Of a stretch of 64,000 nucleotides of DNA, positions 1 through 64,000 are shown piece by piece. Location of the stretch: assembly GCA_965226375.1 (NCBI GenBank), contig CBDDCX010000006.1, positions 512,001 to 576,000 of the forward strand, in the 5' to 3' direction. The notes beneath the pieces are model-generated. The model was not told the DNA's origin. It worked only from the letters and a program-made list of their open reading frames with translations, and did no database searches. Origin of the DNA: Longimicrobiales bacterium. Its GTDB lineage: Bacteria > Gemmatimonadota > Gemmatimonadetes > Longimicrobiales > Gaopeijiaceae. The position numbers and the translations under genes are program-made. Each line of letters starts with the position of its first letter. Position 1 is the first letter of the stretch.

Positions 1-1530
1 GTCGAGGATCAGCACCCGAGGGCGCTCGAGGATGACACGGGCGATGGCCACCCGTTGACGCTGACCTGCACTGAGCGTCACCCCGCGCTCACCGACCACC
101 TGGTCGAGCCCGTTGGGCAATCCGGCGATGAACTCGCTGGCGTGCGCGGCGCGCGCCGCCCCTTCGATCTCCGTCTCTGTGGCCTCGAGGTTGCCGTAGA
201 TCATGTTCTCACGAAGCGTCCCGGCGAACAGCATCGGCTCCTGCGGGACGATGCCGATCTCACTCCTGAGGTCGTGAAGAGACACAGCCCGCACATCGAC
301 GCCGTCCAGAGACACGCCACCCTCTTCCACGTCGAAGAAGCGCGGGATCAACGAAGCGAGCGTAGTCTTGCCCGCCCCGGAGCTGCCCACCAGCGCCACG
401 GTCTCGCCCTCTTCCAGGGTGAGATCGATCCCGTCCAGGACACGTGGCAGATCCGGGCCGTAGCGGAAGGTGACCCCCTCGTACCGCACCACCCCTCGGG
501 TCGGGCGGGGCAACGCCTTCGGGTTAGCCGGTGATTCGATGGTCACCGGGTGGTCCAGGAGCTCGAAGATACGGCGAGCCGCTCCCGCGGCCTCCTGGAG
601 ATTCCCCCAGAAGCCGGCCAGGGAGGTAATCGCCCCAGAGATGGTCACCGCGTAAAGAAGAAACGCGACAAGCGTGCCTGGAGTCAGCTCCCCAGCCAGA
701 ACCAGGCGCCCCCCCTCCCAGAGCACGACGACGATGGCCCCGAACGCGGCAAAGGTGATGGCCCCCGTAAGGCTCGCCCGGGCCACGGCACGCCGGAGAC
801 CTTCGTCACGGGCGCGATTCACCTCGGTCTCGTAGGCCCGTGCTTCGTATCCCTCCCGAGTAAAGCTCTGCACGGTCCGGATCTGAGTGAACACCTGCTC
901 CGCGCGGGACACGGCCTCGGCCAGACGATCCTGGATGTGCGTGCTCAAGTGGCGGACTCGGCGTCCGAAGAACCAGCCCACCAAAGCAGCGAAAGGAATC
1001 GCCGTAAGGGTCACCAGGGTCAACCGCGGATGGGTGATAGTGACGAGGACCAGGGCGCCGACCAGGAAGATTCCCTGACGAATGATCTCGGGCACGCCGA
1101 AACGAAGCACGTTCTGGACGAGCCCGGAGTCCGACGCGAGGCGCGAGGTGAGCTCGCCGACCCGTCTGGCAGCGAAGAAGCCGGGAGGCTGGTGTACCAA
1201 GGAAGTGAACAGGTCCCGCCTGAGATCCGCGACGACGCGTTCAGAGACTGAAGCGGTCAGATAACTCTGACTGAAATTCACCACCGCCTGCCCGGCAAAT
1301 AACACCAACAGTCCCAGTGCGACCCGATTGAGGAGGCCGGAGTCGTTCGCCAGGAAGGCGGCGTCGAGCAGTTCACGGACGACGAGCGGAAAGGCCAGAC
1401 CGACCCCCGTGCTCATGAGCATGAGCACCGCGGCGGCGGCCAGGGACATACGATAGGGGCGGACCCGTGGCGCAAGGCGCCGAAGGAAACCTACCGTCTT
1501 CTTCGGGCTCAGACGCTCCCGTGGCGGCAC
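1..1530 (-). CDS. ABC exporter, fused permease/ATP-binding (MsbA-like); 3' end lies outside the window
   Basis: Read manually on the minus strand (not in the ORF track): GTG at 1530, MPPRERLSPKKTVGFLRRLAPRVRPYR then TM helices, Walker A VALVGSSGAGKTT, signature LSAGQRQRVAIAR, Walker B VLILD at the window edge. Confidence 0.9.
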   Translation of the reverse strand, partial: MPPRERLSPKKTVGFLRRLAPRVRPYRMSLAAAAVLMLMSTGVGLAFPLVVRELLDAAFLANDSGLLNRVALGLLVLFAGQAVVNFSQSYLTASVSERVVADLRRDLFTSLVHQPPGFFAARRVGELTSRLASDSGLVQNVLRFGVPEIIRQGIFLVGALVLVTITHPRLTLVTLTAIPFAALVGWFFGRRVRHLSTHIQDRLAEAVSRAEQVFTQIRTVQSFTREGYEARAYETEVNRARDEGLRRAVARASLTGAITFAAFGAIVVVLWEGGRLVLAGELTPGTLVAFLLYAVTISGAITSLAGFWGNLQEAAGAARRIFELLDHPVTIESPANPKALPRPTRGVVRYEGVTFRYGPDLPRVLDGIDLTLEEGETVALVGSSGAGKTTLASLIPRFFDVEEGGVSLDGVDVRAVSLHDLRSEIGIVPQEPMLFAGTLRENMIYGNLEATETEIEGAARAAHASEFIAGLPNGLDQVVGERGVTLSAGQRQRVAIARVILERPRVLILD

Positions 1531-1629
1531 GGAGATGTCCTCATCTCTCTCGGATCCATGAAATAGGCCGGTAATTCATTAGTTTTCCTGGGGCCAATCC
1601 CCGGCCAATGATATGAACGACGATCCGGA

Positions 1630-2577
1630 ATGAACACCGTGCATCATCATAGAGGCTTCTTCGTCACAACGGTCTGGACCCTGGGGCTCCTATTCCTGGG
1701 AAGCGTCGTCCACGCCACCGAATCGAGTCTCGCGTGCCCGGACTGGCCCACCTGTTACGGGACCATGGTTCCCGAGATGACCGGCGGGGTTTTTTGGGAG
1801 CATCTGCATCGACTGGTCGCGGGCGGTCTGGTGCTCATATTCGCCGCCACGACCTACGTGGGATGGAAGCCCGAAGCACGCCGCCCGGCCATCAGGAAGT
1901 GGGCCCTCGCGGGCATCGCTTTGCTCATCGTCCAGAGCGTCTTTGGCGGACTCACGGTCCTCATGCGACTCCCGGACGCCGTCTCCACGACGCATCTGGC
2001 GCTGGCGTTCCTCTTCCTGGCACTCGCGACGGGCCTGACGGTGGTGACCTCGCCACGTTGGATATCGGGAGACGGTCCGGCGGAGGGCCTGGTGGGGCTT
2101 CGCAAGATCGCTCTCGCGGGGGCGGTTCTCACCTTCCTGCAGTCGGTCCTGGGCGCGGCCGTACGGCACATGGATGCCGGCTTGGTGTGCCCGGACGTCC
2201 CCCTGTGCCTAGGTCAGTGGGTTCCGCCTCTGCAGACCGCGACCGTGGCGGTCCACTTCGGGCACAGAGTGGTCGGAATCCTGCTGCTGATGTCCCTCAT
2301 GATCCTTACGGTTCGGGCGATTAGGGAACTCGGCCCGTCTGTGGCCAGGACGCTCGCCGTATCGGCGGGAGCCGTCGTGATCACTCAGGTCATGCTGGGG
2401 TTCCTCTCGGTGTACACGCGCCTGGCGGTTATCCCCGTATCGCTCCACACGCTGCTTGCGGCGACCATCCTGACCCTCACGGTCGCTGTGGCGGTGATGA
2501 CATGGGCTCCCCGGATAGGTGACTCCCCTACCGCCGACGTCACAGCTGGAAGCGCGTCCGTGGCAGCAGGGCACTAG
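1630..2577 (+). CDS. ctaA: COX15/CtaA family heme A synthase
   Basis: LACPDWPTCYG, WEHLHRLVAG, a second CPDVPLC loop, conserved His residues, about 8 TM helices. Confidence 0.85.
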   Translation: MNTVHHHRGFFVTTVWTLGLLFLGSVVHATESSLACPDWPTCYGTMVPEMTGGVFWEHLHRLVAGGLVLIFAATTYVGWKPEARRPAIRKWALAGIALLIVQSVFGGLTVLMRLPDAVSTTHLALAFLFLALATGLTVVTSPRWISGDGPAEGLVGLRKIALAGAVLTFLQSVLGAAVRHMDAGLVCPDVPLCLGQWVPPLQTATVAVHFGHRVVGILLLMSLMILTVRAIRELGPSVARTLAVSAGAVVITQVMLGFLSVYTRLAVIPVSLHTLLAATILTLTVAVAVMTWAPRIGDSPTADVTAGSASVAAGH

Positions 2578-2620
2578 AGGTCGGTCAAGACCGGACCCCT
2601 GGAGGCACGCGACTCCAGGT

Positions 2621-3370
2621 TCAGGCCAACGGGACGGCGATCTCTACCTCGGCACCTCCTTCGGTGCGGTTGCGCAGATGGATTCGCCCGGCCTGTAGCT
2701 CCACGGCCCGTCGTGCATGCGAGAGGCCCAATCCGAGCCCATCCTTGCTCGTCGTATAGAAGGGGTCGTACGCCCGGGACAAAGCCTCTGCCGTGAACCC
2801 CGGCCCGTCATCCTGGACGAGCACCCGACCCCACTCGTCATCGGCGGAAACCGTCACGACCACTCCCTTGCCCTCCCCGAACACCGTGGAGTTGTGGAGA
2901 ATGAGGTAGAGCGCATCGAGCAGGGCCTCGCTATTTACGTGGACGGGAACCGACCCCTTGGCGGACACCATGACCGACAGGTCCCAGTCGGCCTCGAAGT
3001 CGCGAACGGCCTCCTTGGCGATGTCCAACAGATCTTCTTCGCCTATTTCGTCCGAAGGAGCCTCGAGAAAGAAGTGGAGATCGTCGACCGCAGCGACCGC
3101 TTGCTCCGCAGCTTTTCTGAGCGACAGTCTCCGGTCTTTGAACGCCGCCGCCAGCGGAGCATCCACGTTCTCACGCAGGTATCCGCCGATCCGGGAAAGG
3201 GCGAGATGACAAGCCTCGTCGGGGCCGCTACCCTCGGGCGAGGAAGTGGGAGCGGACCCGGCCCCCCGAGCAGGCCCCCCCTTTGGCCGACTCGAACTCC
3301 TTCCGACGAAGAAGCCAACCAAAGCTGCCACCAGGGCAGCGATCACCGATACCGCCGACAACCCGTCCAT
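2621..3370 (-). CDS. Membrane-anchored histidine-kinase-like ATPase (HATPase_c) with no recognisable H-box His
   Basis: N-terminal TM helix; N-box LILHN, G1 VQDDGPGF, F YDPFYTT, G2 GLGLGLS. Confidence 0.75.
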   Translation of the reverse strand: MDGLSAVSVIAALVAALVGFFVGRSSSRPKGGPARGAGSAPTSSPEGSGPDEACHLALSRIGGYLRENVDAPLAAAFKDRRLSLRKAAEQAVAAVDDLHFFLEAPSDEIGEEDLLDIAKEAVRDFEADWDLSVMVSAKGSVPVHVNSEALLDALYLILHNSTVFGEGKGVVVTVSADDEWGRVLVQDDGPGFTAEALSRAYDPFYTTSKDGLGLGLSHARRAVELQAGRIHLRNRTEGGAEVEIAVPLA

Positions 3371-3442
3371 GTGCCTCCGTACTCGGGCTCGCCAGGTGCA
3401 GCGGACCCGTGTGATGTATTGAGAACCTACGCAGCAGGTCCC

Positions 3443-4093
3443 TCATCGAGGAGGAACTTGCTCGACTCCTCCCTGGATTCCCCACCGACAAAAGGCGTCA
3501 CCCCGTGCCTCACACGCCAGATGATCGACAACCGGCGCCCCGTGAATGGTCGCTCCCAAGACCGCAGAGCAGAGGCCCGATACCAGGCGACACGCATCGC
3601 CGCCGGGATCGGCCTGCATGAACAGTAGCGCTCGGCCTTCCATCGTAAACCCACCGCCGGCGAAGCCCCCTATGCGTCTTCCGAACAGCGCCTTGAGCCG
3701 ACGACGTACGCGCCTACGAGCCAGAGCCACCGCCAACCCGCGGGGCATGAACCGGGATCGTCGATCAGTGGATCTGTTCGCGAGCCTCTTTCCGCACTCG
3801 AAGAACACCTCTTCAGAGTCGGGTCTCTTGATCACGAGACCCACCAGATTGCTGAACTCATGATCCGAGATCTTCCGCCCGAGCTTCACCTCGTCCTGAT
3901 AGTTGCGGATCTGACGTTCCACGACATCGCTCAACCCCAGCCTGCGGGGCATTGTGATCGACGTGTCCTCCTCCTCGAACACCTCGGAGGGCCGATCATG
4001 CGTCTGGATGACCTCGAGCAGCGTGAGGGCGACCACAGCCGATACGCGGCGGCGTCCGTTGGCAGCAGCAGGGGGAGTCTGGCCGTGGTCCAT
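3443..4093 (-). CDS. Hypothetical protein with a C-terminal V4R-like Cys motif
   Basis: Likely native start MDHGQ at 4093; C-terminal DACRLVSG...HLACEARGDAFCRW resembles the V4R metal-binding motif. Confidence 0.6.
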   Translation of the reverse strand: MDHGQTPPAAANGRRRVSAVVALTLLEVIQTHDRPSEVFEEEDTSITMPRRLGLSDVVERQIRNYQDEVKLGRKISDHEFSNLVGLVIKRPDSEEVFFECGKRLANRSTDRRSRFMPRGLAVALARRRVRRRLKALFGRRIGGFAGGGFTMEGRALLFMQADPGGDACRLVSGLCSAVLGATIHGAPVVDHLACEARGDAFCRWGIQGGVEQVPPR

Positions 4094-4309
4094 CGCGGTG
4101 GTTTCGTGGTTACCGGTCTTCGAGGGAATCGGTGACAGCCTCAGATGCGTACGGTCAGGGAGGCGGTCGCTGCGGCTAATCTCGCTGAGCATCTGCCACC
4201 CGGCAACGCACCCGCGTCGCGGCTCGATATCGAGTCCGTACCGATATGAGAGTGACATCGCAGCACGCGGCTCGTATATAGTCTTCAACACCACCGACGA
4301 ATAAGGCAT

Positions 4310-5360
4310 ATGGGGTATTGCCTTAAGTCCACCGCCCACTACATGTTGTGGTCATGGCGGTTCCGGCTTCTCAGCTCCGTGGCGGCGTGGACTATCCCCG
4401 TACGCGGCTGGAGTTGGACGAGTTCTTCCCCGACGATGCGGCATGCCTGGAGTACGTGGAGGGTCTGCGCTGGCCGGAAGGGTTTGTGTGCGTGGGCTGT
4501 GGCGGGTTGGGAGAGGTCTGGCGAGCATCGCGGGGGCGTCTCGTCTGCCCACACTGTCGAAGGCAGACCTCGGTGCTGGCGGGAACCGTGTTCCACCGCA
4601 CGCGCTCGCCCCTGCGTCTGTGGTTTCTCGCTGCCTGGGAGCTCACGAGCCAGAAATACGGAGCCAATGCTCTCGGGCTCCAGCGCGTGCTCGGACTGGG
4701 AAGCTACAAGACAGCGTGGGTCTGGCTCCACAAGCTCCGCCGGGCCATGGTCCGACCGGATCGCGACCAGCTGAGCGGCGTTGTGCAAGTGGACGAGAGC
4801 TATGTCGGGGGCGTGGAGGCTGGAGTGCGGGGCCGCGAGACGATCAAGAAGGCCATCGTCGCGATCGCCGCCGAGGTCGACGGACGCAAGATCGGGAGAA
4901 TACGGCTGCGTTGGGTGCCCGACCTCTCCGCTCCGGTTCTGCGAGGCTTCGTCAAGGATAGCATCGCACCGGCAAGCACGGTGCATACCGACGGATGGCC
5001 AAGCTATCAGGGACTCGCCAAACTGGGCTTTCGCCACACGGTCACGAACCTCTCGACCTCCGGCGATCCCGCTCACGTGCTCATGTCGGCCGTACATCGG
5101 GTGGCGTCTCTCCTCAAGCGCTGGGTCCTCGGAACCCTCCAAGGAGGGATCGCCCGCGAACACCTCCCCTACTATCTGGACGAGTTCACCTTTCGCTTCA
5201 ACCGACGCACATCCCGGGCTCGCGGCCTGTTGTTCTACCGCTTGCTTGAGCAGGCTGTTCAGTGTGCTCCCACGCCAGCTTCGGCCCTTTACCTCGGCAC
5301 CGGACGTGGGAAACGGCCCGCAGAGCCCCGGTAACCACTATTGGAGTGTGACGGGAATCG
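4310..5360 (+). mobile_element. IS1595-family insertion sequence, copy 1 (right end degenerate)
   Basis: Left end ATGGGGTATTGCCTTAAGTCCACC matches the other copies; matches copy 3 until 5341, then only a gapped remnant of the right inverted repeat. Confidence 0.9.
4348..5334 (+). CDS. IS1595-family transposase (ISSod11-like D-D-H type)
   Basis: Zn ribbon CVGC/CPHC, HTH region, [42 protein letters not shown]. Confidence 0.95.
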   Translation: MVMAVPASQLRGGVDYPRTRLELDEFFPDDAACLEYVEGLRWPEGFVCVGCGGLGEVWRASRGRLVCPHCRRQTSVLAGTVFHRTRSPLRLWFLAAWELTSQKYGANALGLQRVLGLGSYKTAWVWLHKLRRAMVRPDRDQLSGVVQVDESYVGGVEAGVRGRETIKKAIVAIAAEVDGRKIGRIRLRWVPDLSAPVLRGFVKDSIAPASTVHTDGWPSYQGLAKLGFRHTVTNLSTSGDPAHVLMSAVHRVASLLKRWVLGTLQGGIAREHLPYYLDEFTFRFNRRTSRARGLLFYRLLEQAVQCAPTPASALYLGTGRGKRPAEPR

Positions 5361-5511
5361 TGCGGCCACCCTGGGGGGGCTGGTTTCGAGCCGCGACGAC
5401 CGTTCCTTCATTCGCCCTTTGTCGTTCTTGTTTGTTCCCTCCCCCGGATCTTTTTAGTTTTGGTCCGGCACCCGCCCGAACAGACACCCGCACCGATCCG
5501 GACCTTCACCT

Positions 5512-6630
5512 GTGAAACGGTACGCGACCTACGATCCGCCGGAATACCTGGAGTGGACTCCGGATCCGGGTGACATCGAAGGGTACGAGCGCGCCGTCCT
5601 CGACGACGGCGCACGGGCCCCGATCATCAAAGAGCTCGACGAGGCGCGGCTTTGTGCACTGTACCGCGACCTTCTCCTGACACGCCTGCACGATATCGGA
5701 CTCAAGCGATGGGTGCGACAGGGTGTGCTTTCCAAGGCGTGGCTTGGCACCGGGGAAGAAGCGGTCACGGTGGGCTCGGTCTCGGCGCTCGACCGCGAGA
5801 GAGACGTGGTCTGCCCCATGATCCGGAATGCAGGGGCCTGCCACATGATGGGCATGCCTATGGCCGAGCTGTTCAGGGCCTATCTGGCCACCGCCGACTC
5901 ACCCAGTGGGGGGCGGGACCTCCATGCCGGCGATGCTTCGGTGGGGGTCATACAACCCATCAGCCACATGGGCACAAGCGTGCCCGTCATGGCCGGAGTG
6001 GCACTCGCCTTCAAGCAGCGGAACGAAGATCGCGTCGCCATGACCTGGGTGGGCGACGGGGCGACCCGCACCGCAGCGTGCCACGAGGGCATGAATTTCG
6101 CTGCGGTTCAAGATGTTCCAGCGGTGTTCGTGATACAGAACAACCAAGTCGCCCTGGGCACACGACTCGACCAACATGGCGTCGGGGACCTGGCGTACTG
6201 GCCTGATATGTACGGCATCCCGTCGTGGACAGCCGACGGTAACAACCTGCTGGACGTATATGCGGCTACGACCCTGGCCGTGCGCCGGTGCCGGGAGGGT
6301 CAAGGACCGGCCATCGTGCTGGCCGAGACCTTCCGCATGGGCGGCCATGCCACCCATGATGAGGGTGAGGCCCGCGCCACGTTTTCGCCGGAGATGTTCG
6401 AGGCCTGGGGGCGCCGCGATCCCGTGGGGCTCTTCGAGGAGTTCCTAAAGAGCAAGGGAATCTCCGAGGCACGACTGACCGCGATCGAGGATGAAGCAGT
6501 CGCCCTCGTGGACGCGGCCGCACAGGATTCTCTGAGTTCGCGGCAAGACCTCCCGGAGCCCGAGCAGGCGCTGTACTCAGGCTTCTCGGAGGGGGGTCGC
6601 TTGTTTACCCTCGCTCGCCGGCCGGTCTGA
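5512..6630 (+). CDS. TPP-dependent 2-oxoacid dehydrogenase E1 alpha-like subunit
   Basis: GDGATRTAACHEGMNFAA...QNNQ TPP-binding motif, FRMGGHATHD, RRDPV. Confidence 0.85.
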   Translation: MKRYATYDPPEYLEWTPDPGDIEGYERAVLDDGARAPIIKELDEARLCALYRDLLLTRLHDIGLKRWVRQGVLSKAWLGTGEEAVTVGSVSALDRERDVVCPMIRNAGACHMMGMPMAELFRAYLATADSPSGGRDLHAGDASVGVIQPISHMGTSVPVMAGVALAFKQRNEDRVAMTWVGDGATRTAACHEGMNFAAVQDVPAVFVIQNNQVALGTRLDQHGVGDLAYWPDMYGIPSWTADGNNLLDVYAATTLAVRRCREGQGPAIVLAETFRMGGHATHDEGEARATFSPEMFEAWGRRDPVGLFEEFLKSKGISEARLTAIEDEAVALVDAAAQDSLSSRQDLPEPEQALYSGFSEGGRLFTLARRPV

Positions 6631-6669
6631 CCCTTGTAGGTAAGTACCCGAGCCAGCATATTTCAAACT

Positions 6670-6688
6670 GAAAGTGAGAATCATTATC
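6670..6688. promoter_or_regulatory. Candidate Fur box
   Basis: GAAAGTGAGAATCATTATC matches GATAATGATAATCATTATC at 16/19, in an AT-rich intergenic patch 65 bp upstream of the ECF sigma start. Confidence 0.7.
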
Positions 6689-6753
6689 GGTAATCCTCGT
6701 GAATGCGGTGACTCCGAAATTCTCACTGACGGCCCTACCTAACCGGAACGCGC

Positions 6754-7386
6754 ATGGTAAAGCCGAATATGACCGATCAGTTCGCGACCTACCTGGCAGA
6801 GGAACCCCTCGCGCAGCTCAGTGACGAGGATCTCGTGACTGCGCACCTTCAGGGTCGAATGGGGGCTTTCGCGGGCCTCTACGAACGCTATCACGACCGC
6901 CTGGTCCACTTCGTCACGCGCAAGACCGGTGACAGCGACAGGGCACAGGATCTCGTCCAGGAGGCCTTCATTCGGGTGACTCGACACCTCCATCGGTTCG
7001 ACACGACGAAGAAGTTCTCCACGTGGGTGTACACCATCGCCAGCAACCTCTCCAAGAACGAGCTGCGCAATCGATCCCGCAGTCCTCTCATCCTCTTCCA
7101 GCGGCTCACCGGTAACTGGGACGACGACCATCGGCCCCTGCAGTTTGAGGACTTCCGGATGAGGCCCGACGATCTCTACAGGAAACGGTACCTGAGACGC
7201 CTGGTGGAGGACACCGTGGAGGAACTGCCGGAGCACCACCGGTTGGTGTTCAGGCTCCGTGAGCTCGAGGGAAAGAGCTACGAGGAGATCGCCGAGATCA
7301 CCGGGGTCAACCTCGGAACCGTGAAGAGTCGGCTGCATCGCGCCAGGAACTCATTCGCCCAGCGGATAGAGCCCTTCCTCAACTAG
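6754..7386 (+). CDS. ECF sigma-70 factor (RpoE/SigW-like)
   Basis: AQDLVQEAFIR, FSTWVYTIASN, region 4 LEGKSYEEIAEITGVNLGTVKSRLHRAR. Confidence 0.92.
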   Translation: MVKPNMTDQFATYLAEEPLAQLSDEDLVTAHLQGRMGAFAGLYERYHDRLVHFVTRKTGDSDRAQDLVQEAFIRVTRHLHRFDTTKKFSTWVYTIASNLSKNELRNRSRSPLILFQRLTGNWDDDHRPLQFEDFRMRPDDLYRKRYLRRLVEDTVEELPEHHRLVFRLRELEGKSYEEIAEITGVNLGTVKSRLHRARNSFAQRIEPFLN

Positions 7387-7410
7387 GGCCGATTCTCCAC
7401 AATTAGGACC

Positions 7411-8072
7411 ATGTTCGACAACCTACGCCGAGCCTTCCGAGAAGCCGTCGACAATTTCAAGGAAGAGTTGGACCGCGATGACGTACCGGAGGCGGTAGAT
7501 GATCTCCTCCGGGCGATGAAGCGCGAAGCCGCCGACACCCAGGCCGAACCCAACGGCTGGAGGCGGCCATCAAAAAGGCCATCGACGCCACCGACACGGA
7601 AGAGCGCCAGGGAGAGACGTGCAGGCGTCGCGAAAAGATGGCCTCCGAGATCGGCGACGAAGAGACCGCACGGGTGGCGCGGGAATACGCCGAGAAGCAT
7701 GAGCACCGTCGTGACGTCCATGAACAGAAGGCCCTCGCCCTCAAGAAAGAGCTGGACATGCGTCGGAGCGAGTTCAAGGAGATGATCGCGGCCATCAAGG
7801 ACGCCGAGAAGAACCGGGACACGCTCACGGCTACGGCAGGGCGGGCCACAGCTCGAAATTCCATTGAAGGTGCAGACGATCTGTTCGCGGAGTTGGACCG
7901 AATCGCGGATGACTTAGAGGACGACGATGCCCAGCGAGAGGCTCAGATAGAAGTGAACGAGGCATTGGACGACGATCCACTGGATGAGTTCCGATCGGCT
8001 CCCGAGCCGCCTCCCATGGACGTCGACGCCCGGTTGGACGCGCTAAAGCGCGCCATGGGGAAGGAAGACTAG
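7411..8072 (+). pseudogene. PspA/IM30-like coiled-coil protein with a 1-bp frameshift near 7547 (possible sequencing error)
   Basis: Adding one A at GCCGAACCCAA joins ORF 7411 to ORF 7638 (AETQRLEAAIKKA...CRRREKMASEIGDEETARVA); C-terminus DVDARLDALKRAMG. Confidence 0.65.
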
Positions 8073-8075
8073 AGT

Positions 8076-8585
8076 CTAGTCCAGGTCCAACTCTTCGCCC
8101 GCCTCGGCCAACTCACGGAAAAACAACAAGCCCGCGCACTCCCCTGCGAGAAACAGCAGATCCTCCCGCGTTCCCGACATCACGGATTCGTGGGTATCAC
8201 CGAGATCATCAAGAACCAGAAACCAATTCTTTCCTCTTCGGTTCCCGAGGAATACCGCCACCGTGTCGCCGTCCTCGAGAACTGTGGGTGCTTCGCCACC
8301 GATATCACTTTGGATGGTTGGAAGCGTGAAGGCGGTCCGAGCGGGCTCCGCCGCCAGATCCAGGACGAAGAGAGCCTCGGGCTCGGTGTCGCCCTGTCCG
8401 GCGACCGAGACCAACCCGCCCCTCCCGCCTCCGACTAGGTAGATCGAGCGCCATATCGGTAGCGCAAAGCGTGTTCGCTCCCCCTCGCCACCCCAGACGG
8501 AGAAGTTACTGCGTGAGCCTGCCTGCTCCCCGTCAGCCGGGGTTCGGCCCATATACTTGGTCAGATCGATGACGTCGTCGTTCAC
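8076..8585 (-). CDS. Hypothetical protein
   Basis: Open frame with plausible composition, probable GTG start VNDDVIDLTKY; C-terminal REDLLFLAGECAGLLF. Confidence 0.6.
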   Translation of the reverse strand: MNDDVIDLTKYMGRTPADGEQAGSRSNFSVWGGEGERTRFALPIWRSIYLVGGGRGGLVSVAGQGDTEPEALFVLDLAAEPARTAFTLPTIQSDIGGEAPTVLEDGDTVAVFLGNRRGKNWFLVLDDLGDTHESVMSGTREDLLFLAGECAGLLFFRELAEAGEELDLD

Positions 8586-8792
8586 GATCGAACCGTAGAC
8601 CCGCAGGCTCTGGGGCGCAATGCGATCCGAGCGAGGTCGACCGAGTCCCTCGGGCTCAAGACTCTCAGGGTCCAACCCTGGAGCTCAGCGGTGGAGCTCA
8701 GCGGTGGCGCGGACCGACGGATTTCTTAGATTCTCCTCCTTGAGGCCTCGGCCTCTGACGTTGAGACCACGCTTGACCCCAAACGGTGACCA

Positions 8793-9071
8793 ATGGAGAA
8801 CTGGATCGGCATCGGCATATGGATCGTGATGGGGGCCTTTGTCGGCCTTCTCATGCGTATGGCTATCAAACGACCGGAGGAGACCTCCGGGCACGTCCCG
8901 GTCCTCATGGTGCTCGGCGCCTTCGGTGCCGTCATCGGAGGCATGCTGGGAGTCGGCATATTCGAGTTCGACGATCCCCTGGCGCTGAGCGCCGGCGGAA
9001 TGGGCGGTGCTCTGGCGTTGTCCGCGTTGATGAGTTTCGTCTACCGGTGGGGCATTCGCGGTCTCATCTGA
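8793..9071 (+). CDS. GlsB/YeaQ/YmgE (transglycosylase-associated) small membrane protein
   Basis: WIVMGAFVGLL...LGAFGAVIGGML pattern, three hydrophobic segments. Confidence 0.65.
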   Translation: MENWIGIGIWIVMGAFVGLLMRMAIKRPEETSGHVPVLMVLGAFGAVIGGMLGVGIFEFDDPLALSAGGMGGALALSALMSFVYRWGIRGLI

Positions 9072-9181
9072 CGGGTCGACAAATTACGTGTTCTATGTTC
9101 GAGAGGCGGCGGCCCACAGGCCGGCGCCTCTTCGTTCAAAGGCATCAACGGGCCTCAGCGGCCTCTTGAAGAAAATCGATC

Positions 9182-10543
9182 ATGAGTGATGTCCAGGAGT
9201 ACATCGGAGACGGGCTGCAGCGCTTCACCGACGAGATCTTCGAATTCATACGCATCCCGTCGGTCAGCGCCAAGTCGGATCACGATGACGACACACGCCG
9301 TGCGGCGGAGTGGCTCGAGGCGAGGATGCTGGACGCCGGCCTCGAGGCTGAGGTCATCGAAACACTGGGACATCCCATTGTACTGGGGGAGTGGCGCGGA
9401 GCCGGCGAAGACGCCCCGACCGTCCTCGTATACGGTCACTACGACGTGCAGCCTCCCGAACCGCTGGAGCTCTGGGATTCCCCGCCCTTCGAGCCGGAGT
9501 TCCGGGAAGGTCGTCTATATGGTCGTGGCTCGGCCGACGACAAGGGCCAGCTCTACCTTCATGTGAAGGCAGCCGAGGCCCACCTGAAAGCCGGGGGCGG
9601 GCTCCCCGTGAACCTCATCATCCTGGCCGAGGGTGAAGAGGAGGTGGGCTCGCAGAATCTGGTTCCTTTCGTCGAAGCGAACAGCGATCGGCTCGCATGT
9701 GACGCGGTAGTCATCTCCGATACGGCGATGTTCGCCCCTGGGCTGCCGTCTCTCCTCTTTTCGCTGCGGGGCATCGCGTACTGCGAGATCCACGTGGAGG
9801 GCCCGTCCAGTGACCTTCACTCCGGTGCGTATGGCGGCCCCGTGGTCAATCCTGCCATGGCGCTTGCGCAGATTCTGGCCACCCTGTTCGACGACCAGGG
9901 CCGCATCGTTATCGACGGCTTCTATGACGATGTATTGGATTGGGACGCCGAAACTCGGGACGGTATTCGAAGCCTGCCTTTCGACGAGGCGGACTTCGCC
10001 TCATCGGTCGGGGCGACTCTCGCCGGGGGTGAGAAGGGATATTCGGTCCCCGAGAGGCTCTGGATCCGGCCGACGTGTGAAGTGAACGGACTGCTCTCGG
10101 GCTACACCGGAGAAGGCGCGAAGACCGTACTTCCAGCAAAGGCCATGGCCAAGGTGAGCTTCCGACTGGTGGCCGACCAGAGTCCCGAACGCGTCTACGA
10201 ACTGGTGCGAGCCCATGTTGCCAAGGTCACTCCTACCGGCGTCACGACCCGGGTCGAGGAACTCCACGGTGGCATGCCCTGGCGAGCCCAGCTGAGCGAC
10301 GACCTCAAGGAAGCCGCGACAGCAGCCTTGTTGAAGGCATTCGGTGCGGCACCCGTGTTGGCAGGCGAGGGCGGGAGCATACCCATTGTAGGGGAGTTCG
10401 AGCGGGTTCTGGGCGCGCCGGCGTTACTGCTCGGCTTCTCTCTGCCGGGGGCGAATCTGCACGCACCGAACGAGTGGTTCCCTCAGGAGAACATCGAGAA
10501 GGGCATCCGGGCATTGGCATATCTCTATGAGGAACTCGGCTAG
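9182..10543 (+). CDS. M20 family metallo-dipeptidase
   Basis: YGHYDVQP, GRGSADDKG, EGEEEVGS, DLHSG, GGSIP, HAPNE. Confidence 0.92.
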   Translation: MSDVQEYIGDGLQRFTDEIFEFIRIPSVSAKSDHDDDTRRAAEWLEARMLDAGLEAEVIETLGHPIVLGEWRGAGEDAPTVLVYGHYDVQPPEPLELWDSPPFEPEFREGRLYGRGSADDKGQLYLHVKAAEAHLKAGGGLPVNLIILAEGEEEVGSQNLVPFVEANSDRLACDAVVISDTAMFAPGLPSLLFSLRGIAYCEIHVEGPSSDLHSGAYGGPVVNPAMALAQILATLFDDQGRIVIDGFYDDVLDWDAETRDGIRSLPFDEADFASSVGATLAGGEKGYSVPERLWIRPTCEVNGLLSGYTGEGAKTVLPAKAMAKVSFRLVADQSPERVYELVRAHVAKVTPTGVTTRVEELHGGMPWRAQLSDDLKEAATAALLKAFGAAPVLAGEGGSIPIVGEFERVLGAPALLLGFSLPGANLHAPNEWFPQENIEKGIRALAYLYEELG

Positions 10544-10592
10544 TCGCAGACCGCTGGCAGCCGCCTGCCGAGTGACTAACGGTCGGTTCCGC

Positions 10593-12113
10593 CTAGGAGT
10601 CGGCCTCGCCTGGAGGATTTCCCGGAGGCAGCATTGCGCCGGCCCGTAAGAGGGCACGTGCCTTGTTGAGCGTCTCCTCATACTCCCGGTCCGGATCCGA
10701 GTCGACCACGATCCCGGCACCGGCCTGGACATACGCGGTGCCGTCCTTCACCACGACCGTTCGGATCGTGATGGCCGTATCCATAGCTGCTCCGCCCCAA
10801 CTGAAGTGACCCACGGCCCCTGCATACGGGCCTCGCCTCACCGGCTCCAGCTCGTCGATGATCTCCATGGCCCGGACCTTGGGGGCTCCGGAGACCGTCC
10901 CGGCGGGAAAGCAGGCCCGGAACACGTCCATGGCGGATAGGCCCGGCTGGAGTCTGCCCTCGACCTGGCTGACAAGGTGCATGACGTGCGAGTATCGCTC
11001 GACGACCATCAGGTCGGGGACCCCCACCGATCCGTACTCGGCCACCCGTCCCACGTCATTGCGCCCCAGATCGACCAGCATACGATGCTCCGCCAACTCT
11101 TTCTCATCGTCGGCCAGTTCCTGCGCGAGTACCCGATCCTGTTCCGGGGTGGTGCCCCTTGGCCGGGTCCCGGCGATCGGTCGCACCGTCACGACCCCGT
11201 CCTCGACCCGGACCAGGACCTCTGGTGAACTCCCCACTAGGCAAAGGCCATCGAGCTCCAGAAAGTAGAGATAGGGGGACGGGTTCAGTGACCGAAGCGC
11301 TCGATAAAGGTCGAAGGGTCCACCAGGGAGCTGCATCTCGAGGCGTTGGCTGAGCACGACCTGGAACGCGTCACCGGCCATGATGTAATCACGGATCTTC
11401 TCGACAGCGGCCCCGAACTCCTCGCGGCTCATGGTGCTCGTGAAGCTCGGATCTTCATCGGGTTCCGGACCGAGTTCCAGGGCAGGTGGCGCCTCCTCCT
11501 CTGATAGCCGAGACACCAGTGCCTGCGTCTTGTCACCCGCCAGATCGTACCGCCTACGGAGCTCCTCCTCGCTCAGACCATCCTCGACCTCGACCGTTGC
11601 GATTGCCATTGCACGCCCCAGAAGGTTGTCGATGGCAAGCACGACATCGATAAAGACGAAGAGTCCGTCCGGAAGGTGCAGATCGTCTGGCGGCCCATCG
11701 GGTAACTTCTCGATCTGGCGCACCACGTCGTACCCGAAGTACCCTACTGCGCCTCCCCACAGCCGGGGTAGGCCTCCGGTCGCGAGTGGTTCTCTGGCTC
11801 GCAGCCGCTCGTCGAGATCGGTCAGAGGGTCGTCGGTGGCGATGGGGGTCCAACCATCGGCTTGGGTCCACAGTTCAGCTCGGCCCTGGACCAGGCGCCA
11901 GGCTGCGGCGGGTTCGCTCCCCAAAAACGTGTATCGAGCCCATTGCTCGCCTCCGACTACGGACTCGAGAAGAAAGCCGAAGGGAGGACGTCGAATCTTG
12001 GCATAGGCGGTGACGGCAGTGTCTACATCGAACAAGAACTCTCTCCACACCGGAAGGACGCCGGCGCGACCCGCCTGTGCGCGGAACTCTTCGAAGGTGG
12101 GCTTGAGTTGCAT
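10593..12113 (-). CDS. trpE: Anthranilate synthase component I
   Basis: FLLES, GDAFQVVLSQR, NPSPY, PIAGTR, EHRMLVDLGRND, YSHVMH, FPAGTVSGAPK, AGAGIV. Confidence 0.93.
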   Translation of the reverse strand: MQLKPTFEEFRAQAGRAGVLPVWREFLFDVDTAVTAYAKIRRPPFGFLLESVVGGEQWARYTFLGSEPAAAWRLVQGRAELWTQADGWTPIATDDPLTDLDERLRAREPLATGGLPRLWGGAVGYFGYDVVRQIEKLPDGPPDDLHLPDGLFVFIDVVLAIDNLLGRAMAIATVEVEDGLSEEELRRRYDLAGDKTQALVSRLSEEEAPPALELGPEPDEDPSFTSTMSREEFGAAVEKIRDYIMAGDAFQVVLSQRLEMQLPGGPFDLYRALRSLNPSPYLYFLELDGLCLVGSSPEVLVRVEDGVVTVRPIAGTRPRGTTPEQDRVLAQELADDEKELAEHRMLVDLGRNDVGRVAEYGSVGVPDLMVVERYSHVMHLVSQVEGRLQPGLSAMDVFRACFPAGTVSGAPKVRAMEIIDELEPVRRGPYAGAVGHFSWGGAAMDTAITIRTVVVKDGTAYVQAGAGIVVDSDPDREYEETLNKARALLRAGAMLPPGNPPGEADS

Positions 12114-12176
12114 GGACCTGATTCGTCATGTGAGAGAGGCCCCGGGTCGAGGCCTGGAGAACTTATGAGTGAACTG

Positions 12177-12220
12177 AAAAAGGGAAAGATCTCCCGGGTT
12201 GTCGCGGTCGACACCGGGAG
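12177..12220 (-). terminator. Intrinsic terminator-like hairpin in the trpE 5' leader
   Basis: Minus strand CTCCCGG-TGTCG-ACCG-CGACA-A-CCCGGGAG followed by ATCTTTCCCTTTTT. Confidence 0.55.
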
Positions 12221-12376
12221 GAGCCGATGGTGGTCCTGGAGTACAGCTCGACCACGTGGGTTCCGGAGCGGTGGCGGCTGATGTTGGACGACTGGGGAAG
12301 CCTGCACCTCTCGGCACAGTAGGAGGACCGCTGTGCTATCTTGATGCCGCCGTACAGCACTCGAACCAGGAACGAG

Positions 12377-14716
12377 ATGAGCCACACTGAACCTGAAAGT
12401 GGCCCCAGGCTGGTCGCAGATAACGAGCCGAGGGTGACAGACGGTCCTAAAGTCGAGGCGCCGCCCTACCGCTGGGCGGCCTTTGTCGCTTTGGGGGTGG
12501 GCCTTCTATACTCGCTGACGCTGGCTCCCACGACCGCGTTCTGGGACACGAGCGAATACATCGCCACCGGGCACATCCTCGGCATTCCGCATCCACCGGG
12601 AAATCCTCTCTTCGTGGTGCTCGCCCGGGCATGGGACATCCTTCTAGCGCCCCTCGGGCTGGCAGTGGCTACCCGCATCAATCTCTTCTCGGCACTCATG
12701 GGGAGCCTGGCCCACGGCCTCTGGTTCCTGGCTGTCTACCATATCCTCGGGTTCTTCTCAGCCGATCGACGCTTCAGGCTGGTCGGCGCCGTAACCGCGG
12801 TGCTCGTAAGCGCCACTGCCTTTACGGTCTGGCATCAGTCAAATGTGAACGAGAAGGTGTACACGGTCTCGCTCTTCACCATCGCTTTGTTGACATGGCT
12901 CGCGTTCCACTGGCGGGAAAACCTGGGAAGGGGCAGGGACGACAACCTGCTCGTACTCATGGCCTTCATTCTGGCACTTTCCGTGGGGAACCACCTGATG
13001 GCGTTCCTGGCCGCCCCGGCTCTGGGCGTATTCATCCTGCTGGTCTCACCTCGGACTCTGCTCAACTGGAGACTCTACGCGGTGGGGGCGGTGGCCGTCT
13101 TCCTCGGCCTCTCCATTCACCTTTTTCTGCCGCTTCGTGCAGGCCTGGCGCCGGTAATCAATCAGGCCGATCCGACCTGCTCGAGCGTATCGAGCGCCCT
13201 GACGAGCATCGTTACTTGGGGGCAGGCAGGGTGTGCGGACTTGTCGGCATCCCTCTCGAGACAGCAATACGACAAGCCGCCGCTCTTCCCGCGCCTGGCG
13301 GCCCTGGGTTCTCAATATGCGAACTATCTGCAGTACTTCGACTGGCAATGGGCCAGAGGAGTGGCCGGACCCGACACCGTATTCCCGCTTCTCAGGCTCC
13401 CCTTCACCTTTCTGTTCGCGGCGCTCGGGGTCTTCGGCGCGAGCCAGCACCTTCGCCGCGATCCGGCCACGGGGCTCTACACCTTGGTCCTTTTCGCCAC
13501 GCTGTCGCTGGGGCTCGTCTTCTACCTGAACTTCAAGTACGGCTACTCCCTCGCGTCGCCTACCCCAGGCCTCCAATTCCACGAGGTGCGTGAGCGCGAC
13601 TACTTCTTCGTTGTCGGCTTCTCGATCTGGGGACTTTGGGCCGGAACAGGCATCGCGGCCCTGTGGCAGCGGTTTGCCGAGCACCTGAAGGGTAATTGGC
13701 TACGGGCGTCACCCGTGCTGTTGGTAGCGCTCGTGCCGCTCCTTCTCAACTGGTCCTGGGCCAGCCGCAAGGGCGACTATTCGGCCAGGGACTGGGGATA
13801 CAACCTCCTCATGAGCGTGGAGCCATATGGTGTGCTCTTCACCAACGGGGACAATGACACGTTCCCCCTTTGGTATCTCCAGGAAGCCGAGGGTATCCGC
13901 CAGGACGTCACGGTCATCGTCACGTCCTACCTCAACACCGACTGGTACACCAAGCAGATCCGTGACCTGACTCGCCCCTGTCCGGCCGGCGTGGACCCCG
14001 CACAGAGTCCCACGACCATCGTCTGCCAGCGTCCCTACCACGCCGCGTCTACGTCGGCGATGTATACCCATGATCGTGCCGAGGCAGAGGGGCTGGGCAA
14101 GATCGGGATCTTGATGGACGAGTCGGTGACGACCCCACTGAAATCCCTACTCGCCCTGGAAGACTCCGTCATCGAGCAGGTAGCGAGTGCCGCCGGGTAC
14201 TTCTCGATGGAAGAGGACCGCGACTTCCGCCTTGGTCCAGTGGTGGCCAGGCTGGAGGGGGGTGCGGTGGTTTTCCCCTGGCAGCAGTTCGCGTTGTCGA
14301 TCATCCAGAACAGTATCGACGACCGGCCCATCTACTTCGCTTCCAGTGGCAACGCGGCGCGGTCCCTGGGGCTGTCGCCCTATCTGGTCAGACAGGGGCT
14401 CGCCTTTCGGCTCAACCCGGGCCCTCCGGACTTGAGCCCGACAAACGTTCTCATGCAGGACGCCAGCCTGGTGCCGGTCACAGGGCCGTGGCTCGACGAG
14501 GAAAGAACCCGAGCGTTGGTCGACGAAGTGTTCATGCACCGGGGTGGAATTCCCGACGGATGGCTACACTGGCCTGATCGCTCGACCATCGGGATTCCCT
14601 ATTACTACACCTGGGCCTACGCGGCGCTGGTGCAGGCAGCGATCCAGAGCGACGACCCGAGTGCCGCGGCTCCGTATGAGGAGCGTTTGGTCGCGTGGCA
14701 GACCTTGGCGCAGTAG
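12377..14716 (+). CDS. DUF2723 / TMEM260-like multi-pass membrane glycosyltransferase
   Basis: TLAPTTAFWDTSEYIA, GIPHPPGNPLF, EVRERDYFF, LFTNGDNDTFPLWYLQE motifs. Confidence 0.8.
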   Translation: MSHTEPESGPRLVADNEPRVTDGPKVEAPPYRWAAFVALGVGLLYSLTLAPTTAFWDTSEYIATGHILGIPHPPGNPLFVVLARAWDILLAPLGLAVATRINLFSALMGSLAHGLWFLAVYHILGFFSADRRFRLVGAVTAVLVSATAFTVWHQSNVNEKVYTVSLFTIALLTWLAFHWRENLGRGRDDNLLVLMAFILALSVGNHLMAFLAAPALGVFILLVSPRTLLNWRLYAVGAVAVFLGLSIHLFLPLRAGLAPVINQADPTCSSVSSALTSIVTWGQAGCADLSASLSRQQYDKPPLFPRLAALGSQYANYLQYFDWQWARGVAGPDTVFPLLRLPFTFLFAALGVFGASQHLRRDPATGLYTLVLFATLSLGLVFYLNFKYGYSLASPTPGLQFHEVRERDYFFVVGFSIWGLWAGTGIAALWQRFAEHLKGNWLRASPVLLVALVPLLLNWSWASRKGDYSARDWGYNLLMSVEPYGVLFTNGDNDTFPLWYLQEAEGIRQDVTVIVTSYLNTDWYTKQIRDLTRPCPAGVDPAQSPTTIVCQRPYHAASTSAMYTHDRAEAEGLGKIGILMDESVTTPLKSLLALEDSVIEQVASAAGYFSMEEDRDFRLGPVVARLEGGAVVFPWQQFALSIIQNSIDDRPIYFASSGNAARSLGLSPYLVRQGLAFRLNPGPPDLSPTNVLMQDASLVPVTGPWLDEERTRALVDEVFMHRGGIPDGWLHWPDRSTIGIPYYYTWAYAALVQAAIQSDDPSAAAPYEERLVAWQTLAQ

Positions 14717-14833
14717 TTCCGGCTCCCGTCGACCCTAGCCTGTCCCCGCCGTGTGAGGGGCCGGGGATGGCGGCGGCACAACCTCGATCGCTATCCTCTC
14801 CTGGAACCGAAATCCCTGCCAGGAGGAATCCCC

Positions 14834-15271
14834 GTGAGCAGTGTCCCGCAAAACCTCGAAAATCACGCCAAGTTCGTGCCCCTGTACCACTTCGTGTCCT
14901 TTGGGCTCATCGCGGTCTACACGCTTTGGTCATTGTACGTCGCAGTGACCGCTTTCTCCGTCGGGGCGCTCATGTCGCTCTTCCTGGGCGTCGGCATTGT
15001 CTTCGTCTTCTTCTTCTCCAGGCTGTTCCCACTTGGCGTACAGGATCGGGTGATTCGTCTGGAGGAACGTGTGCGCCTGGAGCGCCTTCTGGGATCCGAG
15101 CGGCACGACGCCATCTACGGGATGGACACTGAACTGCTGATCGGCCTCCGGTTCGCCTCCGACGGTGAGGTCGCTGACCTCTTCAACGCGATCGTCTCCG
15201 AAGGCATCTCCGACCGGGCCGAGGTTAAGAAGCGCGTGAAGAACTGGCGGACCGACAACCAGCGGATCTGA
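14834..15271 (+). CDS. DUF6526-like small membrane protein
   Basis: AGGAGG RBS, QNLENHAKFVPLYHFV, QDRVIRLEE, LIGLRFASD, NWRTDNQRI. Confidence 0.65.
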   Translation: MSSVPQNLENHAKFVPLYHFVSFGLIAVYTLWSLYVAVTAFSVGALMSLFLGVGIVFVFFFSRLFPLGVQDRVIRLEERVRLERLLGSERHDAIYGMDTELLIGLRFASDGEVADLFNAIVSEGISDRAEVKKRVKNWRTDNQRI

Positions 15272-15294
15272 CGCACAGACGTTCAGGTCCTCAG

Positions 15295-15897
15295 TTGGAA
15301 GCGCACTCACGATCGAGCGGGACCACGGCCTCTGATCCGCCTCCGGGCCACAGTTTCGAGGCGGAGATGATTCTGCAGATCGTGCAGACCGTCGACCGCT
15401 GGTACGTCGGCGTGCAGGACGTGGCCCGGTCGGTCGGCATTCTCGGTTCGGGACGGGAGTCGATCCAGGAGTCAGAGGAGGACGGTCTTCGGTACGCCGA
15501 ATTTCCGGACCTCGAGGACGAGGGTTGGCCGGGCTTCCGTATGGTACTTCCCCCCGAGGCCGCGTTCAGTCACGCGACGTCCGGCGTTTTCTACAGGGGC
15601 GCCCACTATCGCACGGACTTGGTGCGCGAAGAGCTCGTCGTGAGGTACAAGGCGGCCTTGGCAGATGCCGGACTCCGCTATCAATCCCGTGACGGCCCTA
15701 AGGATGACTTTCTTCGGACAGGGGACTTGGGTGGCGACGTCAGAATCCGTATCACCCGGAGCCGACGAGGGTGCACCACTGTCTCCACCGGACAGTATCG
15801 AGACCGTGAGAGGGTCGAAGCCGCCATCCGCGAGGCGGCCGAGCGAATGAAATCGGGTGGGACCGACACCGACCCGAGGGAATCAATGGACGCGTAG
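15295..15897 (+). CDS. Hypothetical protein (start may be 15367)
   Basis: 200-codon ORF filling the gap between neighbouring genes; no motif recognised. Confidence 0.45.
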   Translation: MEAHSRSSGTTASDPPPGHSFEAEMILQIVQTVDRWYVGVQDVARSVGILGSGRESIQESEEDGLRYAEFPDLEDEGWPGFRMVLPPEAAFSHATSGVFYRGAHYRTDLVREELVVRYKAALADAGLRYQSRDGPKDDFLRTGDLGGDVRIRITRSRRGCTTVSTGQYRDRERVEAAIREAAERMKSGGTDTDPRESMDA

Positions 15898-17301
15898 CTT
15901 TCCCACGCCGCTACTTCGGACACGCGTCTGGGGAGCGCCTGCCCGGTCCACACGCAGATCCACGATCCAATCGAACGATTCCGGAATCGTATCCAGAATC
16001 TCGCCCCGGCAGAAGAGAAGGATCTTCGGGACGCGAGGCATCATGCCCCTGAGGAGCCCGACGGCCCGGACCTTGGCCTCAGGCTCGAGACGGTCGAATG
16101 TGTCCCCGAGGAGCACTTCTTCAAACTGAATGCCCTGCGCGCCCCCGAGATGGATCAGCGCCAAGCGGAGAGCGAACAGATAGGCAGCCACCTCTTCGTC
16201 GGACTGCAGCCGTCTCTCTCCCTCGTCCCGAATCACCGTCGGCTCTCCGTCTCCGGTGAGTCCCACGCCCAGAACGCCACCGCTAGTCAGGCGATTCAGG
16301 TAACGGCCGGTCCGGGTCGCCAGCTTATCCCGGGCGTCGGAGAGCAACTCTGCTCGCAGAGCCTCCAGGGCCCTGCGACGCCGATCGACTCCTTCATCCT
16401 CGCTGGTGGTTGCGTGGTCCTCGACCCGCGCCGACTTGCGCCGGTCCCTCGAGGTGCCGGCCGCCCGAACGGCAGCCAGCGTATCCTCGGCCTCCGCAAG
16501 CTCCGGCAGCCGCGCACGGAGACGCTCTACCTCTTCCGCGCATTCTTCGATGGTGGCCTGAAGCCGGATCGCCTTCCCCTCCAGGTCTTGAAGGTGAATG
16601 GGCTTGAAGTCCAACTGCTCCCGACGACGCTTCCACCAACTGCCGTCCTGAACCACCGACTCCCACTCTTCACCGAGAACCGCCAGGACCGACTTGAACC
16701 GCTCGGCTAACAAGCGATCGCAGGTAGGACACTCACTGTCCGGGCCTCCGGCCTCCATCTGCTGGAGCCGTACCTTCAATTCCCGGGCCCGGTCCCGATA
16801 GGCGAGGAGGTGCGTCTCGGCATCCTGCCTCTCACGCAGCCACTCCATGTTGGCCACCTCCATATCGCCGCTCACCTCTACGGCGTCGGCCCGCATTTCG
16901 CGGACCTCACGTTCCTTCCTCACCACGGCCTCCGGGAGCCGACGAAGCTCCTGGACCCGAGCACGAAGGTTGTCCACTCCCGAATCCATCGAGGTGTGGC
17001 TCGACCTCACCGAACTCTCTCCCTCCAGATTCGCAATTTCACTGTCCACTCCGTCCATTCCGAGCCACTGCGCCAACACTCGGACAGCGCGACGCCACGC
17101 CTGTGCAGGCTCCTTCAGACCGTGCCCGGCAACCAGCGTCGCCAAGCGCTCCTCTCCCTTCACCAGGGGGCCGGCAAGCCGTTCCAGGACTTCACTGCGG
17201 AGTGGCCCATCACCACCGACAAGCGCGGCAAGACCAGGACCCAGCCGAAAGCCCGGCCAGTCCGGATCGATCAACGTTGTACCGATATCGAGGCTGCTCA
17301 A
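15883..17301 (-). CDS. SbcC/Rad50-like C-terminal half (zinc hook plus coiled coil, degenerate ABC motifs)
   Basis: ECPTCDR hook, long coiled coil, LFALRLAL and LLGDTFDRLE at signature/Walker B positions, own RBS AGGAGA, no Walker A. Confidence 0.7.
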   Translation of the reverse strand: MSSLDIGTTLIDPDWPGFRLGPGLAALVGGDGPLRSEVLERLAGPLVKGEERLATLVAGHGLKEPAQAWRRAVRVLAQWLGMDGVDSEIANLEGESSVRSSHTSMDSGVDNLRARVQELRRLPEAVVRKEREVREMRADAVEVSGDMEVANMEWLRERQDAETHLLAYRDRARELKVRLQQMEAGGPDSECPTCDRLLAERFKSVLAVLGEEWESVVQDGSWWKRRREQLDFKPIHLQDLEGKAIRLQATIEECAEEVERLRARLPELAEAEDTLAAVRAAGTSRDRRKSARVEDHATTSEDEGVDRRRRALEALRAELLSDARDKLATRTGRYLNRLTSGGVLGVGLTGDGEPTVIRDEGERRLQSDEEVAAYLFALRLALIHLGGAQGIQFEEVLLGDTFDRLEPEAKVRAVGLLRGMMPRVPKILLFCRGEILDTIPESFDWIVDLRVDRAGAPQTRVRSSGVGKLRVH

Positions 17302-17356
17302 CGCTTAGTTCTCCTAGGAGCCTGTGGACCACCCACTTCAATTCTTCGATAGACCT

Positions 17357-18442
17357 CTACCATTGCGTGGCTGGCAGACAACCTTCCACCAGCCGTACCA
17401 GATCCTCGAGGCTGTCCCCATCCCCATCCTCCGCCAGGCGCTTTGCCAACCGGGACGCCAAGCGCATGGACGGCCTCTCCTCAGCAGCCTCCGCCCCTCT
17501 GGTGTGCTCATCGAGTTGGACCTCCAGGTGCAAGGCCCTGCGTCGATATTCCGGCAACAACCCCTGCAGCAAGTCCAAGCGACCCGGTGGAAGCCCCTCT
17601 ATGCGAATACGTACAATCTTCTCCTCGATTCCACCCGGGACTTCGTCGAGTACTTCCCGGACACGCTCACGGAGCCGATCCGGTCGATCGTTCTCATACG
17701 GTATCGAAGCCAAGGAGACGACGGGGCGACCGTGGACGGCGTGGAATCGAACGCGCCCCGACTCCAGCTCGCACGTCAGAAAGCCCTTCTCCTCAGCCGC
17801 TTCCTCCCACGGCGTGGATCCCACCCGCTCGAGGGATCCCGCATAGTGCACCGGCCCCCCGACCTGCCGTCGATGGTGCTCGTAACCCAGGGCTACGTAG
17901 TCCCATTCCGAGGAATCCAGTGAGATGATTGCCTCGTCCCCTCCGTCGGTGGATCCATAACCTGCGAGCACATTCCACCGTGCGTCGGGGTTGGGAGCCA
18001 CCGGTGGAGGTGGCCCCTGCAGTGTGGCCCGATGGGGAACGAGCGTCACGTTCAAGTCCAGTTGAGAGTAGTACACCGAGCGCGTCGTTCCGGTCACGGC
18101 CTCGACTGCCGCCATCGTGTCGAACGTGGCCAACGGACCCGGATCCGCCACCGGGGCAGGTGTGTCTCGGGCTCCCGCCACGAGGAGGACCGGAGCCTCC
18201 GGAAGGGCCTCTCGGAGGGCCCGGAGGCCCTGAGCGAGGGCCACCAACGCTGAATGAGGGGGTTCCGGCCGGTCGAACACATCACCCGCAAGGATGATCG
18301 CCGCCGGCTTGAGTCCTATGACCCTGTCGATGGCCTGGTGGAACGCGCGGGAAACATCCGCCTCCCGGACGTTGCGACCCTGCTCCACGTGGGCGTACGC
18401 GCGATATCCCAGATGAAGGTCCGAGAGATGGGCGATGATCAT
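17357..18442 (-). CDS. SbcD/Mre11-like metallophosphoesterase with degenerate motifs
   Basis: HLSDLHLG, AGDVFD, WDYVALG, YAGSLER, EEKGFL; GNHD is replaced by GARD and GHxH by GYEH. Confidence 0.8.
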   Translation of the reverse strand: MIIAHLSDLHLGYRAYAHVEQGRNVREADVSRAFHQAIDRVIGLKPAAIILAGDVFDRPEPPHSALVALAQGLRALREALPEAPVLLVAGARDTPAPVADPGPLATFDTMAAVEAVTGTTRSVYYSQLDLNVTLVPHRATLQGPPPPVAPNPDARWNVLAGYGSTDGGDEAIISLDSSEWDYVALGYEHHRRQVGGPVHYAGSLERVGSTPWEEAAEEKGFLTCELESGRVRFHAVHGRPVVSLASIPYENDRPDRLRERVREVLDEVPGGIEEKIVRIRIEGLPPGRLDLLQGLLPEYRRRALHLEVQLDEHTRGAEAAEERPSMRLASRLAKRLAEDGDGDSLEDLVRLVEGCLPATQW

Positions 18443-19134
18443 GAGCTCCCGCTCTCGAATTCAGGATCCGACGGTACTTCGGCGACGGATCCCACCTCGG
18501 TTGTCACGTCACCTTCCGACGCTGGCCCGGTTCCCAGCAGCGTGGCCATACCCTCGTCCGACACCTCCTGCAGCCTCTCCAGAATCGAACCCTGCAGCAG
18601 AGCGGTGCCAGACAGCACGATGAGAAAGAAGAGCAACAAAGAGGGGGCACCGAGGCGCGACAGCCCGCTCGACCCGGCCATCAGAACCCCGAGAGCGGCA
18701 CCCAAAAACGCGAACGCGCCTGAGCTGTTTCGCCCGACAGTCGTCGCGACCGTAGATATCGCCGCCAGCAGACGACCACAAGCGTACAGTGGCAAGGCTC
18801 CCAACAAGGCCAAACCGAACGCTTGCGTGCGAGCCACGGCCCCGAACCCTTCCCCAAACGTCCAGGCGACCGTAAAGGCCGACGCGGCCAAGAAGGCAAC
18901 GAGAACGGACAGCCATCGCTGCCGGAGTACTCTGACCACCCTCGGCCAATCCTCCCCCACCGGGGGGCTGGCAAGTCCCACGCCAAGTGACACCAGCTCC
19001 ACCGCCACGATCAGCGTCAACGATCTGAGCATTCCTTCGCCCGAATACAGTAGGAGAGCCACGGCCACAGCCGCCGCTGTGGCCGCAGCCGCTCCCACCA
19101 CGAAAGAAGGCACCCAAACCAGGCGGGCCCTCAA
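18439..19134 (-). CDS. Membrane protein resembling the N-terminal TM region of spermidine-synthase-like proteins
   Basis: About 6 hydrophobic segments; stop overlaps the sbcD-like start (ATGA). Confidence 0.5.
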   Translation of the reverse strand: MRARLVWVPSFVVGAAAATAAAVAVALLLYSGEGMLRSLTLIVAVELVSLGVGLASPPVGEDWPRVVRVLRQRWLSVLVAFLAASAFTVAWTFGEGFGAVARTQAFGLALLGALPLYACGRLLAAISTVATTVGRNSSGAFAFLGAALGVLMAGSSGLSRLGAPSLLLFFLIVLSGTALLQGSILERLQEVSDEGMATLLGTGPASEGDVTTEVGSVAEVPSDPEFESGSS

Positions 19135-19230
19135 CGTGTGGCCGTATTCCGTAAAGCGACCTCGTCCGGGGCCGGCCTGTGGTAAGGCGACATCTTTGAT
19201 TTCCCCCAGGGGCCGGGATAGTTTTTCCGC

Positions 19231-20241
19231 ATGGTCAAAGGCCTTCAGAGGGTCCCGTTGCTCGGGATTGTAATGGTCGCTTTGGGATGCGACAACGTGG
19301 AGTGGGGAGGGATCGACGTGGCCCTGAGAGCTCCTTCGGAGCCGACGATCATGGAGACCTCCGCTCCGTCAGTCGACACCACTACCGCACGCACGGACAC
19401 CACGGCCGCAGAATCCGTTCTCTTTGTCGGCCGCCGGGTTGGACCTGAAGCATGGTTGGTGCCTGTGGCTGAGCTACATACCGATGGGCTGCGGCCGCTC
19501 CCCGGAGATGGGTCGGAACAAGAGGTCCAGGCGTTCGCCGAGCGGTATTTCGCACCCGGTGCGACCTTTACTCTCTTCTCCGAAGGGGTGCGCGTGGGCA
19601 CTCTCACGGCAACCGGATACGGCACGGACACCCCTTACTGCGGGGCCAGACCGCAGGTCACCGGTCCCATCGAGCTGGTGCCGAGCGCCGCTGCCACCAC
19701 CACCTTCCTCGCCGTTCCCGACCAAATCGCAGCGACGGTGCCGTACGACGACTATGCGCCCGTGCAGCAAACCCGCGACCTCAGGGTCACTTCGCTCAAC
19801 ATGATGAGGGCGCTCCTACCCACTCTCGGCTCTCCATGGCCCGCATCCGTCCTCGAGATCCGACGGGATATTCAGGTCTTTCGAAGTAGCCCCGACGCGA
19901 ACCCCACGGTCGTCGCGACCTTCGTGTACGACGACTCTCTTCAGGTGGGGCCCGGGTCCGCCAGCGCCTACTCGGTATTCCTCGTAGCCTCCGACCCCGA
20001 CGGCGGAGGGTATCAGACCACGTACGTCGATCACCGGGTATGGAGCCAGCACGGTAAGGGTGCTGCGCGTTATTTCGAGCGGATGGACGTGGACGGCGAC
20101 GGCACACCAGAGCTCGTTCTGGAAGTCTTGGGCGAGAGATCGATCTGGATCTCTGTCTTGAAGCGAAGCGATGACGGCTGGACCGAGCTGTACCGAGACC
20201 CTTGCGGCCTTCCGGCGCCCCCAGGCTCCGGGGCTCCGTGA
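19231..20241 (+). CDS. Hypothetical lipoprotein
   Basis: Lipobox VALGC; C-terminal DVDGDGTPEL (Ca-binding FG-GAP-like) motif. Confidence 0.65.
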   Translation: MVKGLQRVPLLGIVMVALGCDNVEWGGIDVALRAPSEPTIMETSAPSVDTTTARTDTTAAESVLFVGRRVGPEAWLVPVAELHTDGLRPLPGDGSEQEVQAFAERYFAPGATFTLFSEGVRVGTLTATGYGTDTPYCGARPQVTGPIELVPSAAATTTFLAVPDQIAATVPYDDYAPVQQTRDLRVTSLNMMRALLPTLGSPWPASVLEIRRDIQVFRSSPDANPTVVATFVYDDSLQVGPGSASAYSVFLVASDPDGGGYQTTYVDHRVWSQHGKGAARYFERMDVDGDGTPELVLEVLGERSIWISVLKRSDDGWTELYRDPCGLPAPPGSGAP

Positions 20242-20260
20242 CGCGAGTGTCCGGTCGCTA

Positions 20261-21178
20261 GTGTCCACCGTCAGGATTCGGTCAAATGGTCTCCTCCGGT
20301 TCGGCACCTGGGGGCTGATCGCCGCCCAGTTGAGTTGTGCAAGCGACGGCGAGCCCGCTGGAGGCGCGGCTTCCGCGATCGCATCCGGCGGCCCGACGGG
20401 GAACCGCTTTCCCGTCGCAGTCATCGACGACTCGGGTGTTCAGCACCGCTTCGATACTGCGCCCACCAGGATCGTCTCCCTCGTTCCGTCGGCCACAGAG
20501 ACCCTCCTGGCGTTGGGCGTCCGCGAGCACCTCGTGGGCCGAACGGACTATGACCGTCTGCCGGAGCTCGCCGAGTTACCATCGGTCGGAGGTGGACTCC
20601 AGCCCAACCTCGAGGTGCTGGTCTCTCTCGCTCCCGACCTCGTCATCCGGTTCGAAGGCGAGTCGGATCGAGCCACGGCCGACCGTCTGAGCGACCTGGG
20701 CATTCCTCACTTCGCCATCCAACCGGATGGCATCGCGGACGTGCAGGCGAGCATCAGACATCTCGGAGCCATTACCGGCGCTGGCGCTGCCGCCGACTCG
20801 CTCCTGGCGGAGATCCAGGAGGCTCTGGACGATGTGGCGTCGCGTGTCGAAGGCCTACCCCGTCGCAAGGTCATATACCTCATGGGTGGCGAGCCACCAT
20901 GGGTAGCCGGTCCCGGGACGTACATACACGAGCTTATGGTCGCCGGGGGCGCGGAGAACGTCTTCAGTGACCTCGAGGGCTTGTACGGTCCCATCAGCCT
21001 CGAGGAGTTGATCACTCGTGAGGTGGATCTGATCCTCGTCTCAGAGGGTGGTGTTGCTCAGCGCGTGTCCGATGTCGAGCATGCGCCGCTGCCCAGTTGG
21101 GTGGAGGTGCCCGGACCCCGATTGGGAGAGGCCGCCAGAACGATCGCACGCTTGATTCATCCCGGGGCCTTCCGGTGA
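20261..21178 (+). CDS. Cobalamin/Fe-siderophore ABC substrate-binding lipoprotein (BtuF-like)
   Basis: PTRIVSLVPSATETLLALG, PNLEVLVSLAPDLVI, AGPGTYIHEL, PGPRLGEA. Confidence 0.85.
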   Translation: MSTVRIRSNGLLRFGTWGLIAAQLSCASDGEPAGGAASAIASGGPTGNRFPVAVIDDSGVQHRFDTAPTRIVSLVPSATETLLALGVREHLVGRTDYDRLPELAELPSVGGGLQPNLEVLVSLAPDLVIRFEGESDRATADRLSDLGIPHFAIQPDGIADVQASIRHLGAITGAGAAADSLLAEIQEALDDVASRVEGLPRRKVIYLMGGEPPWVAGPGTYIHELMVAGGAENVFSDLEGLYGPISLEELITREVDLILVSEGGVAQRVSDVEHAPLPSWVEVPGPRLGEAARTIARLIHPGAFR

Positions 21179-22164
21179 AGCAGTACGCGTGGGCTGGAGT
21201 GCTCCTCTTAGCGGTAGCGGCCGCGTTCGTGGTGAGCATTTGGCTCGGCTCCGTCCAGCTCACACCCTCGGAAGTAGTCGCTGCGCTGACGGGCGACGGC
21301 GATTCGGTCAACCGACGAATCGTTGTCGAGCTGCGGGCGCCCCGAGCGGCGCTCGCCATACTGGTAGGTGGAGGCCTGGCCCTGGCCGGAGCCGTCTTTC
21401 AGGCGTTACTCCGCAACCCGCTCGCGGAGCCATACATTCTGGGCATCTCCGGCGGTGCTGCCACAGGGGCCGTCTTGGCGCTCGCCCTCGGCCTGGTGGC
21501 CAGTCATTCCTGGGCTCTGCCGGCCGCATCGTTCGCGGGAGCGATCCTGGCCGTGGTGCTCGTGCTGAGGGTGGCGGTGGCCGCCGATAACCGTGTCGAC
21601 GTCCGCGTACTGCTTCTCGCCGGGGTCGTGGTGGGGGCGTTCTTCGCCGCATGTATCGCCTTTGTCTTGTCGGTCTCCGACGCGCGCACGGTACGCAGCG
21701 CGGTCCTGTGGATGATGGGTAGCCTGGCCGGAGCCGATTGGACCACCGTGGGGACCGTGACACTGTACACGGTGCCGGCTGCAGCGCTGCTGGTCGGCCT
21801 CGCTCGCCCGCTCAACCTCATGGCGATCGGCGAGGAGACGGCCGGGTACCTCGGCACCAACGTGGAGGGCGTCAAGAGGACCGCTTACGTGGTGGCTTCG
21901 CTCCTGACCGCAGCGGGCGTTGCCGCGACGGGCGTGATCGGGTTCGTGGGACTCATCGTGCCCCACGGCGTGAGGCTGGTCGCGGGCTCCGACTATCGGA
22001 CTCTGCTTCCCCTGTCCTTCCTTGCCGGAGCTGTTTTTTTGACCTTGGCCGACGTCGTTGCTCGGACGGTTCTTTCGCCCACCGAGGTACCGATCGGTGT
22101 TATTACCGCCTTCGTGGGAGTCCCTTTGTTCCTGGTTCTTCTGCGGCGAAGCTTGGGAGGCTGA
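21175..22164 (+). CDS. FecCD/BtuC-type ABC permease
   Basis: LRAPRA, QALLRNPLAEPYILGISGGA, GVIGFVGLIVPH, EVPIGVITAFVGVPLF. Confidence 0.92.
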   Translation: MKQYAWAGVLLLAVAAAFVVSIWLGSVQLTPSEVVAALTGDGDSVNRRIVVELRAPRAALAILVGGGLALAGAVFQALLRNPLAEPYILGISGGAATGAVLALALGLVASHSWALPAASFAGAILAVVLVLRVAVAADNRVDVRVLLLAGVVVGAFFAACIAFVLSVSDARTVRSAVLWMMGSLAGADWTTVGTVTLYTVPAAALLVGLARPLNLMAIGEETAGYLGTNVEGVKRTAYVVASLLTAAGVAATGVIGFVGLIVPHGVRLVAGSDYRTLLPLSFLAGAVFLTLADVVARTVLSPTEVPIGVITAFVGVPLFLVLLRRSLGG

Positions 22165-22172
22165 GGGCGTTG

Positions 22173-22979
22173 ATGTCCCACCAAGCCAACGCGTTGGAGG
22201 CCGTGGACCTCACGGTCCACTATCCGGGAGCGGACCATGCGGCCCTGGACGGCGTGTCCATGGTCGTTCCCCGCGGAGCCTTCTACGCGGTCCTCGGACC
22301 CAACGGATCAGGAAAGTCGACACTCCTCAGGGCCTTGCTCGGAATGGTCCCCTCGGTGACGGGAGGGACCAGGGTTTCGGGTCGAACCGTTTCGGAGTGG
22401 AACCGGCGGGCCCTGGCCAGGGAGGTGGGTGTCGTAGCCCAAGCGGAGTCCCTTGCGTTCCCACTCACGGTCCGTGATCTCGTAGGCATGGGGCGCTATC
22501 CGTACCTGGGACCGCTTCAGCCCGCGACTCAGACGGACCGGGAAGCGATCCAGCGGGCGATGGAGCGTTGCGACATCTGGGAGCTCGGACACCGATTCGT
22601 CTCGACCCTGTCAGGGGGAGAGCTCCAACGGGCACGAGTCGCCAGGGCACTGGCGCAGGAGCCGAACGTGTTGATGCTCGACGAGCCCACGGCCAGTCTG
22701 GACATCCGCCATGAGATGGAAATCCTCGAACTGCTCAGGTCTTCGGCGGACGGAGGGATGACGATCTTTCTCATCACCCACCATCTCGACCTGGCAGCCC
22801 GCTTCGCAGACCGGGTGCTGCTTCTGGATCAGGGCCGCGTTGCGGCCGAGGGGGAGCCCCGTGACGTCCTTCGGGAAAGCACGCTTCAGCAGGTCTACCA
22901 GTGGCCCGTGGCCGTCGCTGACGATCCAGGTACCGGTGTCCTTCGTGTGACTCCCCTGTCCGGCAGTTACAAATCCTAG
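22173..22979 (+). CDS. FepC/BtuD-type ABC ATPase
   Basis: GPNGSGKST, LSGGELQR, LMLDEPTASLD. Confidence 0.92.
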   Translation: MSHQANALEAVDLTVHYPGADHAALDGVSMVVPRGAFYAVLGPNGSGKSTLLRALLGMVPSVTGGTRVSGRTVSEWNRRALAREVGVVAQAESLAFPLTVRDLVGMGRYPYLGPLQPATQTDREAIQRAMERCDIWELGHRFVSTLSGGELQRARVARALAQEPNVLMLDEPTASLDIRHEMEILELLRSSADGGMTIFLITHHLDLAARFADRVLLLDQGRVAAEGEPRDVLRESTLQQVYQWPVAVADDPGTGVLRVTPLSGSYKS

Positions 22980-23016
22980 GGCTTGGCCGCCTCTGGACTC
23001 GGTCCGGGACAGGACA

Positions 23017-23916
23017 CTAGGACTCGGCCTCTTCGAACAGTATCCGGTAACTCTCGAATCGGCCCGGGTCGACCTCTTCGGCATCGACGGCTTCGCGCAC
23101 GGCGCAATCCGGCTCATGCAGGTGACTACACTCTCGAAAGCGACAACCTGTCGAGAGGGCGCGGAGTTCCGGAAAGCACGTGTCGAGGTCGACCCGGCGT
23201 ACCCCCCAAACTCCGATGTCACTGAAGCCCGGTGTGTCCGCGACGAGTCCGCCACAGCGAAGCTGGATCAGCCGTGAGGAAACAGTGGTGTGGCGACCGG
23301 TACCCCGCTTTCGGCTGAGCTCACCGGTTCTGAGCGCGTGCTCCGGCTCCAGAGCGTTCACCAGGCTCGACTTGCCCACCCCGGACGGTCCGGCCAACGC
23401 CGCGATACCATGACAAAGCTGCTCGGCAAGTGCGTCCATGCCCTCGCCGGTCTCGGCGCTCACCTTCAAGACGCGGTACTCCAAGGGCTCGTAGACCCTC
23501 TGAATCTCCTCCGCCACCTCACCGGCGCCCTCCAGATCCATCTTGTTCAGAACCACGACCGGGGTGACTCCACCATACTCGGCCACGACCAACAGCCGAT
23601 CGATGAGATCACGGCGTGGCTTGGGTCGGCTGGAGGCGAATACGGCGAGGAGTCGATCGGCGTTGGCCACCAGGACCTTGGTGGAGCGGCCTCCGAAGCG
23701 GCTACGTGTGATGGACGTCTCGCGTGGCAGAACCTCTTCGATGACGTGGGTGTCTTCACCCGCCTCGGCAACACGGACTCGGTCGCCGATAACTACCTGA
23801 TCTCCCGTGCGCCGCTCGAGCTTGAGTCGACCTCTCAGGGACGCCTCGACAATACCTCCGCGCTCGAGGGCCACAGTGTACACCCCACCGCCGACGAGGT
23901 GGACCATGCCCGTCAT
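23017..23916 (-). CDS. rsgA: Ribosome small subunit-dependent GTPase A
   Basis: LNKMDL, GPSGVGKSSLVN, GRHTT, DTPGF, CRFRECSHLHEPDCAV. Confidence 0.95.
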   Translation of the reverse strand: MTGMVHLVGGGVYTVALERGGIVEASLRGRLKLERRTGDQVVIGDRVRVAEAGEDTHVIEEVLPRETSITRSRFGGRSTKVLVANADRLLAVFASSRPKPRRDLIDRLLVVAEYGGVTPVVVLNKMDLEGAGEVAEEIQRVYEPLEYRVLKVSAETGEGMDALAEQLCHGIAALAGPSGVGKSSLVNALEPEHALRTGELSRKRGTGRHTTVSSRLIQLRCGGLVADTPGFSDIGVWGVRRVDLDTCFPELRALSTGCRFRECSHLHEPDCAVREAVDAEEVDPGRFESYRILFEEAES

Positions 23917-23942
23917 GTGCTCAGCCAGATCGGCAACCCATG

Positions 23943-23992
23943 AAAAAAAAACCCGCCCTCCACCGAGATCGTCTCATCTCGGGGAGGGCGGG
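23943..23992 (-). terminator. Intrinsic terminator after the sigma factor gene
   Basis: Long GC stem CCCGCCCTCC...GGAGGGCGGG plus a 9-T tract on the minus strand. Confidence 0.85.
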
Positions 23993-24009
23993 GCTTCCCT
24001 GCCTACGTG

Positions 24010-24918
24010 TCACGCCGCGAACGACTCCAGCGCGTCTCCCTTGCCGCCCTCGCGAAGCCTCCGCAGGGCCCGGTCGCGCAGCTGGCGAATACGCTCGCGC
24101 GTCACACCCAGCATGTTGCCGATCTCCTCGAGCGTATGCTCACGCTCGCCCTCGAGCCCGAAGTACAGGCGGAGCACCCTGGCGTCACGCGCCTCGAGTG
24201 TTTCCAGCGCAACCCCGACCGTCTCGGTTAGAAGCCGGCTCTCGACCTCTTGCTCAGGCTCGGCCGCCTCTTCGGTGATGAACCGCTCGACCAACTGTGA
24301 ATCCTCGCTGTCTCCGATGGGAGCATCGAGCCGGATCTCAGCCGCGTTGAGGGTCTGGAGAGATTCGATCAACTCCGGTGTCAGGTCCGTCGCCGAACTC
24401 AACTCGTCGGCCGTGGGCTCACGATTGAGTTCCTGCTTGAGGCGTTCCTTCTCACGGAAGATGCGCGCCAGATCGGACGCCCGGTTGAGCGGCACTCGAA
24501 CCGCGCGCCCGTGGTTGGCCAGAGATGCCAAAATCGCCTGACGAATCCACCAAACTGCGTAACTGATGAATTTCACGCCCTGCTCGGGATCGAACTTCCT
24601 AGCGGCCGTGACCAAGCCGACGTTGCCTTCCTGAATCAAATCCGTGAGCGCGACACCCCGATTCTGATACTTCTTGGCCACGCTGATGACGAATCGCAGA
24701 TTCGCTCGGGCGAGTTCTTGGATCGCCTCCTGGTCACCCTTCTGAGCGAGTGCGCCGAGCTCCTTCTCCTTGTCGGGGCTGATGAGCTCGTGGCGGCTTA
24801 CGTCCCTCAGATACTGATCCAGGGCGGTCTTTTCTTCGATGCTAGCGTCAAAACCGGCCAGGGGGTTCCCCCGCCCTTTCCGCCTCTTACGCGTAGTCGC
24901 TTTGGAAGCCGTAGCCAT
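24010..24918 (-). CDS. RpoD/SigA-type sigma-70 factor, short form lacking region 1.1
   Basis: LDQYLRDV, ANLRFVISVAKKY, DLIQEGNVGL, FISYAVWWIRQ, TLEEIG...VTRERIRQ. Confidence 0.92.
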   Translation of the reverse strand: MATASKATTRKRRKGRGNPLAGFDASIEEKTALDQYLRDVSRHELISPDKEKELGALAQKGDQEAIQELARANLRFVISVAKKYQNRGVALTDLIQEGNVGLVTAARKFDPEQGVKFISYAVWWIRQAILASLANHGRAVRVPLNRASDLARIFREKERLKQELNREPTADELSSATDLTPELIESLQTLNAAEIRLDAPIGDSEDSQLVERFITEEAAEPEQEVESRLLTETVGVALETLEARDARVLRLYFGLEGEREHTLEEIGNMLGVTRERIRQLRDRALRRLREGGKGDALESFAA

Positions 24919-25315
24919 CGAACGTCTATCTCCTAACTACTCAGGGTTCTTCTCGTTAATCCGACCCTCGCAGGTCGGAGCTGCGTCCCCGTGGGGTATG
25001 CAGCCATTCAAGATATCGGCATACCTTCTTGATGTCTAGATGTTCCGGGCGCCACTTGGACCGTGCACCACGAAGGGGACTCCCACCCGCAGGCACGCGT
25101 CCGGCCACCCGTGACGTGATCTCGATCGCTTCGGCGTCTAACCTCAGAGGCGGCGAATCAGGCAAGTTGGTGGCCACCCTTTGCTAACCCCACGGCCCCC
25201 TCCGGTTCCCCTTTCCTTGAGGTTCGGACTCCGCTTGCGAGGTCCCCCCTTTCTTTGCGCATCTTCCCGCCGCAGTTAAGCTTCCTGCTCAATCTTCTCT
25301 CATCCTGGAGCACCA

Positions 25316-26062
25316 TTGGCACTCACGTGGCGGGTTGCCGGCACCTCGGACCCCGGGCTCAAGCGAAGCCGCAACGAGGACACTCTACTCCTCGACGAAA
25401 CCAGCGGCATCGTGATCGTGGCCGATGGCATCGGTGGCCGTCCTTCCGGTGATGTCGCGTCCGCAGAAGCCGCACGAACCGTCCGGGAAGGCCTGACGTC
25501 CGAAGAATCCGCACTTGGCTGGGGCGAGAGAATGACTGAGGCGGTCAAGCTGGCCAACCGCAACATTTGGGAGGCCGCCCTGGAGGAGCCGGACAACGCG
25601 GGTATGGGCACCACCGTAACCGCACTCGCCATGCAAGGCGACTCTGAGCAATGGGTTATCGGCCACGTGGGTGACAGCCGAGCCTACCTCTTCCGGGATG
25701 GACAGCTCGAGCGCATCACTCGCGACCACACGGTCGTGCAGGAGCTCGTGGAGTCGGGAGCCTTGACGCTGTCGGCAGCGGGGGGGCATCCGCTACGCCA
25801 CCTCATCAACCGAGCGGTCGGGACCGCGGTAGAAGTCGAGTCCAATATCTTCGCCGGATCCGTCCGTGCCGGCGACATCTTCCTTCTGTGTACGGACGGC
25901 CTGGCCGGTCTGATGACGGACGACGAGCTCCAGGAGGCACTCGAGGGCCTCACGTCGGACGGTCTAGACGAGATCACTGACGGCCTGGTTGCGGAAGCTC
26001 ACGCTAGGGGCGCACCGGATAACGTCACGATCGGCTTCCTGGCGATCGACGAAGCGAGTTGA
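25316..26062 (+). CDS. PP2C-family Ser/Thr protein phosphatase
   Basis: RSRNED, VADGIGG, GMGTT, HVGDSRAY, LLCTDGL, DNVT. Confidence 0.92.
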   Translation: MALTWRVAGTSDPGLKRSRNEDTLLLDETSGIVIVADGIGGRPSGDVASAEAARTVREGLTSEESALGWGERMTEAVKLANRNIWEAALEEPDNAGMGTTVTALAMQGDSEQWVIGHVGDSRAYLFRDGQLERITRDHTVVQELVESGALTLSAAGGHPLRHLINRAVGTAVEVESNIFAGSVRAGDIFLLCTDGLAGLMTDDELQEALEGLTSDGLDEITDGLVAEAHARGAPDNVTIGFLAIDEAS

Positions 26063-26065
26063 GGA

Positions 26066-27358
26066 TCAGGTCACCGGGCGGGTGATCCTCTCCAACACGA
26101 GATCCCGGTCCAATGAACGGCGCTCGAAGGTGAACACCCTGAGAACCCGAGTGGTCGTGTAGAGCTCCTGCGCCAGGCGCGGCAGGTCGATGACACCCGG
26201 AAGCCCCCCCAGACCCAGCCGCTGGACTTGGCCCGTCCGCCTTTCGATGAGCAAGTCCAACTGGAACATGGTTCGCTTGGCGGGAAAGTCGATGACGACC
26301 TCGCCGGGCTCGAGACCGACTTCTTCTGCCAACTGATCCTCCACGGCCCTCTTCATGGCCGTCTCGGAGACCGCCCAGTCCTCTACGGCGCGATCACCCA
26401 ATTCAGCAGCCGTAACTTCCAGCGCACGCTTGGGAAGCTTTCGGGTTCTGAGGGCCGGAAGCCACCGCGTCGCAAGTCTCTCCGCAATGGGGCTGTCGGA
26501 CGCGCGAGCCCGGCGCGTGATCTCGTAGATCAACTCTTCGTCGGTAGGACCGACGAGCTCCTCAGGGTCGAGGATCTGATCCCGCACGGCCTCATCAACG
26601 ATTCTCTTGTAGAGAGCTGTGGCGGCGCGTACGGCGTGGTGCCAATACACGTTCCTGAACATCTGGTACTTGGCAAAGAGCAGCGACTCCAGTGCCGCCA
26701 CTCCCTTCTCGTGGACCCCGATCTCAGCACGGCCGGTCGCCGGGTCGGTGAGGACTGCGATTCCCTGGAGCAACCGGTCCACGTCCACCTCCCCGTAGGG
26801 GACCCCGCAGAAGCGGGCGTCCCTCCTGAGGTATTCCATCTTGTCCAGGTCCAGGCTGCCCGCCACCAGGCCTCCGAGGGGGTTGTCGCTCCGTCCCTGT
26901 ATCAAAGCGTGGAGCTTGGGCCCGGCATCGGGTCCGATGGTCGCCAGCGCCTCGTTCAACTCGGGCGAGTCGAAGAACCGCACGCTGATCGCCTCATGAT
27001 CGCCTGGTAGCAGATCAGACTCCAACTCCTCCAGGGCATGTGAGAACGCATAGTGGCCGATGTCGTGCAGGAGCGCCGCATAAGGCACCAACAAGGCCTC
27101 ATCCCCGATATCCTCGGGCATGCGATGCGTTTCCTTCATGCTACGGATGGCCGTAACCGTGAGGTGATAGACGCCGAGGGCGTGGTCGAAACGGGTGTGG
27201 GTCGCACCCGGATAGACGAGATGCGCAAAACCGAGCTGTCGAATGTAGCGTAGCCTCTGGAAGGCCTGAGTATCGACGATGCGCATGGCGGTCGCATCCA
27301 GTCGAATCGTATTCCACAGAGGGTCTCGAACGACCCGATCCCGGCTCTCCGAAGGCAT
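26066..27358 (-). CDS. HD-domain phosphohydrolase (SAMHD1/YwfO-like, dNTP triphosphohydrolase family)
   Basis: FQRLRYIRQLG, HTRFDHALG, LLHDIGH, LDLDKMEYLRRD, VYWH. Confidence 0.85.
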   Translation of the reverse strand: MPSESRDRVVRDPLWNTIRLDATAMRIVDTQAFQRLRYIRQLGFAHLVYPGATHTRFDHALGVYHLTVTAIRSMKETHRMPEDIGDEALLVPYAALLHDIGHYAFSHALEELESDLLPGDHEAISVRFFDSPELNEALATIGPDAGPKLHALIQGRSDNPLGGLVAGSLDLDKMEYLRRDARFCGVPYGEVDVDRLLQGIAVLTDPATGRAEIGVHEKGVAALESLLFAKYQMFRNVYWHHAVRAATALYKRIVDEAVRDQILDPEELVGPTDEELIYEITRRARASDSPIAERLATRWLPALRTRKLPKRALEVTAAELGDRAVEDWAVSETAMKRAVEDQLAEEVGLEPGEVVIDFPAKRTMFQLDLLIERRTGQVQRLGLGGLPGVIDLPRLAQELYTTTRVLRVFTFERRSLDRDLVLERITRPVT

Positions 27359-27393
27359 GGGCGGACGTTAGCGGCTCGGCGCCATGCAGAGCA

Positions 27394-28575
27394 ATGGCTC
27401 TTTGGGACAGCGCCCCTTATACTTACCGAAGGAAAAGCGAAAGTCCTGTCACCCCGACCCTAGAGGACGTGCCGACCTCCGCCCTCCGCGACCACGTCCG
27501 TAGCCACGCTGAGAACCGCCCCGGCATCTATCAGATGCTCGGTGTCGACGGGCATCCCCTGTACGTGGGTAAGTCGGTGAAGGTGAGGACGCGTCTGCTC
27601 TCATACTTCCGTGCACCGCCGGGTGACAAGGCCGCAAACCTGATCCGCGAGACCGGTCGGATCCGCTGGGAATACATCCCGAACGAATTCTCGGCGCTGG
27701 TTCGGGAGATGAAGCTCATTCAGCGCTGGCAACCACGCTTCAACGTTAAGCACAAGCCTAAGCGGGTCTACGCGTTCGTCAAACTGACCAGGGAGATCGC
27801 TCCACGCATCCTTCCCGTCACCCGGGTCATCGCCGACGGATCTCTCTACTTCGGCCCGTTTCCAGCCGTAGGACAGGTAGGCGCCACGGTGCGAGAGCTC
27901 GCACACGCGGTCGGCTTGAGGGACTGCCCGGGCGCCACGCCGGTGTTCTTCGACGATCAGCTCGAGATCTTCAAGGGCGGGCGCACTCCGTTGTGCATGA
28001 GAGCGGAGCTGGGCACGTGCCTCGCCCCGTGCTGTGGCGGCAGCACCGGAGACGCGTATCAGAGACAGGTGGAGGTGGCCCGCCGGTTCCTCGAGGGTCG
28101 GACCCGTGAGCCCTTGATCGGACTGGAGCGTCGAATGGAGCAAGCTGTGGATCGGCTGGACTTCGAGTACGCGGGTGTCCTCAGGGACCGCGTCGCGCGG
28201 CTTCAGGCCTTCCAGGACCGCCTCGCCGCGTTCAGAGGTCGTGTAGAGAGCCTGACGTTCCTCTACCGAGTGCCGGGCTTCGCCGGCGACGATCGCGTCT
28301 ACCTGATCCGCCGGGGTCGCATCCAGCGCGACTACGTGTATCCGAAGTCGAGGCGGGACCGGGACAGGGTATCAACAGCCGTAGAGGACGTATACCGGAA
28401 CATCGACCGGGGTCCCGCGGCGCTTCGACCACACGAGGCCGCAGAGATCCTACTCGTGGCCCGCTGGTTCGAGCTTCGACCCAAGGAGCTGAAGCGGACC
28501 GTAACACCTAAACAATGGCTCGAGCACAGGTCCATACGTCGCAGTCGACGCACCAAGCGCGAGGTCTTGGCATGA
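27394..28575 (+). CDS. UvrC N-terminal-like (Cho-type) GIY-YIG endonuclease with UVR domain
   Basis: PGIYQM, LYVGKS, RLLSYF, QPRFN, Cys cluster CLAPCC, LDFEYAGVLRDR; no RNase H or HhH C-terminus. Confidence 0.8.
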   Translation: MALWDSAPYTYRRKSESPVTPTLEDVPTSALRDHVRSHAENRPGIYQMLGVDGHPLYVGKSVKVRTRLLSYFRAPPGDKAANLIRETGRIRWEYIPNEFSALVREMKLIQRWQPRFNVKHKPKRVYAFVKLTREIAPRILPVTRVIADGSLYFGPFPAVGQVGATVRELAHAVGLRDCPGATPVFFDDQLEIFKGGRTPLCMRAELGTCLAPCCGGSTGDAYQRQVEVARRFLEGRTREPLIGLERRMEQAVDRLDFEYAGVLRDRVARLQAFQDRLAAFRGRVESLTFLYRVPGFAGDDRVYLIRRGRIQRDYVYPKSRRDRDRVSTAVEDVYRNIDRGPAALRPHEAAEILLVARWFELRPKELKRTVTPKQWLEHRSIRRSRRTKREVLA

Positions 28576-29759
28576 CGCAGCATCTCGAAGGTCTTCGAGT
28601 GGTCGATCTGACACAGAACCTCGCCGGACCATACTGCACACAGATCCTCGGTGATCTCGGTGCAGAGATCGTGAAGATCGAGCCACCCCGAGGGGATGCG
28701 GCTCGGGCCTGGGGTCCGCCCTTCTGGGGCGGCGAGAGCCCCCTGTACCTCTCCGCGAACCGGAACAAGCGGAGCGTCTGCCTCGACCTGAAGACCGATC
28801 GTGGCAAAGAGATCGTCTGGAAGCTGATCGAGGAGGCCGACGTCTTCATACAGGCCCTTCGAGGAGGAGTCGTCGATGAGCTGGGGCTGGACTACCAATC
28901 GGTGAACGCCAAGCATCCCGAGATCATCTACGTGTCCGTAGCCGCGTACGGGCATACGGGCCCACTCAAGGACCGGCCCGGCTACGACCCGCTGATGCAG
29001 GCCTACAGCGGCATCATGTCGGTGACCGGGCATTCCGAGACCGGCCCGGCCCGCGTGGGTGGCTCAGTGGTGGACTTCGGCACGGGCATGTGGGCGGCAT
29101 TGGGTATCCTGTCGGCCCTGCACCAACGCTCCGATACCGGGCAGGGCTGTCACGTGACGACGTCCCTCTTGGATACGGCGGTCGGTTGGGTCTCCTATCA
29201 CCTCATGGGTTATCTCGCTGACGGCCATGTACCGGGACCCATGGGATCTCGTCTTGCCATGATCGCTCCGTACGGAGCGTTTCCCACGAGTGACGGGCAA
29301 CTGATGATCGCCGCCGGTAATGACGCTTTGTTCGCCCGGCTGGTCACGGCGCTCGATCTCCCGGACGTCGCGGATGATCCTCGATTCGTGACCAACCCCG
29401 ACCGGGTCGCGAATCGCGACGAGCTCTTCACGATCCTGGCGGCTGAGACAGGGAGATACTCCACCCGGGAACTGTTGAAGCTCCTCGGCGAGCACGCGGT
29501 GCCGGCGGCGCCCATCCAGAACATGGCGGCCGTAACCACGGACCCACAGGTCGCGGCGTCGGGCATGCTTCCGTTCGTCGACCATCCACAGATCCCCAAC
29601 TACCAGGACGTAGCCATCCCGGTTCGGTGGGATGGTGAGCGGCCTCGCACACGTACTGCGCCCCCCCGCGCCGGGCAGCACACTCGCGAGGTTCTGGCCG
29701 AATTGGGCTATGGACCCGACGAGATCGACGAGCTATTGGATGCCGAGGTCGTGGCCTAG
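28572..29759 (+). CDS. CaiB/BaiF family III CoA transferase
   Basis: LEGLRVVDLT, AGPYCT, NRNKRSV, PGYDP. Confidence 0.92.
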   Translation: MTQHLEGLRVVDLTQNLAGPYCTQILGDLGAEIVKIEPPRGDAARAWGPPFWGGESPLYLSANRNKRSVCLDLKTDRGKEIVWKLIEEADVFIQALRGGVVDELGLDYQSVNAKHPEIIYVSVAAYGHTGPLKDRPGYDPLMQAYSGIMSVTGHSETGPARVGGSVVDFGTGMWAALGILSALHQRSDTGQGCHVTTSLLDTAVGWVSYHLMGYLADGHVPGPMGSRLAMIAPYGAFPTSDGQLMIAAGNDALFARLVTALDLPDVADDPRFVTNPDRVANRDELFTILAAETGRYSTRELLKLLGEHAVPAAPIQNMAAVTTDPQVAASGMLPFVDHPQIPNYQDVAIPVRWDGERPRTRTAPPRAGQHTREVLAELGYGPDEIDELLDAEVVA

Positions 29760-29764
29760 GGTCC

Positions 29765-29795
29765 TGAGTCAGAAGTCCGCCGGAATTCTGACTCA
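29765..29795. terminator. Hairpin between convergent genes
   Basis: TGAGTCAGAA...TTCTGACTCA perfect 10-bp arms. Confidence 0.5.
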
Positions 29796-29803
29796 ATAGG
29801 ACC

Positions 29804-31282
29804 CTAGATAGTCGCCGACCCCGTCACGCTCACCCGCACCGAGTCCATCTCCTCGGCGGCACCCTCCGGGGGGGACGTGGCGAGACTCACTCCGATGGTC
29901 ACCGCGAAGCCCACGGCGAAACCGGGGATCATTTCGTACAGATCGAAGAACTGCTCTTTGAACAACAGAACCCAGAGCACCGCAGTCAGGAATCCGCTCA
30001 CCATCCCGGCGATCGCCCCGGCTCGGGTAGTCCCTTTCCAGAAAAGCGAGCAGAGGACCACGGGTGTGAACGCGCTCGCCAGACCCGACCAAGCGAAGAG
30101 TACGAACCAGAAAATCGCTCGGGCCTCCGTCAGGGCCGCCGCCAGAGCAACCGCGCCAATGACCACTGTGACACCCCTCCCGTACAGAGAGAGCTGCCGT
30201 TCGCTCACGTCAGGGTTGAAAATCTTCTGCACGATGTCCCGCACCACGGCCGACGACGCGAGGATCAGTAGGGAGTCCACCGTGGACATGATCGCCGCCA
30301 GGACCACTACCAGGAAGATGCCCGTGAAGAGCGCCGGGAACAGCTCGCTGCTCATCACGGGAAGGATCGTCTCCTGATCGATAAGGCCCGGGAAGAGAAC
30401 GCGTCCAGCCATTCCTCCGAAGACCGCACCGATGTCGAAAACCAGAATGACGAAGACGGCGATCCTGCCACCCTGAACGATGTCGCGTTGTCCCCGCGCG
30501 GCGATGAAGCGAGTGAGAAGCTGAGGCGAGCCCATGAAGGCCAACCCGATCGCGATGAACCCGGCCACGTCGATGAACCCCCGGACGCTGACACCGTTGG
30601 CGCCCATGACGCCCAGGAGGTTCTGGTCCTGGACCCTCAGGCCCTCGAGCAGCGACGACCAACCTCCCACGGCCGCGATACCCACCACAGGGAGCACGGC
30701 CAGGCACAGGAGCATCAGCACGCCCTGGAAGACATCGCTGTACGCCACGGCTTTGAAGCCGCCTACGGAGGTGTAGTAGAGGATCACCGCCGCACCGATC
30801 CAAACGCCTGTCGAGTAGCTCGTGTCCAGGAACGCCCCAAAAGCCTTCCCCGAGGCCGTGAGCTGGGCCGCAGTGTAGGCCGTAACCATGCTCACGATAA
30901 TGACCATGCTGATCACACGCATGACGTGTCCGACGTCGTGGAACCGAGACTCCAGGTAGTCGGGAACCGTGATGGAATCGTATCGGTCCGTGTACTCCTT
31001 GAACGGCCGGGCCACGTACTTCCATGCGATCAGAACTCCGAGGAACTCACCCAGCACGACCCAAAGAGCGTGGAATCCGACGGCGTACCCCATCCCCGTG
31101 AGCCCCAGGAGTAACCAGGCGCTCTCACCGGTAGAGGTGGAACTGAAGGCTATGACCCACGACGGCAGCTGCTTCCCGGCCACGTAGTAACCGGCAACAC
31201 TACCCGATGACCGGCTCCCCCACAGGCCGAGACCCAGAAGAATGAGCAGGTAGACGACGAGGACCCCAACGATGACGGTCAC
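29804..31282 (-). CDS. Sodium:solute symporter (PutP-like)
   Basis: YYVAGKQL, ESAWLLLGL, GGFKAVAYSD, LAAIMSTVDS. Confidence 0.88.
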   Translation of the reverse strand: MTVIVGVLVVYLLILLGLGLWGSRSSGSVAGYYVAGKQLPSWVIAFSSTSTGESAWLLLGLTGMGYAVGFHALWVVLGEFLGVLIAWKYVARPFKEYTDRYDSITVPDYLESRFHDVGHVMRVISMVIIVSMVTAYTAAQLTASGKAFGAFLDTSYSTGVWIGAAVILYYTSVGGFKAVAYSDVFQGVLMLLCLAVLPVVGIAAVGGWSSLLEGLRVQDQNLLGVMGANGVSVRGFIDVAGFIAIGLAFMGSPQLLTRFIAARGQRDIVQGGRIAVFVILVFDIGAVFGGMAGRVLFPGLIDQETILPVMSSELFPALFTGIFLVVVLAAIMSTVDSLLILASSAVVRDIVQKIFNPDVSERQLSLYGRGVTVVIGAVALAAALTEARAIFWFVLFAWSGLASAFTPVVLCSLFWKGTTRAGAIAGMVSGFLTAVLWVLLFKEQFFDLYEMIPGFAVGFAVTIGVSLATSPPEGAAEEMDSVRVSVTGSATI

Positions 31283-31323
31283 GGGTCAGCGCCCCGGCGG
31301 TCGGAGAGACTTGGGCAACGGCG

Positions 31324-32649
31324 TCAAGGAGCGCCCTCAACCCGGTGACAAGCGCGCTCCAGCCGCTCCAGTCCCTCGGCCATCTCAACCTCGGTAATGA
31401 GGAGCGATGGCCCGATACGAATCACGTGACCATGTAGGCCCCCGACCCCGATCAGCAGTCCTTCAGCCTTGGCGGCCTCGAGGAGAGCCTTCGTCTTCTG
31501 CGGCGAGGGTTCCTTGGTGTCGGGATCCTCAACCAACTCCATAGCCTGCATCAGGCCCATCCCACGCACGTCGCCGATCCACCGGAAGCGCGCATAGAGC
31601 TCCATAAGGCCCGGGTAGAGTTGGGCACCCCGCTCCTTGGCCCGCTGCGGTACGTCTTGCTCCACCATGATCTCCAGGGTGGATGCACAGGCCGCCATGG
31701 ACACCGGATTCCCCCCGAAGGTCGAGATGGTCTTGGCCTTCCACGACGCGGCGATTTCGGGGCGCGTAATGGTGGCGCCCACCGGCATTCCGTTGGCGAT
31801 GCCCTTGGCCATGACCATGATGTCGGGCTCGACCCCCGCATGCTCGATAGCGAACCAACGATCGCCCGACCGGCCGAAGCCGGACTGCACCTCGTCCGCT
31901 ATGAAGAGCCCTCCGTGGGACCGGATGATTTCAGCGACACGCTCGAAATATCCCGGAGGCGGCACGATGTAGCCGCCCACACCCATGATGGACTCGGCAA
32001 TGAACGCGGCGGGCCGGCCGTTGGTCGTGGTCCGGAGGACGTCTTCGAGATCGTTCACAAACGCGTCCGTGCAGCTCTCGTCGCACGGCTGCTTGAACGG
32101 GCAACGGTACGGGTAAGGGGTCAGAGTGTGCTTGATGCCCGGGTATGTGGTCGCCATGGGGCGCCAGGCACTCACTGCTGTGATGTTGGTGGCGAGGAAG
32201 CTGCGACCATGATACGCCTGCCGCAGCGCGATGATCTCTGTGCGCCCGGTGTGCAGGCAAGCCATGTGGATGGCCGTCTCGATGGCCTCGGTCCCCGAAT
32301 TCGTGAAGAACGTCTGGCTCAGTTGGCCCGGGGCGATTTCGGCAAGCCGCTGCGCGGCCTCGACCTGGGGCTCGGTGACGTACAGCGTGGACGTATGGCC
32401 CAAGCGGGCCATCTGCTCCTGAGTGCGGGCCACCACCTTCGGATTGCAGTGTCCCACGGAGGTCGTGAGGATACCGCTGAACAGGTCGAGGTACTCCTCC
32501 CCGTCAACGTCCCGCACCCTGACCCCTTCGCCCTCCGCTATGACAACCGGATCGTCATACAGGGGCTTGGCGGCCGGAAATACGAATTCCGCTTGGCCCG
32601 CCATTACGGCTTGGCTCCTCAACATGATCTCGGGTCCGCTGGTCTCCAT
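31324..32649 (-). CDS. Class III PLP aminotransferase (AGXT2/beta-alanine transaminase-like)
   Basis: FTNSGTEA, FIADEVQSGFGR, DIMVMAKGIANGMP, TFGGNP. Confidence 0.88.
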   Translation of the reverse strand: METSGPEIMLRSQAVMAGQAEFVFPAAKPLYDDPVVIAEGEGVRVRDVDGEEYLDLFSGILTTSVGHCNPKVVARTQEQMARLGHTSTLYVTEPQVEAAQRLAEIAPGQLSQTFFTNSGTEAIETAIHMACLHTGRTEIIALRQAYHGRSFLATNITAVSAWRPMATTYPGIKHTLTPYPYRCPFKQPCDESCTDAFVNDLEDVLRTTTNGRPAAFIAESIMGVGGYIVPPPGYFERVAEIIRSHGGLFIADEVQSGFGRSGDRWFAIEHAGVEPDIMVMAKGIANGMPVGATITRPEIAASWKAKTISTFGGNPVSMAACASTLEIMVEQDVPQRAKERGAQLYPGLMELYARFRWIGDVRGMGLMQAMELVEDPDTKEPSPQKTKALLEAAKAEGLLIGVGGLHGHVIRIGPSLLITEVEMAEGLERLERACHRVEGAP

Positions 32650-32757
32650 GTTTCCTCCCGTGTTGTGGTATGGGGCCGCGGAACCCCGATCTGTCAGGTT
32701 GTCCGCCCCTCGACTTCAATAGTCGAGGGCGAGCTCATTCGTTCAAGCCGGCGTCGG

Positions 32758-34293
32758 TCAGGCGTTGCTCGGGAAGGCGTACTTCGCCCCTTCTCGAACA
32801 CCGGTCGATGGCCAGCGCTGGGTAATGGTTTTGCGTCGTGTATAGAAGCGCACCCCATCCGGCCCGTATGCGAAGAGATCTCCGAAGAGCGAGCGCTTCC
32901 AGCCCCCGAAGCTGTGGTAAGCGACCGGCACCGGTAGCGGGACGTTGATGCCCACCATGCCCGCCTTGATGTGATCGCTGAAGTAACGGGCCGCCTCACC
33001 GTCACGCGTAAAGATGCACGTACCGTTGCCGAACTCATGGCCGTCGGTGACGTCCATCGCTTCCTGCATGGTGTCGGCCCGGACGACGCACAAGACCGGT
33101 CCGAAGATTTCGTCCGAATAGATGCGCATGTCGGGTGTCACGTTGTCGAACAGGCAGGCACCGAGGAAGAAGCCTTCCTCATGACCCGGCACCTCCAGGT
33201 CCCTGCCGTCCACGACCAAGTCGGCGCCCTCTTCCACCCCGAGGTCGACGTAGCCCCGCACCTTCTCGTAGTGCTCACTGGTGACCAACGGACCCATGTC
33301 GTTCCCCGCCTCGCAACCCGCGCCCACCTTCATCTGCCCGATGCGCTCCGACAAGCCGGCGATCAGGGCATCTCCCGTCTCCTGCCCTACCGCCACGACA
33401 ACGGAGATGGCCATGCAGCGCTCGCCGCAGGAGCCGTATGCGGCTCCCATCAACGCGTTGACCGCGTTCTCCATGTCGGCATCGGGCATGACGATGGCGT
33501 GATTCTTCGCGCCTCCCAGGGCCTGCACGCGCTTGCCGTTGGCTGTGGCCGTCCGGTAGACGTGCTCGGCGACGGGCGTGGATCCCACGAAGCTGACCGC
33601 TTGCACCCGCTCGTCGCTCAACAGGGTGTCCACGGCTTCCTTGCCGCCGTTGACCAGGTTGAAAACGCCGTCCGGCAGTCCCGCTTCTTTCAGAAGCTCA
33701 GCCGCCAGCATCGGAGCGCTCGGATCTCGCTCTGAGGGCTTCAGGACGAAGGTGTTTCCGCAGACCAGGGCGATGGGATACATCCACATGGGCACCATGG
33801 CCGGAAAGTTGAAGGGCGTGATCCCGGCAACAACGCCCAACGGCTGGAACTCCGACCAGCTGTCGATGGCCGGCCCGACGTTCTTGCTGTACTCACCCTT
33901 CAGTAGCTCGGGAGCGCCGCACGCGTATTCGACGTTCTCGATACCGCGCTGCAGCTCGCCTGCCGCGTCCTCGAGGACCTTGCCGTGCTCTTCGCTCAGC
34001 AGCGCCACCAGGCGGTCGGCGTTCTCTTCGAGTAGCTCCTTGTAGCGGAACATGATGCGGGCCCGTTTGGCCGCGGGCGTGTCTCTCCACGCGGGGAAGG
34101 CCTCGTGCGCGGCAGCGATGGCCTGCTCGACGGTCGCCTTCCCCGCGAGCGCCACTTTGCGGACGACTTCTCCGGTCGCCGGGTCGTAGACGGCCTGGGT
34201 GTTTGCTGAGTCTGCTACCGGCGCTCCGTTTATGAAATGGCCGATCACCGGAGTAGCCGTTCCCGTCTCGGTAGCCGTCAGTGTGTCAGTCAT
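32758..34293 (-). CDS. mmsA: CoA-acylating (methyl)malonate-semialdehyde dehydrogenase
   Basis: ITPFNFPAMVP, KPSERDP, GGAKNH, GERCMA, GINVPLPVP, FGGWKRSLFGD. Confidence 0.93.
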   Translation of the reverse strand: MTDTLTATETGTATPVIGHFINGAPVADSANTQAVYDPATGEVVRKVALAGKATVEQAIAAAHEAFPAWRDTPAAKRARIMFRYKELLEENADRLVALLSEEHGKVLEDAAGELQRGIENVEYACGAPELLKGEYSKNVGPAIDSWSEFQPLGVVAGITPFNFPAMVPMWMYPIALVCGNTFVLKPSERDPSAPMLAAELLKEAGLPDGVFNLVNGGKEAVDTLLSDERVQAVSFVGSTPVAEHVYRTATANGKRVQALGGAKNHAIVMPDADMENAVNALMGAAYGSCGERCMAISVVVAVGQETGDALIAGLSERIGQMKVGAGCEAGNDMGPLVTSEHYEKVRGYVDLGVEEGADLVVDGRDLEVPGHEEGFFLGACLFDNVTPDMRIYSDEIFGPVLCVVRADTMQEAMDVTDGHEFGNGTCIFTRDGEAARYFSDHIKAGMVGINVPLPVPVAYHSFGGWKRSLFGDLFAYGPDGVRFYTRRKTITQRWPSTGVREGAKYAFPSNA

Positions 34294-34513
34294 GATGCTA
34301 TTCACCTTCCATGGGAGCGCTCCGGTCAAGCAACCCCGGACACCAGAGATATGTCCCCAAGAATACGTGGCGACGGCACGAGCCGCACGGGACGCTCGGC
34401 GAAGAAGAGGAGCAGGGATCGAATTCCCCGCTAGGGAGCGTCTGTGAATGACTCTCCGATGCCGCTGGGAGGGCGCCCCCGACCGAAGGGGCGCCCAGGC
34501 TCAGATGGGTGGT

Positions 34514-35359
34514 CTAGAGACCCCCGCTCCTGAGCCGCTCCAGCGCTTCGACGGCCGGCGGATTGTCCGGCGCCAGCTCGAGGGACCTTTCGTACGCCTC
34601 AATGGCGGCCTCGATATTGTCCTCGAAGGCGTTTATCTGGCCCTTGAGCAGCCAGGACTGCACGTATTCGGGGTGGTACTCCAGGTTCATGTCCACGACC
34701 GCCATGGCCATTTCGGCGTCTTCCCTGACCAACGCTTGTGCCACGTCCCTCAGAGACCTTGGACCGAAGTTGTAGGCGCCACGACCGAAGTACTCCTCGC
34801 GCAACTCGGCATACCGCGCCTGCAGGGCGTCGAGTCCTCCGTCCTGGGCTGCCCATGTGAGCTCCTGGACGAGCGTGGCGGGTCTTGTGGTTCCCGAGTG
34901 GCACGTGATACATCCGACCTCGCGGTGTTGAGCCGCCGCCGGTGTGGGTTCGGGTGCTTCGTGCTCATGCTCTTCGGCGCCCGGCTCGTCCTCATGCTCT
35001 GCCGCGGCGGGCGCATGCTCGTGGGGGAGCTCGTGGAGGTGATCGTCGTTGATGGCCGCGACCATGGTCATCATGATTCGGGCCGCCACCTTAGTCTCCT
35101 TGTCGTCCGACGCGAAGTCGTCGTCGGGGCCCTCGAGGTCATCTGAGACCGTGTGGCAATAGGTGCACCGCACACCGAGCGCCCGGGTGAAGCCCCGCAT
35201 GGTACCCACCAACTCGCGCCGGCTGATGTCCTCGGACATTACCTGAAGATTGGTGAACTCGTCAGGGATCTGGGCTGCAACGGGCACTGATGTGAGCGCC
35301 AGTGCCAACAATCCTGCGACTGCGCCAGCGCGGAGTTGGAATCTGACATCGACGATCAC
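34514..35359 (-). CDS. Exported diheme c-type cytochrome with a C-terminal TPR
   Basis: Signal peptide, CTYCH and CITCH heme motifs, TPR AIEAYERSLELAPDN. Confidence 0.8.
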   Translation of the reverse strand: MIVDVRFQLRAGAVAGLLALALTSVPVAAQIPDEFTNLQVMSEDISRRELVGTMRGFTRALGVRCTYCHTVSDDLEGPDDDFASDDKETKVAARIMMTMVAAINDDHLHELPHEHAPAAAEHEDEPGAEEHEHEAPEPTPAAAQHREVGCITCHSGTTRPATLVQELTWAAQDGGLDALQARYAELREEYFGRGAYNFGPRSLRDVAQALVREDAEMAMAVVDMNLEYHPEYVQSWLLKGQINAFEDNIEAAIEAYERSLELAPDNPPAVEALERLRSGGL

Positions 35360-35373
35360 AGCATCCCTCCATT

Positions 35374-35407
35374 TAACAGAGTCATTCGAATAACAGAATC
35401 ATTCGAA
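35374..35407. repeat. 17-bp tandem direct repeat, two copies
   Basis: TAACAGAGTCATTCGAA / TAACAGAATCATTCGAA (16/17). Confidence 0.8.
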
Positions 35408-35453
35408 ACGGCCATCGCCCGCCACGCAGGCGATCCCGCTATACAAGTACGCC

Positions 35454-35912
35454 TTAACCTCCAGCCATTTTCAGAACCCTCTCAAACTCCTTCTTACGCA
35501 CTGGCTGAACCGAAAGGCGCGAGTTGTTCACCAGTACCATGTCCGCAAGCGACTTGTCGGCCTTGATGTCGTGAAGGGACACCTCCGACTTCAGTTTCTT
35601 CACGAAGCGGACGTCCACCATCCACCAGCGCGGCTTCTCCTCGCTGGACTTGGCGTCGTAGTACTTGTCCTTCTTGTCGAACTGGGTGAAGTCAGGGTAG
35701 GCCTCTTTGATCACCCGTGCCACCCCCACCACGCCCGGTGGTGTCTGCTGGCTGTGGTAATAGAGAATCTCATCGCCCTTCTTCATGGCCATCATGTGAT
35801 TGCGGGCCTGATAGTTCCGCACGCCCTCCCAATAGGTGGTCTTGTCCTTCTTCAGATCGTCGATCGAGTAGACGTGTGGCTCGCTCTTCATGAGCCAATA
35901 GGACGTTGGCAT
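35454..35912 (-). CDS. EVE domain protein
   Basis: YWLMKSEP, WEGVRNYQARN, SRLSVQPV. Confidence 0.92.
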   Translation of the reverse strand: MPTSYWLMKSEPHVYSIDDLKKDKTTYWEGVRNYQARNHMMAMKKGDEILYYHSQQTPPGVVGVARVIKEAYPDFTQFDKKDKYYDAKSSEEKPRWWMVDVRFVKKLKSEVSLHDIKADKSLADMVLVNNSRLSVQPVRKKEFERVLKMAGG

Positions 35913-36121
35913 GGTTGTCACTTCACTCGTTGGAGGACCGGGCGTCATGGGAGCTGGCCCGGTGACTGCCACGGGACTAGCTCTCCCGTTTTACGGGCTC
36001 GGACATTACGGCGCGAACACGATTCTTGACAACCGATGGTAATGTACCCTACTGGCATGTGCGGGAGTAGCCGCTGTGACAGGAGGGGTTGAGGCGTCGC
36101 GTCTAGAGCACCCGGGCCCCG

Positions 36122-37747
36122 TTACTTCGGACCCGCCTCCTTGACGCCCTCGGGCACGAACGTCTCGAACGGCTCGAAGTTCTCCTTGAACATCGAAGCC
36201 AGTTTCTGCGCGGCGGCATCGTACTCCTCGCCCTCGGTCCACGTGCCCCGCGGGTTGAGAACCTCGGTCGGCACACCCGGAACCTCGCTCGGAACGTGCA
36301 GACCGAACACCGGATCCGCCTCGGTAGCCACTCCGTCCAGATCACCGGCCAACGCCGCGCTCACCATGGCTCGTGTATACGCCAGCTTCATGCGGCTTCC
36401 CACGCCATATCCTCCCCCGCTCCATCCCGTGTTCACGAGCCAAACGGTGGAGCCGTGCTCGCGAAGTCTTTCACCGAGCATCTGCGCATACTCCCCGGGG
36501 TGTCTGGGCAGGAAGGGCGCTCCAAAACAGGCACTGAACGTCGCCTTGGGCTCCGTGATCCCCCGCTCGGTCCCGGCAACCTTGGCCGTGTAGCCCGACA
36601 CGAAGTGGTACATGGCTTGCTCGGGAGAGAGCTTGGAGATAGGGGGCAGCACGCCGAACGCGTCGGCAGTTAGGAACACCACGGTCTTCGGGTGCCCGCC
36701 CCGACTCGGTTCGACCGCGTTGGGAATGTAGTGGATGGGGTACGAAGCCCTCGTGTTCTCGGTAATGCTGCCGTCATCGAAGTCGATCTCGCGAGTGTCC
36801 TCGTCCAGGACGACGTTCTCGAGAATGGTCCCGAACATCTTGGTAGCCTGGTAGATCTCGGGCTCACCCTCGGGTGACAGCTTGATGGTCTTGGCGTAAC
36901 AGCCGCCCTCGAAGTTGAAGATCCCCGACTCGCCCCAACCGTGCTCGTCGTCGCCGATGAGTCCCCTCTCCGGATCGGCTGAAAGCGTGGTCTTGCCCGT
37001 GCCGGACAACCCGAAGAACAGGGCGGTCACCCCATCATCGCCGACATTGGCCGAACAGTGCATGGGCAGCACACCCTGATCGGGCAACATGTAGTTCAGG
37101 ACCGAGAAGATCGACTTCTTGATTTCACCGGCGTAATTGGAGCCCCCGATCACAACCTGGCGCTCCTTGAAGTTCACGACGATGAATGTGGGACTGTTCG
37201 TGCCGTGCTTCTCGGGGTCGGCCTGGAATCCAGGCGCGTGGAGCACGGTGAAGTCGGGCGCGAATCCCTCGAGCTCCTCGGCGGTGGGCCGCAGGAACAT
37301 GTTGTACGCGAACAGGTTGTGCCATGCGTTATGGGTCACCACACGCACGTTGAGTCCATGGCTCGGATGGGCACCTGCCCGGGCATCCCTCACGAACAAC
37401 TCTTGTTCGTTCAAGAAGGCGATCACCTCGTCGCGGAGCAGAGAAAAATGCTCCTCACTCATGGGTACGTTTACCGCGCCCCAGTCCACGCTGTGTCCTG
37501 TGGCGGATTCCTTGACGGTGAACTTGTCGTTGGGTGAGCGGCCTGTGTGTGGGGCAGTGATTGCGGTGAATCCGCCCCCGTGAGCCAGTCGCCCTTCACC
37601 CCTCGCCAACGCCTGCTCGTAGAGCTGTGCAGGGGAGAGGTTCCAGTGCACGTCCTTCTGGGGCGCGAGCCCGTGAGTGTCCAAACCGGCTCGCGCGGAG
37701 CGTCGTGCCCCGATCACCGACGGATCGCCCTCAGTCTGTGTCGCCAT
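36122..37747 (-). CDS. pckA: Phosphoenolpyruvate carboxykinase (ATP)
   Basis: HTGRSPNDK, YAGEIKKS, FFGLSGTGKTTLS, IGDDEHGW, FNFEGGCYAK. Confidence 0.97.
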   Translation of the reverse strand: MATQTEGDPSVIGARRSARAGLDTHGLAPQKDVHWNLSPAQLYEQALARGEGRLAHGGGFTAITAPHTGRSPNDKFTVKESATGHSVDWGAVNVPMSEEHFSLLRDEVIAFLNEQELFVRDARAGAHPSHGLNVRVVTHNAWHNLFAYNMFLRPTAEELEGFAPDFTVLHAPGFQADPEKHGTNSPTFIVVNFKERQVVIGGSNYAGEIKKSIFSVLNYMLPDQGVLPMHCSANVGDDGVTALFFGLSGTGKTTLSADPERGLIGDDEHGWGESGIFNFEGGCYAKTIKLSPEGEPEIYQATKMFGTILENVVLDEDTREIDFDDGSITENTRASYPIHYIPNAVEPSRGGHPKTVVFLTADAFGVLPPISKLSPEQAMYHFVSGYTAKVAGTERGITEPKATFSACFGAPFLPRHPGEYAQMLGERLREHGSTVWLVNTGWSGGGYGVGSRMKLAYTRAMVSAALAGDLDGVATEADPVFGLHVPSEVPGVPTEVLNPRGTWTEGEEYDAAAQKLASMFKENFEPFETFVPEGVKEAGPK

Positions 37748-37822
37748 TTATCGGTCCCTCATTCCTTCTCTTCAGTAGACATCGCCCTAAGAACATGCTC
37801 GGCCCGCCAGGGCTGAGGACAG

Positions 37823-40090
37823 CTAATCGTCTTTAGATCGGGCCTGCGCGTCCACCGCTGCCAAAGTGACGAGATTCACGACATCTTCGACCGTGGATCC
37901 ACGTTGAATGAAGTGCACGGCATGCTTCATTCCCAGCAGGATGGGACCGATCACATCCGCCCCTCCGATCTCCGCCAACAACTTATAGGAAGCGTTGGCC
38001 GAAGCGAGGTTGGGGAAGATGAGTACGTTCGCCGACCGGGTGAGTGAGCTAAACGGATACTGCGTTTTGAGGAGCTCGGAGTTGACCGCCGTATCGGCCT
38101 GCATCTCGCCGTCGACCTCCAGGTCCGGGCGCAGCGTCTTCACCTGAGCGACGGCCTCCCGAACCTTCCTCGACGCGGGATGGCGAGCCGAGCCGAAGTT
38201 GGAGAAGGAGAGCATGGCGATACGCGGTACGATCCCGAGCTTCTCGACGAACCCCGCCGTGAGGAGTGCAATATCGGTGAGGGCCTGGGCATCGGGGTCA
38301 ATGTTCACTGCTGTGTCACCGAAGAACAGCAACTCCTGGTCACGGAGCGCGACCATGTACATGGCGGCCACCCTGCGTACACCCTCGGCCCGACCTATGA
38401 CCTCCAGGGCCGGCCGGAGAAGTGCTCCGTAGTGCGACTCGATGCCGGCGACCATGGCTGCGGCATCGCCCCGACGGACCATCATGCCAGCGAAGTAGTT
38501 CGGCTGATACATCCTCGAGCGGGCTTCCGCCCGGGTCAGTCCCTTGCGCAATCGAGACTCGTAGAGCTCTTCCGCGTAGGCGTGACGAACCTCGTCGCTC
38601 AAGATCGGGTGGACGATCTCGGTACCGGCAATGTCGATGCCATGGAGCTCACAGATCTGCTGGATCTTGTCCTCGCGCCCGATGAGGACCGGCACCGCCA
38701 CGCCCTCCTCGACAATCTGCTGGCATGCACGGATGACGCGCTCGTTGTAACCGTCCGTGAGGACCACCCGCATCGGCCGCTTCCTCGCCTGGGCGACGAC
38801 GCCCCGCATGACGTGTCCACTGGGCCCCAGGCTCGCTTTGAGCCGATCCTCGTACTCCTGTAAGTCGATGGTCTCCCTCGCGACCCCAGAATCCATTGCG
38901 GCCTTCGCGACGGCTGGAGCCACATGGAAGAGCACGCGGGAGTCGAACGGTTTGGGAATCAGGTACTCGGGGCCAAACTCGAACGGCTCGTCTCCGTAGG
39001 CGGCAGTCACCGACTGGGGCACCGTCGCCTTGGCCAGATCCGAGAGGGCGTACGTCGCTGCAAGCATCATTTCCTGGTTGATGGCTGTTGCTCGAACGTC
39101 CAGGGCGCCCCGGAACAGGAACGGAAACCCGAGCACGTTGTTGACCTGATTGGGGTAGTCCGAGCGCCCGGTGGCGACCAGGGCGTCGTCCCGTACCGCG
39201 GCGACTTCTTCAGGAGTGACTTCCGGATCTGGATTGGCCAGAGCGAAGATGATGGGGCGATCCGCCATGGAGGCCACCATCTCCTTGGTCACCAGCCCGC
39301 GGATCGAAAGGCCGATGAACACGTCAGCTCCGTGCATGGCCTCTTCCAGCGTCCTACGGTCCGTCTTAATGGCAAAGGGCTCCTTATACTCGTTCATGCC
39401 CTCCTCCCGTCCCGTGTAGATCACCCCTTTACTGTCCACCATGAGGATGTTCTCTCGCAGAACGCCGACCCGCGTGAAGTGCTCGGCCGTTGAAATCGCC
39501 GACGCGCCGGCACCGCTGAACACCACCTGCACGTCTGCCGGCTTCTTTTCGATCAGCTCCAGGGCGTTCACGAGCGCGGCAGCGCCGATAATGGCCGTGC
39601 CATGCTGGTCATCGTGAAAGACCGGAATGTCCATGGACTCCTTGAGTCGTCTCTCGATGACAAAGCAGTCAGGGGCCTTGATGTCTTCCAGGTTGATGCC
39701 ACCCACGGTGGGCTCGAGGAGTTCACAGAATCGAATGACATCTTCGGGGTCCTCGGAGCCGACCTCGAGGTCGAACACGTCGATGCCTGCGAACTTCTTG
39801 AACAGCACGCCTTTGCCTTCCATGACCGGCTTGGACGCTAACGGTCCGATATTGCCGAGTCCCAGCACCGCCGTACCGTTGGAAACAACAGCAACCAGGT
39901 TGCCGCGTGCCGTGTACTTGAAGACATCGTCCGGCTTCTCGTGGATCTCGAGACACGGCACCGCCACACCGGGACTGTATGCGAGAGACAATTCCCTCTG
40001 TGTGCCCAGTGACTTGGTGGGAATGACTTCTATTTTCCCAGGGCGGCCCTTGGTATGATACTCCAAGGCTGCTTTGCTACGAGCGTCCAT
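37823..40090 (-). CDS. maeB: NADP-dependent malic enzyme with C-terminal PTA domain
   Basis: [42 protein letters not shown]. Confidence 0.96.
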
Positions 40091-40165
40091 TCGGAAGCCT
40101 TATGTAAAGGGATGTTTAGGTTAGCCGAGCAAGACCGAGTGTCAATCACCACCAACGGAGAATAG

Positions 40166-41917
40166 ATGGCCCGGAGTCTCAGCCGAGCACTGATCCTCAT
40201 CGTCGCATTGATCGCGGCGAGGCCGGCTGAGCTAGTGGGGCAGGCGTGTACGGAGGGTCTGATCTCCTTCGTTTTCATCAACGGGCATCCGGTATTCGAC
40301 ACGGCGAAGCTCGACGATGGACGAGCCTTCGGGTGGTTCTTCGACTTCGCCAACTGGCTCCACATGGAGACCGACGAGGACTTCATCCGTGCGGAGCTCC
40401 TTCTTGAAGTAGGCGACTGCTACAGTGCGTTTCTGGCCGCGGAGTCGGAGAGGATCATCCGGCAGCTGGGCTTTATCGCTCGGGTGGACGTATTCGCCGT
40501 CCCCCAGGCCGATGGATCGGTCCACCTGGTGGTAGACACACAGGACGTGTGGACCCTCCAGCTAGACCTTCGGGCCGGTTTCGACGAGGGATTCGAGTTG
40601 AACGTAATCGACGTCACCGAAAAGAATCTACTCGGTAGGGGCGTCTCGGCCGGGGCCTTCTATCGGGAGCGCCGGGAGGCTCGTGAGATCGGGGGTGAAA
40701 TCTCGACCGCACGTCTTCTGGGTACCCGGTGGGACGCCCAGCTCCGGGGTGGGGAAACCCGGGTGGGTCCCTTTTTCCAGCAGGCCTTCCGCTACCCTTT
40801 TGTCGGAGAGGTTGGCCGGTACGCTGCCGCCCAAGCTTACGCTCGTCGGGAAGACCTCTTCGCGTACAGCCTTCCGGAGGGTGAGGAATACACACACGTC
40901 GCAACGCCCTTCTTCAGGGAGCTTGGGGGGCTCACGGTACTCGGACGATTGGGACGCGCCGGACGGCTCACGACCCTGGGCCTGGGAATCTCCCGAGACG
41001 TGCTCGACTTCGCGCGATTCGAGGATGGCTCCGAAGCGGTCCGTGATCGCGATTTCACCAACACCGAACCAGCACCTCCGGAGCTGCTCGCTCCCATCGC
41101 ACCACAGACACAGGGAACCGCTGCGACCCGCATCAACGTCACACTCGGGCAGAGGAACCTGCGGTTCGAGCGGCGTGCCGGTCTCGATGCCCTGCGCGGT
41201 GTCCAGGACGTGCCGGTGGGTGGTGAGGTTTCCCTGTTGTTGAGCCGCAGCATCGGATTCCTCGAGCCCGAATCGCAAACGGACGACGACGACTTCTTCG
41301 GCCGTATCCGTGTGTACGGAGGACTGGCACCGAGCCGTTGGGTCGTTGCAGGAAGCGTGGGCTTCGAAGCTCGCCAGGTCCTCGATGGCCCCCAAGAGGG
41401 CTGGCGAGATATCATCGGTGAGTTCGACCTCTACACGTATTGGCAGCCCACTCCTCTGGCCCGCCACACCTTCTTTGCGCGGGTCTCGGGTGCAGCCGGA
41501 TGGTCCATGACCGTTCCGTTCCAGCTGACGTTGGGCGGGGCATCGAACCTCCGGGGCCACGGTCAGGATCACGCCCCGGGCGGTCGACGCGTGATGGGAT
41601 CGCTCGAAGACCGAGTCTATCTATGGTCACCGGGCGGAGGCATCCTCGACCTCGGCCTCACGGCGTTCGTGGATGTCGGCTCGGTTTGGAGTGGTGATGC
41701 CCCGTTTGGTATCGACTCCGGACTCGGTGCCAGCGTCGGCGGAGGCCTGCGCATCGGCTTCCCGGGGGGTACACGAGGGGTGATCCGAATCGATCTGGCC
41801 TTCCCCATCAACGGCCCCGATGCCTTCACGGAGCCCGTGTTCCGGGTCACAGCAGGCGAATTGCTTGGACTCGGACGCGGATTCGAGGACTTTCAGCTCT
41901 TCCGGAGCCGCCGTTAG
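40166..41917 (+). CDS. Omp85/BamA-TamA-like outer membrane protein
   Basis: Signal peptide, POTRA-like start, EKNLLGRG, LGGASNLRGH, AFVDVG, RIDLAFPI. Confidence 0.7.
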   Translation: MARSLSRALILIVALIAARPAELVGQACTEGLISFVFINGHPVFDTAKLDDGRAFGWFFDFANWLHMETDEDFIRAELLLEVGDCYSAFLAAESERIIRQLGFIARVDVFAVPQADGSVHLVVDTQDVWTLQLDLRAGFDEGFELNVIDVTEKNLLGRGVSAGAFYRERREAREIGGEISTARLLGTRWDAQLRGGETRVGPFFQQAFRYPFVGEVGRYAAAQAYARREDLFAYSLPEGEEYTHVATPFFRELGGLTVLGRLGRAGRLTTLGLGISRDVLDFARFEDGSEAVRDRDFTNTEPAPPELLAPIAPQTQGTAATRINVTLGQRNLRFERRAGLDALRGVQDVPVGGEVSLLLSRSIGFLEPESQTDDDDFFGRIRVYGGLAPSRWVVAGSVGFEARQVLDGPQEGWRDIIGEFDLYTYWQPTPLARHTFFARVSGAAGWSMTVPFQLTLGGASNLRGHGQDHAPGGRRVMGSLEDRVYLWSPGGGILDLGLTAFVDVGSVWSGDAPFGIDSGLGASVGGGLRIGFPGGTRGVIRIDLAFPINGPDAFTEPVFRVTAGELLGLGRGFEDFQLFRSRR

Positions 41918-42025
41918 GCGCGGCGGATCGGCCCGATCTGCCCTCTCACCTTCGACCGATTTTCCCTGCCATATTGACACGGAACGGCGCTCCTCCGCCC
42001 CAGTGCCGGCCCCTAAAGAAAACCT

Positions 42026-42059
42026 TTGACTCCGGAAACACACTTTTATAAGTTTGACA
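42026..42059 (+). promoter_or_regulatory. Candidate sigma-70 promoter(s) for the second RpoD-type sigma gene
   Basis: TTGACT-N17-TAAGTT, plus TTGACA at 41974 and 42054. Confidence 0.45.
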
Positions 42060-42184
42060 CCCTTCGCTTGATGTGGTTAAGCCGTTCTCTCCGCCTCGTT
42101 TAGCCTGTCATATCGCGCTGAAGGTGGACCGTTCTTACACAGTTGACGACCCCTCTCACCTCCAAAACGAGGCGCCCGGAACGA

Positions 42185-43045
42185 ATGTTTTCGACTTCCC
42201 GAGGCCTGGACTCCTTCGACCAGTATCTGCAAGACGTCGAGAAATACCCACTCATCCAGGACCCCGCGGAAGAACGGGCCTTGGCACGGCGTGCTCGCAC
42301 TGGTGACAAAGAGGCCGCTGAGCGCCTCGTCACCGCCAACCTGCGTTTTGTCATCTCCTACGTGAAGAAATACCAGGGCCGCGGCCTTGGTCTCGCCGAG
42401 CTCGTATGCATCGGTAACGAGGGGCTGCTCAAGGCGGTGAAGAAGTTCGATCCGGACAAGGGCGTGAAGTTCATCTCCTACGCCGTCTGGTGGATTCGTC
42501 AGACCGTTCTGCAGGCCCTGGCGGAGCAGACGCGCTCGGTGCGCATTCCACTCAACCAGAACTCCAACCTGGCCAAGCTGGCTCGGATCGACACGGCTCT
42601 GACGCAGCAGCTCGGCCGATCGCCGACGATCCAGGAGATCTCTCGCGAGATGGAGGAGCCCATCGAGACGATCCGCGCTCTGAGACGAGTGGCGGCGAGC
42701 GAGCTCAGCCTCGACGCCCCCATCGATCGGAGTGACGGAAACAGCGCCAGCTTCGGTGAGCGGTTCGCCGGAGCCGAGGCCACCGACATCGAGGAGGACG
42801 TCGAGACGATCGCCCGCCGTGACTTTCTCGAGACGATGTTCGACAGCTACCTCACCGAGCGCGAGCGGAAGATCCTCTATCTCTACTACGGGCTCGACGA
42901 TGGTGAGGAGCGTACTCTGGAAGAGATCGGATCGTTGCTGGGTGTGACGCGAGAGCGGATCCGACAGATCCGAAACCGCGCGTTCGAGAAGCTCCGTGAG
43001 AGCCCGCACGGTGATTCCCTTTCCGGATTCTGGAGCGCGAACTGA
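42185..43045 (+). CDS. Second short RpoD/SigA-type sigma-70 factor
   Basis: FDQYLQDV, ANLRFVISYVKKY, FISYAVWWIRQ, TLEEIGSLLGVTRERIRQIR. Confidence 0.92.
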   Translation: MFSTSRGLDSFDQYLQDVEKYPLIQDPAEERALARRARTGDKEAAERLVTANLRFVISYVKKYQGRGLGLAELVCIGNEGLLKAVKKFDPDKGVKFISYAVWWIRQTVLQALAEQTRSVRIPLNQNSNLAKLARIDTALTQQLGRSPTIQEISREMEEPIETIRALRRVAASELSLDAPIDRSDGNSASFGERFAGAEATDIEEDVETIARRDFLETMFDSYLTERERKILYLYYGLDDGEERTLEEIGSLLGVTRERIRQIRNRAFEKLRESPHGDSLSGFWSAN

Positions 43046-43069
43046 CGGGCAAACACACCGTTGTAGATC

Positions 43070-43104
43070 GGGCCCCGTCCATGAGTGGACGGGGCCCTTT
43101 TTTT
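43070..43104 (+). terminator. Intrinsic terminator
   Basis: GGGCCCCGTCCA-TGAG-TGGACGGGGCCC followed by T7. Confidence 0.9.
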
Positions 43105-43188
43105 CGCCCCACCGTGACGAGTCTCTGGCCACGAACCGCTGGGGCAGGACACCAGGGAACCGAGATCGGAGGGGAGCGTACGATCCTC

Positions 43189-45261
43189 ATGACCGATAGG
43201 ACAGGCCGATCTCTCCAGACCCGGATGTGGGGGCTCACCGCCACCACATTACTGCTGTTGGCCTGCCTTGTGCCGGGTCTCGAGGCGCAATCCGACGACG
43301 GCTGGAACGGATCGAGGGCGTTGGAGCTGGTGGCCCAAGCCAGGGATCTGCGGCGGGCCACTGCCGTCGACTCGTCTTTCCAAGCCTACGAGGCAGATGC
43401 CCGAGGCTACGTGTACTTCTTCCTCGATCGTCCGGACAGCGACGAGCGCACTCTGGTAAAGACGGACCAGATCGCTCTCAAGATTTTCTGGCGTGCACCC
43501 GCGGAGACCAAACAGCGGGTAATCGGGCTCCGAGACGAGAAGCAGCTCCCCACGAGCATCAAGTACCACCTCGATCACCTCACGGTGGTTCAGGACGACT
43601 TCGGAGATCTGATCCGCATGGGGGATGGTGACGAGGTGGCGGCGGTCCCTCACCCCGTCGCCCCGGGGGCCGAACGAGTCTACGACTTCCGCCTCGGGGA
43701 CTCCCTAACCATCTCGCTGTCGGGTCCCACCCCGGACATCCGGGTGTACGAGCTCGAGGTAAGGCCCAAGGATCCCGAGGCACCCGGTGTGATCGGAAGC
43801 GTCTTCCTGCAGCGAGGGTCGGGGGCCATTGTGCGGATGACGTTCACGTTTACGCCGGCCTCATATGTCGACGGCAACCTGGACTACATCCGCATCTCGA
43901 TGGACAACTCCGTCTGGGACGGCAAGTACTGGCTTCCGTATCGCCAAGAGGTGGAGTTGAGGAGGGAGCTCCCCGTGATCGACTTCCTGGCCGGAAGCGT
44001 AATTCGGGGCCGTTTCGAGATACGGAACTATCAGTTCAACCCTCCCCTCGAGGACTTCATCTTCGTCGGCGGTCCCGTATCATCGGTCCCTCAATCGGTC
44101 CGGGAGAACTTCCCATTCGAAACCGGGCTGTACGATCAGCTGGAAGAAGAGGGCCGCGAGACGTCTCCCGAGATCGAGAACATCCGAAAGCAGGCCATGG
44201 CGGTGGTGGGCCGCCGGTACGTGAGCGGCCTCAGGCCTTCCCGCCTCTATGTACCGTTCGTCTCCTCGATCTACAGGTACAACCGGGCGGAGGGTTCCTT
44301 CACAGGAGGCGGGGCAGCCTTCCTGCTCGGTCCCACGTGGAGATTGCAGTCCAACGGCGGATACGCCTTCGGGCGTGACGACGGTCAGGTGTCGGTGACC
44401 CTTGCCCAGGTGCCCTCGAGCCGAGGGCTGGGCTTCCGCTTCGGATGGAACGAGTTGCACGACGTCAGCCCGACACTGCCCGGCGCAAGCACAGTGCTGA
44501 ATACGTTAGGGGGGCTGCTGGCCGACGAGGACTATACGGATCCCTATTTTTCGGCGAGTGCGGAGCTGCGATACGACTGGTCGGTTGGCGGCATCGGTAC
44601 GCTGCGACTGGCAGGTCTGTGGGAGCGCCACCACTCGGGAGACAACGTCGTGGCGGACGATGCCACCGGAACAGGAAAATATCGGCCTGTGCTTCCGGTG
44701 GACGATGGGGAGGGTTGGGCCCTCGAGGCTTCGTATACGAGACGCATCGACGCTCGCGGCATCAAGACCGCGGCCACGGTACGGGCCGGGGATTTCGACG
44801 GCCAGAAGTACGCATCGCTCTGGTGGGAGTCCAGCCTGCTACGCCGGTTGGGATCGTCGCGCACGACGGTGGAGGGCAGCGTACAGTTGGGACTTTCGTC
44901 CGAGGCGGCTCCCGCCCAGTCGCTCTATCTCCTGGGCGGGAGACACACCCTACCCGGTTATCCGTACAGATCCTTTGTCGGCGACCAGGTGCTGCTCATG
45001 AGAATCGAAGGCGCACAGCCCCTGTTCGCACCGTGGTTATCCGTGCGGGCATTCGGAGTCACGGGCAAGACAGGGTTCGGCAGCCGGGAGCTGCCGGACG
45101 GATGGCCCAGCCAGAGCACCCGCGGATTCAAGAGCTCCGCCGGGATGGGCCTCGGGCTCGGGTGGGACCTCATCCGCCTCGATGTGGGTCGCGGCCTGGA
45201 CGAAGGTGGCGACTGGGAGTTCGTCCTGTCGGTACAACGTCGCTTCTGGGAGTGGCTGTAG
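43189..45261 (+). CDS. Large exported / outer-membrane beta-barrel protein
   Basis: Signal peptide, YRYNRAEG, LGGRHTLPGY, aromatic C-terminus. Confidence 0.65.
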   Translation: MTDRTGRSLQTRMWGLTATTLLLLACLVPGLEAQSDDGWNGSRALELVAQARDLRRATAVDSSFQAYEADARGYVYFFLDRPDSDERTLVKTDQIALKIFWRAPAETKQRVIGLRDEKQLPTSIKYHLDHLTVVQDDFGDLIRMGDGDEVAAVPHPVAPGAERVYDFRLGDSLTISLSGPTPDIRVYELEVRPKDPEAPGVIGSVFLQRGSGAIVRMTFTFTPASYVDGNLDYIRISMDNSVWDGKYWLPYRQEVELRRELPVIDFLAGSVIRGRFEIRNYQFNPPLEDFIFVGGPVSSVPQSVRENFPFETGLYDQLEEEGRETSPEIENIRKQAMAVVGRRYVSGLRPSRLYVPFVSSIYRYNRAEGSFTGGGAAFLLGPTWRLQSNGGYAFGRDDGQVSVTLAQVPSSRGLGFRFGWNELHDVSPTLPGASTVLNTLGGLLADEDYTDPYFSASAELRYDWSVGGIGTLRLAGLWERHHSGDNVVADDATGTGKYRPVLPVDDGEGWALEASYTRRIDARGIKTAATVRAGDFDGQKYASLWWESSLLRRLGSSRTTVEGSVQLGLSSEAAPAQSLYLLGGRHTLPGYPYRSFVGDQVLLMRIEGAQPLFAPWLSVRAFGVTGKTGFGSRELPDGWPSQSTRGFKSSAGMGLGLGWDLIRLDVGRGLDEGGDWEFVLSVQRRFWEWL

Positions 45262-45319
45262 GTCTGGGGCTCTGGGGCGAGGCCGTTCGGACCCACCCCA
45301 GACGCCCCGCGCCGACTCC

Positions 45320-45670
45320 CTAGGCTGCAGCCTCGACCGCGATGTCCTTCGACGACAGCAGTACCACCTCCCGAACGGTTACATCGGCCGTGGGGATGCT
45401 CACTCCGTCCCGCTCGTACGTGTCGTATTCCAGGCGACCCTCTACGTAGATCCGATCGCCCTTCCTTATGTGGTCCTCCGCGAATTGAGCGAGGCGAGCC
45501 CAGAAGGTGAGACGGTGCCAGTCCGTCCTTTCCTCGGTGTCGTCCCCGAACGGAGGTCGGTTGGTCGCCAGGGACAGGTTGACGACCTTGGTCCCTTTCT
45601 TGGTCTCACGGACGTCCGGGTCACGGCCCACGTTGCCCACGAGCGTGATCTTGTTGACGCTGCGGCTCAT
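45320..45670 (-). CDS. ssb: Single-stranded DNA-binding protein lacking the acidic C-terminal tail
   Basis: SVNKITLVGNVGRDPDVR, TDWHR, IYVEGRL; ends IAVEAAA. Confidence 0.9.
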   Translation of the reverse strand: MSRSVNKITLVGNVGRDPDVRETKKGTKVVNLSLATNRPPFGDDTEERTDWHRLTFWARLAQFAEDHIRKGDRIYVEGRLEYDTYERDGVSIPTADVTVREVVLLSSKDIAVEAAA

Positions 45671-45832
45671 TCTGCTCCTCCCGCGTGTGGTTTTCCGGCC
45701 ACAGACGAAGGGACAGTGAGATTCCGCCCCCTTCGGTCGGCCTGGAGTGGAAGAGAAAAATGACCCGGCCGGCCGGGCCTTGGGATGGCTCGACGGGACG
45801 TAGTGATCCGAAGTGAGGTGACCGCCGGCGGC

Positions 45833-48709
45833 CTACCCCTTTGTGTCGTACCAGGACGTGCCCGTGCCCCCCTCGGCGACCAACGGGACACTCAGCTCCA
45901 TGGCCCCTTCCATCCTGGAGACCACGAGCTCGGCCAGGGCATCCTCCTCGCCCACAGGCACCTCGAGCAACAGCTCGTCATGTACCTGGAGTAACATGCG
46001 GGCGCCCGTGTCCGCCTCGGCCAACGCCTGGGCCACATCGATCATCGCCTTCTTGATCATGTCCGCCGCCGTGCCCTGGATGGGGGTATTCTGCGCGACC
46101 CGCTCGCCGAATTGTCGCACGTTCCAGTTCTTGGCTCTCAGCTCGGGGACGTAGCGGCGGCGTCCCATGAGGGTCTCCACGAAGCCCTTCTCGTGAGCGG
46201 AAGCGACCTGTTCGTCCAGATAGGCCCGCACACCACTGAATCGCTCGAAGTACTGCTCGATGAACGCCTTTGCCTCATCGCGGCCGATACCGAGCTGTCG
46301 GGCGAGCGAGAAGGCGCCCTGCCCATACAACGTGGCAAAGTTGATCGTCTTCGCCTGGCCCCGTTGATCCGATGTCACGTCATCCAGGGGTACCTCGAAG
46401 ATGACCGACGCGGTCTGCTTGTGGACGTCGATTCCGTCTCGGAAAGCCTGGACCAACGGCTCGTCCCCGGAAAAGTGGGCGAGGATCCTGAGCTCCACCT
46501 GGGAGTAGTCGGCCCCGTAGAACAGATAGCCCTCAGCCGGAATGAAGCCCTTCCTGATCTCTCGCCCCAACTCGGTGCGGATCGGAATATTCTGCAGGTT
46601 CGGATCGCTCGAAGAGAGTCGCCCGGTCGCGGCCACAGTTTGATTGAAGCGGGTGTGGATCCGTCCCGTCCGCGGAATCACCAGTTGGGGCAGGGCGTCC
46701 ACGTAGGTCGAGCGGAGCTTCTCCAGCTCACGATACTCCATCATCAAACGGGGGATCTCGTGACCCTGCGTCGCGAGCTCTTCGAGGACCGACGAATCGG
46801 TAGAAGGTCCCGTCTTGGTCCGCTTGATGACCGGGAGACCCTGCTTCTCGAAGAGGATCTCGCGTAGCTGGGGCGTCGAGTTCAGGTTGAACTCTTCTCC
46901 CGCCACCTTGTGGATCTCCTCCCGGATGAGCGTCAGGTCTCGGTCGAGCCGTTCGCTCATGTCCTGGAAGAATTCGGCATCGATGCGGATGCCCTCGCGC
47001 TCCATGCGGGTCAGCACTGGAATGAGCGGCATCTCCAGGTCATGGAAGAGCCCGGCCAGGCCCTGATCCTCCAGATCGCCCGCGAGCCGCTCGGCCAAGC
47101 GTAGCGCGACGTCGATCTGGCGACCGGCATAGTCGCGGGCGACCTCCTGATCGATCTCAGCGAAGCTGACCCGCTTCTTGCCGGTCCCCACTATGTCGTT
47201 GTAGGGCGTCAGAGAAAAGCCCAAGAAATCTTGGCAGAGGGCCCCCAGGTCATGAGCCCGGCGGCCCGGATCGAGCACGTAGGACGCACAAGTCACATCG
47301 AAGCCGATCCCCGACAACGCCACACCAAACCGATCGAGGGCCACTGCCGACAACTTCAGGTCGGCGCCCACTTTCGCGATTTCAGGATTCTCGAGAAGCT
47401 CGACCAGCGGGCGGAACTCGGGGGTGTCGATGCCGGGGAGATTGGTGATACCCACGGACTCGAAAGCCAGTGTCGGTTCACCCTGGGGAACGTGATCGAA
47501 TGAAAGGTAGAAGGCCTCCCCAGGCTCGAGGGCCAGCGCGACACCGACCAGACCGGCACGGTGCGGATCGGGAAACGCGGTGTGGACCGCCAGACCCACA
47601 CGGCCCGCCTCCCGGACTCGATCCATCAGAGCGACGACCTCATCCGGCTCGGTGACCAGAGTGTAGCTCACCGACTCGGGCCCGGCCGGAGATCCGGGAG
47701 CGACGCCGGTCTCCCCGGCCTGAGCAGGCCCGTCAGCGCCCGGGACCGACACGACCTCGGTAGCGTGGCCTTGCGGGGGGGCCGGCACGGGACTGAGCGT
47801 CTCGGCCGACGCACCGCGTGGCGCAAATCGCTCCATGAGACGGCGGAACTCCATCTCCACGAAGAATCGGTGCAGCCTCTCCTTGTCCGGATCGCGAACC
47901 TTCAGCGCCGAGAGGTCCAGGTCTACATCCAGGTCCGTCATGATCGTCACGAGCTCTTTGGAGAGGCGCACCTCATCCGCGTTCTCCGTGAGCGACTCCC
48001 GGGCTCGTTTCCCGGAGATTTCCCCGGCACGCTCCAAGATCGCGTCGACACTACCGAACTCCTCGAGGAGCTTGAGCGCTGTCTTGGGCCCCACCCCCTT
48101 CGCACCGGGAATGTTGTCCGAGGAATCCCCGATCAACGCCAGATAGTCGATGACCTTCGAGGCCGGGATGCCGAACTTCTCGTGAGCGTTGGTCTCATCC
48201 ACCCACTCGGCCGCCACACCATGGGGGCCTCCCCTTCCGGGGTTCAACAGATGGATGCCGGGCCCGACGAGTTGATACAGATCCTTGTCTCCGGACACGA
48301 TCACCGCCTCTAGGCCGGCCGCACGCGCCTTCACGGCCAACGTGCCGATCACGTCGTCTGCCTCGTATCCATCGAGCTCCACCAAAGCATCGTTGAAGCC
48401 CGCCACGAGCTCACGGACCCTCGGGAGGCTCGCCCTGAGTTCGTCAGGCATCTTCTCCCGGGTGGCCTTGTATTCTGGGTAGACCTTCTCCCGGTGGCTG
48501 TTACCGGCATCGAAGACAACCGCGAGGTAGTCCGGCTGGTACTTGTCACGAATCTCGATGAGGAAATTCGCGAACCCGAAGGGAGCCGACGTGTTCTCCC
48601 CCTTCGAATTGGTCAGCGGCCGGTTGATGAAGGCGAAGAAGGCCCTGTAGATCAGCGCGTAGGCATCGATCAGGAAGAGGCGCGGAGCCTCTTTCGGAGG
48701 AACATCCAC
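45833..48709 (-). CDS. polA: DNA polymerase I
   Basis: 5' nuclease LIDAYALIYRAF, EADDVIG; polymerase TGRLSSSDPNLQNIP, ADYSQVELR, QVHDEL. Confidence 0.97.
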   Translation of the reverse strand: MDVPPKEAPRLFLIDAYALIYRAFFAFINRPLTNSKGENTSAPFGFANFLIEIRDKYQPDYLAVVFDAGNSHREKVYPEYKATREKMPDELRASLPRVRELVAGFNDALVELDGYEADDVIGTLAVKARAAGLEAVIVSGDKDLYQLVGPGIHLLNPGRGGPHGVAAEWVDETNAHEKFGIPASKVIDYLALIGDSSDNIPGAKGVGPKTALKLLEEFGSVDAILERAGEISGKRARESLTENADEVRLSKELVTIMTDLDVDLDLSALKVRDPDKERLHRFFVEMEFRRLMERFAPRGASAETLSPVPAPPQGHATEVVSVPGADGPAQAGETGVAPGSPAGPESVSYTLVTEPDEVVALMDRVREAGRVGLAVHTAFPDPHRAGLVGVALALEPGEAFYLSFDHVPQGEPTLAFESVGITNLPGIDTPEFRPLVELLENPEIAKVGADLKLSAVALDRFGVALSGIGFDVTCASYVLDPGRRAHDLGALCQDFLGFSLTPYNDIVGTGKKRVSFAEIDQEVARDYAGRQIDVALRLAERLAGDLEDQGLAGLFHDLEMPLIPVLTRMEREGIRIDAEFFQDMSERLDRDLTLIREEIHKVAGEEFNLNSTPQLREILFEKQGLPVIKRTKTGPSTDSSVLEELATQGHEIPRLMMEYRELEKLRSTYVDALPQLVIPRTGRIHTRFNQTVAATGRLSSSDPNLQNIPIRTELGREIRKGFIPAEGYLFYGADYSQVELRILAHFSGDEPLVQAFRDGIDVHKQTASVIFEVPLDDVTSDQRGQAKTINFATLYGQGAFSLARQLGIGRDEAKAFIEQYFERFSGVRAYLDEQVASAHEKGFVETLMGRRRYVPELRAKNWNVRQFGERVAQNTPIQGTAADMIKKAMIDVAQALAEADTGARMLLQVHDELLLEVPVGEEDALAELVVSRMEGAMELSVPLVAEGGTGTSWYDTKG

Positions 48710-48711
48710 GG

Positions 48712-49707
48712 CTAGTTCGGCTCGGCGGTGATGTACGTCCAACTGGCCCCGAACTCGTCCCGACCTTGAAACATTCGATCCAGGGCCTTCGACATGAGGC
48801 TCAACCTGGCTCGGACCGTGGCCTCACTCGGTGCCGATCCCGTCACCTTCTCCGCTCCGCCGACCCAACCCAGAACACCTTCATGGTAGACACTCAGGAA
48901 CTCGTACCACTCGTCCACCCGGGCAGGAATGCGTCGGCGACGTACCGACGTCACATCGAAGCTCTCGTCCCGGAGGATAGCCAGGTAGTGCTCCAGCGGC
49001 CGCACCGGTAGAAAGTACCTGCGCCGGAGCTCATCATGGGCGGACATGTGGCTTTCGTCGCTCAGGACATCCCGGTACTCCTCGAAGGTGTCGTCCTCCT
49101 TGACGATTGCCATGGATTCGCGATGGATCACATCGACCGTTTCGTCGATGATCCACTCGTCGTCAGGCATCTCCGGATTACGAATGTTGCCGGACTGGAT
49201 GAACAGTCTCCCCGAGTGACGCAGCACCCTTCGCCAGGACCGCACGGTCTCGGGAAGATCGAAGTAGAGATGGATGGCGTTCGTGGTGACCAGACCATCG
49301 ATCCCCCGCACGAGAAGCGCCTCCCCCAAGACCTCGTCCACGTGCTCGAGGCGTCGCTCATCCTTCACGAAGCGAATACAGCGGAAGGCAAGCCGAGAAT
49401 CGTCTCGGAATTTCTCGAGAGACAGGCGGAGGAACTTGGGGGATGAATCCACAATGACGATGCCCACCGACTTCGGTCCGAGCCGGTCCACAAGGCGCTT
49501 CGCGAAGATGCCCGTTCCGCCGGAGTAGTCGACCAGAACGTCACCCCGGCGAGCATATTCCCCCACCTGTTCCACCGTGTGATCGAGGTTGCCGTACCAA
49601 CCGTGGTTCTCCACGGTGTCGTAGTTGAGTGCCAACGCCTCCAACGGCTGGTCAACCCACGGGGCCGTCGGAATTCGGTCGAAGGAAGGGGGCCACTGAA
49701 ACGCCAT
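48712..49707 (-). CDS. Class I SAM-dependent methyltransferase
   Basis: LVDYSGGTG motif I, IVDSS, TTNAIHLY, VLRHSGRL. Confidence 0.75.
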   Translation of the reverse strand: MAFQWPPSFDRIPTAPWVDQPLEALALNYDTVENHGWYGNLDHTVEQVGEYARRGDVLVDYSGGTGIFAKRLVDRLGPKSVGIVIVDSSPKFLRLSLEKFRDDSRLAFRCIRFVKDERRLEHVDEVLGEALLVRGIDGLVTTNAIHLYFDLPETVRSWRRVLRHSGRLFIQSGNIRNPEMPDDEWIIDETVDVIHRESMAIVKEDDTFEEYRDVLSDESHMSAHDELRRRYFLPVRPLEHYLAILRDESFDVTSVRRRRIPARVDEWYEFLSVYHEGVLGWVGGAEKVTGSAPSEATVRARLSLMSKALDRMFQGRDEFGASWTYITAEPN

Positions 49708-49840
49708 AGGGGGTGCAATCTAGACAGGCGGACGACGCCTTGCCAGCGGCCTGGAAGGCTATGCGTGATTCCAACCCTCGCGCGCCCGGCCCCGTCCAAC
49801 ACGGAGCATGAGGAAGCTCCATCTCGACGCGGGGAAGACG

Positions 49841-50806
49841 ATGAACACACGACCGAAACTCCTGATCGCAGGCATCACCAGCCTGGCTCTCCTGGGCATT
49901 GCGGGTGCAAGGATCCAGGCTCGCCTATCGGCGCACGCGAGCCCGGACGGGACGCAAGTAGCAGAAGAGGCCGAGCAGCTGCGCACGCATTACGCCTCTC
50001 TCGGTGAGGAGGTATTCGCCCGTCGATTCGACGTCCGAGACGGTCGGCTCGAAGTGGATCTCGCCGATGCGGATGTAGTGCTGGAGACCACCTCCGGGTC
50101 CACGGTGGACGTTCGCGCATACGTGGATGCCGCGGACGGCGACATGGAATGGGCCTCAGCAGTCTTCGCGGACATGGACTTCAGTGCAACCGAGCGAGGC
50201 GGCACGGTCTACGGCGAAGCCGATGACCATAACATCAGCAACAACGAGTGGCGCGACCACCGACACTTCTCGGTGACCGTCGTCGTGGCCATTCCCGAGG
50301 GCATGGACGTCAGAGTCCAGACCGATGACGGTGACATCGAGGCCAACGGCCTCTCCGGCAACACCGTCCTGAAAAGCTCGGATGGAGACATAGTCGTAGA
50401 CGCCGCCGAGGGCGGTGATCTCGACATCCATACCTCTGACGGAGACATCGTGGTCGACCGTCTCGAGAGCCGGCACGCCGAGATTCGGACCTCCGACGGT
50501 GACGTGATCCTCCGCTCCGTACGAGCTCCCTTGGACGTGGCCTCCGGAGACGGGGACATTCGTATCAACCTGTTAGAGGCGTATGAGACGTCCGTCTCGA
50601 CGGGCGATGGAGACATCGTGCTCACGGCTCCGGCCAACATCGCCGCGGACGTGCGGATGGATGGTGAGGATCTCAGTGTCCAGCAGGGTCTTCAGCTTCT
50701 GGGCCACATCCGGGAGCACTCGGTGCAGGGCACACTGAACGGTGGAGGCCCGACCATCGACCTACGAACCGGAGACGGATCGATCTCGCTTCGCGAGGGG
50801 AACTGA
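49841..50806 (+). CDS. DUF4097 / adhesin-like beta-strand repeat protein
   Basis: Signal peptide and repeated (T/S)xDGD(I/V) motifs. Confidence 0.8.
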   Translation: MNTRPKLLIAGITSLALLGIAGARIQARLSAHASPDGTQVAEEAEQLRTHYASLGEEVFARRFDVRDGRLEVDLADADVVLETTSGSTVDVRAYVDAADGDMEWASAVFADMDFSATERGGTVYGEADDHNISNNEWRDHRHFSVTVVVAIPEGMDVRVQTDDGDIEANGLSGNTVLKSSDGDIVVDAAEGGDLDIHTSDGDIVVDRLESRHAEIRTSDGDVILRSVRAPLDVASGDGDIRINLLEAYETSVSTGDGDIVLTAPANIAADVRMDGEDLSVQQGLQLLGHIREHSVQGTLNGGGPTIDLRTGDGSISLREGN

Positions 50807-50822
50807 TACTTTCAGCGGTCGT

Positions 50823-50862
50823 AAAAAAAACGCCCCGCGGGCCGTTGAGTCCGCGGGGCGTT
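50823..50862 (-). terminator. Intrinsic terminator after the cold-shock gene (possibly bidirectional)
   Basis: A8-CGCCCCGCGG...CCGCGGGGCG-TT. Confidence 0.85.
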
Positions 50863-50884
50863 CATACTTGGGATCGGAGCGCGG

Positions 50885-51085
50885 CTAAGCCCTGACAACG
50901 TTCGCGGCTTGGCACCCCTTCTCAGTCGTGCTCAGATCGAATTCCACTTCTTCGCCCTCCGCAAGCGTGCGAAAGCCGTCCCCCACGATAGAGGAGAAAT
51001 GGACGAAAACGTCCTCACCCTCCTGTTGAGAGATGAAGCCATACCCCTTCGAATCGTTGAACCACTTGACCGTCCCTTTGGACAT
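50885..51085 (-). CDS. Cold-shock protein (CspA family)
   Basis: [23 protein letters not shown]. Confidence 0.95.
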
Positions 51086-51285
51086 TCGGACTACTCCTTG
51101 TGCAGCATGAAACACTAGCTCCTCGGCGCCTTGGGCTCGCGGTCAAGCCGACGGCGCAATCGGGTCTGCCGACCCACGCTCTAGGTTAGGGGAATGGCAG
51201 GCCCACCGTCAAGCCGACCTTCCAGGAGGTAGCCCGTAGCTGATGTTGGGTAGACACCGAGCGGGGTAAGGCGCCGGACACTGCC

Positions 51286-53676
51286 TCAATCTTGCCCGTA
51301 GAGGAAGCGGTACACGTGCATGTTCCGCGTAATGTTCTTCACGTAGCCACGGGTCTCGTCGAAGGGAATTCGCTCGGTAAATCTCAAGGGATCCTGAGCC
51401 TCCGGAAGCTGCCGCCAACGTCGGGCTCGCGTCGGACCGGCGTTATACGCCGAGAGCGCGAGGGGGAGGTTGCCTGATCCGTATCGACGCTCCATGTCCA
51501 CCCAGAACGTGGTGCCCAGGTGGAGGTTGATCTCGGCCGTCTCCAGGCTTTCGGGGGTGAAGCCCGGTATGCCTTGCCCCCTCGCCAGCTGCCGGCCGGT
51601 CGCCGGCATCACCTGCATCAGACCGATCGCGCCCGCGGGAGACTTGATCGCCGGGGCGAACGCCGATTCCTGCCGGATCAGGGAGGCTAGAAAGAGGGGC
51701 TCGATGCCGGCCTCCACAGCCTCGCGAGTCACGATCTCGCGGTAAGGGAAGGGATAGAGCACGCCAAGGAGTCTCCGGGTGTAAGGATTCCCCTCCCGTA
51801 ACAGCTTCCAGCCCACATTGATCCCGTAGATGGTGAAGCCACGCTCGATCAAGCCGTCGGCCAGGTCCAAACTCGCCGGGACCGAACCGTCCACACGTGC
51901 GATGAGCTGCTGAACCTGAGCCTCTGCGGCATCGTCCAAGTCGGCAGCGGTGAGGAGGTCCAACGTGGTCAGACCCTCTTTCAGCCACTCGGACGGATCG
52001 GAGACCGGCCCGGCGGGCACTTCTGGGTCGAAGGGCTCCTCCAAGCGTTCCGACGCGAGAGCTCCATAGTAGGAGATGGGACTCCCTTCCTGGATCATCT
52101 CCAGGTAGCCCTGGGCCTCGGAGTCCCTGCCCAGCGCTTCGAGGCTTCGGGCGGCCCAGTACGCGGCCTGCTCCCAGCGCTGTCCCTGCGGGAAGTCGCT
52201 CACATAGGTCTGGAAGACGTCTGCCGCCGCTGCGTGGTCGTCTTGCGACAGGTGAATCTGGCCCAGGCGCATCCGCGCGTGACCAGCGGAGTTGAGAGTT
52301 GGCGCCATGGTCATGGCTCTCTCGAACCCGGCAACAGCCTCAGCTCGCGCACCCCGATCCTGAGCAGCGGCGGCCCACGCGAACACAATGTCCACGGCCT
52401 GGCGGCTCTCGGGAAAGCGCTCGATGATCCAGCCCTGGATGGTACGCGAGGCATCCCGCCGCCCCTGCCGCCTACGTGTCCGAAGCCATTGATCGAGGAC
52501 TCGGAGTTCGAATTCGGGATCATCGGTCTCAACGAGGAGTCGAAACTCCCGGACCGCCGCTTCATGTGCTCTCGTCGCCGAGAGGAGACGGGCCATGATC
52601 AAACGCACCGCCGGGTCCGATGCCACCGAATCCGGAAGTAGATCTTCGTATCGCCGGTATGCCGCCAAGGCGCGTCGATCGTCGCGGACGCGATCGAGAG
52701 TCTGGGCAGCCAGGAGCACGAGATCAGCGTCCAGTTCGTTCATGTCGATCAATGCGCTCGCGGCCTGTGCGCCACTGACCCCGCGAGGATACACCGACAG
52801 GGAGGCCACCAGGGCCTCCCGCGCCCCGGCGGAGTCCGGGCGGGCGAGCCTCAAGAGCCCCACCGTGGAGAGGGCCCGCCCACGACGGGATGCTCGGGTC
52901 TCGGCGTCGAGGGTAAGCAGATACGCTCTCAGGGCTCCGCTGGAGTCCCCGGCCACAAGAAAGGTCCGAGCCTCGATGTCCCATGCCGCGTCGGCCGCCG
53001 TCGAGTCCCTCCGGACCCACGGAAGCAATTCCGCGACGTGCGGTGCATCACCGTTGTCCGACAGCCACTCCGCAACATCAAGGGCGGTCCAAGCCACCAG
53101 CTTCGGGGACGCCCTACCGGCCATCTCCAGGGCCTCTTCGACGGAGCCCCAGCGGCCAGCACGTGCTGCAACGCGAGCCTCTCTGGACGCTTCAGGCGCT
53201 AAGACACCGCTGCTCGAGCCCTTGGCCCTGAAACGAGCGAAGCTCTCGGTGGCAGCGTCCCAGCGCCCTGCCGCCTCCAGCCCCCTGGCCAACAACCGTC
53301 GACCCTCGGCACCCTCCAGCTCATCCAGCCAGTCCTCCCCCTCGAGATCTTCCACCACCGCCGACCAGTTCTTCCAGCCGGCATCCGCACGAGCCAGAAG
53401 AAGTATCTCCGAGGGATCCCTACTTTCGCCCGCGTCGGCTCTCGATCGTAACAGGCGACTCGCATGCCAATATCGGCCGGCGTCGAACTCGGCTCTCGCT
53501 GAATCCAGGGCAGGATCGGTTACGGCGAGGACGGGTATGCTGGTCGTGCCGGGCGCGGGCGAATCGCTCCAGGCCTGAGAAGCGGATGTGCCCGCCCAAA
53601 CGAGCGCGAGGACAAAAAGTGTACCGCCGAATCTCACAGTGCTCGAAACCCCACCGAAGCGTACTGAAGAAGCCAA
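51286..53676 (-). CDS. TPR-containing soluble lytic transglycosylase (Slt family)
   Basis: IRQES, AIGLMQVMPAT, AYNAGP, IPFDETRGYV. Confidence 0.9.
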   Translation of the reverse strand: MASSVRFGGVSSTVRFGGTLFVLALVWAGTSASQAWSDSPAPGTTSIPVLAVTDPALDSARAEFDAGRYWHASRLLRSRADAGESRDPSEILLLARADAGWKNWSAVVEDLEGEDWLDELEGAEGRRLLARGLEAAGRWDAATESFARFRAKGSSSGVLAPEASREARVAARAGRWGSVEEALEMAGRASPKLVAWTALDVAEWLSDNGDAPHVAELLPWVRRDSTAADAAWDIEARTFLVAGDSSGALRAYLLTLDAETRASRRGRALSTVGLLRLARPDSAGAREALVASLSVYPRGVSGAQAASALIDMNELDADLVLLAAQTLDRVRDDRRALAAYRRYEDLLPDSVASDPAVRLIMARLLSATRAHEAAVREFRLLVETDDPEFELRVLDQWLRTRRRQGRRDASRTIQGWIIERFPESRQAVDIVFAWAAAAQDRGARAEAVAGFERAMTMAPTLNSAGHARMRLGQIHLSQDDHAAAADVFQTYVSDFPQGQRWEQAAYWAARSLEALGRDSEAQGYLEMIQEGSPISYYGALASERLEEPFDPEVPAGPVSDPSEWLKEGLTTLDLLTAADLDDAAEAQVQQLIARVDGSVPASLDLADGLIERGFTIYGINVGWKLLREGNPYTRRLLGVLYPFPYREIVTREAVEAGIEPLFLASLIRQESAFAPAIKSPAGAIGLMQVMPATGRQLARGQGIPGFTPESLETAEINLHLGTTFWVDMERRYGSGNLPLALSAYNAGPTRARRWRQLPEAQDPLRFTERIPFDETRGYVKNITRNMHVYRFLYGQD

Positions 53677-53802
53677 CCGACTCTAGATACTAATATTCCG
53701 CTGCCGAAGTTCGCGGAGACCGTATAGTGACGAGACACCAAGACGGGGCGCAGAGGATCGCGAGCGCCCTACCGGTCGGGCCGAGCACAGCCCGAGTGCA
53801 AC

Positions 53803-53837
53803 AAAAAGAGGGGCCACCCCAGCCGGGCGGCCCCTCT
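53803..53837 (-). terminator. Intrinsic terminator
   Basis: AGAGGGGCC...GGCCCCTCT stem with T5 on the minus strand. Confidence 0.7.
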
Positions 53838-53860
53838 CACACTCTTGATCCAGCGCCAGA

Positions 53861-54586
53861 CTAGCTACCAGCTCGATCCGCCTCCATGGAGTGGAGCGCA
53901 TCGATCATCTTCTGAGCCGACTCCTCCATGTCGATCACCAAGCCGTCGATCTTCGCCACGAAGTAATTGTGCGAGATGCTCACGGGAATCGCGATCACCA
54001 GGCCCGCCGCCGTGGTGAGCAACGCCACCTTGATTCCTCCGGCCACCAGCGTCGCCTCGACCTCACCAGCCGCCTCGATGGATTGGAACGCGATGATCAT
54101 CCCGATCACCGTCCCGAGGAAGCCTAGAAGCGGGGCTACGTTGGTCAGCGTGGCCAGAACCACGAGTCCCTTCTCGAGCTTGCTGAGCTCGATAAGGCCC
54201 TGATTCTCGATGGCCTTCATCACACGCTCCGTGCCTTCCTCATGCCGATCGAGACCCGCATAGAGGATATTGGCAGCCGGGGCATCGGAATTCCGAGTGG
54301 CTTCAAGAGCCTCCTCGATGCGATGCTGAGCGAGGAGTTCGTCGACCTCACCGAGAACCTTCTTGGTACGGGAGGATTTCATGAAGAGATCGAAGAACTT
54401 CCAGACAATCACGACGGCACCAATTACCACACAGAGGGCCAGCGGCCCACGCATGAAGCCCATGTCTTCCCAATTCTTCGTCGCCTGCTGTGACAGGGTC
54501 AGGACTGGGGCGTCAGTCCCAGGAATCTGCAGCAGGGCACTGTAGACATGCATCATCACACCGGCCAAAAGGACCTCCAGCTTCAA
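53861..54586 (-). CDS. MotA/TolQ/ExbB proton channel protein
   Basis: APLLGFLGTVIGMI, VAGGIKVALLTTAAGLVIAIP. Confidence 0.92.
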   Translation of the reverse strand: MKLEVLLAGVMMHVYSALLQIPGTDAPVLTLSQQATKNWEDMGFMRGPLALCVVIGAVVIVWKFFDLFMKSSRTKKVLGEVDELLAQHRIEEALEATRNSDAPAANILYAGLDRHEEGTERVMKAIENQGLIELSKLEKGLVVLATLTNVAPLLGFLGTVIGMIIAFQSIEAAGEVEATLVAGGIKVALLTTAAGLVIAIPVSISHNYFVAKIDGLVIDMEESAQKMIDALHSMEADRAGS

Positions 54587-55137
54587 ATGTTTTTTAGCTC
54601 ACGTCTCGGCCCGGAAAGCGGGAGGCTGAGACATCCTGGTTTTTTCAAGGAGTCCGAATTGTGGAGTGGGCCGACAACCCTGTCAACCCCACCTCCCTGA
54701 CAACCTCCTACGGCATCACGCCTTTGATACAAGCCGCATAGTGACCCGTCGCCTTTTCCTCCAACGGGGGAACCACCCGACTACACATTTCGTCCTTCCC
54801 CGGATGGGGACAACGGGGGTGGAAGGGACATCCCGACGGGGGATCCATCGGGCTCGGTACGTCTCCCGGAAGCACTATACGCTCACGGGCCCGTGTGGCT
54901 TTCGGATCGGGTCGCGGGACGGCTGAGAGGAGCGCTCTCGTGTAGGGATGTTGAGGATCCGCATACACATCTTCAGCCGCACCCGACTCGACGATCTTGC
55001 CCAAGTACATGACCGCGACCCGATCACTCACGTACTCTACCACGGCCAGGTCATGCGCAATGAAGAGGTTTTAGCGCCCCCGATTTCTCTGGACAGTAGA
55101 TTGGCAAAGACAGCGGGTCCAGAGAGAAAGGGACGTG

Positions 55138-55497
55138 ATGGCCCAGAAGCCGAGGGAGAACAAGGCGACCGCAGGTCGTGAGAAGGTACCCGAGCGGTGG
55201 AGTGCCCAGCAGAAAACGGAGGTGGTGCTGCGCCTGCTACGGGGTGAGGACCTGGTGGAGGTCAGCCGCGAGGTACAGGTCTCACCGCCGGAGCTGGAGG
55301 AATGGCGGCGGGTGTTCCTGGAGACCGGTCAGCAGGGACTGAGACGCCGGGGCCGAGACCCTGGAGAACGGGAGCTGACCCGGACCCGGGCGAAGCTGGG
55401 AGAGTTGACGATGCGACTGGAGCTTGCGAGAGAACTCCTGGAAAAAAGGGGGTACGGGGACGAGCTGGAGAAGCTCTTGAAGCGCGGACGCGGGTGA
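55138..55497 (+). CDS. IS3-family OrfA (HTH)
   Basis: RWSAQQKTEVVLRLLRGEDL...LEEWRRVFL, then a leucine-zipper-like LGELTMRLEL. Confidence 0.85.
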   Translation: MAQKPRENKATAGREKVPERWSAQQKTEVVLRLLRGEDLVEVSREVQVSPPELEEWRRVFLETGQQGLRRRGRDPGERELTRTRAKLGELTMRLELARELLEKRGYGDELEKLLKRGRG

Positions 55498-56380
55498 GTC
55501 CGGGGACAGGGCGGCTCTACCCTCTGACGATGATCTGCGAGGTCTGGCGGGTGGGGCGCTCGACGGTCTACGCGGCCCGAGATCGAGAAGAGAGCGACGG
55601 GCCGGCAGGGCTGAAGAAGCGCGGACCGAAGACGAAGCTGAGCGACGAGGAGTTGGTGGAGGAGATCCGACAGGTGCTGAAGGAGAGCGACTTCCTGGGC
55701 GAAGGCCACCGGAAGGTCCGGGCCCGTCTGAGAGCCAAGGGGATCGGTGTGGGCAAGAACCGCGTGCTGCGGCTGATGCGGGAGAATGGGCTGCTGGCCC
55801 CCGTACGGCGCGGAAAGCACCCGCGTGGGGACCGGAGCCACAGCGGCCGGATCACGCGACGGATGTGCCGAACGAGCTGTGGGGTACGGACGCGACGCGG
55901 TTCTACACGAAGGAGGATGGGTGGTGCTGGTTCTTCGTGGCGGTGGATCACTGCATCACAGACGTGGTGGGCTGGCACGTGGCGAAGAAGGGCGATCGGT
56001 GGGCAGCGCTCGAGCCGATCCGCCAGGGTGTACGAACCCACATGGACGGCTACGCGCCCAAGATCGCTCTGGGGCTCGGCCTACGGCACGACTGGGGCCC
56101 TCAGTACACCGCCCATCAGTTCCAAGGAGAGCTGGCCTGGCTCGGGATCCGCTCGACGGCCTCGTACGTAGGAGAGCCGGAGTGCAACGGCGTCGCGGAA
56201 CGCTTCATGCGGACGCTGAAGGAAGAGTGCCTGTACCTCCACGACTTCGAGAGCCTCGAGGAGGCCAGGCAGGAGATCGATGCGTTCATCGAACGCTACA
56301 ACCGCGGGTGGCTCCTGGAGCGGCACGGGTATCGGACCCCGGCCCAGGTCCGTCAGGAGCTCACCCTGAAGGCGGCATGA
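55494..56380 (+). pseudogene. IS3-family OrfB DDE integrase core, frameshifted near 55857
   Basis: GHRKVRARL, NRVLRLMRE, then a frame change at ATCACGCGACGGATGTG before WGTDAT, VDHC, RHDWGPQY, NGVAERFMRTLKEE. Confidence 0.85.
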
Positions 56381-57093
56381 TTAGGCCGCCGACTTGTCCA
56401 GGAAACCGGAACCGGTACAGAGGTACGTGAGGCCAAACTCTTTCTGGAGATTTTGCAGAAGATTGATCACCTGTGCCTGAACCGACACGTCCAGCGCAGA
56501 TACGGGTTCATCACACACGATGAAATCGGGCTCGACCGACAGAGCACGTGCAATGCCGATCCTCTGTCTCTGACCTCCGCTGAACTCGTGGGGATAGAGG
56601 TCGGCGTGCTCGGCTCGCAATCCGACGATCTCCAACAACTCACTGACCCGCCGTGTGCGGGCAGATCCGGCTTCGGCAAGGCGGTGGACCTTGAGCACCT
56701 CCTCGAGCATAGAGCCGATGGTCATACGAGGGTTCAGTGAGCTGAACGGGTCCTGGAAGACGATCTGCGCCCGCCTACGAAGGGCGCGCAGCCGTTCTCT
56801 GTCCAAAGCACGGACGTCCTCTCCGTCAAAGACCACCTGGCCCGAGGTCGGCTCGATGAGCCGAAGAATCGCCCGGCCGGCCGTCGACTTTCCACAGCCC
56901 GACTCACCGACGAGGCCCAACGTCTCCCCACGGCGAATCTGAAAACTCACGCCGTCCACGGCCCTCACCTGTCCTACCGTCCGTCCCAAGACACCGCGAT
57001 GCACCGGAAAGTGCTTGACCAGGTCCCGGACCTCGAGGAGGATGTCGCCCGATTTACCTTTCCCAGAACCCGCCGTCATCGTGCCCGCCGCCA

Positions 57094-58128
57094 TCAGGGG
57101 CCCCCGTGGGGATCATCGGGCCCGTCCGAGTCTCGGGATCCCGAGTGGGATTCGGGCTCCTCCATGAGCCAGCAGCGTGCCGACCGCCCCGGCGCCCCTC
57201 CTGCCGCCAGCAGTCCCGGCATCTCACTCTGGCAACGCTCCCATGCAACCGGACAACGCTCAAGAAAGCGGCAGGCAGGTGGCCAATTGACCGGGCTGGG
57301 AACCGTACCCGGAATCGGGTCGATCCGACGTCCTCGAGAGCCGAGCTCGGGCAGGGAGGCGAGGAGGCCCTGTGTGTAAGGGTGCCGGGGCTGCTCGAAG
57401 ATTTCCTCGACCGTGCCGGTCTCGACAACCTGCCCCGCGTACATGACCACAACTCGATCGCACACCTCCGCCACCACACCCAGGTCGTGGGTGATGAGAA
57501 GCATGGCCATCCCGTGGGTCCGCCGGAGAGCCGCAAGTATGTCGAGGATCTGCGCCTGGATTGTGACGTCCAAGGCGGTGGTGGGCTCGTCTGCAATCAA
57601 CAGCATCGGCTCACACGACAGGGCCATCGCGATCATGACCCGCTGTCGCATCCCTCCGGAAAGCTGATGGGGATACTCGTCGAAACGCTGTTCGGGCTCG
57701 GGAATCCGTACCTCACCTAGTAACCTGACACTCTCCGTCCGGGCCTCCCGCTTGGTCAGTCCGCGGTGCACCCGCAGAGCCTCGGCAATCTGGCTCCCCA
57801 CCGAGAAGACCGGATTCAGCGAGGTCATGGGTTCCTGGAAAATCATGGCGATGTCGTTGCCGCGGATCTCCCTGAGTCGCCGGTTCGATGCACCCACCAA
57901 CTCCTCGCCACCGAACCGGATCGAGCTCCCCGGAAGGATCTCGCCCGGTGGATCGGGAATCAGGCCCATGATCGAGAGAGACGTGACCGTCTTACCGCAC
58001 CCGGACTCGCCTACGATGCCCACCGTCTCCCCCTCCTCCACATGGAAGGAAATGCGGTCTACCGCCCGTGCGACACCTGCGTCGGTACTGAAGTAGGTGC
58101 ACAAGTCGCGGACCTCGAGGAGCGGCAT
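57094..58128 (-). CDS. Oligopeptide ABC ATPase (OppD/DppD-type)
   Basis: [36 protein letters not shown]. Confidence 0.93.
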
Positions 58129-58153
58129 CAGGCGGTCCTCACTTCTATAGGCG

Positions 58154-59302
58154 TCATGACCTCAACCTGGGGTCTAACGCGTCTCTCAGGCCATCTCCGA
58201 CCAGGTTGAACGCCACCACCGTGAAAACGATGGCGAGGCCCGGGAAGGTGGAGATCCACCAAGCGCCGAGCAGGTTGTCACGGCCGGCGGCCACCATCGA
58301 GCCCCACGAGGGGGTGGGCGGCTGGATCCCAATACCCAGAAAGGAAAGTCCGGCCTCGAGGATGATCACGTTACCTATGCCCAGAGTCGCGGCCACGATT
58401 ACGGGCGCCATGGTGTTGGGGATCACATGACGAAGGATGATGCGCGTCCGCGTGAAGCCTAAGGCGTGAGCCGCCTGAATGAATTCGCACTCCCGCAAGC
58501 TGAGCACTTCCCCCCGCACCAAGCGGGTGGTCCCGGGCCACTGTGTGAACCCGAGGACGGCAATGATCAAGAGGATGGAGGATTGATTGAAGAGGGCGAT
58601 GATCACGATGAGAAGCACGAGAGGCGGAAACGAGATGACCATGTCGACAAAGCGCATGACAACCGCGTCGACCTTTCCTCCCAGAAAGCCCGAGATCGCG
58701 CCCAGCAGTGTCCCGATGGTCACGCTGATCCCCACGGCTACGAACCCGATGGATAGGGAGATCCGCGCCCCGTAAAGGATGCGTGAGAACACATCGCGGG
58801 CCAGACCGTCCGTGCCGAGGGGAAAACCACCACCGGGGGCCAGCATCCTCTGAGTGGTCAGCGAGTTCTGGACCGTCGGATCGTGGGGAGAGATCAGGGG
58901 AGTAATCAGAGCTGTGAGGTATAGGCATGTAAGGATGATCAAGCCGACGACCGCAATCCGGTTCCGCCTGAAGGCCCGCACGGCCATGCTCCAGTGGCTG
59001 ACCCCTTCCTTACTCACGGATTCGGAGCGCGTCACGTCGCTCATCGACCACGCCCAGGCGACGAGAAGTCCGGCCACCACGGTCAGCGCCGCGAGGCGAT
59101 GATCCCCTGGACCTGCCCAAGCGGCTCGGAACCGGCCCGCCCGTGTCGCGAGCACACCCATGAAGCCGATCCACACCAGGAGGCTCATGGTTCCGACTCC
59201 CCAACGGCCAGCTAGAAGTTGGGGAAGTCCGGGCAACACCGCCGAGAGCGGCGCTCCTCCACGGCCTGGGCGCGGCGGACGGTTTACCGCGGGATCAGTC
59301 AT
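58154..59302 (-). CDS. Oligopeptide ABC permease (OppC/DppC-type) with an N-terminal extension
   Basis: [46 protein letters not shown]. Confidence 0.92.
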
Positions 59303-59755
59303 ACCGGATCCTCGGGTCCACCACGGCATAGAGCAGATCCGCGATCAGGTTACCGATCACGACCATATTGCCGAAGATGAGGCTCCCGCCCATGATCACC
59401 GGATAGTCCCGCTGTGAGATGCCGTCGACGATCAGCTTGCCCATCCCCGGCCAGGCAAAGACCCACTCGATGAACACAGTCCCACTGAAGAGAAAGGGAA
59501 GGTAGAGCCCAAGCAGCGTGATGACCGGAATGAGCCCGTTGCGCAGTGCGTGCTTCATGACGACCACCGGCTCGGAGAGCCCCTTGGCGCGAGCCGTCCG
59601 AACGAAGTCCTGGCGGATCACCTCCAACATGCTGCCGCGAGTGAATCGCGCAATTCCGGCCGCCAGCACCAGGGACAGCGAAGTGGCCGGAAGCGCCAGG
59701 TGCATGAACCTGTCCTGCACCTTCTGCAGTGGAGACATGAACGGGTATTGGGCCA

Positions 59756-60802
59756 ATGGGGTATTGCCTTAAGTCCACCGCCCACTACATGTTGTGGTCA
59801 TGGCGGTTCCGGCTTCTCAGCTCCGTGGCGGCGTGGACTATCCCCGTACGCGGCTGGAGTTGGACGAGTTCTTCCCCGACGATGCGGCATGCCTGGAGTA
59901 CGTGGAGGGTCTGCGCTGGCCGGAAGGGTTTGTGTGCGTGGGCTGTGGCGGGTTGGGAGAGGTCTGGCGAGCATCGCGGGGGCGTCTCGTCTGCCCACAC
60001 TGTCGAAGGCAGACCTCGGTGCTGGCGGGAACCGTGTTCCACCGCACGCGCTCGCCCCTGCGTCTGTGGTTTCTCGCTGCCTGGGAGCTCACGAGCCAGA
60101 AATACGGAGCCAATGCTCTCGGGCTCCAGCGCGTGCTCGGACTGGGAAGCTACAAGACAGCGTGGGTCTGGCTCCACAAGCTCCGCCGGGCCATGGTCCG
60201 ACCGGATCGCGACCAGCTGAGCGGCGTTGTGCAAGTGGACGAGAGCTATGTCGGGGGCGTGGAGGCTGGAGTGCGGGGCCGCGAGACGATCAAGAAGGCC
60301 ATCGTCGCGATCGCCGCCGAGGTCGACGGACGCAAGATCGGGAGAATACGGCTGCGTTGGGTGCCCGACCTCTCCGCTCCGGTTCTGCGAGGCTTCGTCA
60401 AGGATAGCATCGCACCGGCAAGCACGGTGCATACCGACGGATGGCCAAGCTATCAGGGACTCGCCAAACTGGGCTTTCGCCACACGGTCACGAACCTCTC
60501 GACCTCCGGCGATCCCGCTCACGTGCTCATGTCGGCCGTACATCGGGTGGCGTCTCTCCTCAAGCGCTGGGTCCTCGGAACCCTCCAAGGAGGGATCGCC
60601 CGCGAACACCTCCCCTACTATCTGGACGAGTTCACCTTTCGCTTCAACCGACGCACATCCCGGGCTCGCGGCCTGTTGTTCTACCGCTTGCTTGAGCAGG
60701 CTGTTCAGTGTGCTCCCACGCCAGCTTCGGCCCTTTACCTCGGCACCGGACGTGGGAAACGGCCCGCAGAGCCCCGGTAACCACTATATCTTGGGGTCGG
60801 TG
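59756..60802 (+). mobile_element. IS1595-family element, copy 2 (right inverted repeat truncated)
   Basis: Matches copy 3 up to ...TTGGGGTCGGTG at 60802. Confidence 0.9.
59794..60780 (+). CDS. IS1595-family transposase, copy 2
   Basis: Protein identical to 4348-5334. Confidence 0.95.
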   Translation: MVMAVPASQLRGGVDYPRTRLELDEFFPDDAACLEYVEGLRWPEGFVCVGCGGLGEVWRASRGRLVCPHCRRQTSVLAGTVFHRTRSPLRLWFLAAWELTSQKYGANALGLQRVLGLGSYKTAWVWLHKLRRAMVRPDRDQLSGVVQVDESYVGGVEAGVRGRETIKKAIVAIAAEVDGRKIGRIRLRWVPDLSAPVLRGFVKDSIAPASTVHTDGWPSYQGLAKLGFRHTVTNLSTSGDPAHVLMSAVHRVASLLKRWVLGTLQGGIAREHLPYYLDEFTFRFNRRTSRARGLLFYRLLEQAVQCAPTPASALYLGTGRGKRPAEPR

Positions 60803-60820
60803 TCTTCTGATGTCGTTGGG

Positions 60821-60890
60821 ATGGAGAAGGGCTCCGGGATCGTTGTGTGCCCGTACAATGAGGCTTGGCCGCTCGAGTTCGAGCGAGTTC
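60821..60890 (+). pseudogene. 5' fragment of a GrpB/UPF0157-like gene
   Basis: MEKGSGIVVCPYNEAWPLEFERV resembles the GrpB N-terminal IxVVPYDPxWPxxF motif. Confidence 0.55.
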
Positions 60891-61163
60891 GTATTGCCTT
60901 AAGTCCACCGCCCACTACATGTTGTGGTCATGGCGGTTCCGGCTTCTCAGCTCCGTGGCGGCGTGGACTATCCCCGTACGCGGCTGGAGACTGGACGAGT
61001 TCTTCCCCGACGATGCGGCATGCCTGGAGTACGTGGAGGGTCTGCGCTGGCCGGAAGGGTTTGTGTGCGTGGGCTGTGGCGGGTTGGGAGAGGTCTGGCG
61101 AGCATCGCGGGGGCGTCTCGTCTGCCCACACTGTCGAAGGCAGACCTCGGTGCTGGCGGGAAC
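60891..61163 (+). mobile_element. Partial IS1595 copy (left about 270 bp, lacking the first 5 bp)
   Basis: Matches the element left end apart from GAGAC versus GAGT near 60989. Confidence 0.9.
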
Positions 61164-61819
61164 GGCGTGTTCCACGTCATCGGGCCACCGTAGATCGTGC
61201 TGACCGGGTGCAGGCGGAACTCGAAGTCGGTCACGACACCGAAGTTGCCGCCGCCGCCGCGAAGCGCCCAGAAGAGGTCGGCGTTGTCGTCTTCGCTCGC
61301 GTGCACGAGCTCGCCGTTCCCGGTCACGACGTCCGCGGAGATGAGATTGTCGATCGAGAGCCCGTGCCCGCGCGTGAGGTACCCGATGCCGCCGCCGAGG
61401 GTGAGGCCGCCGATGCCGGTGGTTGACACGACGCCGCCCACGGTCGCTAGACCGAATGCGTGGGTCGCGTGGTCGAGGTCGCCCCATAGGCAGCCGCCTT
61501 GGGCGCGGGCGGACTTATTGCGCGGATCGACGCGCGTCCCCCGCATCGACGACAGATCGAGGACCACGCCGCCATCGTTCGTTCCGAACCCGGGCACGCT
61601 GTGCGAGCCACCTCGGATCGACAGGTCCGCGCCCGTCTCCCCGGCGAAACGCACTACAGATATGACGTCCGCCTGATCCGAAGTACGGACGATCGCCTTC
61701 GGGCGCTTGTCGATCATCCCGTTGTAGACCCTGCGCGCCTCTTCGTAACGGTCGTCGTTTTCGGTGATGACCTCTCCGCGCACCTGCTCGCTCAGACTCT
61801 CGATCGTCGCTTTGCTCAT
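61164..61819 (-). pseudogene. 5' half of an FAD-binding (BBE/6-hydroxy-D-nicotine oxidase-like) oxidoreductase
   Basis: [45 protein letters not shown]; truncated by the partial IS. Confidence 0.88.
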
Positions 61820-61845
61820 ATGGGGTATTGCCTTAAGTCCACCGC

Positions 61846-61861
61846 CCACTACATGTTGTGG
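61846..61861. promoter_or_regulatory. NrdR-box-like palindrome in the IS left end (also at 4336, 59782, 60912)
   Basis: CCACTACATGTTGTGG fits all strongly conserved positions of acaCwAtATaTwGtgt. Confidence 0.6.
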
Positions 61862-62844
61862 TCATGGCGGTTCCGGCTTCTCAGCTCCGTGGCGGCGTGG
61901 ACTATCCCCGTACGCGGCTGGAGTTGGACGAGTTCTTCCCCGACGATGCGGCATGCCTGGAGTACGTGGAGGGTCTGCGCTGGCCGGAAGGGTTTGTGTG
62001 CGTGGGCTGTGGCGGGTTGGGAGAGGTCTGGCGAGCATCGCGGGGGCGTCTCGTCTGCCCACACTGTCGAAGGCAGACCTCGGTGCTGGCGGGAACCGTG
62101 TTCCACCGCACGCGCTCGCCCCTGCGTCTGTGGTTTCTCGCTGCCTGGGAGCTCACGAGCCAGAAATACGGAGCCAATGCTCTCGGGCTCCAGCGCGTGC
62201 TCGGACTGGGAAGCTACAAGACAGCGTGGGTCTGGCTCCACAAGCTCCGCCGGGCCATGGTCCGACCGGATCGCGACCAGCTGAGCGGCGTTGTGCAAGT
62301 GGACGAGAGCTATGTCGGGGGCGTGGAGGCTGGAGTGCGGGGCCGCGAGACGATCAAGAAGGCCATCGTCGCGATCGCCGCCGAGGTCGACGGACGCAAG
62401 ATCGGGAGAATACGGCTGCGTTGGGTGCCCGACCTCTCCGCTCCGGTTCTGCGAGGCTTCGTCAAGGATAGCATCGCACCGGCAAGCACGGTGCATACCG
62501 ACGGATGGCCAAGCTATCAGGGACTCGCCAAACTGGGCTTTCGCCACACGGTCACGAACCTCTCGACCTCCGGCGATCCCGCTCACGTGCTCATGTCGGC
62601 CGTACATCGGGTGGCGTCTCTCCTCAAGCGCTGGGTCCTCGGAACCCTCCAAGGAGGGATCGCCCGCGAACACCTCCCCTACTATCTGGACGAGTTCACC
62701 TTTCGCTTCAACCGACGCACATCCCGGGCTCGCGGCCTGTTGTTCTACCGCTTGCTTGAGCAGGCTGTTCAGTGTGCTCCCACGCCAGCTTCGGCCCTTT
62801 ACCTCGGCACCGGACGTGGGAAACGGCCCGCAGAGCCCCGGTAA
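61858..62844 (+). CDS. IS1595-family transposase, copy 3
   Basis: Protein identical to the other two full copies. Confidence 0.95.
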
Positions 62845-62860
62845 CCACTATATCTTGGGG
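62845..62860. promoter_or_regulatory. NrdR-box-like palindrome in the IS right end (also at 60781)
   Basis: CCACTATATCTTGGGG fits all strongly conserved positions of the NrdR box consensus. Confidence 0.6.
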
Positions 62861-63465
62861 TCGGTGGACTTAAGGGAATACCCCCTTAGGGCCAAGTCCA
62901 CGATGCCGGACGCCGGAAACCAAATGGGCCACTCCCATACGTTTCGAGCGAATAGGCTGAAGGTGAGGATCATCATCAACGCGAGCCAGAACGACGGCAT
63001 CGAATAGAAGAACAGGGCCAAGACCGACGACACGTTGTCGAGGATGGAATACTGCCGGACGGCCTGGATGACTCCGAGGCAGATCCCGAGGATGAAGGCG
63101 ATCACGACGGCCGTTCCGGACAGGAGCAACGTATTCGGCAGGATCTCCTTGATGATGTCGCGGACCGGTCGGTTCTCCGAGAAGGAGTATCCCAAGTCTC
63201 CTTTCGCCAAGGCCCCCATCCACTTCACATAGCGGACGTGGACCGGACGGTCGAGACCCATGTTCACCCGGATCTGTTCGACGGTCTCGGCAGAGAGGCT
63301 GGGACTGACGTATCTGAGCGCCGGATCTCCGGGCGCCAGGTTTACGACGAAGAAGAGAATTGTGGCCACCCCGAGTACGAGCGGGATCACCCCGAGGAGT
63401 CTTCGCCCGATGTACCGGGTCACGCGGCGTGCTCCCGGGTCAACACGACCTCGGTCGACAGGACA

Positions 63466-64000
63466 CTAGCGCCCGCGGCCTCTCCGCTGATCGGCTGGGA
63501 TCCACCAATCTTTGGTGCTCTGCCACTCGCCGCGAACATCGGTAACCACGTTCTGGAGTCGCCTGTTGACCCCGTCGAGTCGATCGGCAGCGTAGGTGAA
63601 CGCGAAAGGCTGTTCATCGACCAGAAGCTCCTGATACTCCCGCCAGGCAACCTTGGCCTCTTCTCGATCGACAATCAGCGGAATCCGGTCCAGGTAGGCG
63701 TCCATGTCCGACCGCTGCGTTCCTGCGAAGCCCCACGCCGTGTTCGCGCTGACGCTGTGGAACAGGGGAGCGTCGTTCTGGACGAAGTCCATGTTGAAGC
63801 CAATGACCCACCCGTCGAAATCCCTCAACGAGGGATCGGTAACCTGCCCGATTAGGGTGGTCAGTTCGACGGACACAGGCCTAGCCTCGATGCCGACGTC
63901 GGCGAGCTGAGCCTGCATGATCTCCGCCACAGCCTGGCGTGCAGGGTCCGGGTTGAACTTGAGCTCGAGCGAGAGCGGGACGCCCCCGGGGTTCTCCCGA
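63466..64000 (-). CDS. Peptide ABC substrate-binding protein (OppA/DppA family), 3' part only
   Basis: AEIMQAQLADVGIE, YQELLVDEQP; lies directly upstream of the oppB-C-D-F genes. Confidence 0.85.
   Translation of the reverse strand, partial: RENPGGVPLSLELKFNPDPARQAVAEIMQAQLADVGIEARPVSVELTTLIGQVTDPSLRDFDGWVIGFNMDFVQNDAPLFHSVSANTAWGFAGTQRSDMDAYLDRIPLIVDREEAKVAWREYQELLVDEQPFAFTYAADRLDGVNRRLQNVVTDVRGEWQSTKDWWIPADQRRGRGR

Follow-up and report, generated by a model that had tools for sequence, protein, structure and literature searches.

To our knowledge, target choice and movement are poorly understood for elements of the IS1595 family. IS231A inserts into the terminal repeats of Tn4430 and has a symmetric target consensus with A/T flanks. 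Where IS911 and IS30 target an end, the insertion is made beside the tip of the surrogate end. In the parts of PMC9333248 drawn on here, IS30 is described as using palindromic hot spots or sites next to its own inverted repeats, and 'targeted' transposition of IS911 is mentioned. For ISApl4, a member of the IS1595 family (IS1016 group), the portion of PMC12561309 considered here gives A/T-rich duplications with no defined motif.

Here we studied an IS1595-type element that has multiplied in two genomes and, in one of them, interrupts oppB. The earlier note on this DNA had proposed that the transposase chooses its targets by recognising sequences that resemble its own ends, the oppB site being one such mimic. 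From two independent bursts of insertion, of about 45 and 52 copies, we define a symmetric 16-bp landing motif, which is also present in the element's own ends.

Materials and methods

The window is the whole stretch of DNA analysed, 64,000 nucleotides corresponding to CBDDCX010000006.1 (GCA_965226375.1) 512,001-576,000 on the forward strand. Positions at the oppB locus count within it. A target profile was built from 64 empty sites other than oppB, 29 from this genome and 35 from a second genome (record OZ252109.1). Logos were drawn from 31 unique sites of this genome and, independently, from the 35 sites of OZ252109.1.

Three duplicate copies of one repeated site and two inner members of tandem arrays were left out of the logo for this genome. 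Two further sites, C8:11515, whose right flank is another IS, and C8:2231474, an opposite-orientation twin, were removed later. In the second genome we left out the inner tandem members L049 and L050, the copies L020, L041 and L058, which have three left flanks and one right flank between them, and 12 left ends without a matching right end.

Results

The element and its copies

The element is 1,067 bp long and has a single transposase gene between inverted repeats of 26 bp. The product is an IS1595-type DDE transposase, matching DDE_Tnp_IS1595 (PF12762) with an E-value of 2e-29 over profile positions 1-153 of 153 and the NCBIfam model NF033547 with an E-value of 8.7e-56 and 189 bits (cut-off 75). 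It carries an N-terminal zinc ribbon at residues 28-73 (Zn_ribbon_IS1595, PF12760; E 9e-12). Matches in Pfam and NCBIfam were of IS1595 type only, with no IS30-type transposase domain, and the element thus belongs to a different family from IS30. Counted by eye, the inverted repeats agree at about 25/26 over positions 1-26, with mismatches at 2 and 11 within positions 1-24.

This genome contains 45 left ends and 45 right ends, and 36 of the 45 left ends could be paired with a right end through a common 8-mer. At least 52 left ends are found in the second genome, whose host is only distantly related; the oppB genes of the two hosts are just 76% identical. Duplications are mostly 8 bp in both genomes, the apparent range of 7-10 bp arising because 1-3 T bases come after CCCCC. 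Among the 40 relatives searched the end motif was found in one only, as a single end in G002, and the relatives therefore yield no further insertion sites. None of them has an empty oppB site of the same DNA, the closest oppB being 81-82% identical.

The insertion in oppB

Read from the sequence, a 3,131-bp block at 59756-62886 interrupts oppB, bordered by the left end of one copy of the element and the right end of another (Table 1). The continuity of the C-terminal and N-terminal parts of the gene was checked by comparison with relatives. Excising the block and one copy of the duplication gives ...GIVDLAQYPFMSPLQK... and leaves oppB gap-free and, as the earlier note had stated, in frame. The restored gene has the same length as in 9/9 of the relatives' loci examined (e.g. 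GMIDQARYPFMSSLEK in G002), indicating that the insertion site is native coding sequence. The 8-bp duplication reported around the block is present, but its copies agree at 7/8 rather than 8/8 positions: TTGGGCCA and TAGGGCCA have a single difference, T vs A at position 2.

The likeness to the left end of the element was also confirmed on the sequence. The restored oppB 20-mer matches IS positions 4-23 at 16/20, the mismatches being the four central bases only; if the right copy of the duplication were the original, the match would be 15/20. Two other 8-mers to the left of copies, described as related to the core of the end, read as given. Counted by eye, TTGCTCAT (61812-61819) matches the core at 4/8, and TAAGGCAT, on the left side of the partial copy that lies at window position 4310, matches it at 7/8.

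Table 1. Features at the interrupted oppB locus (window positions).
Feature	Positions	Strand	Remarks
oppB C-terminal part (ABC permease)	59295..59755	-	Pfam BPD_transp_1, E 1.3e-35; stops at left duplication copy
GGGTA, left of duplication	59743..59747	+	equals IS positions 4-8; minus strand codes conserved oppB Tyr-Pro
8-bp target duplication, left copy	59748..59755	.	TTGGGCCA; from sequence
IS copy 1	59756..60802	+	IS positions 1-1047; 100% identical to copy 3 (BLAST); starts ATGGGGTATTGCC
88-bp piece	60803..60890	+	single occurrence in genome
IS copy 2 fragment	60891..61175	+	covers IS positions 6 to ~287 at 98.6% identity (BLAST)
FAD-binding oxidase gene, 5' fragment	61166..61819	-	Pfam FAD_binding_4, E 9.4e-30; start codon adjoins copy 3
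IS copy 3, complete, 1,067 bp	61820..62886	+	ends ATGGGGTATTGCCTTAAGTCCACC ... GGTGGACTTAAGGGAATACCCCCT; transposase 61858-62844
IS positions 4-21, target-like stretch of inverted repeat	61823..61840	+	GGGTATTGCCTTAAGTCC; typical target score; repeated in copy 1 at 59759-59776
8-bp target duplication, right copy	62887..62894	.	TAGGGCCA; from sequence; 7/8 identical to left copy
AGTCCAC, right of duplication	62895..62901	+	equals IS positions 17-23; minus strand codes oppB Val-Asp
oppB N-terminal part	62895..63423	-	Pfam BPD_transp_1_N, E 5e-16

Within the block, copy 1 is without its last 20 bases, the right inverted repeat. An ATG at 60821, in the 88-bp piece, opens a 23-codon frame which reaches into copy 2. 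A Pfam search of this frame returned no match at E<=10; a GrpB-like start was considered and dropped. The junction between copy 2 and the oxidase fragment runs through CGTGTTCCAC, which is common to both. The rest of the oxidase gene is missing, and in G002 the best homologue of the fragment, at 61% identity, is some 240 kb away from oppB, making a local rearrangement of the opp neighbourhood unlikely. Neither the 88-bp piece nor the oxidase fragment has a second copy in this genome. The presence of these unique foreign fragments in the block contradicts the suggestion that copies of the element had piled into one another at oppB.

As in a composite transposon, two IS copies bracket unique inner DNA and one 7/8 duplication surrounds the whole unit. 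Its outer ends are the left inverted repeat (IRL) at 59756 and the right inverted repeat (IRR) at 62886. Judged by this arrangement, the block probably moved into oppB as a single composite unit, which would have entered via the left end of copy 1 and the right end of copy 3.

We also considered whether the oppB-IS junctions could be an artefact of assembly, with reads mis-joined at common 8-mers. The region is rich in repeats and the junctions are known from the assembly. At both junctions, however, full IS tips are followed by the duplication, as at 36 other copies. Copy 3 terminates in ...AATACCCCCT at 62886; next come TAGGGCCA (62887-62894) and AGTCCAC (62895-62901). A mis-join at the common GGGTATTG or AAGTCCAC would lose the tip and the duplication, whereas both are there. 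Removal of the block also gives an in-frame oppB of the relatives' length. We consider an artefact very improbable. Microhomology-mediated joining at common 8-mers is rejected, since neither the IS tips nor the duplication has been lost.

The element has a palindromic target preference

The empty sites share a palindromic target preference, roughly GAWW/TTGNNCAA/WWTC, and the landing sites can be written as (G)(A)WW / T(T)G NN C(A)A / WW(T)(C). Almost all the information in the logos comes from the A/T pair on either side of the duplication, together with the T that opens it and the A that closes it, and the informative columns (-2, -1, 0, 7, 8 and 9) are identical in the two genomes. The logo is symmetric in both, in line with a palindromic hot-spot consensus of the IS30 kind, and the same target site has been used in both orientations. 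The target profile is probably due to a transposase dimer that contacts the DNA with two-fold symmetry or bends it.

The real sites had a median profile score of 9.09 bits, a value reached by 1.6e-4 of genome positions. The oppB site scored 10.09 bits, ranking 22/64 among the real sites. Positions 4-21 of the IRL scored 9.06 bits, about that of a median real site and higher than at any other position along the 1,067-bp element. Their register is exactly that of the alignment in the earlier note. The mirror of this stretch, positions 4-21 of the IRR, was second best (8.28 bits). Single-genome and unsymmetrised profiles gave concordant results as a cross-check. Under the profile from the second genome only, the chance that a random 26-mer would fit equally well in at least one of 9 registers is 3.5e-3, and the chance of the inverted repeat fitting the target profile is about 1e-3 to 3.5e-3. 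As IS positions 4-21 fit the preference, targets resemble the end at the consensus level: real sites match the IS-end 20-mer at a mean of 7.68/20, compared with 5.00 genome-wide.

Since the oppB site, by its score, is an ordinary example of the palindromic preference, we consider it probable that its 16/20 likeness to the end is mostly a shared target preference, which the end itself fits, plus chance. The element would have landed in oppB by its ordinary palindromic preference, which its own ends also carry. The nine further end-like bases in oppB (GGG, G and TCCAC), which come from the conserved Tyr-Pro and Val-Asp codons, are probably coincidental. Chance alone would seldom make the inverted repeat fit the target profile, and an explanation by shared preference does not account for this fit.

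Target sites other than oppB are not end-like beyond the consensus

That fit would be expected if the transposase domain that reads the subterminal repeat also picked the targets, the preference being a degenerate image of the end and oppB an unusually good one. We regard this as possible, although rather unlikely. In its favour, besides the score, register and low chance probability of IS positions 4-21, is the outlying 16/20 of oppB itself. Under a target-preference null, a match of >=16/20 has a probability of about 5e-5 for a single site and orientation, and the sum across this genome's 62 site-orientation rows is 0.0012, whilst a looser flank-only statistic for oppB gives about 0.065 family-wise. 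The extra matches at oppB are a post-hoc outlier, with a family-wise p of about 0.004 to 0.07 depending on the statistic. There is also a modest enrichment of the left outer flanks, 8 rows being at least 6/8 end-like where 2.57 are expected. One right flank, at C8:2224582, matches IS positions 17-28 at 10/12 after a one-base shift, with 0.09 such rows expected.

Against such recognition, ends are asymmetric, whereas the profile has two-fold symmetry and the same site is used both ways. The sites show no preference at the end-specific positions (-5, -3, +9 and +12 to +14), and G at +9, common to the end and oppB, occurs in only 6/128 symmetrised rows. No other site exceeded 12/20 to the IS end among 128 site-orientation rows, the best reaching 12/20. 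The striking positions of oppB, GGG on the left and GTCCAC on the right, carry no information in this genome's logo. The right flanks showed no excess in either genome (16 vs 15.3 expected at >=7/12 and 3 vs 3.2 at >=8/12). Finally, none of the 90 resident ends was seen to have an insertion in its target-like stretch, although only <=0.6 were expected.

Outer-flank matches as a whole were at expectation in this genome (146 vs 130.9 expected, z 1.56). The second genome had an excess, 211 matches vs a composition-only expectation of 160.9, which we attribute, from the column counts, to columns -4 (G), +10 (T) and +11 (C). These are positions where the end agrees with the extended palindromic consensus. 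Choice of targets by end-like recognition, as the earlier note had it, therefore has support only in a weaker form, as a likeness at the level of the consensus in the register proposed, and not in the outer flanks beyond it. The check suggested there, an empty-site logo with a test for enrichment of the end motif, gave the same division when run on the 64 sites: matches to the end were raised overall and the right flank was at expectation.

End-like sequences elsewhere in the genome were also scanned. The 4.23-Mb genome, read on both strands, offers 8.45 million 20-mers; only one non-IS 20-mer among them matched the end at 16/20 and five 20-mers matched at 15/20, one of the five being an IS copy with an indel. 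This other 16/20 site and the 15/20 sites are unoccupied. Those inspected do not fit the WW/T...A/WW core, and thus do not discriminate between the hypotheses.

The position of the insertion bears on a further possibility, that the end-like stretch of oppB acted as a surrogate end of the IS30 or IS911 kind and the element was joined beside it. IS30 uses palindromic hot spots or the flanks of its own inverted repeats, according to the passages of PMC9333248 used here, and the present element forms head-to-tail tandem arrays with one common duplication. Capture of this kind would, however, put the duplication outside the end-like tip. The insertion point in oppB is the middle of the end-like stretch, so that end positions 9-16 become the duplication, and the block is surrounded by an ordinary 8-bp duplication. 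Pseudo-end capture at oppB is therefore highly improbable.

Tandem arrays and an insertion hot spot

Outside oppB there are head-to-tail tandem arrays in which one duplication has been used again. In the pair at C5:241213-243354 the two copies differ in haplotype, one being 105T and the other 105C, the array at C8:11.5-15 kb is made up of old, diverged copies, and the triple in the second genome (L048-L050) is of one lineage. From the profile only, <=0.08 re-uses of an occupied duplication are expected per 45 insertions. The end-adjacent IRR-spacer-IRL junctions are found in three arrays, with local duplication possible for two of the three. A site near the end of a 1.35-kb repeat is occupied in 5/7 copies, and an insertion hot spot adjoins a tip-like heptamer.

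The tandem arrays and the hot spot beside the tip-like heptamer hint at IS30-like insertion next to ends. The element may also insert beside resident ends with re-use of the duplication, which would give the head-to-tail arrays. The arrays outside oppB thus lend some support to the idea that ends attract new copies. More doubtful is a unified scheme in which one DNA-binding surface reads both the element's own subterminal repeat and its targets. Sites would then be degenerate ends, and a preference for end-like or occupied sites would drive the arrays and hot spots.

Discussion

If the likeness between end and target reflects shared recognition, end binding and target capture would be linked in the IS1595 family and the tandem arrays accounted for. 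If it does not, the oppB site illustrates how a striking likeness at one site becomes smaller when the general preference of the element is taken into account. In practical terms, the analysis yields a target profile that predicts the landing sites of the element in these genomes. A limited literature check found no published IS1595-family end that resembles its own target.

The element resembles IS231A, which has its favoured natural target within a mobile element's end, in its symmetric A/T-flanked consensus; in the present case one site close to the end of the 1.35-kb repeat is occupied in 5/7 copies. The targeted end of IS231A is, however, that of another element, whereas here the element's own end is target-like and no insertion into its own end was seen. 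The model put forward in the earlier note, in which an end-resembling sequence directs insertion, is that of IS911 as mentioned in the part of PMC9333248 considered. By contrast, the oppB insertion lies within the end-like stretch, not beside its tip.

With IS30, as covered in the same part of PMC9333248, the element shares two apparent target classes, a near-palindromic consensus and positions beside resident ends, and IRR-spacer-IRL junctions with a spacer of duplication length. That part holds no statement on likeness between the IS30 hot-spot consensus and the IS30 end. The spacer is 8-9 bp in the present element and 2 bp in IS30, and end-adjacent insertion would here be deduced from three arrays only.

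The closest likeness in structure is to the IS1595 family including ISApl4, taken from the portion of PMC12561309 used above. Common features are a zinc-ribbon DDE transposase, a length of ~1 kb, short inverted repeats starting with a G-run, duplications of 8 bp (7-9), a preference for A/T at the target, a high copy number per genome and the occurrence of pseudo-compound transposons. The present element differs from ISApl4 in its G+C-rich duplication core, with A/T only at the edges and flanks, and in its ~16-bp palindromic target profile.

Structure of the interrupted oppB locus

In the window (G000, C6:512001-576000), an oppB-type ABC peptide permease gene on the minus strand is interrupted by 3,131 bases (59756-62886). 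The intervening block contains three copies or fragments of a 1,067-bp IS1595-family element and is bracketed as a whole by a single target duplication. The duplication has the 8-bp length claimed in the earlier note, whilst its identity is 7/8, with one mismatch and without an indel. Removing the block and the right-hand copy of the duplication gives ...GIVDLAQYPFMSPLQK..., which aligns gap-free with the loci of 9/9 relatives examined (e.g. GMIDQARYPFMSSLEK), confirming that restored oppB is in frame. The end-like bases come from oppB codons, GGGTA from Tyr-Pro and GTCCAC from Val-Asp. The oppB site is native coding sequence and not made by the element.

Copies had been proposed to have piled into one another here. 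The block, however, is not made up of copies within copies: it includes an oxidase fragment and an 88-bp piece that are each single-copy in the genome. In one relative (G002), the nearest homologue of the oxidase fragment lies about 240 kb from oppB. The junction between copy 2 and the oxidase fragment (window 61160-61180) spans a common CGTGTTCCAC and looks like an illegitimate join at microhomology. On the simplest reading, the block would have moved as a composite unit via its outermost ends, one from copy 1 and one from copy 3. Alternatively, a single insertion may later have been replaced when it recombined with a similar array at another locus.

Features of the oppB locus, head-to-tail arrays and copies of the 32-nt site (plain coordinates are window positions; C5, C7 and C8 are contigs of the window's genome, G000; L048-L050 are left-end loci of OZ252109.1)
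Feature	Location	Strand	Details
oppB C-terminal part	59295-59755	-	BPD_transp_1, E 1.3e-35
Left flank	59743-59755		GGGTA, then TTGGGCCA
IS copy 1	59756-60802		IS positions 1-1047, without last 20 bases
88-bp piece	60803-60890		
IS copy 2 fragment	60891-61175		IS positions 6 to about 287
FAD-binding oxidase gene, 5' part	to 61819	-	Pfam FAD_binding_4, E 9.4e-30
IS copy 3, complete	61820-62886		
Transposase	61858-62844		IS1595 zinc ribbon and DDE domains; NCBIfam NF033547 match
Right flank, after copy 3 terminal T (62886)	62887-62894; 62895-62901		TAGGGCCA; AGTCCAC
oppB N-terminal part	62895-63423	-	Pfam BPD_transp_1_N
Head-to-tail array, two copies	C5:241213-243354		TTTGCGTGA repeated at each junction
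Head-to-tail array, older diverged copies	C8:11513-15008		ATCCCCTA repeated at each junction
Head-to-tail array, three copies	L048-L050, OZ252109.1:2768935-2773699		TTACGACAA repeated at each junction
Occupied 32-nt sites, G000	C7:206640-207705; C8:193099-194164; C8:1268399-1269495; C8:1929243-1930308; C8:2230411-2231476		
Unoccupied 32-nt site copies, G000	C8:1212662; C8:1776777		

Copies of the element in two genomes

In the 4.23-Mb assembly (8 contigs), the element (A[T/G]GGGG...CCCCCT, 1,067 bp) is present in 38 full-length copies at >95% identity and in further partial ones, with 45 left and 45 right ends in all. A shared 8-mer pairs 36 left ends with a right end, and several pairs span different contigs, indicating recombination between IS copies. 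Duplications matching across loci (C6:655468-656533 with C7:147941-149006; C8:281601-282666 with C8:1869960-1870253) are footprints of such inter-copy recombination, i.e. of chromosome rearrangements. Once the extra copies of one recurring site and the inner units of tandem arrays had been set aside, 31 unique empty sites were rebuilt.

A single end was present in just 1/40 relatives of the window's genome. When one genome of each species was scanned, the left end was found in just one other record, OZ252109.1 (5.19 Mb, labelled a Longimicrobiales MAG), which carries at least 52 left ends and contributed 35 further unique empty sites. Its element copies are 98.9-99.7% identical to that of the window (61820-62886; 50/52 loci aligned over >1 kb), yet its best oppB match is only 76% identical, which points to an independent burst following recent horizontal transfer.

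Several copies are irregular. One partial copy (window 4310-5341; C6:516310-517341) is truncated at IS position 1032, and its left flank terminates in TAAGGCAT, the 8-mer that the earlier note gave for its copy 1. Two others (C8:2261989-2263114 and C8:1268399-1269495) are internally rearranged (63-bp duplication of IS positions 247-309; 28-bp insert near IS position 395). At right junctions in both genomes, CCCCC is followed by 0-3 T before the 8-mer that recurs in the left flank; in the window's genome there is one T at 26 sites, two at 9 and three at 1. The extra T bases lack a target template in 4/10 cases there and 7/16 in OZ252109.1, so that the right tip is of variable length unless a T flanking the donor site was carried along.

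Target preference

The logos of the two site sets agree, with A/T at the two positions on either side of the duplication. Among 128 symmetrised rows (one per site and orientation), the duplication opens with T in 98 and closes with A in 98. Weaker preferences within it are for T-G at positions 2-3 and, symmetrically, for C-A at 6-7, and OZ252109.1 additionally favours G-A ahead of, and T-C behind, the A/T pairs. The pattern is palindromic, and one repeated site was used in both orientations. A target profile was built from columns -5 to +12 around the duplication of 64 sites, with oppB left out. Real sites scored a median of 9.09 bits, a level reached by 1.6e-4 of genome positions. The oppB site scored 10.09 bits (rank 22/64). 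It is an ordinary good target, a good instance of a well-defined palindromic preference.

Likeness of the element end to its targets

The 16/20 agreement between the restored oppB 20-mer and IS positions 4-23 was confirmed. IS positions 4-21 scored 9.06 bits on the target profile, the top position in the whole element, followed by the corresponding mirror-image stretch at the right end (8.28 bits). Profiles from the single genomes gave IS 4-21 scores of 9.62 and 7.76; under the weaker one, the probability that a random 26-mer equals it in any of 9 registers is 3.5e-3. Because the end fits the profile, real sites match the end 20-mer above the genome mean (7.68 versus 5.00). The target thus mimics the end at consensus level, and that the end carries the target motif is the sole non-trivial, unexplained result.

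The claimed resemblance did not extend beyond the consensus, the top of the 128 other rows reaching just 12/20. Outer-flank matches in the window's genome numbered 146 against 130.9 expected from controls with the same six core bases (z 1.56), and non-core matches 259 against 214 (z 3.6). With the outer flanks near expectation, the non-core excess sits inside the duplication, where the weak T-G preference is common to the end. In OZ252109.1, outer-flank matches numbered 211 against a composition-only expectation of 160.9; read from column counts, this excess reflects the palindromic consensus in its extended form, with G at -4, T at +10 and C at +11, bases that the end has as well. With one-base shifts allowed, end-like 12-mers were not enriched in right flanks (16 rows against 15.3 expected at >=7, 3 against 3.2 at >=8); a single row, C8:2224582, reached 10/12, against an expectation of 0.09 rows. 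Among left flanks there was a modest enrichment, with 8 rows at >=6/8 and 2.57 expected.

Given the profile, a match of at least 16/20 has a probability of about 5e-5 per row, or about 0.004 for the 62 rows of the window's genome; summed over these rows with their own core bases given, the same tail is 0.0012. On a flank-only, shift-tolerant count, oppB matched at 6/8 and 8/12 (control tails 0.020 and 0.025), which, with flanks assumed independent, corresponds to about 5e-4 per row and about 0.065 over 130 rows. Since both register and statistic were picked after the match had been seen, the extra end likeness of oppB is suggestive at most. It is probably luck; that true end-like recognition accounts for it seems rather unlikely.

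Comparison with end-targeting elements

In IS30 end-targeting, and by reference in IS911, the incoming element adjoins the tip of the targeted end, according to PMC9333248. The oppB duplication instead corresponds to end positions 9-16, in the middle of the end-like stretch and not beside a tip. A surrogate-end mechanism of the IS30/IS911 type does not match this geometry at oppB. Shared recognition of end and target by the transposase stays the main rival, as IS positions 4-21 would overlap the transposase binding site in the end if it resembles that of another system. The mechanism proposed in the earlier note is not demonstrated, though the observation behind it is real. For the IS1595 family, PMC12561309 reports 8-bp (7-9) duplications and A/T-rich targets; a limited literature search, which does not establish absence from print, found no report of targets resembling ends in this family.

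Elsewhere, head-to-tail arrays at three places, with one duplication recurring at every junction, hint at insertion beside resident ends. Under the profile, no more than 0.08 re-uses of a duplication would be expected per 45 insertions. The C5 pair comprises one copy of each common haplotype (105T, 12 copies; 105C, 22; 34 compared), which indicates two insertions and excludes local duplication. The L048-L050 triple has a common private right-end variant and hence belongs to one lineage, so it is compatible with either local re-insertion or duplication. A 1.35-kb repeat carries, about 36 bp from its end, a 32-nt site of which 5/7 copies are occupied; three of the insertions have one orientation and two the opposite one, indicating at least two events. 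Directly after the duplication at this site, AAGGGGGT resembles the element tip, the sole such case in 128 rows. Though small in number, the arrays and this hot spot fit an IS30-like second class of targets beside ends.

What the first reader, a model, noticed from the sequence alone, without database searches (positions are those of the whole stretch)
61820..62886. IS1595 element with an NrdR-box-like operator in both terminal repeats: possible dNTP-sensing control of transposition
Seen: each end has a 16-bp palindrome starting exactly 27 nt from the tip, CCACTACATGTTGTGG on the left (61846-61861) and CCACTATATCTTGGGG on the right (62845-62860). The two ends differ at several positions inside this box, yet both keep C-w-A-n-A-T-n-T-w-G. 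The left box covers the putative -10 (TTGCCT-N18-CATGTT) and the GTG start, 2 nt before the ATG; the right box begins immediately after the stop codon. Established: this pattern is the NrdR box (acaCwAtATaTwGtgt), bound by the ATP/dATP-sensing repressor of ribonucleotide reductase genes, normally as paired boxes. Inference: the IS may recruit host NrdR to repress a leaderless transposase transcript and/or bridge or occlude both ends, tying transposition to dNTP status or replication stress. I know of no description of NrdR as an IS host factor but cannot check the literature.
Basis: partly seen in the sequence, partly recalled or inferred. Interest (0 to 1): 0.88.

Follow-up and report, generated by a model that had tools for sequence, protein, structure and literature searches.

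The report
Jumping gene carrying NrdR repressor sites
This jumping gene and many of its relatives carry, just inside both ends, a close copy of the DNA site bound by the bacterial repressor that senses DNA building blocks, and the site was missing in hosts where no gene for that repressor was found, which suggests, without binding data yet, that jumping is tied to the cell's DNA-precursor supply.

Summary
Observation confirmed. The 1,067-bp IS1595 element (38 full copies in the genome) has one 16-bp box at nt 27-42 of each end. The host has nrdR and a canonical box pair at nrdJ; the IS boxes match its box 1 at 14 and 15 of 16 bases. Among 80 related elements with both ends, 29 have the box at both, 47 at neither, 4 at one; its conservation profile follows RNR-promoter boxes (r 0.91-0.93), while left and right differ at positions NrdR ignores. 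The box switches state at least 14 times on the transposase tree with no transposase residue tracking it. It tracks host nrdR: 10 of 19 elements in NrdR hosts, 0 of 13 in Spirochaetota without an nrdR match (p 0.0014; strict recount 9/18 vs 2/16, p 0.023). Against: no second box at the spacing NrdR needs, single boxes are not bound in vitro, hosts are MAGs, no binding data. Best reading: a split NrdR operator, one half per end, braking transposition when dATP is high. The scan saw this motif twice before on other genomes (one note favoured the transposase); the nrdR-tracking and tree tests are new here.

The parts
61820..62886 (+). IS1595-family insertion sequence, 1,067 bp
   Evidence: PF12762 + PF12760, NF033547 189 bits; 38 full copies, 23 with 8-bp TSD
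61820..61845 (+). left terminal inverted repeat (26 bp), present in box-bearing and box-less relatives alike
   Evidence: 23 of 26 identical to right end; left-right identity mostly 83-100% at nt 1-23 in both classes, falling to about chance after nt 25 in box-less elements
61846..61861 (.). left NrdR-type box (nt 27-42), over the transposase -10 region and GTG
   Evidence: 20.2 bits; 14 of 16 to host nrdJ box 1
61828..61857 (+). candidate transposase promoter (TTGCCT-N18-CATGTT); inferred only
   Evidence: sequence; TTG at nt 9-11 is left-end-specific here and in L106; not found by consensus scan
61858..62844 (+). transposase ORF, 328 aa from GTG (ATG at 61864); Zn ribbon plus DDE domain
62845..62860 (.). 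right NrdR-type box (nt 27-42 from right tip), directly after the stop codon
   Evidence: 16.6 bits; 15 of 16 to host nrdJ box 1
62861..62886 (-). right terminal inverted repeat (26 bp)
59756..60802 (+). second copy of the IS (nt 1-1047, right tip missing), boxes at 59782-59797 and 60781-60796
   Evidence: 100% over 1047 bp
60891..61175 (+). partial third copy (nt 6-287) with left box at 60912-60927
4310..5341 (+). further copy in the window (nt 1-1032), cut inside the right box

Best explanation
The 16-mers are binding sites for the host repressor NrdR, kept by selection in a large, scattered subset of IS1595 elements (shown: sequence, position, profile, distribution; inferred: binding). Each end carries half of the two-box operator that an NrdR tetramer needs, so the working operator forms only when the ends come together: a ~1-kb loop in the integrated element, the transposase-paired ends, or a circle junction (inferred). 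With dATP+ATP bound (dNTPs plentiful, synthesis not drawing them down) NrdR would cover the transposase -10 in the left box and kink the DNA next to both 26-bp repeats, damping transposition; when dATP falls it lets go, together with the nrdJ promoter, so the element moves when DNA is being made or under dNTP stress (inferred from the known NrdR cycle). I put NrdR binding in some form at about 0.77 and this braking version at 0.62.
For: Host has nrdR and one RNR, class II nrdJ, with a box pair at 16-bp spacing whose box 1 matches the IS boxes at 15 and 14 of 16. Matrix from 24 boxes of 12 RNR promoters: 32 of 88 left and 36 of 90 right ends of related elements score >=8 bits at nt 27, versus 0-4 at each other offset from 21 to 60. 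Both ends go together: 29 both, 1 left only, 3 right only, 47 neither; in phylogenetically independent pairs 7.7 of 10 same way, about 0 opposite, median p 0.008. Non-circular test (select on one end, profile the other): r 0.93 and 0.91 with RNR boxes; C4, A6, G13 at 97-100%, T11 97-100%. Left versus right identity is 100/100/93/96% at positions 4/6/11/13 but 33/16/50/16% at 5/7/10/12, so it is not a homogenised repeat, and NrdR needs 4, 6, 11, 13 and ignores 3, 7, 10, 14 in vitro (PMC13584703). At least 14 changes of state on a 79-row tree (10-13 forced by starred branches); best single transposase residue predicts the box in 69% of 64 rows, baseline 53%. Host test: 10 of 19 elements in NrdR hosts against 0 of 13 in Spirochaetota genomes with no nrdR match, p 0.0014; Spirochaetota alone 3 of 5 vs 0 of 13, p 0.012. 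Two late elements fit the prediction (G587 nrdR+, 18.2/16.9 bits; G641 no nrdR, -15.4). In the class of G109 (0 of 16 tested with nrdR) two elements carry eroded boxes (5.4/7.9 and -0.5/3.1 bits). Family -10 (TAnnnT at nt 37-42) lies in the box: 19 of 32 box-bearing and 18 of 43 box-less left ends, 2 of 36 and 0 of 40 right ends. The tetramer has two DNA sites 80 A apart and kinks each box about 90 degrees (PMC9110341); a single box works in vivo at P. aeruginosa topA (PMC4409342).
Against: No second box at 14-17 or 24-27 bp inward at any box-bearing end, and 1 of 36 at one outward spacing. E. coli NrdR did not bind 26-bp single-box oligos (PMC13584703), a setting in which bridging in trans was possible. 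An 8-bp junction puts the boxes 60 bp apart, outside the 12-27 bp tested (PMC12051234); seen junction gaps are 8, 12, 20, 30. Box-to-box distances (922-1082 bp, n 29) show no helical phasing at 10.4-10.6 bp (p 0.21; 0.039 at 11.1, one of five periods tried). Two box-bearing elements lie in MAGs with no nrdR match: L019 (G005; counted as NrdR host because its RNR promoter has a box pair) and L027 (G013, phylum with nrdR in 2 of 31; set aside as probably misbinned because its 1,481-bp contig ends a second, different ftsZ). Counted strictly by nrdR hit it is 9 of 18 vs 2 of 16, p 0.023. The 13 negatives are about 8 lineages (p 0.011), 5-6 on long contigs (p 0.03-0.05); Spirochaetota on long contigs only 2 of 4 vs 0 of 10, p 0.066. 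Half of the elements in NrdR hosts lack the box. The topA precedent is activation, not repression. No circle junction was seen in contigs of 4 runs. No binding, expression or transposition data.
Confidence: 0.62

Rival explanations
1. NrdR binds, but as an architectural helper: by kinking and bridging the two ends it promotes synapsis or circle formation when dNTPs are plentiful for gap filling, so transposition falls, not rises, without NrdR.
For: Same distribution evidence; strict offset of 26 bp from each tip and paired gain or loss suit a structural role; right box has no promoter to repress; NrdR activates topA through one box (PMC4409342); an IS1595 member forms circles (ISApl4, inverse PCR, PMC12561309).
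Against: Left box covers the transposase -10; 47 of 80 elements do without it, including multicopy ones such as L217/L228, so it is not needed for synapsis.
Confidence: 0.15
3. Another host protein with a like motif binds there, or the site is a bendable AT-rich spacer shaped by the -10 on the left and by selection against an antisense -10 on the right.
For: -10 geometry at nt 37-42 is family-wide and the right end avoids it, which explains part of the left-right asymmetry; nrdR absence may co-occur with loss of other regulators.
Against: Box-less left ends keep the -10 without the palindrome (18 of 43); the right box keeps C4, A6, T11, G13 at 97-100% with no promoter constraint; 15 of 16 match to the host's own nrdJ operator.
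Confidence: 0.08
4. Chance resemblance or assembly artefact.
For: The assembly has noise (scrambled copies at C8:11.5-15 kb).
Against: Same ends in 46 left-anchored rows in this genome, in another genome with a 100% identical transposase and in contigs of 4 runs; about 3 chance sites per 4.2 Mb at this score.
Confidence: 0.01

Closest known systems
NrdR operators of ribonucleotide reductase promoters (PMC13584703, PMC12051234, PMC9110341)
   Same: 16-bp box with C4, A6, A8, T9, T11, G13; AT-rich core (75% and 88%); overlap with a -10; near identity to the host's own nrdJ box.
   Different: One box per site, partner about 1 kb away (or 60 bp across an 8-bp junction) instead of 15-16 or 25-26 bp; controls a transposase, not an RNR; binding untested.
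Single NrdR box at P. aeruginosa topA (PMC4409342)
   Same: Lone box at a non-RNR gene of DNA metabolism, with in vivo effect of box mutation reported.
   Different: There NrdR activates, and there is no paired second site at another DNA end.
IS1595 family, probably ISSod11 group (ISCsp2, ISRama1, ISAcr1 as named in the plasmid records)
   Same: Single Zn-ribbon/DDE transposase, short TIRs, 8-bp TSD; 52% identity to ISCsp2 and ISRama1, 43% to ISAcr1. ISAcr1 has the box at both ends (17/16 bits).
   Different: No internal host-operator module found described in the searched papers; ISCsp2 and ISRama1 lack the NrdR box and have LexA-like sites instead.
Host-factor control of IS ends: IHF, HU, FIS, H-NS, DnaA, LexA, Dam, GTP (list in PMC8944449; IS10/Dam and IS50/DnaA details recalled, not from a call)
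   Same: Host DNA-binding protein site at a fixed place inside IS ends that links transposition to cell state.
   Different: NrdR is not in that list (0 mentions in PMC8944449); the signal would be the dATP/ATP ratio, and the operator would be split between the two ends.

Membership tests
IS1595 family | DDE_Tnp_IS1595 catalytic domain | tested here: met
   PF12762 E 2e-29; NF033547 189 bits over cutoff 75
IS1595 family | N-terminal zinc ribbon, single transposase gene | tested here: met
   PF12760 E 9e-12; one 328-aa ORF; features as listed in PMC8101967
IS1595 family | Terminal inverted repeats and 8-bp target duplication | tested here: met
   23 of 26 bp; 8-bp TSD at 23 of 38 full copies, not at this copy
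ISSod11 group | Clusters with ISfinder ISSod11-group transposases | tested here: inconclusive
   52% to ISCsp2 in a S. herbicidovorans record whose IS1595 elements PMC5737581 calls ISSod11 subgroup; ISfinder references not available
NrdR operator | Box with C4, A6, A8, T9, T11, G13 | tested here: met
   6 of 6 in both boxes; 20.2 and 16.6 bits vs 0.2-19.4 for held-out RNR boxes
NrdR operator | At least 63% AT between C4 and G13 | tested here: met
   75% and 88% (rule from PMC13584703)
NrdR operator | Second box at 15-16 (or 24-27) bp | tested here: not met
   0 of 19-36 ends per spacing inward; 1 of 36 at one outward spacing. It is therefore not filed as a canonical operator
NrdR operator | Host encodes NrdR with a working regulon | tested here: met
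   TIGR00244 173 bits; paired boxes upstream of nrdJ
NrdR operator | Overlaps the RNA polymerase site | tested here: inconclusive
   family -10 at nt 37-42; this element's promoter weak and unmapped
NrdR operator | dATP/ATP-dependent binding and repression | not testable with these tools
   needs MST/EMSA, ChIP, reporter

The most novel reading that the evidence does not exclude
A widespread IS1595 lineage carries a split NrdR operator, one box per end, that an NrdR tetramer completes by bridging the ends over about 1 kb or in the transpososome or circle, so the element reads the host dATP/ATP ratio directly; sister lineages swapped this module for LexA sites or LexA-box targets, making the family a set of transposons plugged into interchangeable DNA-stress regulators. 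With some 90 boxes against one native pair, this genome's IS load could also titrate NrdR.
Probability: 0.45. Interest if true: 0.92.

Novelty: new variant of a known kind. Interest (0 to 1): 0.8.

Why it matters
NrdR is regarded as an almost RNR-only repressor that needs two boxes 15-16 bp apart. A role at transposon ends would add a new host factor for transposition, a new signal (dNTP pools) and a new binding geometry for NrdR. It is directly testable: NrdR proteins bind foreign boxes (PMC13584703), and a named element of a culturable host (ISAcr1, Acidiphilium) has the same boxes. It predicts that hydroxyurea or replication bursts change the mobility of these elements, and that heavy IS loads could disturb RNR control.

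Tried and rejected
Second box near either end: none. NrdR boxes at insertion targets: best score 2.4 bits in 23 targets, so no box-guided targeting. Circle junction in public data: none in contigs of 4 of the 24 listed runs; contigs drop rare forms, so no evidence either way; the RNA runs laid were contigs and cannot show start or strand. Helical phasing of the two boxes: not significant. RNR-promoter check in Spirochaetota as a second measure of NrdR status: the nrdR-positive control G313 showed no pair either, so it is uninformative; 5 Eisenbacteria genomes gave no class I/II RNR match. Single-protein search of 251 Spirochaetota found 3 genomes; the 401-genome alignment search added 13 genomes (1 of 13 with nrdR) whose 16 loci are distant IS1595 types (24-34% identity) without this terminal repeat, left out of the host count. 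Also left out: L224 (looks like ISCsp2, likely contaminant), a MITE in L219, L223 and L226 (no ends found), L252 (no end found), L027 (see above), duplicates L228, L028, L032, L034, and the 18 plasmid loci and all metagenome and viral loci (host nrdR not tested). One search repeated (same 20 genomes). Three other IS1595 hits in G000 have neither this repeat nor a box. The careful tree did not finish; quick and FastTree trees were used. No structure or complex prediction was run: the claim concerns protein-DNA binding. Literature searches that found no link of NrdR to insertion sequences in titles or abstract starts; none for LexA box + IS1595; the library lacks most subscription journals. PMC4989314 and PMC5343134 passages added nothing.

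Full report
1. Observation. The element runs 61820-62886 and encodes a 328-aa IS1595 transposase (PF12760, PF12762, NF033547). The genome holds 46 left-anchored ends and 3 unpaired right ends; 38 copies are full, 23 of them with an 8-bp duplication, which fixes the tips; contigs of 4 public runs end at the same bases. The two 16-mers lie at nt 27-42 from each tip. The outer 26 bp match at 23 positions, the boxes at 11 of 16. The closest other genome with a 100% identical transposase is a Longimicrobiales MAG; the best-holding run is labelled sponge metagenome and may be the source of this DNA.

2. Is it an NrdR box by sequence? G000 encodes NrdR and one RNR found, a class II nrdJ (genome 90% complete). 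Upstream of nrdJ is a canonical pair with a 16-bp spacer; box 1 matches the right IS box at 15 and the left at 14 of 16. I collected 12 pairs from 26 RNR loci and built a matrix; without the two Longimicrobiales-type promoters it scores the IS boxes 20.2 and 16.6 bits, against 0.2-19.4 for held-out RNR boxes. Only 4 non-IS positions of 4.2 million reach 16.55 bits, one being nrdJ box 1.

3. Relatives. 126 loci from genomes, plasmids, metagenomes and viral contigs (of the 79 loci one per element type was used) fell into 101 clusters at 85% identity; 98 had an end, 80 both. At nt 27, 32 of 88 left and 36 of 90 right ends score 8 bits or more; every other offset from 21 to 60 has 0-4. Both ends 29, left only 1, right only 3, neither 47. 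Selecting on one end and profiling the other gives r 0.93 and 0.91 with the RNR profile. Between the two ends of one element, positions 4, 6, 11, 13 are 100, 100, 93, 96% identical, positions 5, 7, 10, 12 only 33, 16, 50, 16%. The first four are those NrdR needs in vitro, while 7 and 10 are ignored and 5 and 12 matter only through AT content (PMC13584703). So the box is held by selection on a palindromic motif, not copied as part of the repeat. In box-less elements left-right identity ends at nt 24-25, showing that 26 bp suffice as terminal repeat.

4. Transposase or host? On a 79-row tree the state changes at least 14 times (10-13 forced by starred branches); left and right change together in 7.7 of 10 independent pairs, about 0 against (p 0.008). 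Relatives at 62-67% identity lack the box, ISAcr1 at 43% has it. No alignment column predicts it better than 69% (baseline 53%), and the transposase N-terminus does not align with NrdR. Spirochaetota gave a natural experiment because nrdR is patchy there (18 of 35 tested in one order, 0 of 16 in another). Elements in genomes with nrdR: L218, L221, L264 have both boxes, L222 and L229 none. Elements in genomes with no match: 0 of 13, two with eroded boxes. The last two elements were found after the pattern was noted and both fit. With other phyla: 10 of 19 vs 0 of 13, p 0.0014; 8 lineages p 0.011; long contigs only p 0.03-0.05.

5. The problem of the single box. No end has a partner box at 14-17 or 24-27 bp inward, and 1 of 36 at one outward spacing; targets hold none. 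E. coli NrdR did not bind single-box oligos (PMC13584703) and prefers 15-17 or 24-27 bp spacers (PMC12051234). So this is not a canonical operator. Two facts keep NrdR in play: a lone box acts in vivo at P. aeruginosa topA (PMC4409342), and the tetramer has two separate DNA sites 80 A apart (PMC9110341). Paired retention and paired loss at both ends is what a two-box protein would impose if the ends supply the pair. Geometry is unresolved: an 8-bp junction gives a 60-bp spacer, no junction was seen in reads, and box-to-box distances are not phased.

6. Mechanism. Shown: position, profile, paired distribution, association with nrdR, overlap with the family -10 (TTGACT at nt 14-19, TAnnnT at 37-42 in 19 of 32 box-bearing and 18 of 43 box-less left ends, nearly absent on the right). 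Inferred: NrdR-dATP/ATP bridges the two boxes, blocks the promoter and kinks DNA beside both repeats; release when dATP falls licenses transposition along with RNR expression (0.62). A stimulating, synapsis-helping role (0.15), a transposase site (0.12) or another factor (0.08) remain.

7. Side evidence. Several box-less clades appear tied to LexA instead: ISRama1 and ISCsp2 have CTG-N10-CAG inside their ends, and 3 of 3 betaproteobacterial-type elements whose two flanks I rebuilt (L091, L096, L186) sit in the centre of such a site. The LexA motif is recalled, not from a call, and no statistics were run.

8. Known and new. IS1595 membership is met; ISSod11 group is likely, not tested against ISfinder. 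Host-factor control of IS ends is known (list in PMC8944449, without NrdR). Searches returned no paper linking NrdR to IS ends by title or abstract start; the library is incomplete. The scan noted the same motif on two other genomes (e1-6781107, e1-7063397); these are unchecked notes, not support. The first favoured the transposase, which the tree and host tests here argue against.

9. Papers seen. PMC13584703: parts 1-3 of 4 of the main text; its appendix figure with the single-box data was not seen and bears on section 5. Passages only: PMC12051234, PMC9110341, PMC4409342, PMC12561309, PMC5737581, PMC8101967, PMC8944449, PMC4989314, PMC5343134. No supplements were read. All other papers: search listings only. 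IS10/Dam and IS50/DnaA are recalled.

10. Verdict. Real and not chance; a new variant of host-regulated insertion sequences, with good comparative evidence for NrdR and no binding data. Interest 0.8.

Noticed in passing
L091, L096, L186 flanks (also L089, L092, L188 one flank); L023, L088, L173, L180 flanks: Box-less relatives are inserted in the centre of LexA-like sites: CTG-N10-CAG in three betaproteobacterial-type elements, with the 8-bp duplication as the core; GAAC-N4-GT-like flanks in actinobacterial-type ones. LexA motifs recalled.
   Followed up: partly
L091 and L092/L189, about nt 36-55 from the tips: ISRama1 and ISCsp2 carry CTG-N10-CAG inside their ends in place of the NrdR box.
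   Followed up: partly
window 59295-63423: An ABC permease gene (- strand) is split by a 3.1-kb block of one full IS, two partial copies, 88 bp of unique DNA and the 5' part of an FAD-oxidase gene; the block's outer flanks match at 7 of 8 bases, as for a composite insertion or rearrangement. One public run has the FAD gene without the IS.
   Followed up: partly
G000:C8:11500-15100: Four scrambled, error-rich copies of the IS in alternating orientation; looks like a long-read consensus artefact.
   Followed up: no
G000 C7:207697, C8:194156, C8:1268407, C8:1930300, C8:2231468: Five copies sit in the same 8-bp target within a repeated flanking sequence, in both orientations: a hotspot inside another repeat.
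   Followed up: no
G000:C5:241215-243356: Tandem head-to-tail pair separated by one 8-bp target copy; boxes 60 bp apart across the junction.
   Followed up: partly
L175 right end: Strong box (20.5 bits) at nt 37 instead of 27, a shift of about one helical turn; single case.
   Followed up: no
G000 C4:33145, C6:329716, C8:1650666: Three lone box-like sites of 16.9-17.9 bits outside IS ends; probably chance, the last just after a stop codon.
   Followed up: partly
window 55302-56380: Another insertion sequence with an rve integrase core truncates an ABC ATPase gene.
   Followed up: no
L251 (G013:C29:1-1481): Contig carries the end of an ftsZ unlike the MAG's own ftsZ; probably misbinned.
   Followed up: yes
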